Origin: an uncultured Hormoscilla sp.
Lineage (GTDB): Bacteria > Cyanobacteriota > Cyanobacteriia > Cyanobacteriales > Desertifilaceae
DNA length: 64,000 bases
Assembly (NCBI GenBank): GCA_963921275.4
Contig: OZ001293.3
Location: 6,432,001 to 6,496,000, forward strand
Reading direction: 5' to 3'
Part shown: one piece after another, positions 1 through 64,000 of the stretch
Layout of the letters: each line of letters opens with the position of its first letter
Position numbering within the stretch: position 1 is the first letter of the stretch
Position numbers and translations under genes: made by a program
Notes under the pieces: model-generated
The model's input: the letters and a program-made list of their open reading frames with translations, nothing else
What the model was told of the DNA's origin: nothing
The model's database searches: none

Positions 1-2976
1 CAACAGGTTTTGTTCGACGATCCGCTGCTTCCACTCCGAAAGTATCGGGTACACCTTCTCTTGCAGAAACTCATCGTACTCTTCCCGGGACTGGCCCTTC
101 GGTTTGCGGAATTGCCATTGCCCTGCCATCAATGCTTGCAAGTCCATATACCAGAATACCTCTTCTAGGGAAATATCCTCTGGTTGCAATACTTTCGTTC
201 CCCAGAAAGGTGGCGTCGGACGTTCTATATCTACATCTACCGCCTCGGAACGCCGGGTATCGATCTCTACAGGTGGGACATCCGCCTTACTCTCCTCTTT
301 TGCCGGACTGGGAGTATCCACAACCTTACCATTTCCATTTCCGTTTCCGTTTCCATTTCCATTTCCGTTTGCATCTACTTCATCCAAAAATCCCTGGATG
401 TCGTCCCAATTTCCTGCGCCTTTCGCGGGCATCAGTTTGTCCATGAAGTTCAAGTCAGAAAAAGCATCCTTGCCGTAAATCACTTTCCCCTTATAGGTGT
501 TCTGGCAATCTTGATGGACGAACTTGGGCGTTAAGGCGGCACCCCCCAGAATCACTGGTGCGGTGATGCCCCGCTGGTTGAACACTTCCAAATTATCCTT
601 CATAAAGGCGGTAGACTTCACCAGCAGGCCACTCATGGCGATACAATCTGCCTTATGTTCTTCGTAGGCGTTGATAATGTTATCCACGGGCTGTTTAATC
701 CCCAGGTTGATCACCCTGTAGCCGTTATTGGAGAGGATGATATCCACCAGGTTCTTGCCGATATCGTGGACATCCCCTTTCACCGTCGCGATCACAAAGG
801 TTCCTTTAGCATTATCCCCCGCTTCGTCCTTTTCCATGAAGGGTTCCAGATAGGCCACCGCTGCTTTCATCGTTTCCGCTGATTGTAACACGAAGGGCAG
901 TTGCATTTGTCCCGAACCGAACAATTCTCCCACCACTTTCATCCCGTCCAGCAGGAAGATGTTGATAATATCCAAGGGGGGATGTTTCTCTAGCGCTTTT
1001 GCCAACTGTTCGTCTAAACCGATGCGTTCCCCGTCGATGATGTGCTGCTTCAGCCGTTCTTCTACTGGCAGGTTTTCGTCTACGCTGCGATCGCGCTTAG
1101 CGGTCTTGCCGGCAAACATGGTGGTCAGTTCTGCCAAGGGATCGTAGGTGCAGATATCCCCGTCAAATGTGCGGCGATCGTAGATTAAATTGCGGCAGAC
1201 TTCTTGATGTTCCGGTTCAATTTTAGCCAGGGGCAAAATCTTGCTAGCGCTAACAATAGCACCATCTAACCCGACGGCCATTGCTTCGTGCAGAAACATG
1301 GAATTCAACACGATCCGCGCTGCGGGGTTCAAGCCGAAGGACACGTTCGATACACCGAGTAAAATATGACACCCTGGTAACTCTTTCCGGATGCGCCGAA
1401 TCGATTCTATCGTCGCTTTGCCGTTCTCCCTGTCCTCTTCAATTCCCGTAGAAACAGGTAAAGCCAGTGTATCAAAAAATATTTCGTGAGCGGGGATGTC
1501 GTATTCCAAAGCTTGGTTGTAGGCCCGTTGCGCGATCGCGAATTTCTTGTCAGCAGTCCGGGCCATGCCATCTTCATCAATGGTGCCCACAACCACCCCG
1601 GCGCCATATTTCTTCGCCAGTTCCAATACTTTCAAAAAGCGGGGTTCCCCATCTTCATAGTTAGTAGAATTGAGGATGCATTTCCCCCCGACAACCTTCA
1701 AACCCGCCTCCATCTTTTCCCATTCCGTGGAGTCCAGCATCAGAGGCAAAGTGACATTAGTGACGAGACGAGATGCTAATTCATGCATATCCCGTTCGCC
1801 GTCCCGTCCCACATAATCAACGTTCACATCCAGGACATGGGCACCTTCCTTGACCTGACTTTTGGCCAGGGAAACCAACCCATCCCAGTCTTCCGCATTT
1901 AACATATTGCGGCATTTTTTAGAACCGCTAGCATTCAGCCGTTCCCCCACAATCAGGAAAGAGTTATCCTGGTCGTAAGCTTGGGTACTATAGATGGATG
2001 CCGCTGCGGGTTCAAACTGGAAATGGCGTGCTTTGGGCTTGAGGGTAGCAGCAATTTCTGCTAATTGTTGAATGTGGTCGGGGCGAGTGCCGCAACAACC
2101 GCCAATCACCTGCACGCCCCAATCTTCCACAAACTTGTGCAACGCCATCCGCAATTCCATGGGCGTCAGTTTATAATGGGCATGGCCGCCGATGTTTTCC
2201 GGTAAACCTGCATTGGGGATACAGGATACCACAAAGGGGGAATGTTCGCACATATATTTTATGTGGTCTGCCATCAAATCCGGACCCGTGGCACAGTTGA
2301 GCCCCATGATGTCAATGGGGTATGGTTGCATAATTGTCAAGGCCGCCTCAATTTCCGATCCCACCAGCATGGTGCCGAAATTTTCAATGGTGACCGAGAC
2401 CATCAGGGGCAGGCGCGATCCTTTTTTCTCAAATACTTCCTCTACTGCATTCAACGCCGCTTTAATTTGCAAAACATCTTGACAGGTTTCGATAATAAAC
2501 AAGTCTGCGCCGCCATCGTAGAGTCCTTCCGCCTGTTCCACGTAAGCAGTCCGGAGGGTATCAAAATTAATATGTCCCAGGGTGGGCAGCTTCGTACCCG
2601 GTCCCATAGATCCGGCCACAAAGCGGGGTTTTTCCGGGGTCGAGAATTCTGCTGTAACTTTTTTTGCCAGTTCGGTGGCAGTTTTATTGAGATAATAGGC
2701 TTTATCTGCCAAGTCATATTCTGCCAGCACGATCGAGGTATTGCCGAAGGTATCGGTCTCGATCACATCTGCACCCGCCGCCAGGAAGTCCCGATGCACC
2801 TTGGCGATCGCCTCTGGTTTAGTATGGACGAGGTACTCGTTACAGCCTTCGTACTCGGGGCCACCGAAGTCAGCGGCGGTCAGATTTTGGGATTGGATGT
2901 TGGTTCCCATCGCCCCATCGAAGACGATTACGGGGCGATCGGGACTGTGGAGGTGCTTCAAAAAGGGACTGTTCAT
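1..2976 (-). CDS. metH: Cobalamin-dependent methionine synthase (3' end runs off the window)
   Basis: Manual minus-strand translation from the ATG at 2976 gives [61 protein letters not shown] and the B12 motif [13 protein letters not shown]. Absent from the ORF track because it has no stop inside the window. Confidence 0.97.
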
Positions 2977-3051
2977 GGATACTCCCATCTAATATTAAAT
3001 CATTCTTAAGTTAATATAGCATATATTTATCGACGATCTAGGAGAGATGCC

Positions 3052-3369
3052 ATGGAGTCTGTAATGATGTCCGGATGGGTGAGACCCGCAGATAGTTCGG
3101 TGCTGCGCCTGGCCGCAACGGCAGCGAGAGATAACTTTGCCCAGACGGTTAACCGCGTGGCCTCCGGCGATCGGCAAGTGATTTTGAGTCAAGACGGGAA
3201 GGACGTAGCAGCTATCATCCATATAGAGTAATTTTGGCTGCTAGAGAGTTCGATAGAAAAGTTGTCAGACGAGTTTTATGCAGAGGAGGCTGAGAAAATT
3301 TTGGCTCAGACGAAACGCGAAGACTATATTCCCTATGAGCAAGTCAGAAAAGAACTCGGGTTGGAGTAA
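3052..3369 (+). pseudogene. Phd/YefM-like antitoxin with a premature stop, followed by a probable toxin remnant (TAATG overlap)
   Basis: Reads ..ATAARDNFAQTVNRVASGDRQVILSQDGKDVAAII..IE*(3229-3231)..YIPYEQVRKELGLE*. Confidence 0.6.
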
Positions 3370-3559
3370 TGGATGAAGATAACAATTACAGTATAATTTA
3401 CTCTAGAACTGGCGTTGTACAAAGGAGCAAGAAAATTGATCGAGAACATGGGAGGCCAAGAGGTAGATATCTTTATGCCAGAAGCGATAATCATGTCGAT
3501 CGATCGCTTCTGGGTGCCTGAATATTTGTTCGTCAAGTAGAGAAAGGAGTTATTAACTA

Positions 3560-4198
3560 ATGACTGTGCCGACAGCAACAATCAGAGAATCACGAACTGT
3601 GTTAACAGGTGTCAGTTGGCAAACCTTTAAGGCATTGCTGGCAGAGATCGGAGAAGACCGGACTTGTATAATTGCTTACGATCGGGGAATATTAGAGATT
3701 ATGACTCCTTATGCAGGACATAAAGAACCAGTAGCACTGATAGAAGATTTTGTTACAGCAGTTGCAGATGAAATCGGTATAGAAGTCAGACGACTCGGTT
3801 CCCTGACTCTGGAACGATCAGACTTAACCCGGATGGTAGAATCAGATACTTGTTTCTACATTCAGAATGAATCTTTGGTCAGAGGTAAGGCAGAAATAGA
3901 CTTGAATATTGACCCGCCACCAGACCTGGTAGTAGAGTCGGACTACACGAGCTCTTCTTTGAACAAATTGGAAATCTATGCATCCCTCGGTGTTCCCGAA
4001 CTCTGGAGATATCGCCGGTAAACTCTGCAAGTTTATCAGCTAATCGCGGGAAAATATGAACCTAGCGATCACAGTTTAGCTTTTCCGTTCTTCCCGATCG
4101 CGGAAGTACCAGAATTTATCGCCCAAAGTCAAACCATTGGCCAGCGTTCGGCAGTGCGGGCATTTCGCCGACGCATTCAAGCAATTTTGCAAGAGTGA
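3560..4198 (+). pseudogene. Uma2 family endonuclease with an in-frame nonsense codon
   Basis: Uma2 motifs (PPPDLVVE, YASLGVPELWRY). After TAA at 4019-4021 the frame continues TLQVYQL..AFRRRIQAILQE* to 4198. Confidence 0.85.
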
Positions 4199-4224
4199 AG
4201 AAGATCGTCAATTAGGCAAATTCT

Positions 4225-4581
4225 GTGCTAACAGCAACCAAACTAGCGAGTGTTCAAGAGCAATTTACCTCAGAGTCCAGAGTCCTGTTAAGAGATGTGA
4301 GTTGGCAAACCTTTAAGGCATTGCTGGCAGAGATCGGGGAGGATCGGACTTGTAGAATTGCTTACGATCAAGGTGTGTTAGAAATTAGAATGCCACTCCA
4401 AGCACATCAAGTACCTAAAGGACTGATCGAGAGCTTTGTGGAAGCGATCGCAGATGAATTAGAAATCGAGGTAATGAAACTGGGTTCCTTGCTGCTAGAG
4501 CGAGAAGATTTAGCCCGCGCTGTCGAACCAGATACCTGTTTCTACATTCAGAATGAATCTTTGGTTAGACCAGAATTTTGA
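4225..4581 (+). pseudogene. Truncated Uma2 family endonuclease (tandem paralog)
   Basis: Paralog of the previous gene that ends just after EPDTCFYIQNESLVR. Confidence 0.8.
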
Positions 4582-4617
4582 CTTTCATCGCCGTATTTTG
4601 CTGTACTTCTTTATATT

Positions 4618-6141
4618 ATGAAGGATAAAAATGGTAAAGTCTACTTGGTAGGGGCTGGAGTCGGAGATGTTAACTATCTTACCATGAGGGCCCATCAACT
4701 ACTTGCCCAAGCCGAAGTTTTAGTTTATGATGCTCTCGTGGATAGCCAGTTGTTGCAGTTAGTCCCCAATAATTGTCTGCAACTGCATGTGGGGAAACGG
4801 GGCGGTCAACCCAGTACGCGCCAAGGGGAAATTAATCGGTTGCTGGTAGTATACTGTCAGCAAGGGAAACAGGTAGTGCGGCTGAAAACTGGCGATCCCT
4901 TGATTTTTGGTCGCAGTCGGGCGGAAATTGAGAGCTTAATTGCTGCTGGCTGTGCTTTTGAGGTGATTCCCGGTATTTCTGCCGCTACCGCAGCACCTCT
5001 TTGGGCCCTCATTCCCCTCACCGATCGGGACTTGAGTCGCTGTTTTGCTGTGGTGACTGGTCACAATCCCGCTATACTAGATTGGCATACCTTAGCCCAG
5101 ATTGATACCTTAGTAATTTTAATGGGAGGCTCTCGCCTAGAGGAAATTGTGCTACATTTGCAGGCAAATGGCCGATCGCCGTCAACCCCGATCGCGATTA
5201 TTCGCTCTTGCGGCAGTCCGCAGCAGCAGATTTGGACAGCACTGCTTCAGAACATTGTCCGAGAAACGGCGGGAGCATCTCTCTCGCCAGCGGTAATAAT
5301 AATTGGAGAAGTGGTAAAACTGCGAGAATATTGGCTTCATCAGAAAACTATGCATGCACCATTAACAGGTAAAACGATCTTAGTAACCCGTTCTGCGGGA
5401 CAGTCTACTCAATTTCGGCAGATGTTGCAACAGGAGGGGGCACGGGTAATAGAAATGCCGACTTTGGAAATAGGACCGCCATCCAGTTGGGAGGAACTGG
5501 ATAATGCTATATTACATTTATCGGACTTCAGTTGGTTAATTCTCACTTCCGCTAACGGGGTAGATTACTTTTTTGAGAGACTGCAAGTACAAGGAAAAGA
5601 TAGTCGGGCCAAGGCAGGGGTAAAAATAGCAGTAGTCGGGAAAAAAACAGCCGCGAGTTTGCAGCAACGAGGTTTAAAACCAGACTTTATCCCCCCCGAG
5701 TTTGTAGCAGATGCTTTGGTAGCACATTTCCCCGAGAAGTTAGAGTGCAAAAAAGTTCTCTTTCCTCGGGTAGAAAGCGGCGGACGCCAGGTATTGGTGC
5801 AGGAATTAACCGCCAAAGGTGCAGAAGTGGTGGAGGTTCCTGCTTACGAGTCTCGCTGTCCGGAGAAAATATCGCCTTCAGCGTTAGACGCCCTGCAACG
5901 ACAAGCAGTAGATGTAATAACTTTTGCCAGTTCCAAAACTGTGAAGAATTTCTGTAAGTTAATAGCAGCAGCAGATGGGGTATACTTAAATAAAGTTTGT
6001 ATTGCCTCGATCGGCCCCCAAACCTCCCAAACCTGCCATCAACTCTTGGGGCGAGTGGATGCAGAAGCACTCGAGTATACTTTGGAGGGGCTCAAAGAGG
6101 CGATCGGGCAATGGGCAATGGGCAAAGTAGGACAGGGATAA
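4618..6141 (+). CDS. cobA: Uroporphyrinogen-III C-methyltransferase / synthase fusion (CobA-HemD)
   Basis: GKVYLVGAGVGD, VVRLKTGDPLIFGR, then a HemD domain (ILVTRSAGQS, TSANGV, TFASSKTV). Confidence 0.93.
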   Translation: MKDKNGKVYLVGAGVGDVNYLTMRAHQLLAQAEVLVYDALVDSQLLQLVPNNCLQLHVGKRGGQPSTRQGEINRLLVVYCQQGKQVVRLKTGDPLIFGRSRAEIESLIAAGCAFEVIPGISAATAAPLWALIPLTDRDLSRCFAVVTGHNPAILDWHTLAQIDTLVILMGGSRLEEIVLHLQANGRSPSTPIAIIRSCGSPQQQIWTALLQNIVRETAGASLSPAVIIIGEVVKLREYWLHQKTMHAPLTGKTILVTRSAGQSTQFRQMLQQEGARVIEMPTLEIGPPSSWEELDNAILHLSDFSWLILTSANGVDYFFERLQVQGKDSRAKAGVKIAVVGKKTAASLQQRGLKPDFIPPEFVADALVAHFPEKLECKKVLFPRVESGGRQVLVQELTAKGAEVVEVPAYESRCPEKISPSALDALQRQAVDVITFASSKTVKNFCKLIAAADGVYLNKVCIASIGPQTSQTCHQLLGRVDAEALEYTLEGLKEAIGQWAMGKVGQG

Positions 6142-6531
6142 TCTTAGTAGTCAATAGTCAGGCGGAGTGGGAAGCTAAGCTATTGGATAGCTGCTGGATA
6201 TGTAGTCCTGATTTTGCTGGCGGTTTCATCGACAATTTTAGTATTCTGGAATGTCGAGATGGCGAGAAGAGAAGACGACAAATTGCGCAAGAGCTGGGAT
6301 CCTGGCACAACCGCCAGCACAACCGCAACATTGAAACAGATAAAATATAGAACTAACAACTAACAACTACGGCGCGGGGTAGCAACCTATCAGCAGAACC
6401 CGCAGGTGCCGTCCGATTTTTCCGGAACGGTATATCAGGGACTATTGCCAACGGATTCCGATTGGCAGCGATTTAAGAAGTCAGCGTTGCCGTCCGATTT
6501 TTCCGGAACGGTGGAGGATAATTGATCAATT

Positions 6532-6726
6532 ATGACACCAGGAGAGTTAAGAGAAAAAGGCTATCATATTTTAGTTAGCCATTTAGGACAAGTGGATGCA
6601 ATTCGCTTTTTACAACAGATGGGATGGGGCCATGGTGACTATACCCAAGAAAGAGGCGATATTTTGGATTCTGTAACGCGAGAGGAGTTTTGGCAGGATT
6701 TGCAGAGGATTAGAGATAGTAAATAA
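6532..6726 (+). CDS. Small hypothetical protein
   Basis: 64-aa ORF with an upstream GGAGG and a LGQVDAIRFLQQ..GDYTQER pattern. Confidence 0.65.
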   Translation: MTPGELREKGYHILVSHLGQVDAIRFLQQMGWGHGDYTQERGDILDSVTREEFWQDLQRIRDSK

Positions 6727-6764
6727 TTTTTAAAAGACGTGAAATGTTTTTCTAGCAGTCGGGT

Positions 6765-7754
6765 ATGATAATGAGTAAGCATCAATTAGAGATCGACAAT
6801 AGTCAAGTGCCAGAAGGTTATAAACAAACAGAAATTGGGGTGATTCCTGAAGATTGGGAAGTCATAAAACTTAAAAATATTGCTCCGTTACAGCGTGGTT
6901 TTGACTTACCTACATCTCAGTTAAAAAAGGGAGACTATCCCGTTGTCTACTCAAACGGGGTAATGAACCATCATGCTGAGTTTATGGTTCATGGACCGGG
7001 TGTCGTTACTGGAAGATCGGGCACAATTGGCAGTGTTCACTACGTTTCTAAAAATTATTGGCCTCACAACACTACTTTATGGGTAACTAATTTTATAAAC
7101 AGTTATCCTAAATACGTTTATTACTTGTATCAATCCGTAAAATTTGAACGATTTAGAACTGGTTCAGGTGTACCAACACTTAACAGAAATGATGTACACG
7201 ACTTAATAATTGCAATTCCCCCCTCAGAAGAACAACGCGCGATCGCCCAAACGCTATCGGACGTGGATGGCCTGATAGCAGCACTGGATCAGGTGATCGC
7301 CAAAAAGCGCAACATCAAAACCGCCACCATGCAGGAACTCCTCACCGGCAAGAAACGCTTGCCGGGGTTTGGTGAGGAGTGGCAAGTAAAACGGCTTGGC
7401 GATATTGCAAATATTATGATGGGGCAATCTCCCAGTTCTCAATATTACAATTCAAAAGAAATTGGTCTTCCTTTAATTCAAGGTAATGCTGACATTAAAA
7501 ATAGAAGAGCAGTAATTAGAAACTATACATCTGAAATTACCAAAAAATGTTACGATGGAGACATTATATTGTCTGTTCGCGCTCCCGTAGGTGAAGTTGC
7601 TAAAACTAATTTTGATGCTTGTATTGGCAGAGGTGTATCTGCTCACCACCTTGGCCGGAGCGGGAGCCTCCTTATTCAGAGTAAGCGCCTTCTTGGCCGG
7701 AGTAAGCATTTTCTTAGCCAGAGTAAAATCGGAGGTGTAGTAAAAACCCGTTAG
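6765..7754 (+). pseudogene. hsdS: Type I restriction-modification specificity subunit, truncated in the second TRD
   Basis: GYKQTEIGVIPEDW, EEQRAIAQTLSD, MQELLTGKKRLPGF. Similarity ends near 7640, where a 21-bp repeat array begins. No hsdM or hsdR nearby. Confidence 0.85.
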
Positions 7755-7825
7755 TAAGAAGATCCCCTCCCGCCCCCTTCTCGCTTGGACAATTACGAAC
7801 TACTTGTCACCAGCTGAAGTACAAT

Positions 7826-8045
7826 ACAGCAAAAAGCCTTTTATATCAAGCAGCAACAGCGAATCGCCCTGGATAAAAATCGGCATTTACCGTTCCGGAA
7901 AAATCGGATCGACTTAATCCTGTCTGACCCTCAAACAGGTGCAGCACGCTATATCCTGGATACTAAATACAAGAGTTGCGATCGCGCTGCGCGCGCGGGG
8001 ACTTCCACCAAATGGTCAGCTATGCAAAAGCAACAAAATGTTACG
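7826..8045 (+). pseudogene. McrC-like PD-(D/E)XK nuclease fragment
   Basis: Manual translation RIDLILSDPQTGAARYILDTKYK..DFHQMVSYAKA; no start codon, and frameshifted. Confidence 0.6.
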
Positions 8046-8108
8046 AATAAAAATATTGTCTGTTTACTTTCGTTTCCAAGGTAACTGATTTCAAAGCTAT
8101 CCAATAAC

Positions 8109-8702
8109 ATGAAACGCATTATTGGTCTTACGGGCGGGATTAGCACTGGCAAAACTACTGTTTCTAATTATCTGGCAGATGTCTACAAACTGCCAGTATT
8201 AGATGCTGATGTCTATGCTAGAGATGCCGTGCAACCCGGTTCCCTCGTACTGGATAAAATTGCCGCCCGCTACGGTAGTAATATCCTCTTACCTGATGGT
8301 ACTCTCGATCGCCCCCAGTTGGGAGAGATAATTTTTCGCAACCCTTCCGAACGTCGGTGGTTAGAATATCTCATTCATCCCGAAGTGCGCGATCGCTTTC
8401 TGGCAGCCATCCATCAACTCTCGGAAACCCTAGTCTTAGTCGTACCCTTGCTATTTGAAGCTCAGATGACTGATTTGGTGACCGAAATTTGGGTATTATG
8501 TTGCGATCGCCAACAGCAAATTGACAGACTGATGCAGCGTAACTCCCTCAGTCTAGAGCAAGCGCAAGCCCGCATCAATGCTCAGATGTCCATAGAGGAG
8601 AAGTGCCAACAAGCTGATATAATATTGGATAATTCATTTAGCATAGAAATGTTGTTAAGACAGGTAGATGCAGCATTGAAAATTGAAAATTGCGGATTAT
8701 AG
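8109..8702 (+). CDS. coaE: Dephospho-CoA kinase
   Basis: IIGLTGGISTGKTT P-loop, DADVYAR, VPLLFE. Confidence 0.95.
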   Translation: MKRIIGLTGGISTGKTTVSNYLADVYKLPVLDADVYARDAVQPGSLVLDKIAARYGSNILLPDGTLDRPQLGEIIFRNPSERRWLEYLIHPEVRDRFLAAIHQLSETLVLVVPLLFEAQMTDLVTEIWVLCCDRQQQIDRLMQRNSLSLEQAQARINAQMSIEEKCQQADIILDNSFSIEMLLRQVDAALKIENCGL

Positions 8703-9053
8703 CAGTTCTCATATTAGTGTGATATGCTATCGGAGATTGCTTCGGGGGGGGGGCTGACAAGGGTAGGTTTTTTACAAAAAGGCCGTGACTTGACAAGGGA
8801 GAGAAGGGAGACTCCGGAGACAAGGGAGACCCCGAAGACTCCGAAGACAAGGGAGACTTGCCAGATTTGCCAGACTTGCCAGACTGCCGAAGAAAAGGAA
8901 GAGAAATTTATTCTCCCTTGTCCACTTTCCCCCGTGTACCAACGGGTTTTGACCACACCACATTAATTTGAGAAATGCTATATTTATTCATGTCAATTCG
9001 TAATTCGCCATTTTTAATTCGCAATTCGCCATTTTTAATTCACCATTGTCAAT

Positions 9054-9821
9054 TTAGGAGGACCATAATATTGAGGCTGCGATCGAAGCAGCCGCAATAG
9101 CTAAAGATACACCCAGAAACACGAGATCCCAACTACTTACGGACTGCTTCGGAACTAGAGATTGAGATTGGCCATATCCTCGTAACCGCATGGCTTGATA
9201 TACTCTTTCTGACTGTTCGGAACTGCGTACCAGGAGAGTGCCAACTAATGACGCTAACACCCGCAAATTACGATAACTTAGTTGGTTTTCCCGAAAGCCC
9301 CGCAGTTTCATCGCCAGCTTCATCATCCGCAGCCGATCGCCCAATTCCTCCAGATAGCGATAAGATAACAGCATCATATCTGCTAAAACTGACGGCAGTC
9401 CTAACTCCCGCATCGCCTTAATACTGGTCAAAAAGGGTGTCGTGCCCAACATAACTAGGGCCACTGTGAAAATGCATAAAAACCTCGTCGCTATCAAGAC
9501 CGCAGCCAGACATCCTTCTAACCGTAAAGCTAATGGTCCCATGCTGAAAATAACTGTATCCCCCGCTACAAATGGCAACAGTCCCACCATCCCCAACAGA
9601 AAAAAACTCGGGTAGCGCAGTCGCCTCAGCAGGAAAGATATCGGTAGCTGCGAAACCCGGTACAGGGCGATCGCTAAGGCCGCCATCCCTGGCAGTAAAC
9701 CCAGATGCTGCACTCCGGAGAAGGCGAAAATTAACGCCATCAAACCAACCAGCTTGCATCTCTGTTCCCACCGATGGATGGGCGATTTTAACTGTGCGTA
9801 GGAGTCTAGTCCCAGTTTCAT
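9054..9821 (-). CDS. cbiQ: Cobalt ECF transporter T component
   Basis: Membrane protein with AMKLRGF / AMRLRGY motifs, directly downstream of cbiM. Confidence 0.9.
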   Translation of the reverse strand: MKLGLDSYAQLKSPIHRWEQRCKLVGLMALIFAFSGVQHLGLLPGMAALAIALYRVSQLPISFLLRRLRYPSFFLLGMVGLLPFVAGDTVIFSMGPLALRLEGCLAAVLIATRFLCIFTVALVMLGTTPFLTSIKAMRELGLPSVLADMMLLSYRYLEELGDRLRMMKLAMKLRGFRENQLSYRNLRVLASLVGTLLVRSSEQSERVYQAMRLRGYGQSQSLVPKQSVSSWDLVFLGVSLAIAAASIAASILWSS

Positions 9822-10459
9822 TAACTTCTGAGCATTTCGGGCTTGACTCGTTCCAGAAACAATGCTACCATTGCCGTAAACATGCCCTCGATCGCCATCA
9901 AGGGAATCTGTGCTAACATCAGGGTGCCGATAGCTGTCCGTTCCGCTTGCCCGTCGATATTAGCCGGGATATTGGTAATAATCAGCGAGAAAAAGATCGA
10001 CGCTGCTAGTCCGACCCCGATCGCCCCGGCCAGGAAGCCAAAAATTCCCGTCCACAGCTTGCTTTCCCGCCCCAGCAGTTCCCGGACTTGGAAAACGTAA
10101 CCCGCTATTAATGCTGGTACTCCCATCAAGATAGCATTTATCCCCAGGGTAGATAAACCGCCATGCCCAAACATGACCGCCTGGAAAAACAATCCTACCA
10201 GAATCGCGGGAAAAGCATAATAACCCAGCACCGCCCCTAAAAGTCCATTTAACACCAAATGGACGCTCGTGGGAGGCACCGGGATGTGAATGGATGAAGC
10301 TGCAAAAAAAGCTGCCGTTAGCAGAGACGCCTTGGGAATGTTCTCTTGGGGATTTTTATCCCGATCGATCTGGCGCAGAGACAACCAAGTCACTCCGCCA
10401 GTCATTCCATAACCCCCGATCGCCACAGCTGCGGGCAGAATACCGTCAGGAATGTGCAT
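9821..10459 (-). CDS. cbiM: Cobalt ECF transporter S component
   Basis: N-terminal MHIPDG metal-binding motif, FGHGG. Confidence 0.95.
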   Translation of the reverse strand: MHIPDGILPAAVAIGGYGMTGGVTWLSLRQIDRDKNPQENIPKASLLTAAFFAASSIHIPVPPTSVHLVLNGLLGAVLGYYAFPAILVGLFFQAVMFGHGGLSTLGINAILMGVPALIAGYVFQVRELLGRESKLWTGIFGFLAGAIGVGLAASIFFSLIITNIPANIDGQAERTAIGTLMLAQIPLMAIEGMFTAMVALFLERVKPEMLRS

Positions 10460-10889
10460 TTTTATTGTCCCGTGAAAAAAACAATCCCGTGCCTACAAAT
10501 CCCCAGATTACCGCACCTGTCATCGCCAATTTATGGAGAGGATTTACGGTTGACAAGGGGGACTTTTGCCCCACATCGCCGATGGCAATACTGACGATCT
10601 CACCGTGACCAGCAAGGCGTACCTTTACCTGCCAAGATCCTACCACATCAGGGGTAAAGATAAAGCGACCCAGTTCGTCAGCAGTACCTTGCAACCAGGG
10701 GGTGGCCGGGTCATCAGGAGCATAAACTGTGATTTGGGCATTTGCCATCGGTTCGCCAGAGTCGTAGGTAGCCTTAATTTCAACTGCTTGGATAATTTTA
10801 TGTTCCACGATCGCGCCATGGGCGATCGCCTCAGTCGGCCAACCCATAACTGAGCAAAAAATCAGTGGGATTACCAATTGACAATTCAT
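10446..10889 (-). CDS. Secreted / membrane-anchored accessory protein of the Co/Ni ECF transporter (CbiL/NikL-like)
   Basis: Signal peptide ending AIAH, YDSGEPM, GHG motif and C-terminal TM helix; overlaps the cbiM start. Confidence 0.75.
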   Translation of the reverse strand: MNCQLVIPLIFCSVMGWPTEAIAHGAIVEHKIIQAVEIKATYDSGEPMANAQITVYAPDDPATPWLQGTADELGRFIFTPDVVGSWQVKVRLAGHGEIVSIAIGDVGQKSPLSTVNPLHKLAMTGAVIWGFVGTGLFFSRDNKNAHS

Positions 10890-10985
10890 GTTCCTGCTCT
10901 AGGTGAGTCTCAAGAGAAATCACAATAGTCGATCGTACAAAATAAAGAATGAGGGTGTCCCCCTTTCTTTATACTGGATTTATAA

Positions 10986-11777
10986 TTAATCTAATGTTAG
11001 AGACTCTTGACAATGACCTTCCCCGACGTGACCGAGAGAAACTAAAGTTTTCTTCAGCTTCTGATAATCTTGAGGTGAAAGACTCTGCTTGAGAGTCGCC
11101 ATATCTACCTCCAACCTGCCATTATTTGCCAATGCTGCCAGGGGTGCGAAGCCTAGTGCTCCGATGTTAATCTCCTCGTCCGGTGGCACGTCGCCGTCAC
11201 CGAAGATGTGGTCGATGTGGAAAGTCGCTTCTACCTCAGCGGTGCCTCCTGGTGAGAGTATCCCTTTGCGCTGTTCGCCGACAAACTCCCCACAACTATA
11301 AGCGTATTCCCGGTCGATGGCGATCGCAAACTCGATAACTTGACTACTCTTGATAGCTGTACCCTCCATCACCAGCACGTAACCTTTGGCAGGTCCGGAG
11401 GTAGCCTTGACCATTTTCCAAGAGAGAGCATTGTAACGACCCGCTGGGGCATCTGTAAATTCATGTACCAGAATTGGATCGGCGTTCGCGTCACCGGCTG
11501 CTAGATCCACAGTCTTTACTGTATTGAGGACGACAGAGGCGTCTACCTCCGGGTTACTCTGAGTTGCCGTAACATCGGCCAGGGTGACGTACAAATGATT
11601 GAAGCTGATGTTCCAGCCATCCTTCGATAGGAAGCCCTGGCGCACGAAGTCTTCACCGTTAGCGCGAATTTGCAGCGTCCCGCTGGGGACCGTTTTATTA
11701 TCTGGCGTCGCGCATCCCCAGAGAGTCCCGATCGCCAGAAACCCGAGACTCCCCAGAATCACTAGCTTTTGTCTCAT
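10986..11777 (-). CDS. Putative metal-binding lipoprotein in the cobalt transport operon (DUF4382-like)
   Basis: Probable start MRQKLV at 11777, lipobox LWGC, TFHIDHIFGD and GHVGEGHC motifs. Confidence 0.7.
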   Translation of the reverse strand: MRQKLVILGSLGFLAIGTLWGCATPDNKTVPSGTLQIRANGEDFVRQGFLSKDGWNISFNHLYVTLADVTATQSNPEVDASVVLNTVKTVDLAAGDANADPILVHEFTDAPAGRYNALSWKMVKATSGPAKGYVLVMEGTAIKSSQVIEFAIAIDREYAYSCGEFVGEQRKGILSPGGTAEVEATFHIDHIFGDGDVPPDEEINIGALGFAPLAALANNGRLEVDMATLKQSLSPQDYQKLKKTLVSLGHVGEGHCQESLTLD

Positions 11778-11835
11778 CCAGTGCCTACCTGCTATGCCTA
11801 CAAACAATAGCTTACAGGTTTTAATCCAGCTTGAC

Positions 11836-11942
11836 AATGCCCAGAGGGGGCATTTAGTTGGCGGTAGATCGTAACAAACTGCCCTAGAACCCATGTAAAC
11901 CAAGACTCCCCCGTTATACATCAGTTAACGGGGGAGTCTCAA
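11836..11942 (+). mobile_element. Probable non-autonomous IS200/IS605-type mini-element
   Basis: TTGAC at 11831-11835, then hairpin AATGCCC..GGGCATT. Right end is hairpin GACTCCCCCGTTA..TAACGGGGGAGTC ending in TCAA. Confidence 0.55.
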
Positions 11943-11992
11943 GATAGAGCTAATGATGATGTGATGGCATCAGTCGATTGGGCAATGCAGTT

Positions 11993-12834
11993 TTAAGCCA
12001 GTCGCAAAACTTCCATCGCGTTCCCGAGAGCGTTCCGCAGTCGATAGCTAGCCCGGACGATCGCCCGCTGTTCGGGGATCCCCACGGAACTATAAGGTTC
12101 CGCAGCAGTGCGGTTGGGGCGGAAATAGGGATCGACCACTGCCATTGCTGCTTCATAGGCTTGTTCGACCGCATCGTCAACCGTGGAATCCGAGGCTTGT
12201 ACGGCAGTTGCAAAGGGCCAATATTGGCTGATTATACCGTTCCAGTTTTCTTTGAGATCAGGAGACTTTGGTCAGACCAGGTTTCTTCTTCGCCGCAAAT
12301 CTTCTTCGCTGACACCTCTGTGGCCAAGGCCATCATGCCCTCAAAATGCATGGTGGCATTGAAGTTCTGCCCCTGATTCAAATCGGATCTCAGGGTTCTG
12401 ACGCTCCTGACTAGCCTCCGTGCATAGCGGAGAGCCCGATCGATGTTCTCATCCCGGTACAAAAGGGCCTCAATCCGGTGAAACCCCTTAAATTCTCGGT
12501 TTAATTCTCCCCCATCAAAACCAGCGGGACGAGCATCAATATCTCGGTCCGTTTGTTCAAAACTTGCTGCCAAAACCTCGATTTGCTCGTAGGGGGGACG
12601 CGCTTCAACGTAGGCATTTTTGGCCCTTTCCAGATTGCCACTCTCAATTGCTGCTAACAGGTCTCGGACTAGACCCAACTGTATCCGGCCTGAGTCCGAA
12701 AATACTCCAAGCCCGCCTCCACCTGAGCCCCGTAGCGTGGTGGCATGGACATTTGTGCCGAACCAGGCCGAACTAGCTGGATCGCGCAACGCCGTCGCGC
12801 TATGGACATGAATAAATAAATCTACCTTCCTCAA
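11993..12834 (-). pseudogene. EfeM/EfeO (imelysin-like) iron-uptake protein, frameshifted and lacking its normal N-terminus
   Basis: ARPPYEQIE, FKGFHRIE, GEEETWSD. A 1-nt deletion near 12255; the shifted frame continues KENWNGIISQY..MEVLRLA*. Confidence 0.75.
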
Positions 12835-12837
12835 TTC

Positions 12838-14169
12838 TCAATTCCGCAATTTCAGAATCTGGGCCGTCACCGCCAGACTTTCCTCATAAAGCATATCCCG
12901 ACCCCAGCGTTCTAATTGCTGAGACATCAGAGACTCGGCTTTTTGGTTGCTCAAAGGTGTCACCTGTTCTGTGCGGCATTTCTGGGCAGTTCCCCCAGCT
13001 TCCATCCGCATACATCCTATGGTTTCAGAACAGAGAATCGTGCAGCAATCAGCATTAGTATTGCTAGAAGCTAGAAGCAAGCCTACTAGATCTCCGGGAA
13101 TTTCTCCCCAGTCCGCTGTGGGAATTCCTGCTAATTCTGTTTCGATCGCGCGCCCTTGGGATCCCATCAACTTGATATGTATGATATCATAGTCTCCAGC
13201 TTCCTCACTGTAGGACACGGGTTTCCAATCTAAGCGACTAGCTAGCCAACCTAAAAACATCAGTGCTTGGGCCGTATTCCCCTTCTGATAGTCAATAGTC
13301 ACCCGGTCTACTTCTACCAAAGCTGCGCGACGTTCTGGCGGATCGAAAGTCGCCGCAGTCAACTCTTGCCAAGCTGAAAGTCGATGCCAATTGAGATCGG
13401 CAACATAGGTTTGGGACTCGATCAACTCCTGCATTTTCAGAAATTCGGCGGCGGGATCGCTGAAGTAGCAAGAGTCCATTACAATACAGTTACTCGTTTC
13501 CGCTAGATGCCCAAACAAGGGCTGTTCGGGATTAGGCGTAGCCTTCCACCAGACAAACTTGGGCAGATCCGGTATCATCAGGGAGGAAACTGTATCGCTT
13601 ACCCTTTCCAGAGCATCCTTAGTACCTCGCAGAGTGATGTATTCGCAGCATACCAGACTGGTATTGCTACTTTTTTGAATCGGGCAATAGGCAGAAACCT
13701 GTGCCGTTACTCCTCGATCTTCTCCTAACTCCGGACACAGGGTAATGATCCGGCAGGGATTTTGCGATGCGATCGCATCACTAAGACTAAATCCCCTCAT
13801 GTTCAGATTAGATACTTCTGTGTACTCGGACGATTGCTGAGCAAATTTCTCACGCAGCTTTGCCAATGTTTCCCGGTTAACTAGACCTGTCTCTCTCAGT
13901 CCGTAAGCCTTTTGAGCTTGTTTTACCGCTGCCTTGGTCTTGGGTCCATGAATGCTATCGATCGGACCATCGTAAAATCCCAAACCTCCCAGTAATTGCT
14001 GGAATTCTTCTGGCTCATAGATCGCCATGCTAAATGTCGCCGCCCTCGTGGCAACGGGAGAAGCTTTACCGCTATTTTGGGTCAGCCATATTTTACTCAA
14101 TTCTGCCTCTATTTCCCCCAGGGAGATATCTTTGGGTTTTTGCAGGGCAACAATTGGAGTTGCTGTCAT
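12838..14169 (-). CDS. opcA: Glucose-6-phosphate dehydrogenase assembly protein OpcA
   Basis: Downstream of zwf; PCRIITLCP, CCEYITLRG, DLNWHRL; peptidoglycan-binding-like insert. Confidence 0.95.
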   Translation of the reverse strand: MTATPIVALQKPKDISLGEIEAELSKIWLTQNSGKASPVATRAATFSMAIYEPEEFQQLLGGLGFYDGPIDSIHGPKTKAAVKQAQKAYGLRETGLVNRETLAKLREKFAQQSSEYTEVSNLNMRGFSLSDAIASQNPCRIITLCPELGEDRGVTAQVSAYCPIQKSSNTSLVCCEYITLRGTKDALERVSDTVSSLMIPDLPKFVWWKATPNPEQPLFGHLAETSNCIVMDSCYFSDPAAEFLKMQELIESQTYVADLNWHRLSAWQELTAATFDPPERRAALVEVDRVTIDYQKGNTAQALMFLGWLASRLDWKPVSYSEEAGDYDIIHIKLMGSQGRAIETELAGIPTADWGEIPGDLVGLLLASSNTNADCCTILCSETIGCMRMEAGGTAQKCRTEQVTPLSNQKAESLMSQQLERWGRDMLYEESLAVTAQILKLRN

Positions 14170-14253
14170 TTTTCCATTCCTTTGTTAGTTTTCAGTTGTT
14201 AATTGTTAGTTGTCAGCTTTGAGCGTTCGCTGGTCGCTGATAAATGTTCGCTA

Positions 14254-14751
14254 TTAAAGTCTACGCCAGCGCCGACCATCTCGATTTAAGAGAAATTCTG
14301 CTTCCACAGGTTCCCAGGTTCCTGCTTCATAAAGAGGAATCGCCTCCGGAGGGGCCGGGGCATCCCAAACTTCCAACAGAGGAGTGAGTACCTGCCAGGA
14401 AGCTTCCACTTCATCTCCTCGGGTGAACAGAGTCTGGTCTCCTAACATGCAATCTATCAGCAGACGACTGTAGGCATCCGTGTTTGGTTTACCAAAAGCC
14501 GTATCGTAACGAAAATCCATATCCACCGATCGGGTGCGCAGGGAATTACCCGGAGTTTTCACCTCAAACCGCATAGAAATCCCTTCATTGGGCTGAATTC
14601 GCAGAGCCAAAACATTAGGATTCATCTGTTTCGCCGCCGACTGGAACATCATATACGGCACTTCTTTGAACTGGATGGCGATTTCCGTTACCTTCTTGGG
14701 CATCCGCTTACCCGTGCGCAGATAAAAAGGCACTCCCTTCCAGCGCCAGTT
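14254..14751 (-). CDS. zwf: Glucose-6-phosphate dehydrogenase, exon 2
   Basis: Begins [16 protein letters not shown]; joins exon 1 in frame to give 509 aa. Confidence 0.95.
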
Positions 14752-15684
14752 GGTCGGGGTCGAGCTGGGAATCACTCCCCAACCCTCCCTTTCGGAACCG
14801 GACTTGCGACTTTCACCGCATCCGGCTACTGGTTGGTAAGCTGTTGTCATCAGTAGGATTATTGGGTTACCCCGTATTCCCCTTACCCTCTGTAATTTTA
14901 CCCCTTATGGTCAATCCTATTGGACCGTTAATGATTTCAGCTCCGGAAGGTATGCGCTGCGCGCACGCTGCGCGATCGCGGAGGGTAGTTCAGCAAACCA
15001 TTCTAGCCGCTCTTCTCTAACATTTCCCCATTCTGGCAATTTATCGGGGCTCTGAACTTTACCCGGCTGAGACTCTAGTCCATATTCATACTTTTGGATT
15101 TCTCCTAAGTTTTGCGACGTGTTAGGGCTACTTTCACCAAAGGCTTCTTACCATATCCGTCCTACGTCTGCATATCCCAGGCATTACCCCAGGCGTTGGC
15201 TTCTTAGAACATCCTTCCTCTTCGCGGCTTGCGCTTTACATCTAACTGGTCCAAATGGGGACAGCTCACGTGAGGTTACTTCGTTCCCTGGTATCATTTC
15301 TCGATGCTTTTAGGTTCCTGCTATACCCCGGGAGTTCTTCGAGTGCGATGCTGGTAAGCAAATACTACCAACACTAACTGCCATTTCCCTTTTGGGCCAG
15401 CGTATAAGCCTTATTCCGCTGGTTCTTATTAACGAGGCTTTCACAGGTTCGCTTGTTCTAACCATGAGCATCTTTCCTAGCGGTGTCACTAGCTTAGGCT
15501 GCTAGCTATCCTACATTTAAGTCCTAGCTCCGCACCACGGCGATGTGACTCCGCAGCACTAAGGACCGGTGTTACCCCCACACCTGGGGAGAGGGAATTT
15601 AACCCCCATGATAACCAGAGTTATCCGGCAAATGAAACCAGACCAGACTTCACCGTCGCCAGTTTACGCCTGAACGAATCGCAC
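14752..15684 (-). mobile_element. ORF-less group II intron in zwf (933 nt)
   Basis: 5' GTGCG at 15684. Domain V TAGCCGGATGCGGTGAAAGTCGCAAGTCCGGTT, then domain VI ending CCCCGACC. Removal restores LYVD|NWRW. Confidence 0.95.
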
Positions 15685-16716
15685 ATCTACATATAACTTC
15701 AAAGCTGCATAAGTGGGAGTAGTTGTATTGGGATCGGCCCCCTCTTCTTCCCGATAGCCCGGCACTTGCTTGCCATTCATCCAACCCGCCGTGTATTGAC
15801 CCCGAATGGCCGATCGATCCAAATTTTCCAAATCTGCTAGGTGCGTCGCCTGGACAACTTTTACCTTTTCACTCCGAATGCTGTCAGCATCCAAGCCGTT
15901 CGGCGGTTCCATTGCTGTCAGACAAAACAGTTGCATCAGGTGATTTTGCACCATGTCCCGCAAGGCCCCAGAGGATTCGTAATAACCTGCCCGCCCTTCT
16001 AGACCTACCTTTTCCGCCACTGTGATTTGCACGTGATCGACAAACTGACGATTCCACAGGGGTTCAAAAATCGCATTGGCAAACCGAAACACTAACAAAT
16101 TCTGCACCGTTTCTTTGCCCAGGTAATGGTCGATACGGTAAATCTGCTCTTCCGCACATACCTGACGCACGATCTGATTCAGCACTTGGGCCGATCCCAG
16201 GTCTCGACCAAAAGGTTTTTCGATTACTAGCCGCTGCTTTCTGGGATCCCGAAGCATTCCGACACTTCCCAGTTGCTGGGTAGCTTCTCCAAAGAATCGG
16301 GGTGCCACAGATAGGTAAAATACCCGATTCCCTCGCGTACCTCGTTGTTCGTCTAGTTCCCCCAAGAATGCTTTCAGCTTCTGGTAGCTTTCCGGTTTGT
16401 CAATGTCCCCAGAACAATAGAATAGCCCTTTAGCAAATCGCGACCAGATTTCTTCTCTACCCAGTCCACCGCCAAACTCTTCCACTCCTATCCGCATCTG
16501 TTTGCGGAAATAATCGTGACTCCAGTCTCGTCGCGCCACCCCCACGATCGTCAGTTCTGGGGGCAGTTTGTGCTCTAACATCATCTGATAGAGGGCGGGA
16601 ACGAGCTTTCTCTGGGTTAAGTCCCCAGATGCACCGAATATTACCAGAATTTGCGGTTCTGGCATCCGGTCATGTTGCAGTCCCACTCGTAAGGGATTTT
16701 CCAATAGCGTTACCAT
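15685..16716 (-). CDS. zwf: Glucose-6-phosphate dehydrogenase, exon 1
   Basis: [29 protein letters not shown]; 344 codons ending LYVD. Confidence 0.96.
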
Positions 16717-16799
16717 CTCTTTTCTTTCTCAATATACGTAGGGCGGGCAGATCGCCTGCCCGTCAATTCAACATTTATGGACCCTTTCCCATGGCTCAA

Positions 16800-17936
16800 C
16801 TATGCTGGCACCAACTGTTTAACCTTGTCTTCTAAGGACTTCATCAGGGTATCGAAGGGCTTGACGAATTTATCAATCCCCTCTTCCAGCAATTGGGCCA
16901 TCACTTCATCTAGGTTGATGTTTACTTCCTTGAGGGTTTCCATCAACTTGTAGGCTGCCTCTACGTCATTTTCCACCCGGTTATCGACATCACAATGGTC
17001 CGTGCAGGCTACGATCGTGCTGGGTGGCAGGGTGTTCACCGTGTCCGGTCCTACCAGTTCATCCACGTACATCACGTCGCTGTATGTGGGGTTTTTCGTG
17101 CTCGTGCTGGCCCACAACAGCCGTTGCACTTGGGCACTTTTAGCCGACAGGGCTTTCCAGCGATCGCTCCGGATAATCTTCTTGTATTCTTGGTAGGCGA
17201 TTTTCGCGTTGGCGATCGCCACTTTCCCCTTTATCGAGAGCAGCTTGGCCTTGGACTCTTCATCAGCAGCAGCCGCCAACATCTTATCAACCCGGCTATC
17301 GATGTTACTATCGATCCGACTCAGGAAGAAACTCGCCACTGAAGCTATTTTGCTAATGTCTTGTCCAGCTGCTACCCTTTTCTCCAAGCCGCGAATGTAA
17401 GCCCATGCTGTCTGCACGTAGCTTTCCACCGAAAACAATAGAGTGATGTTGACATTTATTCCGTCCGCGATCGCCGCTTCCACTGCTGGCAAACCCTCTG
17501 CCGTTCCCGGAATCTTAATCATCACATTCGGACGTCCGATCGCCTGGTTATACCGCCGCGCTTCGGCGATCGTCGTTTCTGTATTTTTCGCAATTGTCGG
17601 CGGCACTTCAATACTCACATAACCATCCAGTCCCTGGGTCGCCTCATAGACTGGCAGAAACACATCACAAGCACCCCGGATATCATCAAACACCAGAGAT
17701 TCATAAATCTCCAGCACCGATTTATCAGCGCCAATTCCTGCTTCGATCTCCTCATGGTAGATTTTGTTACCTTTGATCGCCTTTTCAAAGATTGCTGGGT
17801 TAGAGGTAATCCCCTTAATTCCCCCCGTCTCCGTCATCTCTTTCAGTTCGCCCGACTTGATAATATCGCGGCTCAGATTATCCATCCAGATACTCTGACC
17901 GTAGGCTGAAATTTCTAACAGGTGATTGGTTGCCAT
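16800..17936 (-). CDS. tal: Transaldolase
   Basis: Probable start MATNHLL at 17936; GQSIWMDNL, TSNPAIF, MIKIPGT, LLWAST. Confidence 0.95.
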   Translation of the reverse strand: MATNHLLEISAYGQSIWMDNLSRDIIKSGELKEMTETGGIKGITSNPAIFEKAIKGNKIYHEEIEAGIGADKSVLEIYESLVFDDIRGACDVFLPVYEATQGLDGYVSIEVPPTIAKNTETTIAEARRYNQAIGRPNVMIKIPGTAEGLPAVEAAIADGINVNITLLFSVESYVQTAWAYIRGLEKRVAAGQDISKIASVASFFLSRIDSNIDSRVDKMLAAAADEESKAKLLSIKGKVAIANAKIAYQEYKKIIRSDRWKALSAKSAQVQRLLWASTSTKNPTYSDVMYVDELVGPDTVNTLPPSTIVACTDHCDVDNRVENDVEAAYKLMETLKEVNINLDEVMAQLLEEGIDKFVKPFDTLMKSLEDKVKQLVPA

Positions 17937-17968
17937 GTTTACTCCTCTCTCTCTAACAACATTTTTCG

Positions 17969-18048
17969 GTTGTCCGTTGTCCGTTGTCCGTTGTCCACTA
18001 ACCACTAACCACTAACCATCAACCATCAACCACTAACCACTAACCACT
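17969..18048. repeat. Heptamer short tandem repeats (STRR): (TGTCCGT)n then (ACCACTA/ACCATCA)n
   Basis: Directly visible; similar tracts occur near 8990, 32700, 39000 and 44200. Confidence 0.9.
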
Positions 18049-18348
18049 ATACTTCCAAAGGTATCGATTTGCGCTTTTTACCAGATTGAATGTGTCCGGA
18101 GCGAAGGGGGCCATTTCCGAGATTACCTTGCACTCCACGCCGGACTCCCCCGTTAGCGCAGCGGCAGATTGCTTCGTGCCTCGCAACAAGCTCCGGAGGG
18201 CTAGCAATCAAAGGCGCGTTAGTTAAGTAGGAGATTGCTGAGGGGAGAGGATCTCATTGAGCACAAGAATCTCTCAATTATCCCTCCCCATGACAGATTG
18301 GCTAGTTGAATTTGCGCAGTTCATGACCTTTCGCAGTATAACTAATTT

Positions 18349-19467
18349 CTAAATCCTCGCAGCTGCACCCTTCTGCACAAACGACTCCACTAGGGCCACA
18401 TCATCTTTACTGCCAATAATCAGCGGCGTTCTGGCATGCAGTTTATCTGGCACCACGTCCAGAATATTCTGAGTGCCTGTGCTAGCCCTTCCTCCCGATT
18501 GCTCGATTAAAAAGGCTAAGGGAGCTGATTCGTATAGCAATCGCAATTTGCCCTCTGGTTTCTTCACCGTCCCCGGATACAAAAATACCCCGCCCTGGAA
18601 TAATATCCGATGGAAATCTCCCACTAGCGCTCCTCCATAACGAGCAGTATATCCTTCATGGCGATGCACGTAGCGGATATATTCCCGCATCGATTCATCC
18701 CACTGCCAGAAGTTGCCCTCATTTACACTATATATCGGACCGTGGGTTGGAGTTTCGATATTTTCACGACTGAGGATAAACTCTCCCAAGCTCGGGTCTA
18801 GGGTGAAGGCATGCACCCCCGTGCCGATCGAGTAGACTAGCATTGTACTGGGACCGTACAGAATATAACCTGCCGCCATTTGTTTCCGTCCATTCGCTAG
18901 CAAGTCCGCTGCCGTTCCATCTATATCCATCCCTTCTTGCTGGCGGATCGCGAAGATCGAACCCACATTCAGATTGATGTCCAGGTTGGAAGAGCCATCG
19001 ATCGGGTCATATATCAGTGTATGCCGTCCGATCGGGCAATTTTCCGGGATATAATATGGTTTTTCCATTTCCTCGGAAGCCATGCGGCAGACCAACCCGC
19101 TCTGCTTGAACACTGATATAAACACGTCATTAGCATAGACATCCATCTTTTTGACGGATTCTCCCTGCACATTTACCGTCCCTGTAAATCCCAGGGCATT
19201 CTCTAATAAACCCGATCGCGACAGGCGGCGCGATATGATCTTCCCCGCCAGGGCGATCCTATTCATCAGCGCACTTATATCTTGCGCGTCTGCCGAGAAG
19301 CTATGCAGTTGCTGCAGTACGTGACGAGACAGGGTCATGCAATCCCTGTCTAGGGCCCTTTCTTCCGCTATCTCTACATGGGTATCTACCATGTTTTTTC
19401 TTCCTACTTGATTGGCACTTGGTCTGGCGATGGCCTCCTGGGGCTTTACCTCTCCAAAGGCCGTCAT
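18349..19467 (-). CDS. fbp: Class 1 fructose-1,6-bisphosphatase (start may be at 19392)
   Basis: [20 protein letters not shown]. Confidence 0.95.
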
Positions 19468-19609
19468 ACCTCCTGTTCTAAACCTTTCTCCCTATATTAG
19501 GAAACCAATGCCCGATGCTCTCTAACCTTAATATCAATTAAAGATTCAAGTAATCCCCACTGTTTTAGCCTGGGGATAGATGAACTCAGCCCGCCTTGTA
19601 TGTTGGAAT

Positions 19610-20172
19610 AGAGAAGGACATCAGGGTAGAAAGCTATCGGCAATGGCGATCGCCCGCCATAGGTCAATTAAACCTGTCGCGCAGATCGAGACACCGACGG
19701 CGCTCGTGTTTTTACTAGACAACCGAATGGGATCTGGAGTCTCTGTAACACAGATGAACTCGTATTCACAAGGGTGGTTGCTAGGAAAATATTTCTCCCC
19801 TGTACCGGTAGTAACTGCTAACATCACCAGTGAACTCAGGAAACATCACCAGTCAAGGAAAGGAGGCCATATGAATCTACCAGCCCTCGGTATAGCAGAT
19901 TTCTGGCTCTTCGGTACGAGGCAAAACTCGTCTGTGTAAGACCGGTAATGCTCAACTTCGTAAGGCATTGTATATGCCAGCTATGTCAGCACGACGTTTT
20001 AACCCTGTGATCGAGGTATTTTGCGTTCGCGCAGCGTGGCGTCAGCAATTCGCCTGCTGGAAAGGAGTAAAGCGAAGCGAGCCATTATTTGTGCGGCCAT
20101 GCATAAGCTATTGTGTCTGGCCTATGGGGTCTTGAAGTCGGGAAAACCGTTTGACCTCAACTATGCAAAAAA
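19610..20172 (+). mobile_element. Internally deleted IS110-family element (boundaries approximate)
   Basis: AGGAGG at 19861 and ATG at 19871 (MNLPALGI) joined directly to the C-terminal SGSSVRGKTRLCKTGNAQLRKALYMPAM..AAMHKLL..YGVLKSGKPFD. Confidence 0.8.
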
Positions 20173-20317
20173 AAATGCTCGCCTCTTCATAGTCTTGTTT
20201 CGTTTCCACTCGCTGCCATTCGGGTTCAAAGCCGCAACGGCGCAGTTCATACACCGTCAGTTCGGCTTCCTCTGGCGAGTCTTCCAGGATTAAAACTCTA
20301 ATTGCGGGCTTTTTCAT
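20173..20317 (-). pseudogene. Response-regulator receiver N-terminal fragment
   Basis: IRVLILEDSPEEAELTVYELRRCGF; cut off at the IS110 remnant. Confidence 0.7.
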
Positions 20318-20363
20318 CGCTAATTGCTCATTTGACTGTCAACTTTCTCCCTTCACCATCAAT

Positions 20364-20415
20364 TGTCAGCTCTATCGGGGTAATATTGTATTTGAGTACC
20401 CCGATAGAGCTGACA
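20364..20415. repeat. Perfect 19-bp inverted repeat just downstream of glk (terminator or REP-like)
   Basis: TGTCAGCTCTATCGGGGTA-14 nt-TACCCCGATAGAGCTGACA. Confidence 0.7.
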
Positions 20416-20425
20416 GTTTCACCAA

Positions 20426-21439
20426 TTATAACTGGGCGGCACAGATGGCGGCTCCGATCAGTCCTACCTGCTGATTCAATACTATATGCACTGGCACTTT
20501 TTCTAGTAAATTACTGACTCGACCTTTGTCGGTAAATGCCTGCATAAACCCTTCAGACTCTAACAGCTGGTGATTTTTGGCAGCAATGCCTCCCGCGATG
20601 TACAAACCGCCGTAGGGGAGAAGTTTGAGGGCGAGATTCCCTGCTTCTGCACCGTAGGCTTCGATAAACATTTTCATCGTTCGTTCGCTGAGCATATCCC
20701 GCTTTTCCGTCGCTGCTTTGGCAATATCTGCTGGATCTACCTTTTTTTCCTCACCTTCGGACTCCTCTTTCCGAACAGCATCCTGTATTTCTGGAGCTGA
20801 TGTAATCTCTTGGGGATGCTTTCGCAAAAACTGATTTATTGCCACAATCCCCGGACCGGAAATTACTCGTTCCACGGAAATCCTACCTACATCATATTTC
20901 TTCTCCAGGTATTTCAACAGTTGGAATTCTGATTCATTCCGGGGGGCAAAGTCTGCATGACCGCCTTCTGTGGCAAAAATCCGATGGTTGCTTCCCTGGT
21001 TAATTAAAAATGCTTCTCCCAAACCCGTACCCGCACCGATAACTGCGATCGGGGCTTCTGTGTCTCGTTCTCCTGCTTGCAGAGTGTCGATATCTGAAGA
21101 CTTTAAGCCTAACACTCCATAACCGATCGCGGCAAAATCGTTAATTAAACTCACCTGGCCAATTTCCATTTCTGTTTCCAGGCGTTTATTATCCAGTAGC
21201 CAAGGGAGGTTCGTCAGCTTCGCCCTGTTGTTGACTACTGGACCCGCGATCGCGAAACAAGCTTTTTCCGGCTTTGCTTCCCTCCCCGCCAGAAACTCCT
21301 GGACGATCGGCACCAAGTCCGGGTAATTTTGACTTGGATAAGTCTCTTCATGTAGCACTTCATCCCCATCTGCTGGTGCTTTCACCAGTCGCAAAATAGT
21401 TTTCGTACCGCCGATATCTCCTGCTAGTAATAATGTCAT
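20426..21439 (-). CDS. glk: Glucokinase
   Basis: LAGDIGGT, INDF, GAGTGLG, EGGH, GGLYIAGGI. Confidence 0.95.
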   Translation of the reverse strand: MTLLLAGDIGGTKTILRLVKAPADGDEVLHEETYPSQNYPDLVPIVQEFLAGREAKPEKACFAIAGPVVNNRAKLTNLPWLLDNKRLETEMEIGQVSLINDFAAIGYGVLGLKSSDIDTLQAGERDTEAPIAVIGAGTGLGEAFLINQGSNHRIFATEGGHADFAPRNESEFQLLKYLEKKYDVGRISVERVISGPGIVAINQFLRKHPQEITSAPEIQDAVRKEESEGEEKKVDPADIAKAATEKRDMLSERTMKMFIEAYGAEAGNLALKLLPYGGLYIAGGIAAKNHQLLESEGFMQAFTDKGRVSNLLEKVPVHIVLNQQVGLIGAAICAAQL

Positions 21440-21533
21440 GTCCTTTGTTCCTTGTTAGTTGTCAATTCTCCTAGTTCCCTGGCGACCGCCAGGGAACGCA
21501 ATTCTATATTTTCTGTTTACCAACCTTTAACCT

Positions 21534-22178
21534 TTAGTTAAACCGGATTACCGATTCAGTTTGAGTCAAATGGGAAGTATCCCCATTCAATTCCATGAAC
21601 CATTTTGCCTCCTGACGTACCACTTTCACCAAGCAACATAGGGTCCCATTGATATCCGTGGTGGCCAGAGCAGACACTAATCCCATTGTCATCCCGATCA
21701 CAGAGGCCCCGTGTCCCACGAGCAGAATATCTCCAGTGGACTCAGCAGCCAAAATTCTGGCAATTTCTCCGGCCCTTGCCATACAATCACGTTCAGTTTC
21801 GGGATATTTTGGTTTTATCCTAGAATGATAGCCCATGTCAATCCTGGGGAATTGGGCGGCTAAAGCTTCGAGGGACTGGGTTTCTGGATCGGAGTCCATC
21901 CAATCAGGATTCAGCCATTCACACAACCCCCACTCCAGTTTTAGCGGTAATGAGAGTGTTTCTGCTACTATATGTGCGGTTTGTGTGGTGCGCAAGAACG
22001 GAGAGGCAAATATCCCAGAGATCCTCGAGTCTTTTAGACGCTGCGCTAGCTGCTGTGCTTGCACTAGACCATCGGCAGACAAGGGCGGATCGTAGGGACG
22101 TTCGGCCCCGTTGAACCATCCGGGGTTGACGAAGTCTTCTCGGTTGGCATGTCGGGCTATCCAGACTGTTTGAGACAT
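21534..22178 (-). CDS. Histidine phosphatase family protein
   Basis: ARHANR, SPFLRT, LLVGHG. Confidence 0.9.
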   Translation of the reverse strand: MSQTVWIARHANREDFVNPGWFNGAERPYDPPLSADGLVQAQQLAQRLKDSRISGIFASPFLRTTQTAHIVAETLSLPLKLEWGLCEWLNPDWMDSDPETQSLEALAAQFPRIDMGYHSRIKPKYPETERDCMARAGEIARILAAESTGDILLVGHGASVIGMTMGLVSALATTDINGTLCCLVKVVRQEAKWFMELNGDTSHLTQTESVIRFN

Positions 22179-22334
22179 AGTTAGGACTATCAGCTTAGGG
22201 CGATCGGCTTCTATTCTAGCAATTTCCTAAAAAATTACCAACTTGAAATTAAAAATTAATAATTTAGTTGTCAGTAGTCAGTAGTCAGTGGTCTTAGAGA
22301 TAGGTTGTCAATTTACAACCTACAACTTACAACT

Positions 22335-22775
22335 TCAGATGGTCAAATATGTTTCTATCGGGCCATCGGGCAAAACCTGCAATCTTTGGTTTTTCAAGTC
22401 TACCTCAATTCCCAAGGCTTCCATGGGAATAACGCCCAACAGTGGATTACTTCCCTCTGGTAGTTCCAGACATTCAAAGGTTCCCTCTCGTCCTTGTAAG
22501 GATATTTTTACATCTTGAAAAATGCGTGCCTGACTAATGCCAGTAGCAGTTTGGACAACCACTTCTCTCAGTATTGTCACACCTAGTTGAGCAATAATAT
22601 TCGCTGGCAAGCACAAGGTTGTGGCTCCCATATCCACCAAGACGTTATTTACGGTAACAGACCGTACTTGGTCAGGTGCAATCAGGCCATTTTCAGCATT
22701 AGCCTGATCTATCCGATTTGTGACCGCTAGGGTCGTCGTAACTTTTCCCATTGATTGTTTGGTAGTTGTTTTCAT
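22335..22775 (-). CDS. Clan AA (retropepsin-like) aspartyl protease family protein
   Basis: Probable start MKTTTK at 22775; LVDMGATTLCLP and PLLGVIPMEALG. Confidence 0.75.
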   Translation of the reverse strand: MKTTTKQSMGKVTTTLAVTNRIDQANAENGLIAPDQVRSVTVNNVLVDMGATTLCLPANIIAQLGVTILREVVVQTATGISQARIFQDVKISLQGREGTFECLELPEGSNPLLGVIPMEALGIEVDLKNQRLQVLPDGPIETYLTI

Positions 22776-22859
22776 GATTTGATTATAGCTTGTTTCTCTG
22801 TAAAGGACAAGATCTTTGTGAGGCGATCGCCCTTGACCATCAGCCACACTAATAACGTA

Positions 22860-23461
22860 TAGTACCATCAGGCATAATTGCTCCGGACAGGTTAGCGCTT
22901 TCCAGGTTGGCACCCTCCAGGTTGCTACTCGCCAGGTTAGCATTCGACAGATCCCCATTCGCAGTAACTGACTGATGGGAAGATTATACCAGTAAATTCC
23001 CTTCCTTGTGCCCAGCAGGGCGATAAAACTGAGAGTAGTCAGTAGGACTGAAGCCAATTTTCTGGGTTGGGTTTCTGACTTTTCTGACATAGTGCGATCG
23101 CCTACAACATTAATTGGTTTGAGGGCTGACAGGGCAATATCAGCATTAGCATAGCGCTGTTTCACCTGGGGAGAGGTCATCTTAGACCAGTCAATGAAGC
23201 TGGGACTGAGTTGGCCTGCTAATTCCTTTAAGTTAGTAATGTCAACAGAATCGGTGCCCGTCAGTAAGCAAATTAATGTCGCCCCTAAACTATAGAGGTC
23301 TGAGGCTGCCGTGAGGACCCGCTCGAACATTTCTTCTGAGGGCATAAAGCCTGGTAAGTGATGCGCCCTCCCGACCAGTTGCGCCCCAGTTCTCTAATTA
23401 TCTCATAGCCGTGGCCGCAAAAGTCAGGATATTTGGATATTGTTGATTGGAGATTCGGCAT
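22860..23461 (-). pseudogene. Ser/Thr protein kinase with a pentapeptide tail, largely deleted
   Basis: YEIIRELGRN..GGRITYQA joined to ASDLYSLGATLICLL; the catalytic core is missing. Confidence 0.7.
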
Positions 23462-23542
23462 TTTATATTCTGTTTTTAACTTGCGTTTGATACGATTCAA
23501 GACTGAGTATTTGTGACAGAAAGTTTCGCAAAGTTTATTCCC

Positions 23543-24121
23543 TCATGAGTTCAATCCTGGTACCTTTTCATAGATATCTGCCATCGGGCAGCAAAAGTCA
23601 ACACTTGCCAAGTGGACTTCTTCTCCGGGACCGTAGGGATAGAGAACCCAGCGTCCCTCTGCATTCAGGCGGAAACATTCTACCCTCATCCGTTTTTGAG
23701 ATATCAACACATACTCTTGCAGAGTTTCTATGAGTCTGTAGTTGGCAAATTTGTCACCCCTGTCGAAACCTTGAGTTGTGGGTGAGAGGACTTCCACAAT
23801 CAGGCGAGGGTAGCGAATGAACTGTTCGTCAGGATTTCTGTCGTCCCTGGCATCACAAGTCACCTTCACATCGGGATAATAAAATACATCAGCTGCTTCA
23901 ACTCTCACTTTCATGTCTGACGAGTAGACACTGCACCCAGTACCCCGGACATGGCTTCTCAACATTGCTAGCATATTGACTGCGATCTTATCATGGGCTT
24001 TGCTTGCCCCTGACATCGCATATACTTCCCCTTGTCTGTACTCGTGCTTAATGGGACTGATTTTCTCACCTTCTAAATATTCCTCTGGCGAGATGTAGGT
24101 ATCGCTTTTACTCGCAATCAT
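23543..24121 (-). CDS. Uma2 family endonuclease
   Basis: KHEYRQGEVYAM, YYPDV, IVEVLSP. Confidence 0.9.
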   Translation of the reverse strand: MIASKSDTYISPEEYLEGEKISPIKHEYRQGEVYAMSGASKAHDKIAVNMLAMLRSHVRGTGCSVYSSDMKVRVEAADVFYYPDVKVTCDARDDRNPDEQFIRYPRLIVEVLSPTTQGFDRGDKFANYRLIETLQEYVLISQKRMRVECFRLNAEGRWVLYPYGPGEEVHLASVDFCCPMADIYEKVPGLNS

Positions 24122-24244
24122 CTGGTTGGCCTCCTCTTCTATTCTACCCGATCGCCTCATCCTTTGTCAATATCTCGTTCCCAGGCGGGCACCTGAGAAC
24201 CTCCTTCTCAACTCTCCATAAACCGGCGTTCTTTTTTCATTTTA

Positions 24245-24817
24245 TCATGAGTTTAACCCTGGTACATCTTCATATATATCTGCGAGCGGGCAGCGAAAGT
24301 CAACACTTGCCAAGTAGACTTCTTCCCCTGGACCGTAGGTATAGAGAACCCAGCGTCCCTCTGCATTCCGGCGGAAACATTCTACAGTCATCCGTTCTTG
24401 AGATATGAGTACGTATTCTTGGAGAGTTTCTATTAGTCGGTAGTTCGCAAATTTTTCATCCCTGTCGAAAGCTTGCGTTTTGGGAGAGAAGACTTCCACG
24501 ACTAAGCAGGGATAGCGCTTGAAGTATAGAGAATCTTTGTCCCGTGCATCACAAGTCACCTTCACATCTGGATAATAAAATACATCTGCTGCTTCAACTC
24601 TCACCTTCATGTCTGGCGTGTATACACTGCACCCAGTACCCCGGACATGGCTTCTCAACATTGCAAACAGATTTACTGCGATCCTATCATGGGCATCACT
24701 TGCCCCTGACATCGCATATACTTTCCCTTGCCTGTACTCGTGCTTGATCGGACTGATTTTCTCACCTTCTAAATAGTCCTCTGGCGAGATGTAGGTATCG
24801 CTTTTACTCGCAATCAT
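24245..24817 (-). CDS. Uma2 family endonuclease (recent tandem duplicate)
   Basis: Nearly identical to 23543-24121. Confidence 0.9.
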   Translation of the reverse strand: MIASKSDTYISPEDYLEGEKISPIKHEYRQGKVYAMSGASDAHDRIAVNLFAMLRSHVRGTGCSVYTPDMKVRVEAADVFYYPDVKVTCDARDKDSLYFKRYPCLVVEVFSPKTQAFDRDEKFANYRLIETLQEYVLISQERMTVECFRRNAEGRWVLYTYGPGEEVYLASVDFRCPLADIYEDVPGLNS

Positions 24818-24849
24818 CTGGTTTGGATCCTTGACTTTTTCTCTATTCT

Positions 24850-25144
24850 ACCCGATCGCCTATTGCCATTTTCAATTTTCCATTCTCAATTTTACTCTTA
24901 ATCCGATCGCGACCATCAATAGCAGACTTAAAATCAGGCTTAATATCAATTGCCTTTTCATAGTAAGGGATCGCCTCTTCATGTCGTTGCGCTCTAGCAC
25001 GTAACCACAGCCATACCAAGACTCACAGTCATTTTGTTTCATTTCCAGAGCTTTCGAGTAAGCCAAAGCAGCTTTTTCATAGCAATGTAATTCTTCGAGA
25101 GTATTGCCCAGTTTATACCAAGACCGATGTACGATCGGCTTCAT
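24850..25144 (-). pseudogene. TPR protein fragment
   Basis: WYKLGNTLEEL..YSKALE; frameshift near 24990. Confidence 0.6.
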
Positions 25145-25250
25145 TATTTTGGGGCGGGGAAGAAGTAACTTGGCGATCTAAGGCAGTAAGTACCTTGGAC
25201 TTTGAGACCCGATCGAGTTACAGGATATTCATCCAAACTACCAGCAAACC

Positions 25251-25545
25251 ATGAAAGTAATTGAGCAAACGCCCATTCGCCTGACACTCCGTGCTTACCC
25301 CTGGAGTGCCTGGATCGTTGGCAGCATTTGGCTTGCTATCGGACTCTATTTCTTGTTTGTGATATTTATAGGCGCGATCGCACTTTTTATCGGACTTCTC
25401 TATCTCCTGCTTGTCGCTCAAATCGAAACCTGCTATATTGACAAAATTCTGGGATTAGTAATCTTGACAGAATATGGATTGTGTGGTACAAAAGTCAGAG
25501 AATATGCGATCAAGGCGATCGGGACAGTAGAAGTAGAACAGTACA
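25251..25545 (+). CDS. Hypothetical two-TM membrane protein, exon 1
   Basis: MKVIEQTPIRLTL, a hydrophobic hairpin, then VEVEQY plus one base before the intron. Confidence 0.8.
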
Positions 25546-26379
<834 letters not shown>

Positions 26380-26564
26380 AAACCCGCAGCAAAGGTCATA
26401 CTAGGGTTGGCTACCGCACAGTAATAGTGCTGAAAAGGGGCGATCCCGTACCTGTTACTGTTCGCTACAAAAGTTGCAGCAAAAGTCAACAAAAAATAGC
26501 CGATCGCATCCGCGCCTTTATCCACCGCACCCATCACTTGACGGGACAAAATGTCGTGTCGTAA
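26380..26564 (+). CDS. Hypothetical membrane protein, exon 2 (spliced product 159 aa)
   Basis: In-frame continuation KTRSKGHTRVGYRTVIVLKRGDPVPVT..QQKIADRIRAFI..*. Confidence 0.75.
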
Positions 26565-26833
26565 GGGCAGTACAAGTATAGCGCCCCGTTAAACATCTCA
26601 GCCAGACTTTCTCCCTAAATGGCCTTGGCCTCCAAGGTCGCAGCCTGCGAATACGCGCCCCTTAACAATAGAGATATTTTATCCAAGAATAACTTCGGAA
26701 CTCCCGGGATTGACTGAGTCAATCCCGGGAAAACTCATTCATTTCCAGGGGGAACTGTTTATTTCCAAGAATAACTGAATCATGCCACCGAGTCCGAGAG
26801 TCATTCAGTGGCGTCACAACCTTTTGCTTTGAC
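26525..26833 (+). repeat. About 300-bp dispersed repeat; inverted copy at 58068-58367
   Basis: Direct comparison of the two segments; both contain an internal palindrome. Confidence 0.85.
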
Positions 26834-27080
26834 CTAATCCAAGATTACCTCAGGGCAGTTGAGTAACTCCAAGGCCAGAGCAAGCACCTCCAATGCCGGA
26901 GTAAGATCAGGAGTGTAGTCTGGCGCCCATTGGCAAAAAGAGCCCCTCCAGCCCCCCCCCTTCGGCTAACGCTCAGGGACCACCCCCCGCTAGGGAGCGC
27001 TCGCCGGCCACTGACCAGGGGTGTAGTCATAAGTAGTTAATAGCCGGGTGCATCTCAGATACATATATAGCCCGCGCCGG

Positions 27081-27210
27081 TGGTCCCTGAGCGTGGTCCC
27101 TGAGTGTGATCCCTGAGTGTGATCCCTGAGCGTGGTCGAAGGGAAGTCGAAGGGAAGTCCAAGGGAAGTCGAAGGGAAGTCCAAGGGAAGTCGAAGGGAT
27201 CCGAAGGGTT
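27081..27210. repeat. 13-bp (TGRTCCCTGAGYG) and 11-bp (CSAAGGGAAGT) tandem repeats nested in a REP-like element
   Basis: Directly visible; an uninterrupted version of the host element lies inverted near 41935-42040. Confidence 0.8.
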
Positions 27211-27347
27211 CATGTAGCCGGACCCTAAAGGGTTCGGGCCGCTCAAAAAAAAATTCAGAGCCGCACCCATAATTAGCGGATATATGATATATACTAATAG
27301 TAGGCCCCTGCGAGGGGATAACCGCTAATAAAGCACATAGAGAAATT

Positions 27348-29948
27348 ATGGCTATATTCAATGTTAGTACAGAAGCAGAACTCTCCCAAGCCATTACCGA
27401 TTCCAGGAATAATGGTATGTCAGATACCATTAACATCATGGGAGATATTACCCTGACCGGGTTGCTACCTCATATTGAAGAAGACGTCGGTCTCACGATA
27501 GAAGGAGACAACAACGTCATTGATGGCAACAACCAACACCGGCTGTTCTTTGTCCTCGACGGTAAAGTCAATTTCAACGAGCTGATCTTTAGGAACGGCC
27601 GGGCCCAGGGAGGTAATGGCGTCAGCGGAGCAGCAGGCATGGGCGGTGCCCTGTTTATCTATGACGGGACCATCACTGCGACCAATAGCACTTTCGAGAA
27701 TAATAGCGCCATTGGTGGCGACGCCGATTGCATCATCAAGATTGATTCTGCACTATCTAGTGGCAGTCTAGTAGGTGGTAATGCTAACTTTATCACTCCT
27801 ATTCCTGCTAATGATGGCGACGACGGCAAGGACGGCAGCGAGGACGGCGAGGACGGCGATTTCGGCGGCAACGGCGGCGACGGCAGCAGCTTCGGCGACG
27901 GCGGCGACGGCGGCTTTGGCGGCAACGGCGGCAACGGCGGCTTTATAGACTTTTGCGGCGGCCGCCGCTGCGGCTTTGGCGGCGGCGGCAGCAGCGGCAA
28001 CGGCGGCTTCGGCGGCTTCGGCGGCGGGGGCGGCATCGGCAACGGCGGCGGCGGCGGCTGCTTTGGCGGCGGCGACGGCAGCGACAACTTTGGCGGCCGC
28101 GGCGCGGGCATGGGCTCCGCCATATTCATTCGCTCAGGCACACTTGAGATTTCCAACAGCAGTTTTAACAGCAATATCGCCTTTGGTGGCACTGGCTATA
28201 ACTCCGGCCAAGGTCTGGGGGGCGCCATATTCGCCCTGCACCGCCTCACCAATACCAACGGGAACAACCAAGGCATGCCCGACGCTCTGCCGACCGTACT
28301 CTTTAGAAATAACCTAGAGTTCTCGGGTAATATAGCCGGAAACGTAAATGGAAATACCATAGACCTTAATAATATGGATGGGGTCGAGCCGGGAATCGCT
28401 TCCCGACCCTCCCTTGAGGAACCGGACTTGCGATTTTCACCGCATCCGGCTACTGGGTACTAGGCCCTTTTCATAGGTAGACTTAATAGGAATTACTTCC
28501 GTTAGCCCTTGCCGCCTGTCTTTTCTTCCCTTTCCTGGTTTAGCGAGTGGTTGTTCTGATAACCGTTAGTATCACCATTTTCAAGTCAGTTTTACCAGTT
28601 ATCCATACCTTATCCTCCACTTGCGTTTCGGATTAGTTCCGTGGCTTTTTAGGATTACTCATTCCAGCAGCTTCCTAGTATCACCGACCCACGTCAGCGC
28701 TGGCTACCCAGCATCATCTACATTACTGTAGATGTTATCCCAGGAATTACCCCGGGCATTCGCTTCTTGGGCCATCCCTTGAGGAACCGGACTTGCGATT
28801 TTCACCGCATCCGGCTACTGGGTACTAGGCCCTTTTCATAGGTAGACTTAATAGGAATTACTTCCGTTAGCTCTTGCCGCCTGTCTTTTCTTCCCTTTCC
28901 TGGTTTAGCGAGTGGTTGTTCTGATAACCGTTAGTATCACCATTTTCAAGTCAGTTTTACCAGTTATCCATACCTTATCCTCCACTTGCGTTTCGGATTA
29001 GTTCCGTGGCTTTTTAGGATTACTCATTCCAGCAGCTTCCTAGTATCACCGACCCACGTCAGCGCTGGCTACCCAGCATCATCTACATTACTGTAGATGT
29101 TATCCCAGGAATTACCCCGGGCATTCGCTTCTTGGGCCATCCCTCCCCCCGTGGCTTGCGCTTAACATCTAACTTGTCCTGATGGACAGCACACGAGAGG
29201 TTACTTCGTTCCCTAACAACATTTCGCGATACCTTTAGGTCCACACTATACCCCGGGAGCTATTTGAGTACTATATTAGCCAGAGTCTAAAACTAATACT
29301 AGCTACCATTTCTTTTTTAGGCCAGCGCATATAGCCTTATTTCGCTGGTTCCTTATAACGAGGCTTGCACATGTTTGCCTGCTCTAACCTTGGATATCTT
29401 TCCTAGCGGCGTCACCGGCTTAGGCTGCCAGTTATCCTACATTTGAGTCCTCGCTTAGCACCACGATGATGTCGCTTCGTAGCACCGAGGACCGGTGTCA
29501 CCCCCGTACCTGGGGGGAGGGGAATTTAACCCCCATGCGGTCAGAGTTCCCGGCTAATGAAACCGGGCTAGCGTTCCGTGTTTGACCACGTTAGGCTAGA
29601 ACGAATCGCACAGACTCCATTGGGTTAACAGGAGAAGATGAGAGGAACCTACTTGTCGGCGGCAGTGGAAATGATACCCTGATCGGCGGAAGCCGAGGAG
29701 ACTACCTTATCGGAGGAGAGGACGCCGATATTTTTGTTCTGAGGCCAACCACGGGTGCGGATCTCATCGTAGACTTTGAAAATGGCACGGACTTGATACG
29801 GCTAGCAGAAAGTTTGAGTTTCAATGATTTGGAAATCGTCCCTCAGGGCCAAAACACAGTGATTAACTATGAAGAGAAAACCATGGCCACTTTGTGGGGG
29901 ATTAATTCAATCCTGATTAATAGCGATGATTTTGCCATGGTAAATTGA
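27348..29948 (+). pseudogene. Glycine-rich secreted protein with an RTX/calcium-binding C-terminus, interrupted by an antisense intron
   Basis: Joining 28375 to 29612 gives ..DLNNI DSIGLTG..VGGSGNDTLIGG..GGEDADIFVL..DLIVDFENGTD..* ending at 29948. Confidence 0.85.
28376..29611 (-). mobile_element. ORF-less group II intron, antisense to its host gene, with a 365-nt internal tandem duplication
   Basis: GTGCG at 29611; domain V present twice; ends CCCCATCC at 28376. Confidence 0.92.
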
Positions 29949-30104
29949 AGTTTACCACGATACCTCACGAGCCGCCCCCGTTGCGCTGCGCAGCGCATGC
30001 GGTGCCTTCCGGGTTTCGCCGTGCGTCCGGAAGGCATTGTAAGTTGCCAGGCAATACGCTACGCTATTCTATAATTTTCTTTGTTGATGTATAACAGCAG
30101 GATA

Positions 30105-30473
30105 ATGACAGAAGCTCAGAATGTGGTGGGAGGAAAGCTCCAAGTTTGCTGCACATCTCCCATGACTGGATTTTATCGCAAGGGGAAATGTAACACGGGC
30201 GCAGGAGACTTAGGCGTGCATGTAGTCTGCGCCCAAGTAACTGAGGAGTTTCTGGCCTTTACCAAAAGGCAGGGCAACGATCTCAGTACCCCAGTTCCAG
30301 AGTATAATTTCCCTGGTCTCAAATCGGGCGATCACTGGTGTTTGTGCGCCTCTCGGTGGCAGGAGGCACTGGATGCTGGCGTGGCGCCACCAGTAGTCTT
30401 GTCAGCAACCCATGCAGCAGCCTTAGAACATGTCTCGCTCAAGGATCTGAAGAAACACGCTATTGATGATTAA
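30105..30473 (+). CDS. DUF2237 family protein
   Basis: NVVGGKLQVCC..PMTGFYR..WCLCASRW. Confidence 0.88.
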   Translation: MTEAQNVVGGKLQVCCTSPMTGFYRKGKCNTGAGDLGVHVVCAQVTEEFLAFTKRQGNDLSTPVPEYNFPGLKSGDHWCLCASRWQEALDAGVAPPVVLSATHAAALEHVSLKDLKKHAIDD

Positions 30474-30586
30474 CGTTCATGTCCTACTAGGCAAATCTAC
30501 CCCGCAAGTATTCTTGAGCATAGTTCATAGTAAGGACTTCAGTCCTGGCGCGAGGAAGTAAGCACGAAGAGTGCTTACTACGAACA

Positions 30587-30976
30587 TTAAGCTAGGGTTT
30601 CCGGGCAATATCCCAATCCTTGCACAAACTGCTGGCGAAATTCTTCGATCTCGCAGCGATCGGGACTACCGTGGGAGACTACCGCCACCTGGTAGCGACG
30701 CATCACATTAATGGGCAACTGTCCTGTTTCTAAGCTCCACAGAGCCATCTGCACCCGGATTTCCGGTTGGTAAGGGAACCCTACTTCGTTCAAGTAAGCC
30801 CGAAAATCTCCCTCTTCCTGGGCGTCTAGTACTTGAGCTAGTTTGATTTTCATCACCCACCCGTCTATCTGATGGATCACGGTGACGAAGGCTACTGGTA
30901 GTCGGCGCGTAGCATGTAGATACTCAATTATTCTCAGAGTTAGACTGGCGTTGGGGAGGTAGTAAGTGTATTCCAT
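30587..30976 (-). CDS. Conserved cyanobacterial hypothetical protein
   Basis: Clean 129-aa ORF, NASLTLR..GLGYCPETLA. Confidence 0.8.
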   Translation of the reverse strand: MEYTYYLPNASLTLRIIEYLHATRRLPVAFVTVIHQIDGWVMKIKLAQVLDAQEEGDFRAYLNEVGFPYQPEIRVQMALWSLETGQLPINVMRRYQVAVVSHGSPDRCEIEEFRQQFVQGLGYCPETLA

Positions 30977-31185
30977 ATTCTTTTCTTGGCGACCAAGCTT
31001 AACACCATATTTATATTCTCCCTACTAGCTGTCACACCATGTTGGGGGAAAGCACCCGGATCCTATGGGGAGATTCCCCCAATTTTGGCTATTGGAGATC
31101 GCTGACCGTTCGTAGTAAACGCTTTAGCGTCTGCCGGGTCGGGCAATAATAGCATATATAGTATGATGGCAGGAATTTTACGCCC

Positions 31186-32277
31186 GTGTTGTCCCCCGAT
31201 CGCTCTAATTTGGACTTAACTTTAGCCAGTTACGACTACGATCTGCCGGAGGATCTGATTGCTCAGAATCCGGTGACGCCCAGGGATAGTTCTCGCTTGC
31301 TGGTGGTAGACTCCCCTACTCATCATCAGCACCGGTACTTTCGCGATTTGCCAGACCTCCTCCAACCAGGAGATTTGCTAGTTCTCAATGATACTCGCGT
31401 TCTTCGGGCTCGACTCTACGGTCGCAAAGATACGGGTACGCCTGTAGAAGTTTTGTTACTAGAACCCCGTCAGTCAAACTGCTGGCTAGCTTTGGTAAAA
31501 CCGGGCCGACGCCTGAAACCTGATGCAACGATTATCTTCACCCCTTGTATTAATATTGACAGAAGACTGAAGGCGACAGTGGTGGCTACGGATACGGATA
31601 CTGCGGGGCGGCTATTACAATTTGAACTTCCACCTGGGACTGACCTGGAGCAGTTGCTGCCCGATTTCGGTCATGTGCCGTTTCCACCCTATATTACCGC
31701 ATCTCAGGCCCTGCCAGAACAGTATCAAACTGTCTATGCACGGCAACCAGGCTCCGTGGCTGCACCGACTGCGGGGTTACATTTTACTCCAGAATTGTTA
31801 AAAAGGTTGCGACAGCGGGGAATTGAACAGCGGTATGTGACGCTACATGTGGGCGTCGGTACTTTTAGACCTGTGGAGGTAGAAGATGTGACTAGCCATC
31901 AAATGCATGGGGAGTGGATCTCAGTACCGGAAACAACTGTAGCACAAATTCATCAGACTCAGGTTAGAGGCGGGCGGGTGCTGGCGGTGGGGACGACGGT
32001 GGCGCGATCGCTGGAAGGGGCTGCCCATTCAGGAGGACTGGAAGCCTATACTGGTAAGACGGAGTTGTTTATCTATCCGGGCTATCATTGGCGGGTGGTA
32101 GATGGGTTGATTACTAATTTCCATTTGCCCCGTTCTAGTTTGCTGATGCTGGTTAGTGCTATGCTGGGACGCGACCGCTTGCTGCACCTGTATCGTGAGG
32201 CGATCGGCCACCAATATCGCTTCTATTCTTTTGGCGATGCGATGCTGATTTTGCCTGATGCCTGGAAAATTATCTGA
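31186..32277 (+). CDS. queA: S-adenosylmethionine:tRNA ribosyltransferase-isomerase
   Basis: AAPTAGLHFT, TLHVGVGTF, TNFHLP, YRFYSFGDAM. Confidence 0.97.
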   Translation: MLSPDRSNLDLTLASYDYDLPEDLIAQNPVTPRDSSRLLVVDSPTHHQHRYFRDLPDLLQPGDLLVLNDTRVLRARLYGRKDTGTPVEVLLLEPRQSNCWLALVKPGRRLKPDATIIFTPCINIDRRLKATVVATDTDTAGRLLQFELPPGTDLEQLLPDFGHVPFPPYITASQALPEQYQTVYARQPGSVAAPTAGLHFTPELLKRLRQRGIEQRYVTLHVGVGTFRPVEVEDVTSHQMHGEWISVPETTVAQIHQTQVRGGRVLAVGTTVARSLEGAAHSGGLEAYTGKTELFIYPGYHWRVVDGLITNFHLPRSSLLMLVSAMLGRDRLLHLYREAIGHQYRFYSFGDAMLILPDAWKII

Positions 32278-32369
32278 AAAACTGATTGCGAATTGCCAAT
32301 TGAGAATTGAAAAGTGCCAATTAAGAATCTACCATCTAATATCAAGTCTGGGTAATTACCCACAACCCG

Positions 32370-32541
32370 CGAAACCCCGCAGCCATGGCCCGCGCTAACC
32401 TGGGTTTGAGTCTTTATCGACAAGGCGATATCGCGCAGTACTCTTCAGACTGCTAGGGATTTATTTCAACAGCAGGGCAAGTCCCGACAGGTCTCGCGGC
32501 TTAACCGGATTTTACAACAACTCAATCGGGCTGACGAATAA
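32370..32541 (+). pseudogene. TPR protein C-terminal remnant
   Basis: ARANLGLSLYRQGD..LQTARDLFQQQG, with a frameshift. Confidence 0.45.
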
Positions 32542-32893
32542 GGATGAACGGGTAGGAAAGAAGGAACAGCCCCGATCGCCTATGGACGAAGATCTCATTT
32601 CTGACGATCCAGATTTTTCGGACCGTCTGCGGGCCGATCGGGGCTATACACCAATGGATAACATCCCCAAGATACCATAAGAATTCACCAAGGTTAGCGG
32701 TCAGTTGCTAGAGGTCAGTTGTTAGCGGTCAGTTGTTAGCGGTCACTGGTACCTGTTGGGCCTGGTACGCGGTCACTGGTCCCCGGTCACCACCGATCGC
32801 CAGTCACTACCCTTCGCTATCGATAAACGATGCCCATCCTACAACTTAATATAGTAGGGTAAAGTAAGTGAGTATTCTGGGATAGTAAGTGCT

Positions 32894-34153
32894 ATGGGCG
32901 GTAGGCGACCAATTGCAATTGACTTATTTGCCGGTGCCGGTGGGATGACCCTGGGTTTTGAACAGGCGGGGTTTGACGTACCTGCTGCGGTGGAACTAGA
33001 TCCAATTCATTGTGCTACTCACGAATTCAACTTTCCCTTCTGGTCAGTCTTATGCCAGGATATCGCTGACACGACAGGAGATCAAATCAGGAACTGCATT
33101 GGGGATAGAGAGATAGATGTTGTCTGTGGAGGACCACCTTGCCAAGGCTTTTCAGTGATCGGAAAACGCCAATTTTCCGATCCGCGCAACTGCTTAATAT
33201 CTCACTTTCGGCGGGTAGTATTAGAACTAGAACCGAAGTACTTTGTCATGGAGAACGTCCCCGGACTCGCCCTGGGAAAACATCAACAGCTGCTCAATGA
33301 CATTATTTCCGAATTTACGGCGAATGGTTATCAAGTATTATCCCATCAAGTGCTGAATGCAGCTAACTATGGAGTACCCCAGAACCGGGAAAGATTATTT
33401 ATGCTTGGGTGCCGTCAAGGACTGCCATTACCCCAATATCCGGAACCCATAACTAGACCAAATAAAAATCCAGATGAGAACCAAGACTTGCCTTTGACAC
33501 CGACAGTATGGCAAGCTATCGGAGACTTGCCGGAAGCAGAAAAATATTCAGTATTGCGGAAAAGGGACCAGGTAGTAGCAGAGTACGGCAAACCAAGTGA
33601 TTACGGTCAACAGATGCGCGGTTTGTGTATGATAGCAGATGATTACTCCTATGCCCGCCAGTACGACCCGAGATTACTCACTTCCAGTATCAGGACAAAT
33701 CATACGAAGAAATCTAGAGCAAGATTTGAGGCAACAAGACCTGGTAAAATAGAACGGGTCAGTAGATTTCATAAACTCAATCCCGAAGGTTTGTGCAATA
33801 CTCTGAGGGCGGGAACGGCACGCGATCGGGGGGCGTATACATCTCCCAGACCGATACATCCGTACACACCGCGTTGCATTACAGTCAGGGAAGCAGGAAG
33901 GTTACATTCCTATCCAGACTGGTTGAGATTTCATGTTACCAAATGGCACGGCTTTCGGCAAATAGGAAATTCGGTACCGCCGTTATTAGCGAAAGCTGTA
34001 GCAGCAGAGATCATCCGTTCTCTAGGAGTAGAACCCTGCAAACCTTGTGAAGAACAACCTTTGGGAAAGAAAGAGTTACTGCATATGACTATGTCACAAG
34101 CAACTGCATATTATGGTGCAGATCCCCAGGCGATCGCACATCGGAGCCGATAA
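32894..34153 (+). CDS. Orphan DNA (cytosine-5) methyltransferase, probably of the CGATCG (HIP1-core) M.Ssp6803I type
   Basis: DLFAGAGG, GGPPCQGFS, ENV, QIGNSV motifs. The specificity rests on my recollection of the target-recognition region (CNTLRAGT..RGA.T.PRPIH), not on a search. Confidence 0.85.
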   Translation: MGGRRPIAIDLFAGAGGMTLGFEQAGFDVPAAVELDPIHCATHEFNFPFWSVLCQDIADTTGDQIRNCIGDREIDVVCGGPPCQGFSVIGKRQFSDPRNCLISHFRRVVLELEPKYFVMENVPGLALGKHQQLLNDIISEFTANGYQVLSHQVLNAANYGVPQNRERLFMLGCRQGLPLPQYPEPITRPNKNPDENQDLPLTPTVWQAIGDLPEAEKYSVLRKRDQVVAEYGKPSDYGQQMRGLCMIADDYSYARQYDPRLLTSSIRTNHTKKSRARFEATRPGKIERVSRFHKLNPEGLCNTLRAGTARDRGAYTSPRPIHPYTPRCITVREAGRLHSYPDWLRFHVTKWHGFRQIGNSVPPLLAKAVAAEIIRSLGVEPCKPCEEQPLGKKELLHMTMSQATAYYGADPQAIAHRSR

Positions 34154-34623
34154 GCCGTTCGTAGTAAGACACACGGTTCGTAGTAAGCACTTCGATGCAC
34201 TCGCGCTACTCGCACTACCCCTCGCGCATCGAAGCGTGCTTGCCAGGCGCTTCGCGCCTAGAGGAGTCGTTCGTAGTAATATCATGTCTGATTAAATGCC
34301 CATAATAAAAATTGCATCACCTGTAGGTTGGGTTTCGTGCCTCAACCCAACCTCGATGTCTCTCGGGTTTTCGCCGTGCGTTCGGGAGACATCGAAAGTA
34401 AGCCCTGTTGGGTTTCGCGCTTAGTCTACCCAACAAACGCAAGAGATATTTTTTATTACGGTTAATCATCCCGACTTGATATAAGACACACTTTACGGCT
34501 TGCCTGTAGTTGGGTTGACTTCTGGAAACCCAAGGTCAACCGCAGTAATGGTTGGGCTTACCCACGACCCACGTTACCCAACCTACAGGAATTCCCAATT
34601 GGGAATTGGGAATTGGGAATTAA

Positions 34624-35100
34624 TTAGGAACAATCGAAAGCTGATGGGATGTATTCTTGGAGGATGAACTGATAATTGCCAACCCGTACAGCTTGCCCCA
34701 GTTTAACAGGTTCTGACTGATTTGCTTGAGGGTTATAATTTTGTAATTGAGGTAAACTATGACAGCGCACTAAGGCAACATCAAAGCGACAGGATAGATC
34801 GGCATAGGCGGGATATTCGGCCAGAAATAACTCCGCCGCCTGCCAGATTAACTGCTGCTTTTTGACCGCGATCGCCAGTTTGCCACCGGCATCCCAGTTG
34901 CCGCGACTGCGAGTTTTCACCTCCACAAATGCTAACTCATGGGCCCGTTGGGCGATGATGTCCAACTCTCCCGATCGCCGTAGGCGCGCCGCAGGCGATC
35001 GGGTACGCCAGCGCCGGTGTAAGATCGCCCAACATTGCTGTTGCAGCCACTGTGCCACCAGTTCTTCTCCCAAAACCCCTTTATCAGCAGATAAACTCAT
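34624..35100 (-). CDS. yraN: YraN (UPF0102) family protein with an 8-aa palindrome-derived insertion
   Basis: GELDIIA, FVEVKTR, CRFDVA. Confidence 0.88.
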   Translation of the reverse strand: MSLSADKGVLGEELVAQWLQQQCWAILHRRWRTRSPAARLRRSGELDIIAQRAHELAFVEVKTRSRGNWDAGGKLAIAVKKQQLIWQAAELFLAEYPAYADLSCRFDVALVRCHSLPQLQNYNPQANQSEPVKLGQAVRVGNYQFILQEYIPSAFDCS

Positions 35101-35166
35101 CAGCCTCTTTACTCAGTTGGCTCGATATGGTACAACTATAATCGCATATCTATTAACTTTTGTCCT

Positions 35167-35679
35167 GTGATGAATCCTAGACGACACTGGCCTCTGGCCA
35201 AAATGCTACTGAGTTTATGCCTGTTTCTGCTATTGTCGATCGCAGGGGTAAGTGCGATCGCGACCCCTGCGTTAGCGACAGACTACAGCGAACGCATCCT
35301 CAAAGGGGCGGACTTTTCTGGTCAAGATCTGAGAGACTCAAAATTTGAGAGAGCAGATCTGACAAATAGTAACTTCTCTCATGCAAATTTGCGAGGGGTG
35401 AGTTTGTTTTTAGCTAAGCTAGATGGAGCTAACCTGGAGGGAGCGGATCTCACATTCTCTATAATCGACACAGCTCGCTTTAACAATGCTAATTTAACCA
35501 ATGCTATATTTGAGGATGCTTTAGCCTATAATGCCAAGTTTGAAGGCGCGATCGTTGACGGTGCCGATTTCACAGGGGTGTACTTCCGGAGAACTACGGA
35601 AAAATTGCTGTGTAAGGCAGCGAAAGGTACTAATCCTGTAACTGGCAGGAAAACTCGCGATACTCTTTTTTGTTATTAG
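35167..35679 (+). CDS. Secreted pentapeptide repeat protein
   Basis: Signal peptide, A(D/N)LXX repeats, C-terminal GTNPVTGRKTRDTL. Confidence 0.9.
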   Translation: MMNPRRHWPLAKMLLSLCLFLLLSIAGVSAIATPALATDYSERILKGADFSGQDLRDSKFERADLTNSNFSHANLRGVSLFLAKLDGANLEGADLTFSIIDTARFNNANLTNAIFEDALAYNAKFEGAIVDGADFTGVYFRRTTEKLLCKAAKGTNPVTGRKTRDTLFCY

Positions 35680-35879
35680 TCTATCGTGAATGGTAGGTTG
35701 GTTGAGGTCCCTTACCCAACCTACCATTCGGGGTGACGGGGAAGTTGATTTGATCTAACCCTGCATTTTCTTACGAACTCTCGGGTTGGGATGATAATAT
35801 CTTAAATAATTCAATTGTTCTTTTTCTTCAGCAGTAAATGATATGTTAATCATTGTTACAGATATTACTAATTCGATGG

Positions 35880-36956
35880 CATTCCTATCATAACTCAACT
35901 CTCACAAAAGCGCAAGTCGATCCCTATCCGAGTATATTAGAGGTTTTTTGATGCGAGATGGTAGATTGGTTTCCGAATCTGCACCTGGTGATGTTTCTAA
36001 AATTGTTCCACTCCTACCCCCAAGCCTGCCCTATGGCATATCTTACCAGGCGAAAACGGCTAGCGGGATGAGTGGGGGACCGGTGTGCTGCTGGCAAGGT
36101 GATTGCGGTGCATGGTCACAGGGATGAGGCATCCATTAATCACCTTAAGTGGGACGTTCTGATAAATGTCTACAACACAATCAAAAGCCAAATTGATAAG
36201 GCGGAAAGTTTCTTGATGCAAGGGAATAACTTATCACAAAAAGGACAGTATGAAAAGGCGATCGCATTATACGACAAAGCGATAGATATTAAGCCAAACT
36301 ACTATGAAGCTTTGGATCGCAGAGAGATGGCGCTAATGTACTTGAAAAAATACAAAGAGGCGATTGCAGATTATGATAAAGCAACAAAAATCAAACCAGA
36401 CTATTATGATGCTTGGTATCACAGAGGCTATGGGCTAAGGCACTTGGGAAAATACCAAGAGGCGATCGCATCTTACGAGCGAGCGATATAAATTAAGCCA
36501 GATCATTATAAAGCTTGGAATTACAGAGGCTATGCACTAGAAAAGTTGCAACTATCATAAGAGGCGATCGCCTATGAGAAAGCAATTAAAATTAATCATA
36601 ACCAATATGCAATCAATAAGCTCAATAATATGCTACGGTACTTAGAGGCGATCGCACCTTTTGACAAAAAGATAGAAATCAAGCCGGACGACCATGATGC
36701 TTGGTATAACAGAGACGTGGCGCTATTTAACTTAGAACGATACGAAGAGGCGCTAAAATCCTATGAAAAAGTGATAGAAATAAAGCCAGGCTACATTATG
36801 GCTTGGAATAACAGAGGCTTGTCGTTAGAGAACTTGGAACGATACGATGAAGCGCTAGAATCCTATGACAAGGCCATTAAAATTTATCCTAACTTCCAAG
36901 ATGCAATCAATAACCGTAAGCGGTTGCTTCTGAAGCTAGGACGTCCAACCCGATAG
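35880..36956 (+). pseudogene. Trypsin-like protease-TPR protein, fragmented
   Basis: ISYQAKTASGMSGGPV..VIAVHG near 36040-36115, then TPR repeats broken by stops and frameshifts. Confidence 0.75.
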
Positions 36957-37015
36957 AGATACAGATTTTCCTATTCCTACTATGCAGCCAGAAACCCGGT
37001 TTCTTAGCTTTACGG

Positions 37016-38965
37016 CTAAACATCACTTTCCCAAGGCACCTGTACCAAGTCTAACAGAGAAGTCTGGCGGAGTCGATCTATTTCCGAAATTCGCTGCTTG
37101 GCCTGATAGAATTGCTGATAATAATAATGCCACCCTTCTGGATCGCGAACTCGGTCAGTATTTGTCCAACGTCGCAGACAATAGCGAGAACGAATCTCAC
37201 AAATGGCCCTCTCCATACAGGCGATCACAGCTTGAATAATCAGAGGAGTGCGGCGGATATCCCGTTGAGTTTTCTCATCCAAATAAAATAGCTGTTGCAC
37301 TTGCGCCATTTGCTGAGAAAATTGGAGACAGTGGTCCTGTAATTTAGAGAGGAGGTGGGGTGAAGTAAGTTCTAGGGACTGTTGAACAAGCTGAATTTGA
37401 GACCACAAAAAGCGATGCTGCTGTCTGGTAAAGTCTAAAGCTTTATCTCTGAGGGCCTGGAGAATTTGACTGCGGTATTGGGGATAATGGAGGTAAACTC
37501 GTAGGAGTAAAGCTTCTGCCTGTGCTAAACGTTGGCTATCAGAACTAACGGGTAACTCTACAGACTTGTCTTGCTGCTGCTGAGATTTCTGCTTATCTGC
37601 CCGCCGTTGTGGTTTTTTAACTTGAGTGAGTAAATCTTGCGCTAGTTTGGGCACCAGTCGGGAGTCTCCTGAGGAGAGGAGTTGGGCACATAGATTGATA
37701 TAATAGGTGCGGGACGTGCTATCTTGGATCTGTCTGAGGAGGGCGATCGTCTGCTTGGAGACTTGCTGAAACTGATCGGCTTTTTGCAGATTTTTGCCCT
37801 TGAGGATTTGTTGAATTTGCCAATCTATCCAGAGAGGGGCATCTGCTAACAGTTGTTGGTAAGGTAGAGGAGAACCAGAGAGTTTGAGAAAGTCATCGGC
37901 ATCTTTGCCATCGGGAAGGTTGAGAATGCGCAGTTGCACCTGTCCTTTATAGGCCAGATCGGCAACTTCGCCAATGGCCCTTTCGGTAGCAGTGGTGCCC
38001 GCAGCATCGGCGTCAAAATTCAGCACCAGGCGTTTAGAAGCACTGTAACGCAAGAGTTGCCGAACTTGGGTGGCACTTAAAGCCGTGCCCAGAGAGGCGA
38101 CCACATTGGTGATGCCAGCAGCATGGAGGGCGATCGCGTCAAAATAACCTTCTACTACCACAGCCTGGTCCAGTTTAGCAATAGCATCTTTAGCTTTATC
38201 CAAAGCAAAGAGAGTTTTGCCTTTATCGAAGACAGGAGTTTCCGGAGAATTGAGATATTTAGGTTTGTCATCCCCAAGAGTGCGGCCCCCAAAAGCGACG
38301 ATCCGTCCTTGGATGTCCTGGATGGGAATTGTCAGGCGATCGCGGAATCGATCGTAATAACCGCTACCATTCTTGCGGGGCAGGATCAAGCCTGCCAGTT
38401 CCACCAACTTGACAGAATAGCCCTTGACCTCTACTAAATAATGGTATAGGGTTTCCCAGCCAGGTGGGGCATAACCCAGTTGAAACTGTTGAATAGTCTC
38501 TTCCCGTAGCTGGCGATCGGATCTAAGATATTCCAGGGGGGTCTCTCCTAGGGAAGGTTCGCGCAGGGCATGTTGATAGAAACTTGACGCCAAAGCCAAA
38601 ACTTGATATAACTGTTCTTGGAGAGTAATTTGGCGTTGGAGTTCGTGGCGTTCTTCTGGTGCCATGGTCTTGATCTGCAACTGGTGCGATCGGGCCAGGT
38701 CCAGGACGACATCAGAGAAAGAACGCTTATCCAGTTCCATCAAGAAAGTGATGACATTGCCGCCAGCACTACAACCAAAACAATGGTAAAATTGTTTAGT
38801 AGAACTGACCGTAAAGCTGGGAGATTTTTCCTCATGAAAAGGACAGAGTCCGACAAAATCCTTGCCCCGCTTGCGGAGGACGACTCGTTGGGAAATCACA
38901 TCGACAATGTCAATATGCTGCTTGACTTCTTCAATAGTGTCGGGGTGCAGGCGCGGAATGATCAT
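37016..38965 (-). CDS. dnaG: DNA primase
   Basis: CPFH..CFGC zinc finger, KYLNSPET, VEGYFD, FDAD, KDADD. Confidence 0.97.
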   Translation of the reverse strand: MIIPRLHPDTIEEVKQHIDIVDVISQRVVLRKRGKDFVGLCPFHEEKSPSFTVSSTKQFYHCFGCSAGGNVITFLMELDKRSFSDVVLDLARSHQLQIKTMAPEERHELQRQITLQEQLYQVLALASSFYQHALREPSLGETPLEYLRSDRQLREETIQQFQLGYAPPGWETLYHYLVEVKGYSVKLVELAGLILPRKNGSGYYDRFRDRLTIPIQDIQGRIVAFGGRTLGDDKPKYLNSPETPVFDKGKTLFALDKAKDAIAKLDQAVVVEGYFDAIALHAAGITNVVASLGTALSATQVRQLLRYSASKRLVLNFDADAAGTTATERAIGEVADLAYKGQVQLRILNLPDGKDADDFLKLSGSPLPYQQLLADAPLWIDWQIQQILKGKNLQKADQFQQVSKQTIALLRQIQDSTSRTYYINLCAQLLSSGDSRLVPKLAQDLLTQVKKPQRRADKQKSQQQQDKSVELPVSSDSQRLAQAEALLLRVYLHYPQYRSQILQALRDKALDFTRQQHRFLWSQIQLVQQSLELTSPHLLSKLQDHCLQFSQQMAQVQQLFYLDEKTQRDIRRTPLIIQAVIACMERAICEIRSRYCLRRWTNTDRVRDPEGWHYYYQQFYQAKQRISEIDRLRQTSLLDLVQVPWESDV

Positions 38966-39105
38966 GAAATTTATCCTTGAAAATGGAGAATTGAGAATGG
39001 AAAATGGAAAATTGAGAATGGAAAGGTGTTAGCAGTCATAAATATAATTGGAAGCAATTTAAAATTCGCAATTTACAATAGTGCATAAGAGGGGAAATAT
39101 AGCAG

Positions 39106-40473
39106 ATGGGAATAATTTTTCTGTCAGCAGGTCATGGCGGGATCGAAAGTGATGGGTTCAGGGATCCAGGGGCGATCGCCGGAAACACCACAGAAGCAAA
39201 AGAGATGATCCAACTGCGAGACTTGATAGCGGCGGACTTGCGATCGCGGGATTTTGAAGTGCTGGTGGTGCCAGACGACCTGAGTTTGCGGCGGTCAATA
39301 GACTGGATCAACATTCGTGCGAGACGAGGGGATGTATCAGCAGAACTGCATGCGGATGCCTTTTCTAACCCGGCAGTCAGGGGAGCGAGTATATATTACA
39401 TCGCCAATAACCAGGAGCGCAAGAACCATGCCGAGTTGTTGCTGCTGGCTCTGTTGCACAGGCTACCTCAACTGCGAAGTCGGGGAGCCAAACCAGATAC
39501 AGCTACAGGTGTGGGTAGTTTAGCATTTTGTCGCAACGTGATTCCCCCCTCTTTGCTGATTCAAGTAGGCTTTCTCACCAACCCGGACGATCGGTTCTTG
39601 TTGCAAAATCGACGGCGGGAAATTGCTCTGGGAATAGCGGACGGACTAGCAGCTTGGAGCCGTACTATTGACCCCATTGGTGCTCCCAGGCCCACCCCGA
39701 CTCAGACAGAGACCTATCCCACGATTAATATCAATCTTAACGGTCAAGTCTATGGGGAGCTGGGGGCGATCGTCAATGGCAACGCCTACATCCCGATCGA
39801 CCTAGTGGATAGTTTGGGGATTAACTTATCCCAAGCAAACGATGTCCGCCGCATCAATTATCGTAACATAGTCTATATCAAAGCGGTAGAGTTGCGGGAT
39901 TTCAATATCTCAGTCAACTGGGATAACAATACCCGGGCAGTAGTTTTACGCTCGGTATTGAAGATCTGCGGCGGTCAACTGGATCGAATTATGCGCCATG
40001 GTAACACGTCGGAAGTGCAGCTGATGATGTTTCTCAAAACGAACAATCCCGAAGGTCTCGACCAGTTTCCCGACATTCCCCGACTATACCGAGAAGAGGC
40101 ATCCATAGAGGGCGTCAACTATGATATCGCTTTTTGTCAGATGTGTGTAGAGACAGGATTTTTGCGCTTTGGTGGGGAAGTGCAACCCTCGCAAAATAAC
40201 TTTGCCGGTTTGGGAGATCTGTGGGCGGGGTCGGGTGGTGCTGTTTTTGCCAGTGCCAGAATTGGCGTGAGAGCCCATATTCAACAATTAAAAGCCTATG
40301 CTAGTACGGAACCTTTGGTGCAAGAGTTAGTTGCGCCCCGGTTTCGCTTTATTACTCGCGGCATTGCCCCCTTGATCGGACAGCTGAGTGGTCGTTGGAA
40401 TGCCGACACTCAGTATGGCGATCGCATTCTCTCCCTTCTCCGGCGTCTGTACGAGTCCGCTGGGTTACTTTAA
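39106..40473 (+). CDS. N-acetylmuramoyl-L-alanine amidase plus glucosaminidase-like protein (TftA-like)
   Basis: SAGHGG and ELHADA amidase_3 motifs; C-terminal QMCVETGFLRFGG..NNFAGLG. Confidence 0.85.
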   Translation: MGIIFLSAGHGGIESDGFRDPGAIAGNTTEAKEMIQLRDLIAADLRSRDFEVLVVPDDLSLRRSIDWINIRARRGDVSAELHADAFSNPAVRGASIYYIANNQERKNHAELLLLALLHRLPQLRSRGAKPDTATGVGSLAFCRNVIPPSLLIQVGFLTNPDDRFLLQNRRREIALGIADGLAAWSRTIDPIGAPRPTPTQTETYPTININLNGQVYGELGAIVNGNAYIPIDLVDSLGINLSQANDVRRINYRNIVYIKAVELRDFNISVNWDNNTRAVVLRSVLKICGGQLDRIMRHGNTSEVQLMMFLKTNNPEGLDQFPDIPRLYREEASIEGVNYDIAFCQMCVETGFLRFGGEVQPSQNNFAGLGDLWAGSGGAVFASARIGVRAHIQQLKAYASTEPLVQELVAPRFRFITRGIAPLIGQLSGRWNADTQYGDRILSLLRRLYESAGLL

Positions 40474-41092
40474 TTTCACTGTCATACCACCAGGGGTTCG
40501 TTCCAGGCGCTAGTGTTCGGCTTGATTTACTGCTGAATGTTCTGCTTGCGAGGCTTTCAACTTGTCAATATCCTTGCGGGTTTCTTGCCATTGACGCTGG
40601 TAAATTGCGACCCGTCCTGTTTTCTGGATCTAGTTGTGCTTCAATGCTTTGACTTGTTATTCTAAGGCATTGAAGCGCGATCGGTCTGCGGACGGCAATC
40701 TTAAATTATTGGTTTGTATCATTCTCAACACGAGCAAGGCCGGGTTTTTATGGAAGTGTTGTGAGTTTTTGAGTGAGGGGAACACGGCTTACGCCTGCGC
40801 GAGAAATCGAACTGTGCGGCTGACAACGATTTTTTTCGCTTTTATCACATGAGTGATACGGTCCCCGCGAAAGTAGTTCTTCCTACTATTAGCTAATCGA
40901 GTGAGAGCTGGGTAAATAATGCTTGAAATTATTACATGAAAAGGGTTTGAGCGAAAGCCACGTAAACTTACCAGCAGTCACCTACTGCATATGCTTATGG
41001 CCCCGAAGACAAATCTGGGAGAATAGGTATGAAGGGCTTTTCTCACATGAACTAAGCAACATTGATTAAACTCACATGAATGAGATTTTTCG

Positions 41093-41323
41093 GCTACATA
41101 TATCTAGATTAAAGTCACATTGATTGAAAAATTAGTCACGGGACTCTATGACAAAGTAGCGTGACTCTATGGCAAGGTAATATTAAGTGAGGGGTTCGTC
41201 ACGTGACTCTAACGCAGAGTCACGCAACTCTAACGCAGAGTCACGCAACTCTAACGCAGAGTAGCGCTGCTTAATTGCAGAGTTACGTGACTTAATATAC
41301 TGGTCATGTGACTTTCACGCAGA
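41093..41323. repeat. Degenerate 21-bp tandem array (about 11 units)
   Basis: A GTCAC/GTAGC-like motif recurs at 41114, 41135, 41156, 41198, 41219, 41240, 41261, 41282 and 41303. Confidence 0.8.
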
Positions 41324-41399
41324 TGCTCCGATAACAGTTGCTCAAAACCTGTGGGAGTACAACGTGGCACTCCAACAAGCGGAGTTACTCGACCAGACT

Positions 41400-41605
41400 C
41401 GACAGCAAGCTAAAGAACTGGTCCATGCACTCTTTGCAGCAAACCCAAGCCCAGATGATTCAGAATGAAAAAATGGCCAGTTTGGGGCAGTTGGTTGCAG
41501 GTGTTGCCCATGAAATTAATAACCCGGTCAACTTATCTAGGGCAACCTCGTCCATGTAAGCGAGTACAAGATTTACTCTCTTTTGTGCAACTATACCAGA
41601 AACAT
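41400..41605 (+). pseudogene. Histidine kinase fragment
   Basis: [22 protein letters not shown], then a frameshift and a repeat cluster. Confidence 0.75.
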
Positions 41606-41619
41606 GGCGACGCACGGCG

Positions 41620-42110
41620 AAACTCGGGGGACAGCACTACCCCCGAGACATCGTACTCGCACAAAAGGGGAGACGCTGGCTCCTGGCCTTCCGATTTTTC
41701 CGGAACGGTAGACGCGCTCATTCAAAGTCCGATGTCACCACTTACAAGAGTCGGACCGATCGCGCAGGGGTGTGGTCAAAACCCGTTGGTAGGAGGCCTC
41801 GCCTTCTGTGCGCCCCGGTCGCTCGATGTCTCCCGGGAGCTCGATGTCTCGGGGGAGCGCTAATCGCACTACCCCCGAGACATCGTAGTCGCACTACCCG
41901 GGAGATATCGTAACCGCACTACCCGGGGCGCACAGCCCGAACCCTAAAGGGTCCGGCTACAGGAACAAAGCCCGCCTGCGCGGGCTATTTACACGCATCT
42001 AAGATGCACCCGGCTATCAACTACTTGTGACCGCACCCAAGAGACCGCTCGCGTGTCTACTCGCACAAAAGGGGAGACATCGTACTCGCACAAAAGCTTA
42101 GACATCGACG
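41620..42110. repeat. Cluster of nested small palindromic repeats
   Basis: Several GCACTACCC, GAGACATCG and GCACAAAAGGGG modules plus REP-like units. Confidence 0.8.
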
Positions 42111-42335
42111 CCACATCTGGTCAAAGGCCACCAGTTCCAGGGGTTGCAGGACACTCAAATGTCGCACTCCCAACAGCATAACCGTGACCGCAAAGCTGGC
42201 AATCAAGACCCGATGTGCGATTTCGGACTGGTAGTTGAGTAATCAACTTTAGTCTTTTACCGATGCGCCCGACAATGGGAATTTTACTAAACCACTGATA
42301 ACGATGAGGCAAGTTCAGGACTGGACCAGATGATT

Positions 42336-42767
42336 TCAGGGAAGAAAATAACTGTACCAAGCCGACTCGCCATTGTCATTGGCTTGACGCCGCAGCAAAC
42401 GCCAAGATTTCGCTTCTATCTGCCGTTGCAGGTACAAGTCAAAGGGGTTTTGCCCTTGAGTGACTTTACCTTCAGAAGACATCTTAATAGTATAATCATA
42501 AAATCCCTGTAAATGAAAGGTGGCTAAATTTTGCACGACCAAGGGTTCGCGCTTGGTAATTCGCAGCCGTTCGATTTGATCGCTGGTGGGTGAATCCAGG
42601 TGCAGCTGCTGGGTAAGCTGCTGCTGGGTGAGACTCAGCTGCAGAGCGATCGCCTTCTCTACCAGCTGCTTATTCGGCGTAGGACCGTTGATGCTACAGG
42701 CGACTAGCAGTCCCGCCAGGGCTAATGGTACAATGACCCGCCAAATCCTAGTTGCTCTTGAGTGCAT
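42336..42767 (-). CDS. Hypothetical lipoprotein
   Basis: LVAC lipobox; NPFDLYLQRQ..WRL; start probably at 42767. Confidence 0.7.
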   Translation of the reverse strand: MHSRATRIWRVIVPLALAGLLVACSINGPTPNKQLVEKAIALQLSLTQQQLTQQLHLDSPTSDQIERLRITKREPLVVQNLATFHLQGFYDYTIKMSSEGKVTQGQNPFDLYLQRQIEAKSWRLLRRQANDNGESAWYSYFLP

Positions 42768-42878
42768 GAAGGCCGATCTCATCACTATCTTGACTATTCC
42801 CATATAGTAAAGGATATTTAAAAGCGCCCGGATATTTACTATGATCGATCGTATAACTTCGCTTGTGTATGCCTCCCT

Positions 42879-43505
42879 ATGTCCAACAAGACTCTTGGTC
42901 TCGATAGCCAACTTTACAATTATCTCCTATCTAGCTCCTTGCGCGAGCCAGAGAGCCTGCGGCAACTGCGCTGGCAAACAGCTAGTCATCGAATGGCCCG
43001 CATGCAGATCGCCCCAGAGCAAGGACAGTTCATGGCCCTGTTAGTGCAGTTAATCGGGGCAAAGAAAACTCTGGAAGTCAATGTTTTCACTGGCTACAGT
43101 ACCCTAGCTGTGGCGCTGGCGCTCCCTCCAGATGGAAAGATAATCGCCTGTGATGTCAACCAGGAATATACTGATATAGCCCAGCAATCTTGGCAAGCCG
43201 CTGGAGTTGCGAACATGATAGATTTACGGATCGCCCCCGCACTAGAAACATTGGATCGACTCTTGGCAAATGGAGAAGCCCAAACCTTTGACTTCGCTTT
43301 CATAGATGCCGATAAAGAGAATTATCAGGGATATTACGAGCGATCGCTCCAACTCTTGCGCACTGGCGGCTTAATGGCTATCGATAACGTCCTCACCCAA
43401 GCAATTCGAGCCTTCAATCATTTGTTGCACCAAGACGAACGGGTGACCATTAGCATGGTGCCAATTGCCGATGGATTGACTTTAGCACTCAAACGAGGTC
43501 TCTAG
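42879..43505 (+). CDS. Class I SAM-dependent O-methyltransferase (CCoAOMT-like), with an apparent short internal deletion
   Basis: EQGQF, FDFAFIDADK, AIDNVL. Confidence 0.85.
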   Translation: MSNKTLGLDSQLYNYLLSSSLREPESLRQLRWQTASHRMARMQIAPEQGQFMALLVQLIGAKKTLEVNVFTGYSTLAVALALPPDGKIIACDVNQEYTDIAQQSWQAAGVANMIDLRIAPALETLDRLLANGEAQTFDFAFIDADKENYQGYYERSLQLLRTGGLMAIDNVLTQAIRAFNHLLHQDERVTISMVPIADGLTLALKRGL

Positions 43506-43582
43506 GTTTGCTCAAGTCTCCCTAACTTGCTTTGTCCAATCGCTCTAGTTATGATATCACGCTTAATGAGGGGAAAACCGCT

Positions 43583-44155
43583 ATGGAGTTTGTCATTATC
43601 ACCCTACTTTTCCTGGGGATTATCTTTTAGCTACCGGGAGTTGTCTGGATGGGAATTCAGGCTTTCGCTGATCATCCATCTTGGGGTTTAGCTTATGTAC
43701 TTATCCCCGGATATTGGTTGGCATTTTTCTATATCAAATGGAAAATCAAATGGAGAAGACAAAGAATAAAATGGCCCTTTGTATTGCAGGTGTTGGGTTA
43801 TTTATTCATAACCATGTCGGGAATTATGTATTTGTTAACTCCCCTCAGCTTATTGAGTTTTAAGCAGTCTAAAGTCCCGGTAGAACCAACGACGGCTCCT
43901 CTGCTGGAACTGGAGTCGGAGCTAAAGTTGACTTATGAAGAATACATGAAGATCGCCTATTCATATTACAATAAGCAAGATTATAACACAGCTTTAATCA
44001 ACTTTAGAAGAGCCTTGGCTAAACGACGATCATTTAGCTCTGGAGGAGGCCCGCAAAACTGAAGTAAGGATTAAGCGCCGGAAATATCAAAGATTCATGA
44101 GAATAGGTTATGCAGCTTTCGATCGGGGAGATTATGACACGGCGATAATTAACTA
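43583..44155 (+). pseudogene. Membrane-anchored TPR protein, degraded
   Basis: TM segments followed by DYNTALINFRRAL; early stop and frameshift. Confidence 0.55.
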
Positions 44156-44226
44156 AAGCACAGAGCAGTCAGTAAATTCAAAATTTTTGCATTAACAACT
44201 GACAACTGACAACTGACAACTGAGCC

Positions 44227-45480
44227 CTAGCCCAGGGGAAGGGCGATCGCAAATTCAGTCCCTTTTCCTAATTCCGAGAAGCACTGCAATTTGCCTCCGT
44301 GTTTGTTAACAACGATTTGATAGCTAGTAGTTAAACCCAAGCCCTTGCCAGAACCCACAGGTTTAGTAGTAAAGAAGGGGTCAAAAATCCGGTTGATATT
44401 AGCTGGAGCGATTCCCGTGCCATTATCGGATATTTTAATGGCTACCCTCTGGTTATCCACCAGGGTGCGAATAGTGATGCAACCGTCGTACAGGAACTGG
44501 TCCTTTCCCTGATGCATGCGCTCCGCTAAAGTGCAGCGAGACTCAATCGCGTCGATCGCATTATTTAAAATGTTCATAAAAACCTGATTCAATTGTCCCG
44601 GATAACATGCCACCTTGGGCAAGTTGCTATATTCCTTAATGACTTGAATATTTCCCAGTCGGTGATGTAAAATTAACAGAGTACTTTCTATGCCTTCATG
44701 TATATCTACAGCCTTCATCCCCGTTTCGTCCAGACGAGAAAAGTTCCGCAGGGACAGAACAATCTCACTAATCCGCTCAGCACCGGTTGTCATTGAATCC
44801 AATACTTCCGGTAAATCTTCGATCAAAAAGTCTAATTCAATTGCCTCCGCTTTGGTGGAAATATCTTCTAGATCGGACTGCTGTCGATAGAGGAGGGCAA
44901 ATTAGATCAGGTCTTGGACGTAACTGCTAGCATAGGTAAGATTGCTGTAGATAAAAGTGATCGGGTTGTTGATTTCATGAGCGATGCCAGCTACCAGTTT
45001 TCCCAAAGATGACATTTTTTCTGAGTGAATTAGTTGGGTCTGAGTTTCTTGCAGTTCTTGCAAAGTTTTGCTCAGCTGCTGATTGGCTTGAGTTAATGCC
45101 CTCTGTGACTGATATAATCGTAATCCAGCACGCACTCGCGCTAGCAGTTCCGAAGGGTCAACGGGTTTGGACAGAAAGTCGTCCGCACCCGCATCCAGTC
45201 CTTGCACCCGATCGGCCAGTTCTGCCTTACAAGTAAGCAGAATAAAGAAGGTGCTAGCTAACTCCCGGTCGGTCTTTACCCTCTGACAAACCTCTAGTCC
45301 ATCCACGTTCGGCATCATCCAGTCACAAATAATCAATGCTGGACGTATATGTCTAGCCAAGACCAGCCCTTCTAAGCCATTTTTGGCCAGCGCGACTTCG
45401 TGTCCTTCAAGCTTCAGGTCTCTTTTGAGCAGTAACCGAGTTGCACCATGATCGTCTATCACCAGAATTTTTGACATCAT
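44227..45480 (-). pseudogene. Receiver-histidine kinase hybrid with one in-frame stop
   Basis: REC and H-box, TAA at 44902-44904, then the same frame continues into the HATPase domain. Confidence 0.88.
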
Positions 45481-45499
45481 AAGTGGAGATAGTAAGTTT

Positions 45500-45925
45500 C
45501 CTAATCTAAAATCCTTGCATCGGTGTTACATGTTTGCCATGAAAGCTTTCATCTGAGCGATAATTTCCTCTAACTGAGAGATTAACTTGGCGGCTTAATC
45601 AAGTTGGTCGGACTCTGCCAGTTGCTCGATCCTCCCTGCTAACTCTGGTATAAATCGCACTCCTACGGTGCTAGCACCTCCTTTCAGACAATGAGCGATC
45701 GGTGTCTCCTGGGTAGTGCTTCTAGGGGTCGGGAGACACCGACTGAGCTAGGGTGACTGAATTTTTGGTAGCAAGAGCTGTCTTTGCCTCTGTTAATTGA
45801 GTTTCGGCATCGGACACGAAGACTGGCAATAATTATAACTTAAACTCTGCGTCTCCTCTGGCGATAAAGTCCAGGCGATCGCCATCTACTGGAGATTCCT
45901 GATTGGTGACTAGTGCTTGGGTACT
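45500..45925 (-). pseudogene. Decayed duplicate of the HPt domain of the adjacent kinase
   Basis: 45841-45921 is nearly identical to 46261-46341; HCLKGGA motif. Confidence 0.75.
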
Positions 45926-45958
45926 GGTGCATCGAGCCGGAGGTGCAATAGCCCCACC

Positions 45959-48175
45959 CTAAAGGGTGAGGGTTGCGATCGCCTCTTGAGAAAGTTGTTG
46001 TATATATGCTTTCACCCGCGACAAGCTCTGCTCTATTTGTGCGATTAAATCTGCTGCACCCTGGAGTTGGTTTTCTTTCCCTTGAGCCTCCAGTTGAGCC
46101 GCCACCTCTGGGATAAATTTTACTGCTATTGTAGCAGCACCTCCTTTCAGGCGGTGCGCAAGAGAGACGATCGCCCCGGCATCTAAGGCAAGCAAAGCTG
46201 TTTGTAATTCCCCTAAGTCTGTTTCGGCATCTGACACAAATATCTGCAATAGTTCCAACTTAAACTCCTCGTCTCCTCTGGCGATAAGGTCCAGGCGATC
46301 GCCATCTACTGGAGATTCCTGATTGGTGACTGGTGCTTGGGAACCCGAAGCTGCAAGTGCGATCGCCTCCTGTTGAAGTTCGAGATTTTCTTTTGACCAT
46401 CGAGAAATAACGGCGGACAAATCTGCCATCGATACTGGTTTACTGAGGTAGTCATCCATGCCAGCTGCGAGGCATTTTTCCCGATCGCCCTTCATCGCAT
46501 TTGCCGTCAGGCCAATCACCACCGTATGACGTTCATCACCTTCGCGTTCCCGCAGCAAGCGCGTTGCCTGGTAACCGTCCAACACTGGCATCTGACAATC
46601 CATCAACAGAATTTGATACCATTCTTGCTCGATTTTGTCAATAAATTCTTGACCATTATTTACGCAATCAGCCTCGACACCCAGTTGTCGCAACTGATTG
46701 AGTACCACCTTTTGGTTGATGGGGGTATCTTCCACTAAGAGGATTTTAACAGCATCGTTTGTAGTAAACACTTTAGTGTTTCTACCCTCGGAAGCCCTGA
46801 AGTGCGCTGACGATTGCGCTGCGCGCACAGGGCTACGCCTACGCGAACGAACAACCGATTTGCTGACCAGGGAACTCACCAAACAATCGTACAGCGACGA
46901 TTCCTTGATGGGCTTGAGTAAATAGCCTGCAAACCCGCTTTCCCGCACGCGGTCGGCGATGTCCCCCCCATGGAGAGAAGTCAGCAGAATTAACTTCGTC
47001 TGGGCCAAAGCAGGTTCGTTTCCGATTAACTGCCTCAGCATTTCGCCGTTCATTCGGTGTCCCCGGGGAACGCTAATCGCACAAAAGGGGGGACACCGCT
47101 GCGGCATTTGCATGTCCAGTAGCGCCACCTCGTAAGGTTTGCCTTCCGAAGCTGCCTCCCGTAAAGCAGTGAGGGCGTGAGGGCCGTCTTCTGCTTCTGC
47201 AACGAACATACCCCAACTCCTGGCGAACATAGAGACCACCTTGCGATTAGTGGCATTATCGTCCACTACCAACAGCTTTTTCCCTGTGATGACTTCTGTG
47301 GAAAGATCCCTCGTCCTTTCGGACAGGGGCATGCCACATTCAGCGGCGATCGTAAACCAGAAGGTGGAACCAACCCCTTCTTCACTTTCTACGCCAATTT
47401 CCCCGCCCATCAGGGTTACCAGTTGCTTGCAAATAGCCAGGCCTAAACCCGTCCCCCCATACTTGCGGGTAGTGGAGGCGTCTACTTGAGAGAAAGATTT
47501 GAACAACTTTGGCTGAGCTGCTTTGGGAATGCCAATTCCTGTATCCCGGACGCTAAACCGAAGATGGCATTGGTTGGAGTTGACATTCCCCGTATCCACC
47601 TTGACGTGGATGACAATTTCTCCAGTTTCGGTGAATTTGAGGGCGTTGCCGATCAAATTAGTGAGCACCTGGCGCAGGCGAGTGGCATCAGCTTTGAGGA
47701 AACGCGGCACTTCTGGTTCGACTACCCCAGCTAATTCCAGACCTTTGGCAGCGGTTTGGGGCGCAAACAAATCCAGCAGGTTTTCCACTAGCTTTTTGAG
47801 GTCGAAATCATGGGCATCCAGCCGCATTTCCTCAGCTTCCAGTTTAGAAAAGTCGAGAATGTCGTTAATAATCAACAGCAGGTTCTCGCCACTGCTATGA
47901 ATAGTTTCCACAAAATCCCGTTGTTGCTGATTGAGGGGCGTTTTCAAGAGCAAATCCGTCATTCCCAGCACGCCGTTCATGGGGGTGCGGATTTCGTGGC
48001 TCATGTTGGCGAGGAATTGCGATTTGAGGCGGGCGGTTTCTAGGGCGGCTTCCCGTGCTTTTACCAATTCGTTGATGATGTCGGTTACCATGATGATGCC
48101 GCCGATCGTGCCATCGGGTTCGTACCAAGGTTGAATTGCCCAGCGGAGATATATTTGACTGCCATCGTCGCGCTG
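45959..48175 (-). pseudogene. Hybrid histidine kinase (HisKA-HATPase-REC-REC-HPt) missing its N-terminal sensor region
   Basis: FLANMSHEIRTPMNG, GGTGLGL, two receivers, HRLKGGA; starts abruptly inside a PAS/PAC motif. Confidence 0.8.
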
Positions 48176-48520
48176 ATGGATGACAGCAATGATGTCGGCG
48201 TCGATCTCTCTAGCGAAACAGATCTCAACTGGCAAATTGGCGATACTGGCGACTTCAACAGCGATGGCAACACTGATATTCTCTGGCGCAATTATGCTAC
48301 TGACGCGAATAAGGTGCAGCTGATGAATGGCACTACTGAGGGTAATGAAGTCTCTCTGGAAAGTTTGGCTGACAGTAATTAGCGCATGAGTGGCACGGGA
48401 GACTATAACAACGATGGTAATATCGACATCTTGTGGCGCAACTATGCGACTGGGGAGAATAAATTCTGGCTGATGAATGGCACCAGCAAGGACTCCGAGG
48501 TCGATCTGTTGACTGTCTCT
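48175..48520 (+). pseudogene. FG-GAP/VCBS repeat protein fragment
   Basis: TGDFNSDGNTDILWRNYAT and GDYNNDGNIDILWRNYAT, with a stop between them. Confidence 0.75.
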
Positions 48521-49088
48521 TTGATTATACGATCGAGCTTACACCCGGCCTGGATACTGTAGTCAGCACTGCTGCAGTTGGCTGGGTTGCCTAAAGTTAG
48601 GTTTGTAGTAAGCACGCTTCGTGCTTACTAGGCGTGAAAGCGCCTAGAGAGTCGGTCCAGTTTTCTCGTTCCCACTGGCAACCCCGGGGAACGAGGGTTT
48701 GGAAACTCTGCCTCCCTTGACAAATAAAGTTTTGGCCTAATTTGACTGCCGGTGAACAGGAGGAGATTGTCTGTAGCTTCCTCTCATATCATGTCTGATT
48801 AAATGCCCTAACATAAAAATTGCATTAGCTGTAAGTTTGGTTGAGGCCCCTTACCCAACTGAGTTTTGCGTTACACTCTATATGGTAAAAATCAGAGGTT
48901 CTTAATTGTGGGTAATCGCCCCTACTTTCTATCATAATGGAGATAGGTTTGAAGGGGGGGCATAATCGACGGTTGTCGATCGGGTCATTACTAAATGTGG
49001 AACAATGGTGTGAATAATTTCTTGGCAAGGCCACGAAATCGCAAGCATCAAAAAGATGAAATGTGAATGAATACATAGGAATAATGCG

Positions 49089-49345
49089 ATGTATGCGATT
49101 GATTTTGAAGCTACTATTGAAAATGGAATGATTCCGATTACGCAACAAAATTTGGCGCAATTACAGCCACAGATGAAAGTCGTTGCAATAAAAATCAGAG
49201 GAGAAACAAGAGGCTCTCAAGCAAAAGGATGAATTTTTAACCGAGGTAGCGCAGCATCATTTCGATCTGCCGCCAGACTATCACTTTAAGCGGGAATAAC
49301 TTTATGACAGAATCTAAATGTTTCTTTGATACCACACTGTATTCG
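49089..49345 (+). pseudogene. Antitoxin / PIN toxin remnants
   Basis: MYAIDFEATIENGMIPI.. frameshifted, then MTESKCFFDT. Confidence 0.5.
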
Positions 49346-49539
49346 TAAGATTTGCAGCACAACCAGTTAATCAAAGATGCCTTGACAATTCTGAACTCGT
49401 TTCTTATGAATAAATGCAGGTTTTCTCAGAACCGTCTGAGTTCATTCCAAAGTTTTTCTCGTTTCTCGTTCCCTGGCTCCGCCAGGGAACGAGGGTTTGG
49501 AGGCTCTGCCTCCCTCGGGACTTGTGGGCGGTCATTGCA

Positions 49540-50048
49540 TTGGCGTTAACCCCTATATCTCACTGCTAAGGCAGAGGAAATCGGTTATCATCCCCAAGTA
49601 ATTTTGGCAGGACGCCATGTTAATGACGGAATGGGGGCTTATTTGGGCGATCGCTTGATCAAACTGATCGCGACTCATGGAGATGTTCCCATTAAAAAAG
49701 CCCGGGTAGGAATTTTGGGTATAACATTTAAAGAAAATGTCCCAGATACCCGTAACAGCCGCGTGCCGGATATTGTCAATGCCCTGCAAGAGTTCGGCAT
49801 TACCCTCTTAGTTCACGACCCCTTGGCTAATGCCGAAGAAGTCAAGCCTCAATATGGAATTGTGCTGACTAATTGGCAGCAATTCTTTGATTTAGATGCT
49901 ATGGTATTGGCAGTGAGACATCGCCACTATCTAGAAATGCCCACCTGATAAGTTGCTCGGCTGTCTGCATCCTGAGGGTATTTTTATGGATGTCAAATCT
50001 GCCTTTAACCCGGATACCATTCCCCCTCACATCACTTACTGGAGTCTT
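49540..50048 (+). pseudogene. Nucleotide-sugar dehydrogenase C-terminal fragment
   Basis: YHPQVILAGR..GILGITFKENVPDTRNS; N-terminal part missing. Confidence 0.8.
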
Positions 50049-50056
50049 TAGCTTTC

Positions 50057-50179
50057 GTAGGGTGGGCACCGCCCACCACGGAAGCGCTAAAGCGCTTACT
50101 ACGAACTGTAGGGTGGGCACCGCCCACCACGGAAGCGCTAAAGCGCTTACTACGAACTATAGGTGGGCACCGCCCACCA
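50057..50179. repeat. 51-bp tandem duplication of compound REP-like units
   Basis: GTAGGGTGGGCACCGCCCACC..AAGCGCTAAAGCGCTTACTACGAACT, about 2.4 copies. Confidence 0.85.
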
Positions 50180-50500
50180 GACCCGCTATCAAGTATAATA
50201 TAATATAGGTGACGAGCGCGGACTCTCGGTTCGTAAAACATGAGGACTAATACCATTTTGTCAAAACAATGCTACAATTAATTTTAGCGTTATGGTATTA
50301 GTCGGTTTTAACCGACTTTAGCCTCTAGCATTTGGGTTTGAACCCTCGCTATCTCCTGGGTAGTGCGAGTACGATGTCCCCTATGCATGTGCGACTAGCG
50401 CTCCCCGGGGACATCTCCCGACCACGAGATAGCGAAGGCGGGCTGACAGCGAAGGGACCAAAGTCCTCACTACAAACCTTATTTTCAAATTCGATCGACA

Positions 50501-51505
50501 ATGGGAAGTATATTAGTCACTGGAGCCGCTGGTTTTATTGGTTTCCACCTCTGTCAACATCTCCTGACAAGGGGGGAATCTGTTATTGGCATTGATAATC
50601 TCAACGACTATTACGATGTTAGCTTAAAACAAGATCGGTTAAAACAGCTGCAACAACACCAGCAATTTCAGTTCGCTAAGCTGGATCTAGCCGATCGCCA
50701 GGCCATCCCAGAATTGTTCGATCGCCATCAACCAGAGAAAGTCGCTCATTTAGCAGCCCAAGCAGGGGTGCGCTATTCTCTGAAAAATCCCCACGCCTAT
50801 GTGGATAGCAACTTGGTGGGATTTGTGAATATTCTGGAAGAATGTCGTCATGGGGGAGTCAAGCATCTGGTATTTGCTTCCTCTAGCTCTGTTTATGGCG
50901 TGAATAGTAAAACACCTTTTTCTGTCCATGATAATGTCGATCGCCCGGTGAGCCTATATGCAGCGACGAAAAAGGCCAACGAACTAATGGCGCACACCTA
51001 CAGCCATCTCTATGGTTTGCCAACCACGGGTTTGCGTTTCTTCACGGTTTACGGACCTTGGGGACGCCCGGACATGGCCCTATTCTTGTTCACCAAAGCC
51101 ATTCTAGCTGGAGAACCCATTAACGTGTTTAATCACGGCAAGATGCAACGGGACTTTACCTACATTGATGATATCATTACGGGAGTAGTGTGCGTACTAG
51201 ACAAGGTTCCCGAACCCGATCCTAACTGGTCTGACTCCGACCCGGGAAGCAGTCACGCCCCTTATAAACTGTACAATATTGGCAACAATCAGCCCGTGGA
51301 ATTGCTCAGGTTTATTGAAGTCCTAGAAGCATGTCTGGGTATGAAGGCGCAAAAGCATATGCTCCCGATGCAGCCTGGGGATGTTCCCATCACTTACGCG
51401 GATATCGAGGATTTGGAAAAGGCGGTGGGTTTTCGACCCAGCACTCCCATTGAGGTAGGAGTTGAGCGTTTTGTTGCTTGGTATCGCAACTATTTCCAAG
51501 TTTAG
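50501..51505 (+). CDS. NAD-dependent epimerase (UDP-glucuronate 4-epimerase type)
   Basis: TGAAGFIG, AAQAGVRYS, YAATKK, YGPWGRPDMA. Confidence 0.93.
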   Translation: MGSILVTGAAGFIGFHLCQHLLTRGESVIGIDNLNDYYDVSLKQDRLKQLQQHQQFQFAKLDLADRQAIPELFDRHQPEKVAHLAAQAGVRYSLKNPHAYVDSNLVGFVNILEECRHGGVKHLVFASSSSVYGVNSKTPFSVHDNVDRPVSLYAATKKANELMAHTYSHLYGLPTTGLRFFTVYGPWGRPDMALFLFTKAILAGEPINVFNHGKMQRDFTYIDDIITGVVCVLDKVPEPDPNWSDSDPGSSHAPYKLYNIGNNQPVELLRFIEVLEACLGMKAQKHMLPMQPGDVPITYADIEDLEKAVGFRPSTPIEVGVERFVAWYRNYFQV

Positions 51506-51551
51506 GTAGGATGCGTGACAGCTATCATATGGGTACTGCTAAGTCACGCAA

Positions 51552-52166
51552 CTACTCTCCAGTTAAAATAGCAACCAATATGCGCATCAACTCTTGCAAG
51601 TCGGCGGGAACGCGATATAAGTTCAAGTCTTGAGTAATTTGCTTTTCCAGACGTGACAGCACCGAAAACTGCCAAATTTTACCAATGGAAACTGCTTCAT
51701 ACAACGGATTTTCCCCTTCTTCTGCTAGAGTGCGATCGACTGCAATTAATTCCACTGCCAACTGCTTAAAGCCCCGTTCTAGGTTTTCATCTTTTGCTGC
51801 AATCACCAATAACTGATTTCCTGCTTGCAAAAAGTAATCCAGATAACCTTTCAGTTGAGGTTCTACTTCCAGTGGATAGGAAACTTTTAATTTCGCTTCT
51901 GTATAGTCGATCAAGTACATTAAAACAGGCGCAATCAAAAACTCCCGTCTCGCCATCTCATTATCGATCGTGATATAAGGAAGGCTTCTTCTCAGCCGCT
52001 GTTCCCGAGATGACAAACCTTCAAGTTGTTGTTGGGATTACGGTAAAACTAGCTCTTTCGATGTAAATCCATAACCGAAATACTCTAAGATATCCTCGGG
52101 ATAGTAGTTCCATTTGAAATAATCAGAAAAATTACATGATTCGGGAAGTTCTATCTTTTTACTCAT
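51552..52166 (-). pseudogene. Conserved hypothetical protein with a disrupted 5' part
   Basis: MSKKIELP..FSDYF start at 52166 is stopped near 52040; NEMARREFLIAPVL follows. Confidence 0.6.
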
Positions 52167-52661
52167 TGTCCAACCTCACTAAGCAAAATATAGCCCGCGC
52201 AGGCGGGCTTTGTTTGTCTGGCCCCACCCCTCGTTCCCACGGCTCTGCCTGGGAACGGGTTCCGGCGGTGGTGGCGACGCAAAAGTGAGATGCGCCCCCA
52301 CAACTCCTCCAAGGGTAATAGGAAAAGAGGGCTACCGGTTCTGAAGGGGAAGTCTGACTATAACCGGTGGTGACGAGCGCTCCCGGTTACAGGGTTACAG
52401 GGAGTCTGGGGGTCGTCTCGATGTCTCCTGTGTGCCGTTCCCGTAGGGTGGCGCAGCCATGTCCCCTGGGACAAGAGCTCTGGCAGAGATATCGAAGTCG
52501 GATTAGGCAAACAACAGTCGTATAATTGCGTTACATAACTTAACAATAATTAATATAGCAAGGGTAAAGGTTCGGTTATATTTAGTGGTTGAGAAAGAAC
52601 GAGAAAAAATTTCCTCGGTGCGATCGCCCTTATCGGTGCGATCGCCCATTCATTCTTTAGG

Positions 52662-53020
52662 CTACATACCAATATGCTTGACTAAGGCGGCTGTCTGCTG
52701 TAGGGGAACCAGGCTATTAGCACAGAAAATGCCGGATGCGGCCACAGCGGGGACGCCAATGCCGGGCATGGTGCTGTCGCCGACGCGGTATAACCCAGGG
52801 ATGGGCGTTCGATGCGCGAGGGGTAGTGCGAGTAGCGCACCCCGAGTGCATCGAAGCGGTCCGGGAAACATGCCTTGACTGGCTTGACGGGAGAAGCTGT
52901 GGGCCGCACCCTCAGCAATACTGTGGCTTTCGCATACTAGGACATCTTTACCATAGCGGGCCAGGAGGCTTGCTGCCACTAACCCCCAATGCCGCTACCA
53001 ATGACGATCGCGTCTGGCAT
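52662..53020 (-). pseudogene. Phytoene desaturase / CrtISO-like FAD oxidoreductase, almost entirely deleted
   Basis: N-terminal IVIGSGIGG (frameshifted) joined to C-terminal GLYRVGDSTMPGIGVPAVAASG. Confidence 0.8.
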
Positions 53021-53080
53021 AGTTCTTTGGTCATCTACATTAGAGATAATATAACATAATGGACTGACGGTAGGGTACTA

Positions 53081-53951
53081 GGGCGTGTCATCAGTTAAGC
53101 CAGACGACAGAAGCAGCCAGATAAATCGCCCCTAAAAAGTTACGGGCTGTTTTATCATAACGGGTAGCAATAGCGCGATACTGCTTGAGTTTGGCAAAAA
53201 AGTTTTCAATTAGATGGCGAGCCTTGTAGAGGTGCTTGTCATAAGGATAAGGAACTTGGCGATTCACCTTGGAGGGAATGACCGCTGTGCAACTTTGAGC
53301 TTGGAGTTTTTGACGGACCCGCTCATCAGCATCATAAGCTTTATCTGCCAGGATTGCCTCAGCTTCAAGGTTTTCAAGGAGGACATCTGCGCCATCTTGA
53401 TCGTGGGCTTGTCCTCCCGTCAAAAAGAAGCCTGTGGGATTCCCCAGAGCGTCACAAGTGGCATGAATCTTTGTACTTAATCCTCCTCGACTTCTACCAA
53501 TGGCTTGAGCGTTACTCTCTCCACTCATTGTCCTCTCTGTCCTCCCCGGAATCTTTTTTTGCGCCCCAGCACTGTGTTGATGCGCTCGCACGATTGTCGA
53601 ATCAATCATCCCATACTCGTTATCTGCGTCTTGCGCCAACAGCTTGAATATCCTTTCCCACACTCCACTTTTATTCCATCGGCTAAATCTTGTATGTACT
53701 ACTCGAAAATCTCCAAACCTTTCAGGTAGGTCTCTCCACGGGATTCCCGCTCTATATCGATACAACACTGCTTCAACAAACAGTCGATTATTTTTGGCCG
53801 TTCCTCCTACATGGCCGTCTCTCCCAGGTAGCAAATCCTTGATTTTTTCCCACTGGTCATCTCTAAGTGCATATCTACGCATTTTTCTCTGTGTTTCTCT
53901 CTCTTCGGTTTATCTATTCTATCCTTTCTTTCTCTAACTGATGACACGCCC
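53081..53951 (-). mobile_element. IS5-family insertion sequence (871 bp) with a TA target duplication
   Basis: Terminal inverted repeats GGGCGTGTCATCAGTTA / TAACTGATGACACGCCC, flanked by TA on both sides. Confidence 0.95.
53091..53882 (-). CDS. IS5-family DDE transposase
   Basis: IDST, ADKAYD, YKARHLIENFFAKLK. Confidence 0.93.
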   Translation of the reverse strand: MRRYALRDDQWEKIKDLLPGRDGHVGGTAKNNRLFVEAVLYRYRAGIPWRDLPERFGDFRVVHTRFSRWNKSGVWERIFKLLAQDADNEYGMIDSTIVRAHQHSAGAQKKIPGRTERTMSGESNAQAIGRSRGGLSTKIHATCDALGNPTGFFLTGGQAHDQDGADVLLENLEAEAILADKAYDADERVRQKLQAQSCTAVIPSKVNRQVPYPYDKHLYKARHLIENFFAKLKQYRAIATRYDKTARNFLGAIYLAASVVWLN

Positions 53952-54349
53952 TAATACTCTTTTATGTCATTGTCATTGGTCATTGTCATTGCTTCGATAT
54001 CCCCCAGAGGGGACGCGCCACTCGCACTACCCCAGAGATATCGAGGGGGGGGTTCAGAGAGATTAGCTTGTGCTGTATATGAGTTGCCCCCCCGAAGCAA
54101 TCTCCTATCTTGCTGTCCAGGGGAGATTGCTAGCGCGACGGCGTCGCACGCTATTAGAGATAATATAACATAATGGACTGACGGTAGGGTACTAATACTC
54201 TTTTATGTCATTGTCATTGGTCATTGTCATTGCTTCGATATCCCCCAGAGGGGACGCGCTACTCGCACTACCCCAGAGATATCGAGGGGGGGGTTCAGAG
54301 AGATTAGCTTGTGCTGTATATGAGTTGCCCCCCCGAAGCAATCTCCTAT

Positions 54350-54645
54350 CTTGCTGTCCAGGGGAGATTGCTTCGGGGGGTCTAGGGTTGGTGTTCCTGA
54401 CAATTGCGGTTTAAACTCCCCCCCTCGCTTCGGACACCTGGACGTCAGTTCTTGCTGTCCAGGTGTCATTACTTCGGGGGGGTCTAGGGTTGGTGTTCCT
54501 GACAATTGCGGTTTAAACTCCCCCCCTAGCTTCGGACACCTGGACGTCAGTTCTTGCTGTCCAGGGGAGATTGCTTCGGGGGAGTCTAGCGTTGGTGTTC
54601 CTGACAATTGCGGTTTGGGATCCCCCCCTCGCTTCGGACACGTGG
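54350..54645. repeat. About three tandem copies of a 102-bp unit
   Basis: GTGTTCCTGACAATTGCGG at 54391, 54493 and 54595. Confidence 0.9.
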
Positions 54646-54781
54646 GCGTAAGATTGACTTGATAAATCAGTAATAATTGTGATAATATCTTTTCATCCAG
54701 CTGACTGGTGGTTCACCGGCAAGAGTTGGGGAATGGGGTGCCAGCCTATTGATTTTGTTTCCATTGTCGCCAAAACTACTA

Positions 54782-56614
54782 ATGGGTAAAACACGAACCT
54801 TGAGCGATCGCCTGCTACTCCAGAGTCGGCATCAACTATTAGAAGCCATGAAAAATCAAGTGCAAGGGCGTCTAGAGCAGTCCTTGCATCGCGCAGTACT
54901 GAAGGATCTCGTGAGAGATCGGCAAGCAGAACCGCTCCGAAGGGATATTAATATCAAGATTGGAGGTAGTCCTACTTTTCAGTTGCCGCCAGAGACAAGT
55001 CTGAGGGAAATATTCGACCAGAACAAGGGTGTCTGGCTGATTTTGGGGTTGCCAGGAGCTGGTAAAACCACGACCCTGCTAGAACTCGCTCAGGAACTGA
55101 TCGCAAATGCCCAAAGGAACCAACCCGTGCCAGTTTTATTCGACCTTTCAACTTGGCAAGGGGAGCCACTTGCCGACTGGTTGGTGAGACAACTTGAATT
55201 CAATTATAGCCTGCAAGTGAAGATTGGCAGAATGTGGCTGGATAATGGTCAGTTGCTGCTGCTATTGGATGGGCTAGAACGACTAGAGTTAGAGCGTCAA
55301 GAACAATGTATTGAGGCGATAAATCAGCTGCTGGAGAATGTTTCCGAACCGCTCAATATGATAGCTTGTTCTTGTCTGGAGGAGTCTAAATGCTGCAAAA
55401 ATAAGCTGCGATTAAATGGGGCGGCTTGGTTGCAACCCCTGAAAGATACTCAAATTAGAGACTATTTGGTCAGTGCTAGCAGTCGGGAACTTTGGCAGTG
55501 CATCTATAATGAACCGCAGTTGTTGGCCTTAGCAAAAACCCCGCTACTGCTGAGCGTGATGACCCTCGCAGATGAGGAAATTTTAATTCATTCCTGGAGG
55601 CGCATTACTTCCGATCTCGAACGGCATCAATACTTGTTGAATGCCTATATGCGTCGGATGTTGACAGTCCAGATTAACCAAGGGTGGTATGGGAGAGGTA
55701 AACAGCCGCGCCCAGAGTTAACTAGGCATTGGCTGATTTGGCTGGCAAACAGGATGAAACAGGAGAATTTAAGCGAGTTTTTGATTGAGAAAATGCCACC
55801 TACTTGGTTGCCAAATTCCACGCAAAGGCGAATTTATCGGCTGGGGGTGGGGGCGATCGGCGGGCTGACGATCGGGCTAATTACGGGAGTATCGGTCGGG
55901 CTGGTAACTGCTAATATAACTCAGGTGTCGATCGCGGGGATAAGCGCTGGCCTGCTGGCTAGCCTGTTGGCTGGGATGATGTCAAAACCGGAGAAAATTG
56001 TCATGAGCGATCGGGCGATATGGCCGGGAGTTCAGCTATGGCAGCGGTTGATTAATTTGCCCGGTTGCAAGTGGATTTTGGTGCTGGTGACGGGGCTAAT
56101 TTTGGGAAGTGTTTTGGGGTTAGGGCTGCGTTTCGGGCTCAGGACGGGGTTAGTTGCTGTTCCGGTCGTGGGGTTGGCAAGCCTAATTTTAGGGCAGATA
56201 ATGAGATTGACTATTCCTAATATTGGGGGCAGAACTTTTCCTAATCAGGGTATCAAGCATTCAGCAATTATATCTGGAGTAGTGGCGCCAACTGTGGGGT
56301 TGCTAGCTGGGGGAGTTGCGGGACTGTCGCGGGGATATTTTAGCAGTGGGAGTCATGGTTGGTTGGCGGGGTTAGTGGCGGGACTGGTAAGTTGGTTGGC
56401 GATCGCCCTTTATCCAGGTTTAGCTTGTATACAACATTTGATGCTGCGGTTATTGCTATATCGGAGTGGAGCAATACCCTGGAATTATGGGCGCTTTCTC
56501 AATTATGCTACAAGCAGATTGCTGTTGCAACGATGGGGTGGGCGCTATCAGTTCAGGCATGATTTGCTGCAAGAGCATTTCGCGCAACTGGAAGAGTTGA
56601 ATATTCGTTTTTAG
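54782..56614 (+). CDS. NACHT NTPase with a C-terminal multi-TM region
   Basis: GLPGAGKTT Walker A, LLLLDGLE Walker B, Gly-rich TM helices, GGRYQFRH. Confidence 0.85.
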   Translation: MGKTRTLSDRLLLQSRHQLLEAMKNQVQGRLEQSLHRAVLKDLVRDRQAEPLRRDINIKIGGSPTFQLPPETSLREIFDQNKGVWLILGLPGAGKTTTLLELAQELIANAQRNQPVPVLFDLSTWQGEPLADWLVRQLEFNYSLQVKIGRMWLDNGQLLLLLDGLERLELERQEQCIEAINQLLENVSEPLNMIACSCLEESKCCKNKLRLNGAAWLQPLKDTQIRDYLVSASSRELWQCIYNEPQLLALAKTPLLLSVMTLADEEILIHSWRRITSDLERHQYLLNAYMRRMLTVQINQGWYGRGKQPRPELTRHWLIWLANRMKQENLSEFLIEKMPPTWLPNSTQRRIYRLGVGAIGGLTIGLITGVSVGLVTANITQVSIAGISAGLLASLLAGMMSKPEKIVMSDRAIWPGVQLWQRLINLPGCKWILVLVTGLILGSVLGLGLRFGLRTGLVAVPVVGLASLILGQIMRLTIPNIGGRTFPNQGIKHSAIISGVVAPTVGLLAGGVAGLSRGYFSSGSHGWLAGLVAGLVSWLAIALYPGLACIQHLMLRLLLYRSGAIPWNYGRFLNYATSRLLLQRWGGRYQFRHDLLQEHFAQLEELNIRF

Positions 56615-56945
56615 TAAGCACGAAGCGTGCTTCCGGGTTCTCTCGTTCCCTGCCCTGTGTCCCCCGGGTAGTGCGACTACCCGGGGGACACAGCCAGAGT
56701 CAGGGAACGTTCATCGGAGGCTCTGCCTCCAAAGTAAATCAACAACGAGTGTTTAATCTTCTCGCAGGAGGCATCCGCCTCGAAGGGATGTTTCGTTCCC
56801 TGTGTCTCGCAGGGAACGAGTGTAATTAGCTGAGGAGTTTCTTTATCTAACATAGCTGTAGGTTTTCCGATCGAGTTCTGCCAGCATCCTAGCTAATTTA
56901 GTACTCGCGAGATTTGGTAGCATCAATTCCCAGCCAACGGCGAAT

Positions 56946-57658
56946 TTATCTTTGTCTCCCAAGTGGCGATAGCCCTAATATATGTAACTGGTAAGTAAAG
57001 CTATCTTCATTATCGTCGTCAGTAGTGGAGAAAGTCCCTACAACGCTACCCAATGTAGAGTTTTCATCGATGCTGCCGCTGCTGAAGTTGATGTCGGTAG
57101 GAGGCTCGGCAACATTGTTGATGCCAATAGCCAAGGCCTCCGAGTAACTGGCCCCAGTCTCGTCGGTAGTCTGGACGCGGATGCGCCGTTGCCGCCGTTC
57201 TCGCCGGGGCCGCCGTTCATGCCATTATTACGAGGAAAAGAAGTAAAATTAGCATTACCACCCACCCTTCCCGTGCCGCCATTGCCACCCATGGCGCTAT
57301 TATTCTGGAAAGTGCTATCGGTCACCGTGACCGTCCCGTTAAAGACAAACAGGGCACCGCCCATGCCTGCCGCCCCGCCGCCGCCATCGCCTCCCCGGGC
57401 CCGGCCGTTGCTAAAGGTCAGGTTATTGAAATTGACTGTACCGCTTCTGACAAAGAACAGCCGGTATTGGTTGCTGCCATTAATGGTGTTGTTGTTCCCA
57501 TCTATCGTGAGCTGGTCGTCTTCTTCAATAAGGGGTAGCAACCCTGCCAGGGTAATATCTCCCGTGATGTTAATGGTATCTGCCTCACCGTTATTCGCGG
57601 AAGTGGTAATGGCTTGGGATAGTTCTGCTGCTGTGTCTACGTTGTCAAATATAGCCAT
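56946..57658 (-). pseudogene. Gly-rich surface protein (paralog of 27348), deleted and fused to a cadherin-like fragment
   Basis: MAIFDNVDTAAELSQAI..RLFFVRSG; downstream IDENSTLGSVVGTFSTTD. Confidence 0.8.
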
Positions 57659-57943
57659 AATATCTCCTGATGTAAGAGATGAACTTTTTTAGGGGTTGGT
57701 CACTAGCGACCTTGAGGGAAGCTAGCTAAAAGCTATCTATAGTAGCATTTCCTGCTTTGTTAGGGAAGGAATTAATTATACTTCATTTTTTGGTTCCTCA
57801 TTGGGAACAGCAAGTTCGCCACAGGTGATAAGTAGTAACCGGTGACGTTTTGGGCCCTCAGAAGGGTGCGGTCATAAATAGTTGATAGCCGGGTGCATCG
57901 ATGATGCATGTAATATAGCCCGCAAGGTCGAACTACGAACTAC

Positions 57944-58040
57944 TTACCAACGGGCGCAAGACCACACCTCCGATTTTACTCCGGCCAAGGAAGTGCTTAC
58001 TCCGGCCAAGGAGGTGCTTACTCCGGCCAAGGAGTTACTC
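57944..58040. repeat. 21-bp tandem array (TTACTCCGGCCAAGGARGTGC) with a conserved end motif; inverted copy at about 7645-7757
   Basis: Direct comparison of the two segments. Confidence 0.8.
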
Positions 58041-58067
58041 AACTGCCTTTCGGTAATCTTGTCTCAC

Positions 58068-58367
58068 GTCAAAGCAAAAGGTTGTGACGCCACCGAATGA
58101 CTCTCGTACTCGGTGGAATGATTCAGTTACTCCTGGAAATGAACAGTTACTCCTGGAAATGACTGAGTTTTCCCGGGAATAACTGAGTGACTCAGTTATT
58201 CCCGGATAAAATATCTCCATTGTTAAGGGGCGTGAGCGCAGGCTGCGACCTTGGAGGCCAATGCCATTTAGGGAGAAAGCCCAGAGTCGGCTGAGATGTC
58301 TAAAGGGCGCACTACTCGTATTGCCCTTACGACATAGACATTTTGTCCCGTCAAGTGATGGGTGCGG
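58068..58367 (-). repeat. Inverted copy of the about 300-bp repeat at 26525-26833
   Basis: Direct comparison. Confidence 0.85.
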
Positions 58368-58599
58368 CTCAAAAGTAGTTGAATTAGTAGAGCAATTTTG
58401 GTCATCTTTTTTTACGTCGAGCATAGCTTCGATGTCTCCGGAGAGCTTTCGGTGTCCGTCATTAAGCCCGCGCCGGCGAGTATGGAATGTGTAGCCGGAC
58501 CATGCACGGGTTCGCGATCAATCAAATCTCAATTCTGACGCGCACCTTCAAATTAGTTAAGCCAAAAACTTGTTTACTATCTGACTCATCCAGGCGGTA

Positions 58600-58773
58600 A
58601 GTAATGTTGTTGTTCCCATGTATCGTGAGTTGGACGTCCTCTTCAATAAGGGGTAGCAACCCCGTCAGGGTAATATCTCCCGTGATGTTAATGGTATCTG
58701 CCTGACCGTTATTACTGGAAGTGGTAATGGCTTGGGATAGTTGTGCTGGTGTGTTGACGTCAAATTGAGCCAT
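58600..58773 (-). pseudogene. N-terminal stub of a third Gly-rich surface protein paralog
   Basis: MAQFDVNTPAQLSQAI..; its upstream ~90 bp duplicates the region upstream of 57658. Confidence 0.8.
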
Positions 58774-59958
58774 TCCGATCTCCTAATGATGAGGATGAAC
58801 TTTAGGAGGGGTTGGTCACTGGCGACCTTGAGGGAAGCTAGCTTTTAGCCATCTATAGTAGCATTTCCTGCTTTAACTACAGTCATTAAAACATATTTTA
58901 CGGAAATTATCATCAATTATTTGCTACTATACTGTCGGAGTTGGGTATCTCTCAATTTAACCCATATTTCGCAACCTCATACCCCAGCAGGTTTCCTACG
59001 ACGCTGGCTTTCTTCGTCTACGATTCGTCTACGAAATGAATCACTTGCTGAAAAGCGGTCTTTTATATCTACCCGTCCTATTTGTTTCACGCTTCCCATA
59101 CATAGAGTCCCCCGAGTACGAATCTTCCGTGCCTGAGCACGAATCTTCCGTGCCCGAGCACAGGTGACATCATCGTTGTCATCGTCATAGGTATAGGTTC
59201 CTCAACCGAGAGGTTTCAAACCCCAACCGAGAGGTTTCAAACCCTAACTGAGAGGTTTCAAACCTCAACCGATCGGCACCGGTTAGCAGCTAGTATAGTG
59301 CCGGTTGAGGTAAAAGTACCCTCCCTAGAACGGGTGCTGCCTGGGTGTGGTCTCTGACCGCACCTGTAAGCTACCCTTCACTTGTTGGTATTGAAATCGA
59401 ATCTGCAATATCTCCGCTAATTCCTCTACTCCTACGTCACTCATCGCGGGCCTCTTGTTAAAACAATTATCACCGGGTGCATTCATCCCCAGCCACTGTA
59501 TCCTTGACAATCTGGTAATCTTGATTACCATCACTTGTGGCGAGATTTATTGCGATCGCGAGACAGTTTTACCGCATCTGGTCTTCTCCGGGCAGGCGAG
59601 AGTACAGGATTTTGTCAACAGCGAGCCGTACTTGACACTGTGTCGCTTAGCCCAGGTATTTAGCGAAACCGCAGAGGTAAATAATGGACCGGCCCGGACA
59701 GTGGGCTTGCTGCTGAAGATAGTGCTGATCTGCCGCAAGGTGAAGCCATACCTGGAAAAGCGACTGGCGCTTTTGTACAATCACTACGAGTCCTGTACCC
59801 GAGATGCAGTACAGTGGTTAATCGAAGCCTTTGAACATGTGAATCTGGCTTTGAGTGCCAACTTTGGTGCTGTCGATCTGTCTCTGATTACCCCTAAGTC
59901 AGCCGTTGGGATTAGCATGGAGATGGTAGATATTCTAGGTAAAAACCACCTCCAGCCC

Positions 59959-61398
59959 ATGAGTTCAACCGATCTCGATCGAGAACTAGACAGTACCATT
60001 TCTAGCTTTGCACAAATGCAGGCAGATCTAAACTACTTCCACGCCCAAGATGCTTTGCGCTCTCTAGTGGCCTCTCTTGATTTGACTCAGCGGGAGCGAT
60101 CGGGACTGGAGTCGCAAATCGAAAGTCTGGAAGCCATGCTGGACAAGTTAGAGCGCAGTTGCGTGTATATTGCTGTATTTGGCATTGTCGGACGAGGTAA
60201 ATCTTCAGTCCTGAACGCTCTCCTGGGTGAAAATTTGTTTACAACCGGTCCCACTCACGGCGTCACTCGTGCCATTAACCGGGCGGATTGGACAGTTAAC
60301 CTCCAACCGGTACCAGGGGACTGGTCCGATATTGTCCGAGTCACGCTACAAAGTCAAGGACAATCTCAGGTGCAGTTGATAGATACCCCTGGAATAGATG
60401 AGGTAAAGGGTGAAGAACGAGCGGCCTTGGCCCGTCAGGTGGCGAAACAGGCAGATCTGATTCTGTTTATTGTGGCTGGTGATATTACTAAGGTAGAGTA
60501 CGAGGCCCTCTCAGAATTGCGATCGGCCAGTAAACCAATTGTACTGGTGTTTAATAAGATTGACCAATATCCGGATGCTGACCGGATGGCAATTTATCAC
60601 AAGATTCGGGATGAACGGGTGCGTGAGTTGCTATCCCCCGATGAAATTGTGATGGCCTCGGCGTCACCGTTGGTGGCCCAGGCGCTGAAGCGCCTAGATG
60701 GCAGTATGGGGGTGCAGCTGACTCGCGGTAAACCCCAGATAGATGATTTGAAGCTGAAAATTCTGGAGATTTTAGACCGAGAAGGTAAGTCTCTGGTGGC
60801 CCTGAATACTATGCTCTATGCAGATGAAGTGAATGATCAGTTGGTGCAGCGGAAGATGACCATTCGGGAGGCGAACGCTAATCAGATTATCTGGAATGGA
60901 GTGATGGTCAAAGCTCTCGCGATCGCCCTCAACCCGGTAACAGTCCTAGACATCCTCAGTTCTGCCACCATTGACATTGTCATGATTCTCACCTTATCCA
61001 AACTTTATGGTATTAACATGACCCAGAAGGGAGCCATTAATCTACTGCAAAAGATTGCCTTGACAATGGGAGGAATTAGTGCCAGCGAACTATTAGCTTC
61101 CTTAGGACTAAGTGGGCTGAAAGGGTTATTAGGAATAGCTGCACCTGCCACGGGTGGCGCATCTTTGGCTCCCTATCTGTCAGTGGCGATCGCCCAAGCG
61201 GGGGTAGCGGGGGTTTCCTCCTATGGCATCGGACAGGTGACCAAAGTTTATTTAGCTAATGGTGCAGCATGGGGGCCCGATGGTCCCAAAGCAGTTGTGA
61301 ACCGCATTCTCGCTTCTTTGGATGAAACGTCAATCTTGAGTCGGATCAAAGATGAATTGCGGTCTAAATTAGATTGGCGATCAGGAGCATCTCAATGA
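59959..61398 (+). CDS. GTP-binding protein (Era/MMR_HSR1-like with a DUF697-type C-terminus)
   Basis: GIVGRGKSS, DTPG, NKID; probable start MSSTDLD at 59959. Confidence 0.88.
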   Translation: MSSTDLDRELDSTISSFAQMQADLNYFHAQDALRSLVASLDLTQRERSGLESQIESLEAMLDKLERSCVYIAVFGIVGRGKSSVLNALLGENLFTTGPTHGVTRAINRADWTVNLQPVPGDWSDIVRVTLQSQGQSQVQLIDTPGIDEVKGEERAALARQVAKQADLILFIVAGDITKVEYEALSELRSASKPIVLVFNKIDQYPDADRMAIYHKIRDERVRELLSPDEIVMASASPLVAQALKRLDGSMGVQLTRGKPQIDDLKLKILEILDREGKSLVALNTMLYADEVNDQLVQRKMTIREANANQIIWNGVMVKALAIALNPVTVLDILSSATIDIVMILTLSKLYGINMTQKGAINLLQKIALTMGGISASELLASLGLSGLKGLLGIAAPATGGASLAPYLSVAIAQAGVAGVSSYGIGQVTKVYLANGAAWGPDGPKAVVNRILASLDETSILSRIKDELRSKLDWRSGASQ

Positions 61399-61560
61399 AA
61401 GAAGAATTAAGAAACCCGGTTTCGCCGAAGTTACCAGGTTTCTGGGTTACTGAATTGATCTTGACAACCTCGGCACAGGGGAGTTATAATAAATTTGGAG
61501 CGAAAGCAGATGTAATGTTATGCTCCATAACAGAGATAGAAATAATTGAGGCAATAGGTT

Positions 61561-62083
61561 ATGACTCTAGATCAACTTGAAGCAGAAGTTCTTGCTCTCC
61601 CAAAAGATTCTCTTGTCAAACTACTTGCTCGACTGATTGAGCAGTTGGACCAACTTAGTGACATCGATCAGCAGATAGCATAACTGGGTCGAAGAAGCTG
61701 AAGCACGCGATCATGAGATGGCTACTGGCAAAGTTATCGGTCGTCCCGCTAATGAGGTTTTTCAACGGCTGCGCGGATATTTAAAATGAAAACAGTTGAA
61801 TTTAATCCATTGGCAGACAAAGAATTGACAGATGCTGTTGTCTACTACGAAGAACAAGAAGCAGGTCTGGGATTAGAGTTTATGGAGGCAGTGGAACAAG
61901 CAGTTAACGTAACTGATGCGCTATCCAGCAATAGGTTTAAAAGTTGGAGCTTCTATTCGTCGCTTAGTACTGCAAAGATTCCCATACTTGCTACTGTATC
62001 GCATTTTATCAGATGAAGGTATCCGTATTTTAGCAGTAGCGCATCATCAGCGAAAACCTCAGTACTGGCTCGATCGCGAGTAG
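61561..62083 (+). pseudogene. Addiction-module antitoxin and ParE/RelE toxin, both frameshifted
   Basis: MTLDQLEAEVLALP..WVEEAEARD; MKTVEFNPLA..RFPYLLLYR..ILAVAHHQRKPQYW across frameshifts. Confidence 0.8.
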
Positions 62084-62536
62084 CAATCTCTGTAGAATGG
62101 TCTACTATAATATTAAGGAATTATGTAGGGTGGGCACTGGCTAGGCTGTTCGCTTTGTTCGATGGCTCCGGAAAAAAATCATGCACTTTTTGTGTAAAGT
62201 TATGAGACCGTGGATCGATTTCTCTATATGAATTGTAGGCGATCGCGTCGAGCACGATACGGTCCTGAACGATCTGGCCCGAAAAAGGCGAGCGCAATAT
62301 TCACCCGGTAGCACTGCCCACCGTGCCCACCGTAACGAGAACCGGTAGCGTATCAGCATTTGCGGACTAGACTGTTCTAGATCGAACAACCTGTTTTCTG
62401 GGCTACTTATAGTTTCACAAAAACATTACCGAGAGGTAGTTTACAGAGGAGTAAAAAATACTGCCGCTTTGTCAATCACAGACCTAAGTAATCTATAATA
62501 GAGGTATGGCAAGATATTCAAACAGGTGCAGGTAAA

Positions 62537-63313
62537 ATGGATTGGCAAGAAATTGCAGATAACTGGGTATTAATTCCCCGTCATCCGATCGGGATAGTAC
62601 ATTTTCTTGGAGGTGCCTTCGCCGCCCCAGCTCCCCAACTCACCTATCGCTGGTTACTGGAAGCCCTGGCCCAAAAGCGACATCTGGTAGTGGCGACGCC
62701 CTTTGTGCAGACACTGAACCATAACGCGATCGCCCTTGAAGTCCTCAAAGCCTTTGAGACAACCACCGAACGCTTACAAAAATCAGCCACGTTATCGAAA
62801 GCCTATCTTCCCATCTACGGAGTCGGACACAGCCTGGGTTCCAAGCTGCATCTGCTCATTGGTAGCCTATTTGAGGTATCTCGTGCGGGGAATATCCTCA
62901 TGTCCTATAATAATCACCCCGCCCGTCGCGCTATCCCCTTGGTCGAGCAACTCAACTTAACCCCAGCTTTCAATATCGAGTTTACTCCAACACCGGTAGA
63001 AACTAACCAGCTAATCGCTCAAGAGTACAGCATCGGCCGCAATTTGCTGATAAAATTCCAGAACGATGATATTGACCAAACAGCTAGCTTAATGGACCTC
63101 TTGCAAAAACGCTTTGGCAGTATGGTTGCCAGTCTGACCTTACCCGGAACCCATGTAACACCTTTAGGGCAAGATGTCAACTGGCAAGCGGGAAGAGAAT
63201 TTACGCCGCTGGATGCGGTAGGCCAGTGGGTAAAGCAAGAATTCTTATATAAAGAGTTAAATCAGCTCTTGCGGGAAATGAGCCGCTGGCTAAATCCCGT
63301 TTTACCTGTTTGA
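62537..63313 (+). CDS. DUF1350 family protein
   Basis: VHFLGGAF, GVGHSLG, LPGTHVTP. Confidence 0.88.
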   Translation: MDWQEIADNWVLIPRHPIGIVHFLGGAFAAPAPQLTYRWLLEALAQKRHLVVATPFVQTLNHNAIALEVLKAFETTTERLQKSATLSKAYLPIYGVGHSLGSKLHLLIGSLFEVSRAGNILMSYNNHPARRAIPLVEQLNLTPAFNIEFTPTPVETNQLIAQEYSIGRNLLIKFQNDDIDQTASLMDLLQKRFGSMVASLTLPGTHVTPLGQDVNWQAGREFTPLDAVGQWVKQEFLYKELNQLLREMSRWLNPVLPV

Positions 63314-63508
63314 TCGGAATTAGTCAAGTGGTCAGCAGCGCAGGACACGCAGCCCTGTGTAAGACAGGCGTCACTATCCCTCAGAAGTCAGTGGTATTAC
63401 AGGTAGCTGTGAAATGTTTTGTGCCAACTATGAAGTATGAAGTATGAAGTGTGAAATGTGAAGCGTAAAATTTTATCCTTAGTCCCCCCTGATAGCGTAG
63501 ACAAAAAA

Positions 63509-63957
63509 ATGAGCGATCGCGACAAATCCAAAGAACAGCTAATTGAGGAATTGGCAGCACTGCGCCGAGAAGTAGCCACACTGAAAATCACCAAACAAGC
63601 TTTCGATGCTCAAAATGAGCTAACTACTTCCTTATTAGCAATAAAGCAATCGGCGACTGGATAGCTAATGCTCAGAGCGATACTAATACAGACAGTGCAA
63701 ATTGCTAATAGGCTAACTGGCGCGATCCGCGCTGGGTTACGCTAAAGAATCAACCTTACACCGTTCGCTCTGCACTCTGCGTACCCATTTTTCAAGGTAA
63801 GCTGTTGGTAGGGATTATTACCATGATGCATTCGGTGCCAGAACATTTTACCCTTTCTACGAGCAGTGTAATCCAGATGATTGCTGCACAAATCGCTCTG
63901 GTACTTGACAATACTCGACTCTCGATGCTCCAAAACCAACAGCCAGTTCAAAGAGTA
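63509..63957 (+). pseudogene. GAF-sensor signalling protein remnant
   Basis: DKSKEQLIEELAALR, stop at 63662, later VRSALCVP..LVGIIT..QIALVLDN. Confidence 0.6.
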
Positions 63958-64000
63958 GGAAAAACAGAGTCCCAAGGGTCAAGTAGGGATAAATTATATG

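Follow-up and report, generated by a model that had tools for sequence, protein, structure and literature searches.

The window analysed here is a stretch of 64,000 nucleotides from an uncultured Hormoscilla sp. (contig OZ001293.3, positions 6,432,001 to 6,496,000), which carries on its reverse strand a gene cluster in the order fbp-tal-zwf-opcA, with fbp as the first gene. The features of the cluster and of the intron that splits zwf are listed in Table 1. Once joined, the zwf exons encode 509 aa with no further stop and give a full-length match to the G6PDH equivalog TIGR00871, in which exon 1 covers model positions 2-322 (445.6 bits) and exon 2 positions 323-485. The unspliced reading frame is an ORF of 350 aa. 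Because the intron interrupts PF02781, the C-terminal domain of G6PDH, at position 137 of 296, the sequence supports the view that a full-length enzyme requires its removal, in line with the sequence-only reading made of this DNA earlier. The exon-exon junction would consist of TATGTAGAT followed directly by AACTGGCGC, with LYVDNWR as the junction peptide. The search for a second zwf copy, which that reading had asked for, found none in the genome (96.7% complete). The gnd gene is intact and located elsewhere in the genome, and a promoter scan gave nothing above chance.

The exon and intron lengths and the residues at the junction agreed to the base with those given by the sequence-only reading, as did the 509 aa of the joined product, and the 350-aa ORF confirmed its statement that the unspliced transcript meets a stop after six intron codons. 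Its remark that many neighbouring accessory genes are decayed was followed up by a spot check only, which found one split imelysin-family gene at 11950-12834. The insert itself is real and not an assembly artefact, because in each of the four runs examined (three samples) contigs identical to the exons extend into the intron at either end, and no contig connects one exon to the other.

Table 1. Features of the zwf region (positions are those of the window)
Feature	Position	Strand	Description
Class 1 fructose-bisphosphatase (fbp)	18349..19467	-	Intact; NF006778, 482 bits
Transaldolase (tal)	16800..17933	-	Intact, upstream of zwf; NF002881, 523 bits
zwf exon 1	15685..16716	-	344 codons, ends LYVD; NAD-binding domain plus the C-terminal domain up to its position 137
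IBS2 (GTTATA)	15692..15697	-	4/6 pairs with EBS2
IBS1 (GTAGAT)	15685..15690	-	Last six bases of zwf exon 1; 6/6 pairs with EBS1, two of them G-U
ORF-less group II intron (IIB-like) in zwf	14752..15684	-	933 nt, phase 0, starts GTGCG
Stop codon of the unspliced zwf frame	15664..15666	-	6 intron codons in
AGC internal-loop motif, domain I	15527..15529	-	Present in the zwf copy; replaced in 16/18 aligned sisters
EBS2 (AATAAG)	15425..15430	-	Covariation with target sites, 19 copies
EBS1 (ATTTGC)	15358..15363	-	Covariation with target sites, 19 copies
Gamma nucleotide G (G471) in J2/3	15214	-	Partners the terminal C of the zwf intron
Domain V	14796..14827	-	AGC triad, 8-bp lower stem, 2-nt bulge, GAAA-containing loop; canonical
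Domain VI hairpin	14757..14789	-	Unpaired A at 14760 (predicted branch point), position 9 counted from the 3' end
zwf exon 2	14254..14751	-	165 codons and stop, starts NWRWKG; PF02781 positions 137-296
opcA	12838..14169	-	Intact, downstream of zwf; TIGR00534, 339 bits, above cut-off

The zwf intron and its pairings

The 5' end of the intron fits the GUGYG of group II introns, its 3' terminal sequence is CCCCGACC, and Rfam model RF00029 matches the 3' end with 47.7 bits (cut-off 40). The earlier description of the intron as ORF-less held: no sense-strand frame within it is open for more than 76 codons, and a tblastn search with IEP proteins gave no significant match (best E 0.32). An RT-maturase ORF is absent from domain IV, as is any significant remnant of one, which makes the element non-autonomous. 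A short resemblance of domain IV to the start of an IEP was dropped, since tblastn gave no support for it. The boundaries were set independently by eight retrieved relatives, all of which align gaplessly with the joined coding sequence at the junction. The extent of the intron is reflected in four RNA-library contigs of relatives that omit exactly 933 nt, and the in-genome empty sites found for sister copies, 63 in number, all place the 3' end 8 nt past the branch A.

All eight lower-stem pairs of domain V are formed in the zwf copy, and the D5/D6 region folds with a z of -3.0; folding of the whole intron gave a z of 0.0 and was uninformative. Across 19 related copies, EBS1 forms a mean of 5.2 of 6 pairs with sites of its own type against 2.2 of 6 with those of other types, and the corresponding values for EBS2 are 4.5 and 2.6 of 6. 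The family contains three EBS1/EBS2 types, each of which matches its own 5' exons. At a random site, six of six EBS1-IBS1 pairs together with at least four EBS2 pairs, the combination seen in zwf, are expected at a rate of 0.0004. The AGC internal loop of domain I is presumably epsilon-prime, a name that, like gamma and J2/3, we assigned by group II conventions.

The last base of the intron covaries with the gamma position of J2/3, so that the 3' end is structurally specified. In the short introns of the genome, the gamma and terminal bases are G/C in 193 cases, A/T in 23 and another combination in seven, with 94 unparsed and 11 not located. In textbook group IIB introns the 3' end is AY, and the branch A stands in the eighth position from it. 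The zwf intron ends in ACC with the branch A ninth from the end, and because its 3' end is shifted in this way it is classed as IIB-like. The same shift is common to all short families in the genome, and the IEP-bearing introns end in AAT with the branch A in the eighth position. The first base of the 3' exon is A in 234 of the 333 short introns. The unpaired A at 14760 is the predicted branch point.

Group II introns across the genome

The zwf case lies within a genome-wide swarm of related elements, which the sequence-only reading had missed. With the 933-nt intron as query, 44 full-length matches were found on the chromosome. A regular-expression census of domain V returned 0 hits, and nhmmer profiles were used instead. 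These gave 481 D5/D6 hits, of which 406 were paired with a 5' end and 402 have both ends defined, 333 of the latter being short ORF-less introns. Five of the 402 entries, with cores longer than 2.6 kb, were removed as doubtful pairings. The 397 introns that were kept make up 6.2% of the chromosome: 48 are nested in other introns, 81 lie in frame and in sense in ORFs of at least 150 aa, 42 lie in antisense, 16 at ORF edges and 210 elsewhere. One family alone has more than 130 copies that are at least 99% identical. A genome search with RF00029 scored 150 of 867 candidates and is not a census. The introns are recent and lineage-specific, and to judge by the near-identical copies they seem to be spreading still.

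Host genes were named by an NCBIfam scan at E 1e-25, in which 70 of the 82 sense rows and 30 of the 42 antisense ones were covered; duplicates, RT ORFs, a dnaG artefact, ORFs whose codon use is non-coding and two window genes scanned separately made up the remainder. The dnaG intron was dropped, as a spurious 5' end had been wrongly paired with a D5, and so were the supposed antisense rows of chlD and ychF, which lie upstream of the modelled start. Genes split in sense among the scanned rows include ribD, nrdJ, eno, prfC, queG, gltB, recJ, bicA and ectB. No paralog was found at E 1e-8 for ribD, nrdJ, eno, queG and a fatty acid desaturase, and only distant GTPases were found for prfC. In the single-copy genes eno, nrdJ, ribD, queG and prfC every insertion is sense-oriented and keeps the frame, and none of the 30 scanned ORFs hit in antisense is a split single-copy housekeeping gene. 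A search of the genome for an NrdA-type or NrdD reductase found neither; PF02867 missed the genome's own nrdJ, so that its search excludes only NrdA-type enzymes.

The introns interrupt eno at codon 264 of 429, nrdJ at codon 107 and prfC at codon 86, and the products of these three genes would not work if the transcripts were left unspliced. In ribD, queG and bicA the insertions fall within ~20 codons of the gene ends, and these genes might be functional even unspliced. The eno, nrdJ and prfC sites are empty in the congeners with both flanks listed. In one congener, eno holds another intron, which bears an IEP and lies at codon 294/295; this independent acquisition suggests that core genes have been invaded more than once in the genus. 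A metH copy was dropped from the set: apart from its in-frame intron it contains a frameshift, and a paralog exists. The 35 distinct ORFs hit in antisense, together with 14 sense insertions that have a mispaired domain V, show that gene loss is tolerated in this genome.

Proteins that could act on the ORF-less introns in trans, as the sequence-only reading had envisaged, are available. Of 55 ORFs with RT motifs, 21 are at least 550 aa long, 20 of which contain both YADD and an HNH-like motif; the two that were tested both contain RVT_N, RVT_1, GIIM and HNH. Among solved structures PDB 6me0, the TeI4h maturase, comes nearest to an IEP encoded here (E 3e-109). The affinity of the genome's IEPs to the CL class is based on the Pfam domains and on this PDB match. 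About 20 long RT-maturase ORFs could thus serve as trans-acting candidates; the ORF-less family of the zwf type shares only blocks of 40-80 nt with the IEP-bearing introns, too little to single out a cognate maturase.

Age of the insertion and probable selection on splicing

The zwf site is empty and the exons are contiguous in all four same-genus genomes, including the closest congener, which is 98.4% identical. No base is private to the zwf intron among its 13 closest sisters; the intron is a mosaic in which an EBS block and a canonical 3' block, each also found in other copies, are combined. The empty congener sites and the missing private bases point to a recent insertion, one that postdates the split from the closest congener. 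Since that split the zwf exons have gained four synonymous and four non-synonymous private changes, too few for dN/dS. As the insertion is recent, intact exons say little on selection, and the argument made earlier that splicing is under selection because the exons show no other lesion is weak.

Contigs that omit exactly 933 nt were found in RNA-library runs X1-X4, and these are ~5% diverged from the window. In X1, 24 of 501 and 49 of 1082 letters differ, and the intergenic parts differ too. The skip was therefore rejected as evidence of splicing: the contigs belong to ~5% diverged relatives, and congeners are intron-less in their DNA. In runs X6-X9 (kind unrecorded, DNA-like) no exon joint was found; contigs lose rare forms.

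The idea that splicing is under selection draws firmer, if indirect, support from the orientation of the insertions and the state of their domain V. At the 274 unique outer sites of short introns, 62 insertions lie in sense and 26 in antisense in genes (P 8e-5 against 50:50). With target-site preference modelled, the sense excess is significant at 27 to 16 (P 0.033) and 21 to 2 (P 0.0014) in the two large families, and not significant at 10 to 4 (P 0.45) in the zwf-like family and one related family. In the zwf family, domain V is mispaired in 15 of 18 aligned sisters and canonical in the zwf copy. It is canonical in 4 of the 19 aligned copies, of which three also have the AGC loop, and these three, in zwf, nrdJ and an NlpC/P60 gene, are the only ones with both motifs intact. 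The AGC loop is retained by both large young families. Among 19 sense in-frame insertions of the minor families, domain V is canonical in zwf, eno, nrdJ and recJ (4/4) and in 1/15 of the others (Fisher P 0.0013, or 0.0027 with four IS copies collapsed), where the housekeeping class was defined post hoc, after the data had been seen; against all 92 minor-family copies the contrast has a P of 0.019. No such contrast appears over all 333 short introns (59/72 in sense against 176/217 in other contexts, P 1.0), since almost every copy in the two big young families is canonical. An insertion in a chromate transporter gene is among the mispaired copies. The mispaired copies at EBS-matched sites may have been converted after insertion, as mosaic tracts suggest, or may move with trans-acting help. 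Together, the canonical-versus-mispaired contrast and the sense bias argue indirectly for selection on splicing.

We consider it likely that the zwf intron, recently inserted, is spliced from the fbp-tal-zwf-opcA transcript with a borrowed maturase to give a 509-residue G6PDH. The copy would have arrived by retrohoming, that is, by EBS-guided reverse splicing and reverse transcription by a trans-acting IEP. It would leave the zwf mRNA through the same pairings, by the lariat pathway at the bulged A, assisted in trans by a maturase from one of the protein-coding introns of the genome. A need for G6PDH at night would let selection hold the zwf copy splicing-competent, and sister copies in dispensable DNA would accumulate damaging changes in domain V and the AGC loop. 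We infer that the intron is spliced in this strain, where it would be a tolerated selfish element, probably lowering zwf output somewhat, and not an evolved switch.

The same recency that weakens the argument from intact exons would also fit zwf being a fresh pseudogene, with an intron that splices poorly or not at all and exons that would not yet have decayed, in a genome undergoing gene loss. Such a state is consistent with the empty site in four of four congeners, the lack of a private intron base, the eight private exon changes, the metH copy that has both an in-frame intron and a frameshift, the many genes hit in antisense, and an EBS2 that makes only four of six pairs. We nevertheless regard it as unlikely, since the zwf copy is among only 3 of 19 with both a canonical domain V and the AGC loop, the tested remainder of the oxidative pentose phosphate pathway is intact, and the intron-bearing allele is the sole one seen in three samples. 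Related canonical introns are moreover held by single-copy eno and nrdJ, which makes working splicing very likely.

If zwf is spliced, the intron might do so in vivo protein-free, like the ORF-less intron of Clostridium tetani. This appears quite improbable, since the introns could have reached many EBS-matched sites only with a reverse transcriptase, which means that some IEP must bind these RNAs. Bacterial ORF-less introns are described as nearly always accompanying IEP-bearing relatives, and trans action has been demonstrated in a cyanobacterium (PMC4424553, PMC4649490).

Splicing as a regulatory step, which the sequence-only reading had proposed, gained no support. Recruitment of the intron as a light-dark gate on G6PDH would accord with the behaviour of zwf in Synechococcus elongatus, where it peaks at dusk and matters at night (10.1101/283812), and group II introns can respond to cold in their splicing (PMC7293003) and can reduce host mRNA (PMC6003770). 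The intron is however lineage-specific, being missing from the zwf site in all four congeners, its sequence is a patchwork of sister copies and lacks any private change, and it is one of 81 in-frame insertions in unrelated genes, with no sequence feature that links it to light or redox. We therefore hold such a gate to be very unlikely; a passive cost, or a condition-dependence common to all introns, is plausible and would not be an adaptation. Scarcely credible is a two-piece enzyme from the unspliced mRNA, made of the 350-aa N-terminal chain and a 198-aa chain from an intronic in-frame ATG (window position 14850): both ORFs exist and together span PF00479 and PF02781, but the ATG belongs to the canonical 3' block common to unrelated copies, has no purine-rich ribosome-binding site before it and directly precedes the stable D5/D6 hairpins, and the break falls mid-domain.

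Comparison with known systems

Under the preferred reading of a recent intron removed with a borrowed maturase, zwf looks like a pseudogene and is probably expressed. Metabolic reconstructions of this lineage that discard intron-split genes would then be mistaken in leaving out enolase, ribonucleotide reductase and the oxidative pentose phosphate pathway. In Synechococcus elongatus, zwf and opcA are required under light-dark cycles (10.1101/283812). Bacterial group II introns are described as mostly avoiding housekeeping genes, and ORF-less ones have been called rare (PMC4424553). Our literature search, with most subscription journals and supplements outside its scope, found no report of a group II intron in a cyanobacterial zwf. 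It found none of a swarm of such size either, and intron-count tables in supplements could hold similar cases.

The closest parallel in host genes is Trichodesmium, in which 17 introns in 10 genes splice in vivo, 10 of them ORF-less (PMC4649490, PMC4143802). As here, ORF-less introns lie there in housekeeping genes (nrdJ, thymidylate synthase, IMP dehydrogenase and DNA polymerase III), and they are spliced in vivo in reliance on self-splicing or trans-encoded maturases. The 17 Trichodesmium introns are verified, whereas the present genome has ~400, 81 of them in frame, with splicing predicted from sequence, and its hosts include zwf, eno, prfC, ribD and gltB, unlike the Trichodesmium set. ORF-less introns in cyanobacterial housekeeping genes are thus already known, and zwf as a host is an additional case.

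In mobility, the family resembles the TeI3/TeI4 introns (IIB1) of Thermosynechococcus elongatus, where ORF-less copies outnumber IEP-bearing ones, families with differing EBS retrohome to matching sites, twintrons occur, and driver IEPs act in trans to mobilise the ORF-less TeI3 (PMC2882425). T. elongatus differs in having 28 introns, described as lying in few cases in genes, and TeI3 arose from TeI4 through a single DIVb deletion, with ORF remnants visible (PMC2882425). The zwf intron, in contrast, matches IEP-bearing introns only in its 40-80-nt blocks and has no significant ORF remnant; its lineage ends one base further from the branch A, and many of its copies have a mispaired domain V. 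On these features it would work like TeI3 but is not a member of the TeI3 type.

The expansion of CL-type group II introns in a filamentous cyanobacterium has a precedent in Arthrospira platensis, whose 101 introns are given as the highest number among 1,790 representative bacterial genomes (PMC8919778). The 397-402 bounded copies and 481 D5/D6 hits found here compare with those 101, a count ~4 times the highest surveyed that was obtained by a different counting method. Canonical and broken copies moreover appear to be sorted here by the need for the host gene.

Organellar introns offer a further likeness, as they too are ORF-less introns in essential genes with factors acting in trans. They differ in being ancient, fixed and immobile, whereas those described here are recent and lineage-specific. 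On balance we lean slightly towards regarding the genome as a part-way organelle-like system, in which ~20 maturases would be shared by ~330 protein-less introns, with zwf, eno, nrdJ, ribD, prfC and gltB dependent on them, and in which selection would show in the sequence itself, copies in needed genes keeping their catalytic motifs and sisters elsewhere being turned into broken forms. With intron-free congeners as controls, such a genome would make testable the origin of a shared trans-acting splicing apparatus, a step thought to be ancestral to organellar and spliceosomal introns.

ORF-less introns in the window and across the genome

Besides the copy in zwf, two ORF-less introns were found in the window. 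The 834-nt copy is inserted in the sense strand and in frame within a 159-codon ORF, the first exon of which gave no match in a Pfam search. The other copy contains a tandem duplication of about 365 nt, spanning domain III to domain V, so that domain V is present twice; this duplication accounts for the intron's length of 1236 nt. Elsewhere in the chromosome, a pair of in-frame ORF-less introns occurs in each of two genes, and a genome census revealed 48 introns nested inside other introns.

Coordinates of the introns, host genes and repeats examined
Feature	Location	Strand	Family or detail
834-nt group II intron (second ORF-less copy)	window 25546-26379	+	large family ending ACT
Third ORF-less intron, 1236 nt	window 28376-29611	-	871-nt family
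Gene with two introns	G000:C1 (source chromosome) 3351297-3353182		in-frame, ORF-less
Gene with two introns	G000:C1 6725628-6727774		in-frame, ORF-less
Example minor-family copy	G000:C1 221733-222667		pyrimidine-rich replacements
Example minor-family copy	G000:C1 783604-784530		pyrimidine-rich replacements
metH copy (L122)	G000:C1:1408500-1414500		in-frame intron
eno of congener G004 (L119)	G004:C14:8900-12900		2.4-kb group II intron
CRISPR-DR28 match	window 41964-41987	+	36.6 bits
CRISPR-DR28 match	window 52191-52214	-	36.6 bits
HIP1 fused to 21-nt repeat	window 14953-14979		within zwf intron
Two ORFs, imelysin family	window 11950-12834	-	apparently one split gene

Motif changes in the minor families

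The D5 (domain V) loop, the D5 3' strand, the linker between D5 and D6 (domain VI) and the AGC internal loop of domain I are functional motifs rich in purines. Several of the minor families have pyrimidine-rich runs in their place, for example CTCTT or CTCC, and one of these changes is an exact micro-inversion. Where minor-family copies have a paired AGC loop, D5 is mispaired in 31 of 33.

Repeats and other features

The GC-rich repeat fused to the HIP1 octamer occurs 38 times in the chromosome, and the HIP1 count is 9476 for the two strands together. The two single matches to the Rfam family CRISPR-DR28 probably represent a dispersed short repeat. Contig C3 of the source assembly (31 kb) has a G+C content of 17.6%, versus 47% for the genome, and is likely foreign to the source organism.

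Insertions in metH, nrdJ and eno

The intron-bearing metH copy contains frameshifts further on, and the genome holds a second metH-like copy with 68% identity. After intron removal, nrdJ comprises 1157 codons in the source genome, compared with ~1446, including an additional in-frame insert, in congener G002 (examined nrdJ stretches L110 and L120); inteins may be involved. In eno of G004, the intron lies at codon 294/295, encodes a 608-aa RT-maturase-HNH ORF and is inserted 30 codons away from the ORF-less eno intron of the source genome. The eno introns of the two genomes are independent.

Follow-up and report, generated by a model that had tools for sequence, protein, structure and literature searches.

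A chromosome-wide swarm of group II introns without ORFs in Hormoscilla: guide-target pairing and a probable maturase in trans

Introduction

How do group II introns that encode no reverse transcriptase (RT) find their sites, and what removes them from the transcripts of the genes that they interrupt? The question is raised by a window of 64,000 nucleotides (the whole stretch of DNA analysed) from an uncultured Hormoscilla sp., in which three such introns occur, one of them within zwf. Introns are usually scarce in bacteria, most of them lying outside housekeeping genes, and those that lack an ORF have been called rare (PMC4424553). Exon recognition in group IIB introns relies on the EBS1-IBS1, EBS2-IBS2 and EBS3-IBS3 pairings (PMC2882425). 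An EBS2a-IBS2a pair at exon position -14, a trait of IIB1/IIB2 introns, is required for DNA integration and dispensable for splicing (PMC8643678).

Results

Copies 1-3 are ORF-less group IIB introns, and the coordinates given to them in a preliminary description of the window proved exact (Table 1). Each starts with GTGCGATTCGTT and ends with an Rfam Intron_gpII match above the cut-off (47.7, 46.6 and 44.4 bits for copies 1, 2 and 3), this model having been proposed for searches in the description. The absence of an RT ORF, also claimed there, agrees with the lack of any ORF of at least 90 aa on their own strand. The marks of the group are present, namely a 5' GUGYG and domains V-VI with the AGC triad and a bulged A. 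The boundaries are corroborated by the zwf profile match, which runs on from one exon into the other, by empty sites in congeners and by an empty paralogous joint 25545-26380. That joint was also considered as a splicing product, a reading ruled out by a contig with 12 differences and by the empty paralog at C1:4111499. The three elements are non-autonomous group II introns, as the description held. Copy 1 is a mosaic whose final ~110 nt derive from another family. Copy 3 is an ordinary 871-nt family member with an internal duplication of ~365 nt, whose junction near 28779 occurs once in the genome; the duplication rests on the assembly, and repeats collapse in contigs.

Table 1. Coordinates of the introns, their guides and the interrupted genes (window positions), with RT loci on C1 in the last line
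Feature	Coordinates	Strand	Details
Copy 1	14752..15684	-	933-nt ORF-less group IIB intron, sense in zwf between codons 344/345
Copy 1 EBS1	15358..15363	-	ATTTGC, partner exon -1..-6
Copy 1 EBS2a + EBS2	15425..15431	-	EBS2a 15431; EBS2 ATAAG, 15429-15425
Copy 1 EBS3	15323..15323	-	T, partner exon +1 (A)
zwf 5' exon	15685..16716	-	344 codons, TIGR00871 positions 2-322
zwf 3' exon	14254..14751	-	165 codons + stop, TIGR00871 positions 323-485
Copy 2	25546..26379	+	834-nt ORF-less intron, 74-copy family, sense in 159-codon ORF
ORF holding copy 2	25251-26564	+	159 codons; paralog 98% identical elsewhere
Copy 2 EBS1	25866..25871	+	TGCACT
Copy 2 EBS2a + EBS2	25797..25803	+	EBS2a 25797; EBS2 TCTAG, 25799-25803
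Copy 2 EBS3	25906..25906	+	T
Copy 3	28376..29611	-	144-copy family member, 1236 nt vs 871, antisense in + strand gene
Copy 3 EBS1	29283..29288	-	AGACTC
Copy 3 EBS2a + EBS2	29351..29357	-	EBS2a 29357; EBS2 TAAGG, 29355-29351
Copy 3 EBS3	29248..29248	-	T
Copy 3 tandem duplication	28415..29142	-	~365 nt, spanning domains III to V; limits approximate
Copy 3-interrupted gene, 5' part	27348..28375	+	No Pfam match
Copy 3-interrupted gene, 3' part	29612..29948	+	Repeats rich in glycine; Peptidase_M10_C matched weakly (E 2e-5)
Divergent RT ORFs	C1:611097, 1775429, 4923107, 5172164		36-41% identity to B protein

In all, 435 group II introns of full length make up 6.9% of the chromosome. The expectation that many more copies would be found was borne out, with 370 ORF-less introns of the window type (lineage A) beside 65 members of an RT-encoding sister lineage (lineage B). 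The domain I consensus sequences of the two lineages are 68% identical, and BLAST aligns A with B only in patches of 40-280 nt. An ORF of at least 150 aa occurs in 60 of the 65 B copies versus 4 of the 370 A copies, YADD being present in none of the latter, and no ORF remnant was found in 65 A representatives beyond the overlap at domain V. Only one of 31 unpaired A-type starts was followed by RT sequence, and it was a lineage-B fragment. The RT-containing relatives for which a search had been proposed exist as a sister lineage, not within lineage A. In lineage B, 31 copies have an ORF of at least 540 aa with YADD, 15 of them free of a nested insert, and nested A copies are carried by 26 of the 65. 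Examples of loci for a lineage-B protein are C1:4097676-4100073 and C1:5689045-5691459. The encoded protein matches RVT_N, RVT_1, GIIM and HNH; its best solved relative is the Thermosynechococcus elongatus maturase (6ME0, E 1.5e-115), and, judged from the sequence, it is closest to CL proteins with RT, maturase and HNH domains, presumably resembling CL2. By consensus, group IIB introns end in AY and have their branch A 8 nt from that end. Lineage B conforms, ending in AAT with an A at -8. In lineage A the end is ATCC, GACT, GACC or TAAT and is longer by one base, its A standing at -9; this junction was confirmed via empty sites, and we read it as a variant of the 3' end that would not take lineage A out of the class. 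Among 21 families parsable by pattern, the gamma-gamma' pairing of the final base of the intron was Watson-Crick in 20 and G-U in one. Congeners yielded 214-254 candidates, which were rejected as copy numbers, the same domain V pattern giving 24 and 31 there versus 366 here.

The loop hexamers that had been matched to the 5' exons pair as described: ATTTGC/GTAGAT 6/6 with two G-U pairs, TGCACT/AGTACA 5/6 and AGACTC/GAGTCT 6/6. A second variable loop does pair with the exon and corresponds to EBS2, but in a 5-nt register that covers exon -9 to -13 (4/5, 4/5 and 3/5 in copies 1, 2 and 3). Single-base pairings of EBS2a with exon -14 and of EBS3 with +1 are also matched in all three copies. The loops are EBS1 and EBS2, as had been assigned, and covary with the flanks genome-wide. 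An unbiased scan of 75 families recovered the pairing of EBS1, EBS2, EBS2a and EBS3 to the target (z 7-10), and when all columns were tested against all positions, the top 13 were the 13 EBS positions (z 7.1-10.2, the next being 4.1). In 61 families, 10.0 of 13 guide pairs were matched, versus 3.9 after shuffling (maximum 4.7 in 2000 shuffles), and congeners repeated the covariation (9.4 vs 4.2, 8 guides). No preference was seen in the 3' exon at +5. The domain I folds of three families place EBS1 in a hairpin loop, partly paired in one of them; folding of the isolated guide region gave no signal above shuffles (z -1.4 to 0.2).

It had been suggested that the lineage gains sites by changing its guides, and this holds between families but not copy by copy. 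EBS1 is identical in 144/144 and 74/74 copies of two large families, which rules out reprogramming at each copy. With fixed guides and a tolerance of mismatches (~9/13 Watson-Crick pairs), these two families gained 218 of the 370 copies. Both bursts are very recent, 63 of 144 copies of the larger family being identical, with ~1 change per copy. The guides change where new families are founded.

The single-copy zwf gene is split in frame by copy 1, and eno, a B12 ribonucleotide reductase gene and prfC are likewise interrupted elsewhere, with the junctions at C1:1800237/1801137 in eno and at C1:848631/849546 in the reductase gene. Copies 2 and 3, too, sit within ORFs, which had gone unnoticed. 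The zwf and eno insertion sites are empty in 4/4 congeners, and the ribonucleotide reductase site in the 3/3 in which the junction was covered. An eno insertion shared with congener G004 was considered and discarded, the junction being empty there. Insertions of the largest family into genes number 32 sense and 22 antisense (p 0.28 against a motif-based expectation), or 23 and 17 with stricter limits; since sense barely exceeds antisense, selection for splicing is not evident in this family. No joint skipping the zwf intron was seen in four read runs of unrecorded kind, DNA-like in character, and five RNA runs contained 6-16% of the words.

Discussion

We propose that lineage A introns reach their sites through 13 RNA base pairings and are likely spliced and copied in trans by the RT-maturases of lineage B, a reading to which we assign a probability of roughly 0.7. 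The intron-containing transcript would bind the lineage-B protein and splice; the intron would then reverse-splice into DNA sites with ~9-10 of 13 guide bases matched and a purine at -15, and the intron so inserted would next be reverse transcribed. New families are likely born by mutation of guide bases or by block swaps between families, which would open a new set of sites, and a family with tolerant pairing could then extend to dozens of sites with its guide unchanged. Core genes would tolerate sense copies because these are spliced out, and antisense copies would amount to knock-outs.

That a maturase is borrowed from elsewhere, as the description suggested, appears a good inference, given a lineage A without RT and 31 full-length RT ORFs in lineage B. 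Further support comes from the covariation, the conservation of EBS2a and the purine at -15 preferred by both lineages (71/75 in A, 29/35 in B), a position that related proteins recognise (PMC2882425). The recent mobility, the A copies nested in B copies and the experimental test of the same mechanism in T. elongatus (PMC2882425) point in the same direction. The proposal is weakened by the distance of the helper, 68% identical in domain I versus 85-100% in the tested in-trans pairs (PMC2882425), by divergent RT genes that could be the helper, by the slight sense excess of the largest family, and by departures from the canonical domain V pattern (38/75 mid-size and 33/56 rare copies).

It is unlikely that lineage A splices without a maturase, its ORF-free structured domain IV stabilising a ribozyme that reverse-splices unaided, and any cellular RT making the copies. 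The covarying domain IV helices kept across 50 families, the good fold of domains V-VI (z -3.0 to -4.0) and the protein-independent ORF-less intron of Clostridium tetani (PMC4424553) are consistent with it. Against it, EBS2a, which is reported to require the RT (PMC8643678), is kept in 56 of 75 families (23.6 expected), and the purine at -15, for which the scan showed no RNA partner, is common to lineage B.

We consider it quite unlikely that the helper is one of the few divergent RTs not belonging to lineage B, or else an A intron with its own cognate RT, recently lost or missing from an assembly that is 96.7% complete. Three or four RT genes outside lineage B are 36-41% identical to its protein (four loci in Table 1), but the one examined, L113, carries YADG instead of YADD. 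In congeners, 10 distinct A elements were parsable and each of them likewise lacks an ORF, so that the loss is old; the bursts are very recent. No ORF-bearing A-type intron was found in 400 other genomes of the class (two candidates scored per genome). One exact pattern used in this search gave no match in genome contigs; a second matched at least 25 loci, all of the matches listed being in records titled Hormoscilla, and none in metagenome contigs.

Alternatively, selection or a target-templated process might adjust the guides, once a copy is inserted, to the site that it occupies, each old copy then founding a new specificity. In 40 close family pairs the EBS columns are only 34% identical, versus 81% for equally variable other columns; the fit to the site is closer in rare copies than in the two large families (10.3 vs 8.9 and 8.7 of 13, p 1e-7), and EBS2a, unneeded for splicing, is matched in 49/56 rare copies versus 57/121 in the large families. 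The pattern is also explained if older families target more strictly, or if the copies with the best match are the ones that survive, and the constancy of EBS1 in both large families despite mismatched sites indicates that nothing is rewritten at insertion. We consider re-tuning improbable. That the copies are dead or spread as MITE-like DNA, with the interrupted genes as pseudogenes in a symbiont genome undergoing decay, or that the copy number is an assembly artefact is highly improbable, for although 28 antisense insertions lie well inside ORFs of at least 150 aa, insertions are precise, guide-following and without target duplication, the zwf and eno exons are in frame and 96-98% identical to those of congeners, and families 0 (871-nt introns) and 1 (835 nt) have ~50-180x the contig depth of the flanks (a rough figure from four runs of one study).

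Returning to splicing in trans by lineage B, copies in core genes likely must be removed by the enzyme of a different intron lineage. More tentatively, the system may represent an organelle-like intron invasion, in which a lineage found across the genus, its protein lost long ago, relies on another lineage's generalist maturases and reshuffles its guide block by recombination, and dozens of host genes (enolase, G6PDH and B12 ribonucleotide reductase among them) depend on one shared trans-acting splicing apparatus. Models of eukaryote origin require that group II introns increase in number, shed their ORFs, move into host genes and come to use splicing proteins in common. This one chromosome appears to display all those steps together, along with 370 natural pairs of guide and target, two bursts of very recent date and congeners in which the sites are empty. 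Maturase sharing across lineages and the rules by which guides change become directly testable in it. The swarm may also be a source of compact, easily retargeted introns. At a practical level, automatic annotation will call genes such as zwf and eno broken in this genome.

Comparison with known systems

The mechanism is already known from T. elongatus; what is new is the scale (the largest published count found being 101), the absence of any cognate RT-bearing sister, the mosaic guide blocks and the load on core genes. Phytoplasmas PR34 and PR08 have 52 and 28 loci, mostly mitochondrial-like, with >4% of the genome of a host-restricted bacterium in group II intron loci; these loci are RT-bearing, not ORF-less as in our case, and PR34 is as dense or denser per megabase, so that only the absolute count is a candidate record (PMC13577128). 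Arthrospira platensis, with 101 introns the highest in its survey (PMC8919778; Miura et al. 2022), shares the cyanobacterial expansion of CL-type introns; the count here is ~4x as high, by a different pipeline, and ORF-less copies dominate. The marine cyanobacterium Trichodesmium erythraeum has 17 introns spliced in vivo, 10 of them ORF-less (PMC4649490; Pfreundt and Hess 2015), and resembles our system in having ORF-less introns within protein genes, with help from a trans-encoded maturase reported; more than 20x as many introns, identified from sequence, are present here. The closest comparison is with the ORF-less TeI3 and ORF-bearing TeI4 IIB1 introns of T. elongatus (PMC2882425; Mohr, Ghanem and Lambowitz 2010). 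In both, ORF-less copies outnumber RT-bearing ones, families are set by different EBS sequences with matching sites, insertion into helper introns forms twintrons, and target rules are relaxed, with a purine at -15 and EBS2a retained (PMC8643678). An ORF-bearing sister 85-100% identical and ORF remnants, both features of TeI3, were not found in this genome, whose helper candidates show the lower domain I identity given above. T. elongatus has 28 introns (1.3%) and 6 guide sets, mostly at intergenic positions, whereas the Hormoscilla chromosome combines its larger swarm with ~60 guide sets, mosaic families and dozens of insertions in host genes, some of them single-copy.

Three introns in the window

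The three group II introns reported in the window do lie at the coordinates first assigned to them (table), each begins with GTGCGATTCGTT, and they can be aligned across domains I-III. The 3' end of each matches Rfam Intron_gpII above its cut-off, an ORF search confirmed that none carries a reverse transcriptase (RT) gene, and their EBS1 hexamers pair with the exons exactly as had been proposed. Copy 1 lies on the sense strand of zwf, between codons 344 and 345, and the flanking exons correspond to TIGR00871 positions 2-322 and 323-485, with no gap and no overlap. Copy 2 interrupts, on the sense strand, a 159-codon ORF that has a 98% identical paralog. Copy 3 is antisense to a plus-strand gene with glycine-rich repeats in its tail, which therefore cannot be restored by splicing; this copy also contains an apparent ~365-nt tandem duplication, whose junction is unique in the genome.

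Locations of introns and associated features (G000:C1, chromosome contig of the assembly; L numbers, fetched loci)
Feature	Location	Strand	Observation
Copy 1	window 14752-15684	-	
Copy 2	window 25546-26379	+	
Copy 3	window 28376-29611	-	
Raised contig depth	window ~16700-17150, 18070-18520, 19440-20350		Near the zwf operon; points to other dispersed repeats there
CRISPR-DR28 match (Rfam)	window 41964-41987	+	Barely above cut-off; isolated, 10 kb from the next; probably a dispersed palindromic repeat, not an array
CRISPR-DR28 match (Rfam)	window 52191-52214	-	As preceding
Tandem introns, three copies	G000:C1:5447656-5450268		Head to tail, no exon between; an arrangement that intron circles or recombination would produce
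Tandem introns, two copies	G000:C1:824934-826675		As preceding
Tandem introns, two copies	G000:C1:524521-526114		As preceding
Lineage-B family 6 (example)	G000:C1:1056960-1061068		RT-bearing, nine copies; in most, family 1 is inserted in sense at position 238 and family 0 antisense within the ORF, at position 2013
Family 0 self-insertions	G000:C1:1326652, 4741955, 5180973, 6029677, 6410359		In its own domain IV, position 768
Altered domain V (example)	G000:C1:841823-842749		Sequences such as GTCGCTCTTCAGGTT; common in mid-size and rare lineage-A families
ORFs with two introns each	G000:C1:2195297-2201136, 3350903-3353784, 6725388-6727990		
PRK/uridine-kinase-family gene (L092)	G000:C1:4361809-4363204		Cut antisense by family 0; paralog 45% identical
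Divergent group II intron RT (L113 103-1890)	G000:C1:1775402-1777189		595 aa; catalytic motif reads YADG; may be a maturase that serves splicing alone

Census of the genome and its relatives

A profile made from the 3' ends of the three copies located 501 domain V-VI sites, every one of them on C1. By pairing 5' with 3' ends and excising nested copies in successive rounds, 435 full-length introns were recovered, amounting to 475,474 bases or 6.9% of C1 (a few IS pieces inside included), with 66 starts and 66 ends left unpaired. They comprise 370 ORF-less group IIB introns (lineage A, the window's three among them), which bears out the expectation of many more copies in the genome, and 65 members of an RT-encoding sister lineage (lineage B). 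Domain I of the two lineages is colinear, yet only 68% identical (264/390 positions). ORFs of at least 150 aa occur in 60 of the 65 lineage-B copies versus 4 of the 370 lineage-A copies; none of those four has YADD, and by their sequence they read like transposases. The 65 lineage-A representatives searched showed no trace of a former ORF. In lineage B, 31 copies have YADD and an ORF of at least 540 aa, and 15 of these carry no nested insert; RVT_N, RVT_1, GIIM and HNH domains were identified in one of the proteins, for which the best match among solved structures is the Thermosynechococcus elongatus maturase. Contig C3 of the assembly, 31,420 bases long (17.6% G+C versus 47% in the chromosome) is probably foreign to this Hormoscilla.

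Lineage A is present in all four congeners, and outside the genus only as short patches among the 40 relatives searched. One domain V pattern matches 366 times here, but 24 times in one and 31 times in the other of two congeners with good assemblies, so that among the genomes compared the large expansion is peculiar to this one. For RT there are 93 matches in this genome and 79, 46, 8 and 3 in the four congeners. A genome-collection scan gave at least 25 loci, from records titled Hormoscilla in all matches listed. All ten distinct elements parsed end to end are ORF-less, one being 92% identical to family 0 (copy 3's 144-copy family) with a different EBS1, and eight distinct guides among them match their own sites (9.4 versus 4.2 shuffled).

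Guides and targets

The genome-wide loop/flank covariation anticipated from three copies is present. Across 75 lineage-A families (96% clusters, one copy each), alignment columns with <30% gaps were compared with exon positions -16 to +3, and the top 13 signals are all EBS positions: six columns with -1 to -6 (EBS1), five with -9 to -13 (EBS2), one with -14 (EBS2a) and one with +1 (EBS3), at z = 7.1-10.2, the next best being 4.1. Although the families share ancestry, the sites they occupy are independent of one another. The same guide positions were recovered in lineage B. Watson-Crick pairs average 10.0 of 13 over 61 families (copies with unparsed guides and six misparsed rare copies left out) versus 3.9 when shuffled (maximum 4.7 in 2000 shuffles). 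About 60 distinct EBS1 sequences exist (63 strings, of which a few are parsing errors). A purine is favoured at -15 in both lineages (A 71/75, B 29/35), and neither has a +5 preference. Gamma covaries with the last intron base in 21/21 parsable families; lineage A has one base more than lineage B after the branch A, and its 3' junction is borne out by comparing nested insertions with siblings that lack the insert.

The idea that new sites are gained by changing guide loops fits the differences between families, but does not hold within them: EBS1 is identical in all 144 copies of family 0 (121 distinct sites) and all 74 of family 1, that of copy 2 (62 sites), so 218 of the 370 sites were gained without guide change. 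These two families pair at 8.9 and 8.7 of 13 positions versus 10.3 in rare copies (p 1e-7); a recent burst (63/144 copies identical, mean ~1 change per copy) marks them by sequence as very young. Guides are the fastest-changing intron part between families, since in 40 family pairs 85-97% identical the EBS columns agree at 34% versus 81% in other equally variable columns. Entire guide blocks are common to otherwise unlike families, and a simple segment test finds mosaics in 15 of 50 representatives, the zwf copy included, for which we infer recombination or template switching. Domain IV has covarying helices across 50 families. An altered domain V also occurs in a 16-copy family, so a mispaired domain V does not block spread.

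Host genes

Host-gene counts are upper estimates, since ORFs were called crudely, after removal of the introns from the chromosome, and some starts are misplaced: the 370 top-level elements of both lineages fall into ORFs of at least 150 aa (88 sense, 49 antisense), shorter ORFs (70) and intergenic sequence (163), and another 65 are nested in other introns. At unique sites with at least 30 codons on either side, lineage A counts 58 sense and 28 antisense. The domain scan (60 sense, 20 antisense hosts) identified among sense hosts zwf, enolase, glutamate synthase large subunit, adenosylcobalamin ribonucleotide reductase, RecJ, BicA, RF3, RibD, QueG, EctB, EctD and HpsA. No second copy of zwf, eno, the reductase, ribD or queG was found in the genome, nor, with PF02867, another ribonucleotide reductase of a class other than III. 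These interrupted single-copy genes are needed in cyanobacteria and would be so here. The sites in zwf and eno lack the intron in 4/4 congeners, as does the reductase site in 3/3 with that junction covered; no empty or spliced zwf junction was found in the sequencing runs examined. The sense/antisense split in genes (family 0, 32/22, p 0.28; family 1, 18/4, p 0.08, versus motif-based expectation) disfavours a strong role for selection. The reductase gene has long inserts here and in relatives (loci L016, L106, L108, L109; open frames of 1157-1594 aa, split matches), possibly inteins.

Probable mechanism

At the level of sequence, these comparisons show lineage A to be ORF-less introns with guide-directed, precise and recent insertion. 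We propose, with a probability of about 0.72, that the intron-containing transcript would bind a lineage-B protein and then splice, that the freed intron would reverse-splice into DNA and be reverse transcribed, that guide mutation or block exchange would found new families, and that loose pairing would let a single family occupy many sites. The inserts of families 0 and 1 in lineage-B family 6 imply that ORF-less introns invade likely helpers. Splicing without protein is the strongest competitor, albeit an improbable one; retention of EBS2a, on which integration depends and splicing does not according to PMC8643678, supports an RT-assisted DNA route. That the helper is a different or lost one is somewhat less probable still. 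Re-tuning of guides after insertion appears less plausible again, and dead or artefactual repeats very improbable; an assembly artefact is disfavoured by the contig depth of families 0 and 1, ~50-180x that of their flanks (four runs of one study; rough, and not a copy number). The intron swarm is real.

Comparison with known systems

The literature search, which did not extend to subscription journals, found no publication on this expansion; no paper matched the genus name together with group II introns, and the word 'intron' is absent from the main texts of two Hormoscilla genome papers. Targeting logic is textbook knowledge and proliferation mechanisms are published. A review describes bacterial introns that lack an ORF as rare, with related ORF-bearing introns nearly always present alongside them (PMC4424553); Trichodesmium has 17 spliced introns, 10 of them ORF-less (PMC4649490); RT-bearing loci number 52 in one phytoplasma and 28 in another, each with about 0.6 Mb (PMC13577128); and 101 is the top count among 1,790 representative bacterial genomes (PMC8919778), obtained with a pipeline different from ours. 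The same way of working is described, in PMC2882425, for TeI3/TeI4 of T. elongatus (28 introns, 1.3%, six EBS families), where driver proteins experimentally mobilise ORF-less introns; the closely related ORF-bearing sister present there is, however, absent here. What would strike a specialist is the scale of the swarm, together with its remoteness from any helper, the mosaic make-up of its guides and the burden it places on single-copy genes.

Follow-up and report, generated by a model that had tools for sequence, protein, structure and literature searches.

Two inserts in decaying genes and their relatives in the window

Two 44-nt inverted repeats (47055-47098 and 52810-52853) lie within two genes of the window, the whole 64,000-nt stretch of Hormoscilla DNA that was analysed. 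Each adds a net 45 nt compared with orthologs, with no target duplication, in agreement with a sequence-only reading that had described palindrome-bounded inserts at both places. The features of the two sites are:

45959..48235, minus strand: host 1, a 5'-truncated hybrid histidine kinase remnant (HisKA, HATPase, two receivers, Hpt)
47053..47098, plus strand: type A element, TT (47053-47054) and 44-nt hairpin, AAAAG core variant; empty in G001, net 45 nt
47104..47108, plus strand: target motif GCATT at +6..+10, also in the empty G001 allele
52662..53021, minus strand: host 2, a collapsed pseudogene with an internal deletion of ~1.2 kb and an early stop
52800..52804, minus strand: target motif position +6..+10 (CCATC)
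52810..52855, minus strand: type A element, TT (52855-52854) and 44-nt hairpin, replacing one G; empty in G001-G004

The first element is antisense to the kinase gene and lies in its first receiver domain just past LLDMQMPQ; in the G001 kinase ortholog, MPQ runs directly into MNG. The second is on the same strand as its host, which we take to be a phytoene-dehydrogenase-like oxidoreductase from its GSGIGG motif, and its site is empty in all four congeners (G001, G002, G003 and G004). The inserts are real, but both host genes are decaying remnants in the studied genome: the kinase has lost its N-terminal sensor part (758 codons versus at least 1669 in frame in G001), and host 2 is what is left, internally deleted and stop-containing, of an ORF of ~500 codons found in 4/4 congeners. 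Evidence for tolerated insertion therefore comes from other genes. The R-C-x11-H-R peptide attributed to both inserts is present as sequence, but R-C and H-R stem from the palindromic ends in a minority frame, and the two inserts are oppositely oriented relative to their own host genes. Other copies in the window are:

30002..30041, minus strand: degenerate type B copy, additional to the sequence-only reading
34191..34231, plus strand: shortened type A, TT and 39 nt, net 40, intergenic, inside a GTAG-type REP
34354..34396, minus strand: type B, TT and 41 nt, net 42, inside another REP-like repeat
41824..41910, plus strand: self-nested unit of 87 nt, with an inner 44-mer (41842-41885) in the tip of the outer copy
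45700..45743, minus strand: 42-nt variant with the GACCCCTA core
50347..50434, minus strand: self-nested unit of 88 nt
52419..52496, minus strand: type F unit, 54-nt core class and a further micro-insert, same arms and TT
53993..54043, plus strand: 49-nt type A variant with 5 extra nt in the left arm
54234..54284, plus strand: another 49-nt copy, part of a 181-nt local duplication
56615..56632, plus strand: empty copy of the REP interrupted at 34193
56655..56693, minus strand: shortened type A copy with CTG..CAG ends, additional to the sequence-only reading

The relatives named by that reading all belong to the family, the single copies (34193-34231, 39 nt; 34354-34394, 41 nt; 45700-45741, 42 nt; 53995-54043, 49 nt, with a further copy at 54236-54284) as well as members at the places given as clusters (41824-41910, 50347-50434 and 52419-52494). 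The copy at 34193 does interrupt a repeat that is intact at 56615-56632, and the 34193 site is empty at the G004 ortholog. The nested unit at 41824..41910 sits within a third, older copy and is also present in G002 and G004.

Structure, number and distribution of the hairpins

The unit consists of one hairpin of 41-54 nt and two unpaired bases, mostly TT, on one side only, and is thus longer than the 21-27-nt small dispersed repeats, as had been claimed. The net gain is 45 nt for type A, 42 nt for types B/C and 55 nt for type F; 48-nt and nested units also exist, and the proposed addition of exactly 15 codons applies to the 45-nt unit only. Type A copies in register number 263, with 233 distinct cores. 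They have a 14-bp stem (13-14 bp) with compensated changes and a conserved asymmetric tip, GCGC-TANNN-GCAC, whose C.A mismatch (G.T when read on the opposite strand) is invariant, being kept in 229/233 cores. Variable stem pairs remain Watson-Crick much more often than independence predicts, pair 11-34 for instance in 218 of the 233 versus 78 expected. Stem covariation is 0.402, against 0.120 after shuffling and no more than 0.093 when the pairs are slid (71 aligned rows out of 72 candidates). Stem mismatches are without strand preference (45 G.T versus 40 C.A), and recombinant arms explain few imperfect stems, both arms being known in 2 of 30 multi-mismatch stems. CGRTRY, described as the characteristic end, is the commonest one; CTG, CCG, AGG, CAA and others are also found with compensated partners.

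The same arms hold at least six different cores. The C-type tip GCGAAGC and the A-type tip GCG-ANT-AGC are on the same strand, and type B tips (CGT and CAT loops) are not GNA loops. In-place changes at five orthologous sites (L117, L166, L094, L118 and L142) comprise changes of both arms together, core swaps and tip inversion.

The proposed genome scan, performed with a family model, gave 386 copies versus 7 in the reversed control. CGRTRY-ended inverted repeats with arms of at least 8 bp number 457 versus 25 in the reversed genome, with length peaks at 44 nt (137) and 41 nt (43). The presence of a real hairpin family, far above chance, is thereby confirmed. The model matched in 4/4 Hormoscilla congeners and in 0/36 other genomes; copy density is highest in the studied genome (56 per Mb, versus 0-31 per Mb in sampled stretches of relatives). 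Beyond the genus, searching with a 19-nt tip pattern yielded one match each in 6/400 genomes, all six being coding sequence of one conserved gene; a search of viral contigs with a pattern of this type gave 0 matches, as did a stricter 30-nt pattern in metagenome contigs. Within the sets searched, only this one genus has the family. A full-text literature search, which covers few subscription journals, found no account of repeats of this kind in Hormoscilla; two genome papers on Hormoscilla (PMC7313196 and PMC6520454) may bear on novelty. Separately, a 13-nt pattern from a 24-nt micro-element matched in 46/151 genomes, and the 22 loci inspected are other hairpin families.

Mobility, insertion sites and host genes

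Empty sites were found in orthologs and paralogs, relatives are also filled where the studied genome is empty, and presence/absence runs both ways between genomes 89-92% identical; the same 15 residues were not found in distant taxa. Together with the cores that swap or invert at orthologous sites, this supports a family that is mobile and modular with covarying stems, much as the sequence-only reading had it; the covariation is in fact wider than the ends and includes the whole 11-14-bp stem.

Upon insertion, two bases (mostly TT) and the hairpin replace one target base (usually G), usually without duplication, so that the net gain equals hairpin length plus one. This was observed in 31 of 52 empty-site matches (2 rows matching filled copies having been removed), the replaced base being G in 19 of the 31, and also at 47055, 52810, topA and rpoC2 and for type F. 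The other 21 matches deviate, some due to poor paralogs, and junctions shift by 1-3 nt at many intergenic sites. A 4-nt direct duplication occurs at 4/161 sites (0.5 expected), topA among them; the lack of duplication is therefore a rule and not absolute, and a general 4-5-nt duplication model failed on the same count.

The target motif is one-sided and lies 6-10 nt from the element. Based on 183 non-redundant sites it reads CC-N-MNGGSWVATY, is degenerate and holds about 3 bits (matrix scores are in-sample), with AT at +8/+9 in 86 of the 183 sites versus 11 on the mirror side. It is already in the empty alleles, and its occurrence within the element's own tip accounts for self-nesting. HIP1 (GCGATCGC) appears neither in the consensus of the 183 sites nor in the empty alleles. 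No guide-like covariation was found among 840 tip-target position pairs, the strongest signals linking the outer stem with adjacent flank bases; no replication-strand bias was seen in 700-kb bins, where GC skew is too weak for a good test.

Copies are located between genes, inside other copies, and in frame inside core genes. Gene interiors hold 82 of 377 clusters versus 48-49% expected, a depletion of about twofold (one false element and hosts under 150 aa removed; gene calls made with a hexamer model, not curated annotation). Intact single-copy hosts include topA, rpoC2, rpoB, glyS and pheT; the topoisomerase I insert directly follows the conserved AHEAIRP stretch, and the nested rpoB insert is 243 nt by DNA alignment, the tblastn alignment being unreliable there. 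When lengths were compared with orthologs, as the earlier reading had suggested, a multiple of three was found for 15/15 coding versus 9/19 other inserts (Fisher p=7e-4); frame-keeping in genes is attributed to unit length and purifying selection. The 65 genic copies occupy five usable frames (36/10/3 sense, 14/2 antisense), the dominant one being Ser/Thr/Pro-rich.

Closest known repeats and the possible mobiliser

In its working the family resembles the SDRs of Nostoc and the RPEs of Rickettsia, but it lacks traits that define membership of either. Elhai et al. reportedly described in 2008 the SDR1-8 of Nostocaceae as units of 21-27 nt which share a secondary structure with compensatory changes and nest in other repeats and in themselves. 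Both groups are cyanobacterial, very small, dispersed and without a known mobiliser, and compensatory structure and nesting in itself and in other repeats are found here too; compared with SDR1-8 by description, however, the present units are of 42-55 nt rather than 21-27 nt, have a long variable stem and belong to another lineage. SDR5 inserts between bases 3 and 4 of HIP1 (according to parts of PMC5861425 and PMC4390886), which is not the target here, and the relevant part of PMC5861425 reports no SDR-like repeat outside Nostocaceae. RPEs, as described in parts of PMC10969869 and PMC3733652, are palindromic Rickettsia units of ~150 bp, in frame in unrelated housekeeping genes to which they add a conserved peptide. 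The hairpins are likewise palindromic, add a peptide in frame to unrelated intact genes and have no known mobiliser; their 45-bp unit, 233 distinct cores among 263 copies, five usable frames, junction rule, target motif and self-nesting set them apart, as do peptide and lineage.

REP/REPIN sequences with RAYT and IS200/IS605 ends are, in the sections concerned of PMC8266576, PMC6006769, PMC3116915 and PMC3733652, 20-50-nt strand-specific imperfect hairpins with a required bulge and no target duplication, some REPs being intragenic. The family lacks a GTAG or CGTC tetranucleotide 5' of the hairpin foot and a cognate tnpA-REP gene flanked by the repeat, it forms a layer of its own that inserts into the genuine GTAG REPs of the genome, and its target is distant and loose. 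GTAG is found within the stem of type A; the AAAAG (34/233) and TGCGC (11/233) variants have another sequence in its place, and types B-F lack it. Non-autonomous IS200/IS605 elements similarly make no target duplication (4/161 exceptions here), but they have a guide-read, adjacent 4-5-nt target and not a degenerate motif 6-10 nt away. Prokaryotic MITEs (Nezha, Correia, RUP) are non-coding, multicopy elements of 70-300 bp with conserved terminal inverted repeats and duplications (parts of PMC10969869 and PMC3733652), whereas here the repeats are most of the unit, vary freely and usually bring no duplication.

No mobiliser was found after a search of recombinase, Y1, IS and intron candidates, which agrees with the sequence-only reading. 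Tyrosine recombinase (PF00589) had 0 matches in G000, G001, G002 and G004 (genomes 93-97% complete) and 2 on one small contig of G003; the absence of this enzyme (IntI) in G000 rules against an integron attC cassette. Family motifs were found on both sides of 26 of 4574 called genes; by eye these are ordinary genes, the exceptions being an IS5 copy and a fragment of a transposase. The IS110 match has two stops, and the IS607-type genes are not linked to the elements. Y1 genes occur in 5/5 genomes of the genus, with no copy nearby at the 22 scanned loci with a located HUH ORF nor at 8 further ones.

The family likely travels as folded single-stranded DNA, as suggested by the strand asymmetry of TT, tip and target, and by GCGNAGC-like tips on the same strand in C and A types. 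Mini-hairpins of GCGNAGC type are far stabler in DNA than in RNA (part of PMC13037366), and IS200/IS605 and RAYT enzymes work on folded single-stranded hairpins with bulges (parts of PMC8266576 and PMC6006769). Type B tips that are not GNA loops, the absent replication-strand bias and the lack of mismatch strand preference weaken this reading. We favour, with slightly more confidence than doubt, the joint explanation that these are genus-restricted, non-autonomous mini-elements with a fixed insertion rule that travel in folded, single-stranded form and are handled by a strand-transfer enzyme acting in trans, most probably of HUH/Y1 type. Excision and strand transfer would occur on one strand, guided by structure, and arm-to-arm copying (template switching) with conversion between copies would keep stems paired during diversification. 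The HUH/Y1 part fits the Y1 genes present in all five genomes of the genus. It is weakened in that no enzyme is tied to the element, tip-target guide covariation is absent, and IS608/ISDra2 have their 4-5-nt target adjacent, whereas the present motif is degenerate and stands 5 nt off. Moreover, the two Y1 genes of the studied genome are flanked by other, GTAG-type REPs and degraded (one without the first His of HUH, the other frameshifted), yet copy density is highest in this genome.

It is unlikely, if conceivable, that there is no dedicated mobiliser and that a structure-specific nuclease or topoisomerase frees folded fragments, joined at loosely preferred nicks, with template switching rebuilding the arms. 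This would suit the lack of an associated transposase gene, the target of only ~3 bits, the variable junctions, the both-arm changes and in-place tip inversion, which show fold-back copying and inverted-repeat recombination on copies, and the rare 4-nt duplications, which resemble microhomology joins. Against it, A, B/C and F cores share the modal +1, the constant TT and a fixed spacing of 5 nt to the motif, which has the look of a single enzyme's geometry. Host enzymes are general, yet among the sets searched only one genus has the family, and the 15- and 24-nt micro-elements of this genome go to another target. A minimal bacterial SINE, for which proteins encoded by group II introns would reverse-transcribe the hairpin transcripts and insert them in trans, appears quite improbable. 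The genome has 93 RT matches, most of intron type, and the G.U strand, which ends in AA, folds better as RNA in 217/233 cores (DNA: 193/233); against this, exon flanks of resident introns (184 5' and 107 3', non-redundant) score below zero on the element target matrix at every tried offset, orientation beside genes is unbiased (26 versus 29 between co-oriented genes, 32 versus 32 after stops), G.U-type mismatches show no strand excess, GNA triloops favour DNA, and no Rfam family, intron domains included, matches the copies in the window.

Movement as a classical MITE, whether by a DDE transposase (TGT..ACA at stem positions 4-6) or by the active IS607 serine transposase, is very improbable. 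In its favour are the terminal inverted repeats, the genome's many IS5-type genes and its five near-identical resolvase genes of IS607 type, and one IS5 copy in the window with elements on both sides, but the other three near-identical IS5 copies are outside the flanked list. The empty sites largely refute this route: regular duplication is absent and the outer TT-CGA..TCG bases belong to the element. Its arms are also hypervariable, just the reverse of ends to which a transposase binds, the target motif lacks palindromic symmetry, and a search by flanking genes and multicopy proteins found no IS that shares conserved terminal repeats with it. A length of 45 bp is, besides, very small for a double-stranded circle. 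Hardly tenable is the view that nothing moves now, the copies being regulatory hairpins, ancestral or kept by host selection, that some lineages have lost, or else artefacts of the assembly. Although 20 of 43 resolved relative loci are filled in both genomes, outgroup-polarised empty sites refute it for most copies: presence/absence runs both ways, the topA site is empty in 5/5 relatives, another genus included, and there is no orientation preference near genes. A contig of sequencing run X1 also spans the 47055 copy without differences, though X1 may be the source sample.

Returning to the mobile hairpins, a further-reaching proposal is tentative and rather doubtful: they may form a distinct class of mobile DNA defined by shape and not by sequence, a 45-nt single-stranded hairpin with a stem rewritten from its own other arm and mini-hairpin cores that can be exchanged. 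Its integration without duplication would be the work of an enzyme not yet described, which would measure 5 nt from a loose motif; the unit length would have been tuned to multiples of three for colonising essential genes, and the same machinery might lie behind orphan SDR- and RPE-type repeats.

The movement of bacterial repeats below 100 nt (SDR, RPE, many REPs) is a long-standing question. Others mostly lack what this family supplies: recent copies by the hundred, empty sites that are polarised, a junction rule exact to the base, a target motif and naturally occurring variants of the structure. Taken together, these specify a substrate with which the mobiliser could be screened for biochemically or genetically. 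For annotation, such inserts create false family peptides. The family also shows a route by which peptides of 14-16 residues, mostly Ser/Thr/Pro-rich, become part of core proteins encoded by single-copy genes, here topoisomerase I, the beta and beta'' subunits of RNA polymerase and the glycyl- and phenylalanyl-tRNA ligases; the data show selection on frame.

Occurrence and anatomy of the element

The element is real, is confined to one genus and has been spreading recently, and its junction rule and target motif have been mapped. The window belongs to G000, a cyanobacterial genome of 7.03 Mb that is rich in HIP1. A count of CGRTRY-ended inverted repeats with arms of at least 8 bp gave 457 there and 25 in the reversed sequence; single units peak at lengths of 44 and 41 nt, nested ones (a copy inside a copy) at 87 and 89 nt. 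A search on tip (the conserved hairpin end) and stem returned 386 units against 7 in the control, and these were assigned to types A (304), B (57), C (18) and D (7); further cores (E, F and others) are carried on arms common to types A-D. None of the 386 units lies on the small contigs of G000. Contigs C2-C7 contain zero elements and zero HIP1, with about 7 elements expected when C3 (17.6% GC, probably foreign) is left aside. An exact 22-nt pattern gave at least 74 loci in the species collection, all 74 matches listed being titled Hormoscilla, with about 90% identity to G000 where alignable. With 150 candidates scored in each genome, the covariance model of the element matched all four congeners (G001-G004), and 36 further genomes from the family and order gave no match. 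Across the class, six of 400 genomes had a single match each to a 19-nt pattern, always within coding sequence; viral and metagenome contigs gave no match.

Four parts make up type A: a 14-bp stem, a tip stem of five positions, a loop reading TANNN and a single-base bulge. Its tip is conserved and its stem variable (263 copies yield 233 distinct cores), with a C.A mismatch in the tip of 229 of the 233 cores, read as G.T on the opposite strand. Stem pairs 11-34 and 3-42 are Watson-Crick in 218 and 222 of these cores, where independence predicts 78 and 109 respectively, and a compensated tip change from G-C to A-T was observed in 15 cores. An alignment of 71 copies from five genomes gave a stem covariation of 0.402, where shuffles gave 0.120 and slid pairs no more than 0.093; the shuffle comparison is inflated by the relatedness of copies. 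At orthologous sites, both arms were altered together (locus L166), the tip was inverted between arms (L117), and TACCC and AAAAG were exchanged (L094, L118, L142); these in-place arm, tip and core changes support the description of the element as modular in the sequence-only reading. They suggest fold-back copying and inter-copy conversion.

In types B and C, 13 bp of stem enclose a 15-nt core (T-run, 3-bp mini-hairpin, T). This core has the same build as free 15-nt micro-elements; micro-elements of the window are listed here with its other features:
14753-15684, minus strand: group II intron without an ORF, about 930 nt long, interrupting the glucose-6-phosphate dehydrogenase gene
about 25546-26378 and 28378-29611: further intron pieces
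6417, 6498, 7889, 41695, 14954 and 46816: 15- and 24-nt micro-elements, the 24-nt motif at 14954 being within the glucose-6-phosphate dehydrogenase intron
41964-41987 and 52191-52214: Rfam CRISPR-DR28 matches, barely above the cut-off
48172-49513: patchwork of short pieces upstream of the kinase remnant

The micro-elements, in which a T-run is followed by a 3-bp mini-hairpin (GNA loop) and a T, are present in at least 180, 80 and 233 copies and use a TCG target, unlike the 42-nt unit of types B and C. The 24-nt form is the same in another genome, G190 (loci L224 and L244). A CRISPR array was rejected for the two Rfam matches: they are arms of dispersed REPs of the GTAG type, and similar arms lie next to the Y1 gene (HUH transposase/RAYT class) of locus L033. 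Two 56-nt perfect hairpins with family-like arms (G000:C1:910859-910914 and 3717630-3717685) have a promoter-like TTGACA inside. In the distant cyanobacteria G088, G070, G164 and G152, long hairpins with 15-24-bp arms belong to different families, and are all capped GCGC-TNC-GCGC (L218, L226-L230, L233-L235, L238, L241, L242).

Insertion rule, target and host genes

All sequences quoted by the sequence-only reading were found at their window positions, and empty sites were recovered for the two intragenic inserts that it had described as adding 15 codons. At the place of the 47055 insert, the kinase ortholog of G001 reads MPQ-MNG and is shorter by exactly 45 nt net; the site of the insert at 52810 is empty in G001, G002, G003 and G004 (net 45), TT plus the 44-mer standing in place of one G. 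The R-C..H-R residues reported for both inserts are indeed present, but are a product of the palindromic ends and nothing more, and the inserts have opposite orientations relative to their host genes. Both host genes are damaged in G000: the hybrid histidine kinase keeps 758 codons versus at least 1669 in G001, and only a remnant is left of the phytoene-dehydrogenase-like host of the 52810 insert, which has an early stop and has lost about 1.2 kb up to a point 30 nt from the element, its ortholog being open for about 500 codons in all four congeners. Pieces of the patchwork upstream of the kinase remnant are located 12-17 kb away, reordered, in G001, which points to local decay.

Empty sites were searched by joining the flanks of 183 non-redundant copies, which gave 54 candidates, of which 2 rows matching filled copies were dropped. 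The net gain equals hairpin length + 1 in 31 of 52 candidates, 19 of which have a G as the replaced base. Of 125 single copies with CG ends, 72 have TT in front; empty alleles lack this TT, which is thus part of the element. Insertion without target duplication is the rule, a 4-nt duplication being found at 4 of 161 sites, topA included (0.5 expected). The flanks display a one-sided preference, CC-N-MNGGSWVATY, whose information content is about 3 bits: 86 of the 183 sites have AT at +8/+9, and 11 have it on the mirror side; this motif is already present in empty alleles, is valid for types A and B and for genic and non-genic copies, and was seen by eye for type F. In nested forms, the element's own TANTC and GCACT occupy +6..+10, which accounts for self-insertion.

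Within called genes (at least 150 aa), 81 units were found in 74 genes. Hosts passing the curated NCBIfam cut-off include topA, glyS, pheT, metG, tmk and pepA, each with one full-length match in G000, as well as rpoB and rpoC2. TopA has 15 added residues directly after AHEAIRP, at a site empty in five of five relatives; rpoC2 has 16- and 15-residue inserts, both missing from G003, and rpoB a nested insert of 243 nt. Ortholog-defined indels are multiples of three in 15 of 15 coding cases versus 9 of 19 elsewhere (p=7e-4), gene interiors hold 82 of 377 element clusters versus 48-49% expected, and all 10 plain 54-mers, whose net gain would be 55 under the rule, lie outside gene interiors. According to these counts, the insertion process takes no account of frame: the commonest unit length is divisible by three, and the remainder is filtered by selection. 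Among 65 genic type A copies, the S/T/P-rich frame is used in 36, the F-D-V..G-D-I frame in 10 and the two R-C..H-R frames together in 17.

Movement of the element and related repeats

The best reading, and on balance a probable one, is that the substrate is folded single-stranded DNA, as suggested by the strand asymmetry, the conservation of structure over sequence, the missing duplication and the class of the tips. The tips GCGAAGC and GCG-ANT-AGC belong to a class whose stability is far higher in DNA than in RNA (PMC13037366). Within the single-stranded DNA reading, the first candidate mobiliser would be a Y1/HUH enzyme, by analogy with IS200/IS605 and RAYT systems (PMC8266576, PMC6006769); taken overall this is conceivable though doubtful, as G000 has the most copies, yet no intact Y1 was found there. 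Both Y1 genes of G000 have GTAG REPs from other families around them; one lacks an HUH histidine and the other is frameshifted. Congeners carry Y1 genes that are intact, and no element was seen beside these; intact Y1 proteins of the genus are 1.2-like at L189-L191, 2.8-like at L207 and 2.1-like at L194. Y1 proteins at L033 and L189-L191 are flanked by GTAG repeats and have motifs of subclass 1.2 in the scheme of PMC6006769, which assigns this subclass no substrate; in the G000 copy, QDH replaces HUH.

Movement through a reverse transcriptase seems quite improbable: G000 has 93 reverse transcriptase matches, but the targets of its resident group II introns do not match the element target matrix. 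These introns (252 copies of one 5' end) have exons with a clear target consensus, CCA following the intron. Movement by host repair alone is judged unlikely, if a little less so. No plausible enzyme gene with the element on both sides was found in G000, nor was any tyrosine recombinase; PF00589 was not found in G000, G001, G002 and G004 (four of five genus genomes) and present in 14 of 14 control genomes. The IS110 match of G000 is broken, IS607-type resolvases are present, and tip-target covariation was not found.

The element works like the SDRs (small dispersed repeats) of Nostoc, described in PMC5861425, PMC4390886 and PMC3116915, and has a like effect on proteins to the RPEs (Rickettsia palindromic elements) of PMC10969869 and PMC3733652; it differs from both in size, target and lineage features. 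Assignment to REP/RAYT, an IS605-type element, a MITE or an attC site was rejected, the element failing on the defining features of each. No published description was found in the literature searched, which includes few subscription papers. Our verdict is a known but unexplained kind of repeat, of which the element is a new variant with a mapped rule. It is not yet a new enzyme or pathway; it is an unusually well-defined handle on the movement of tiny bacterial repeats and on the addition of peptides to core proteins.
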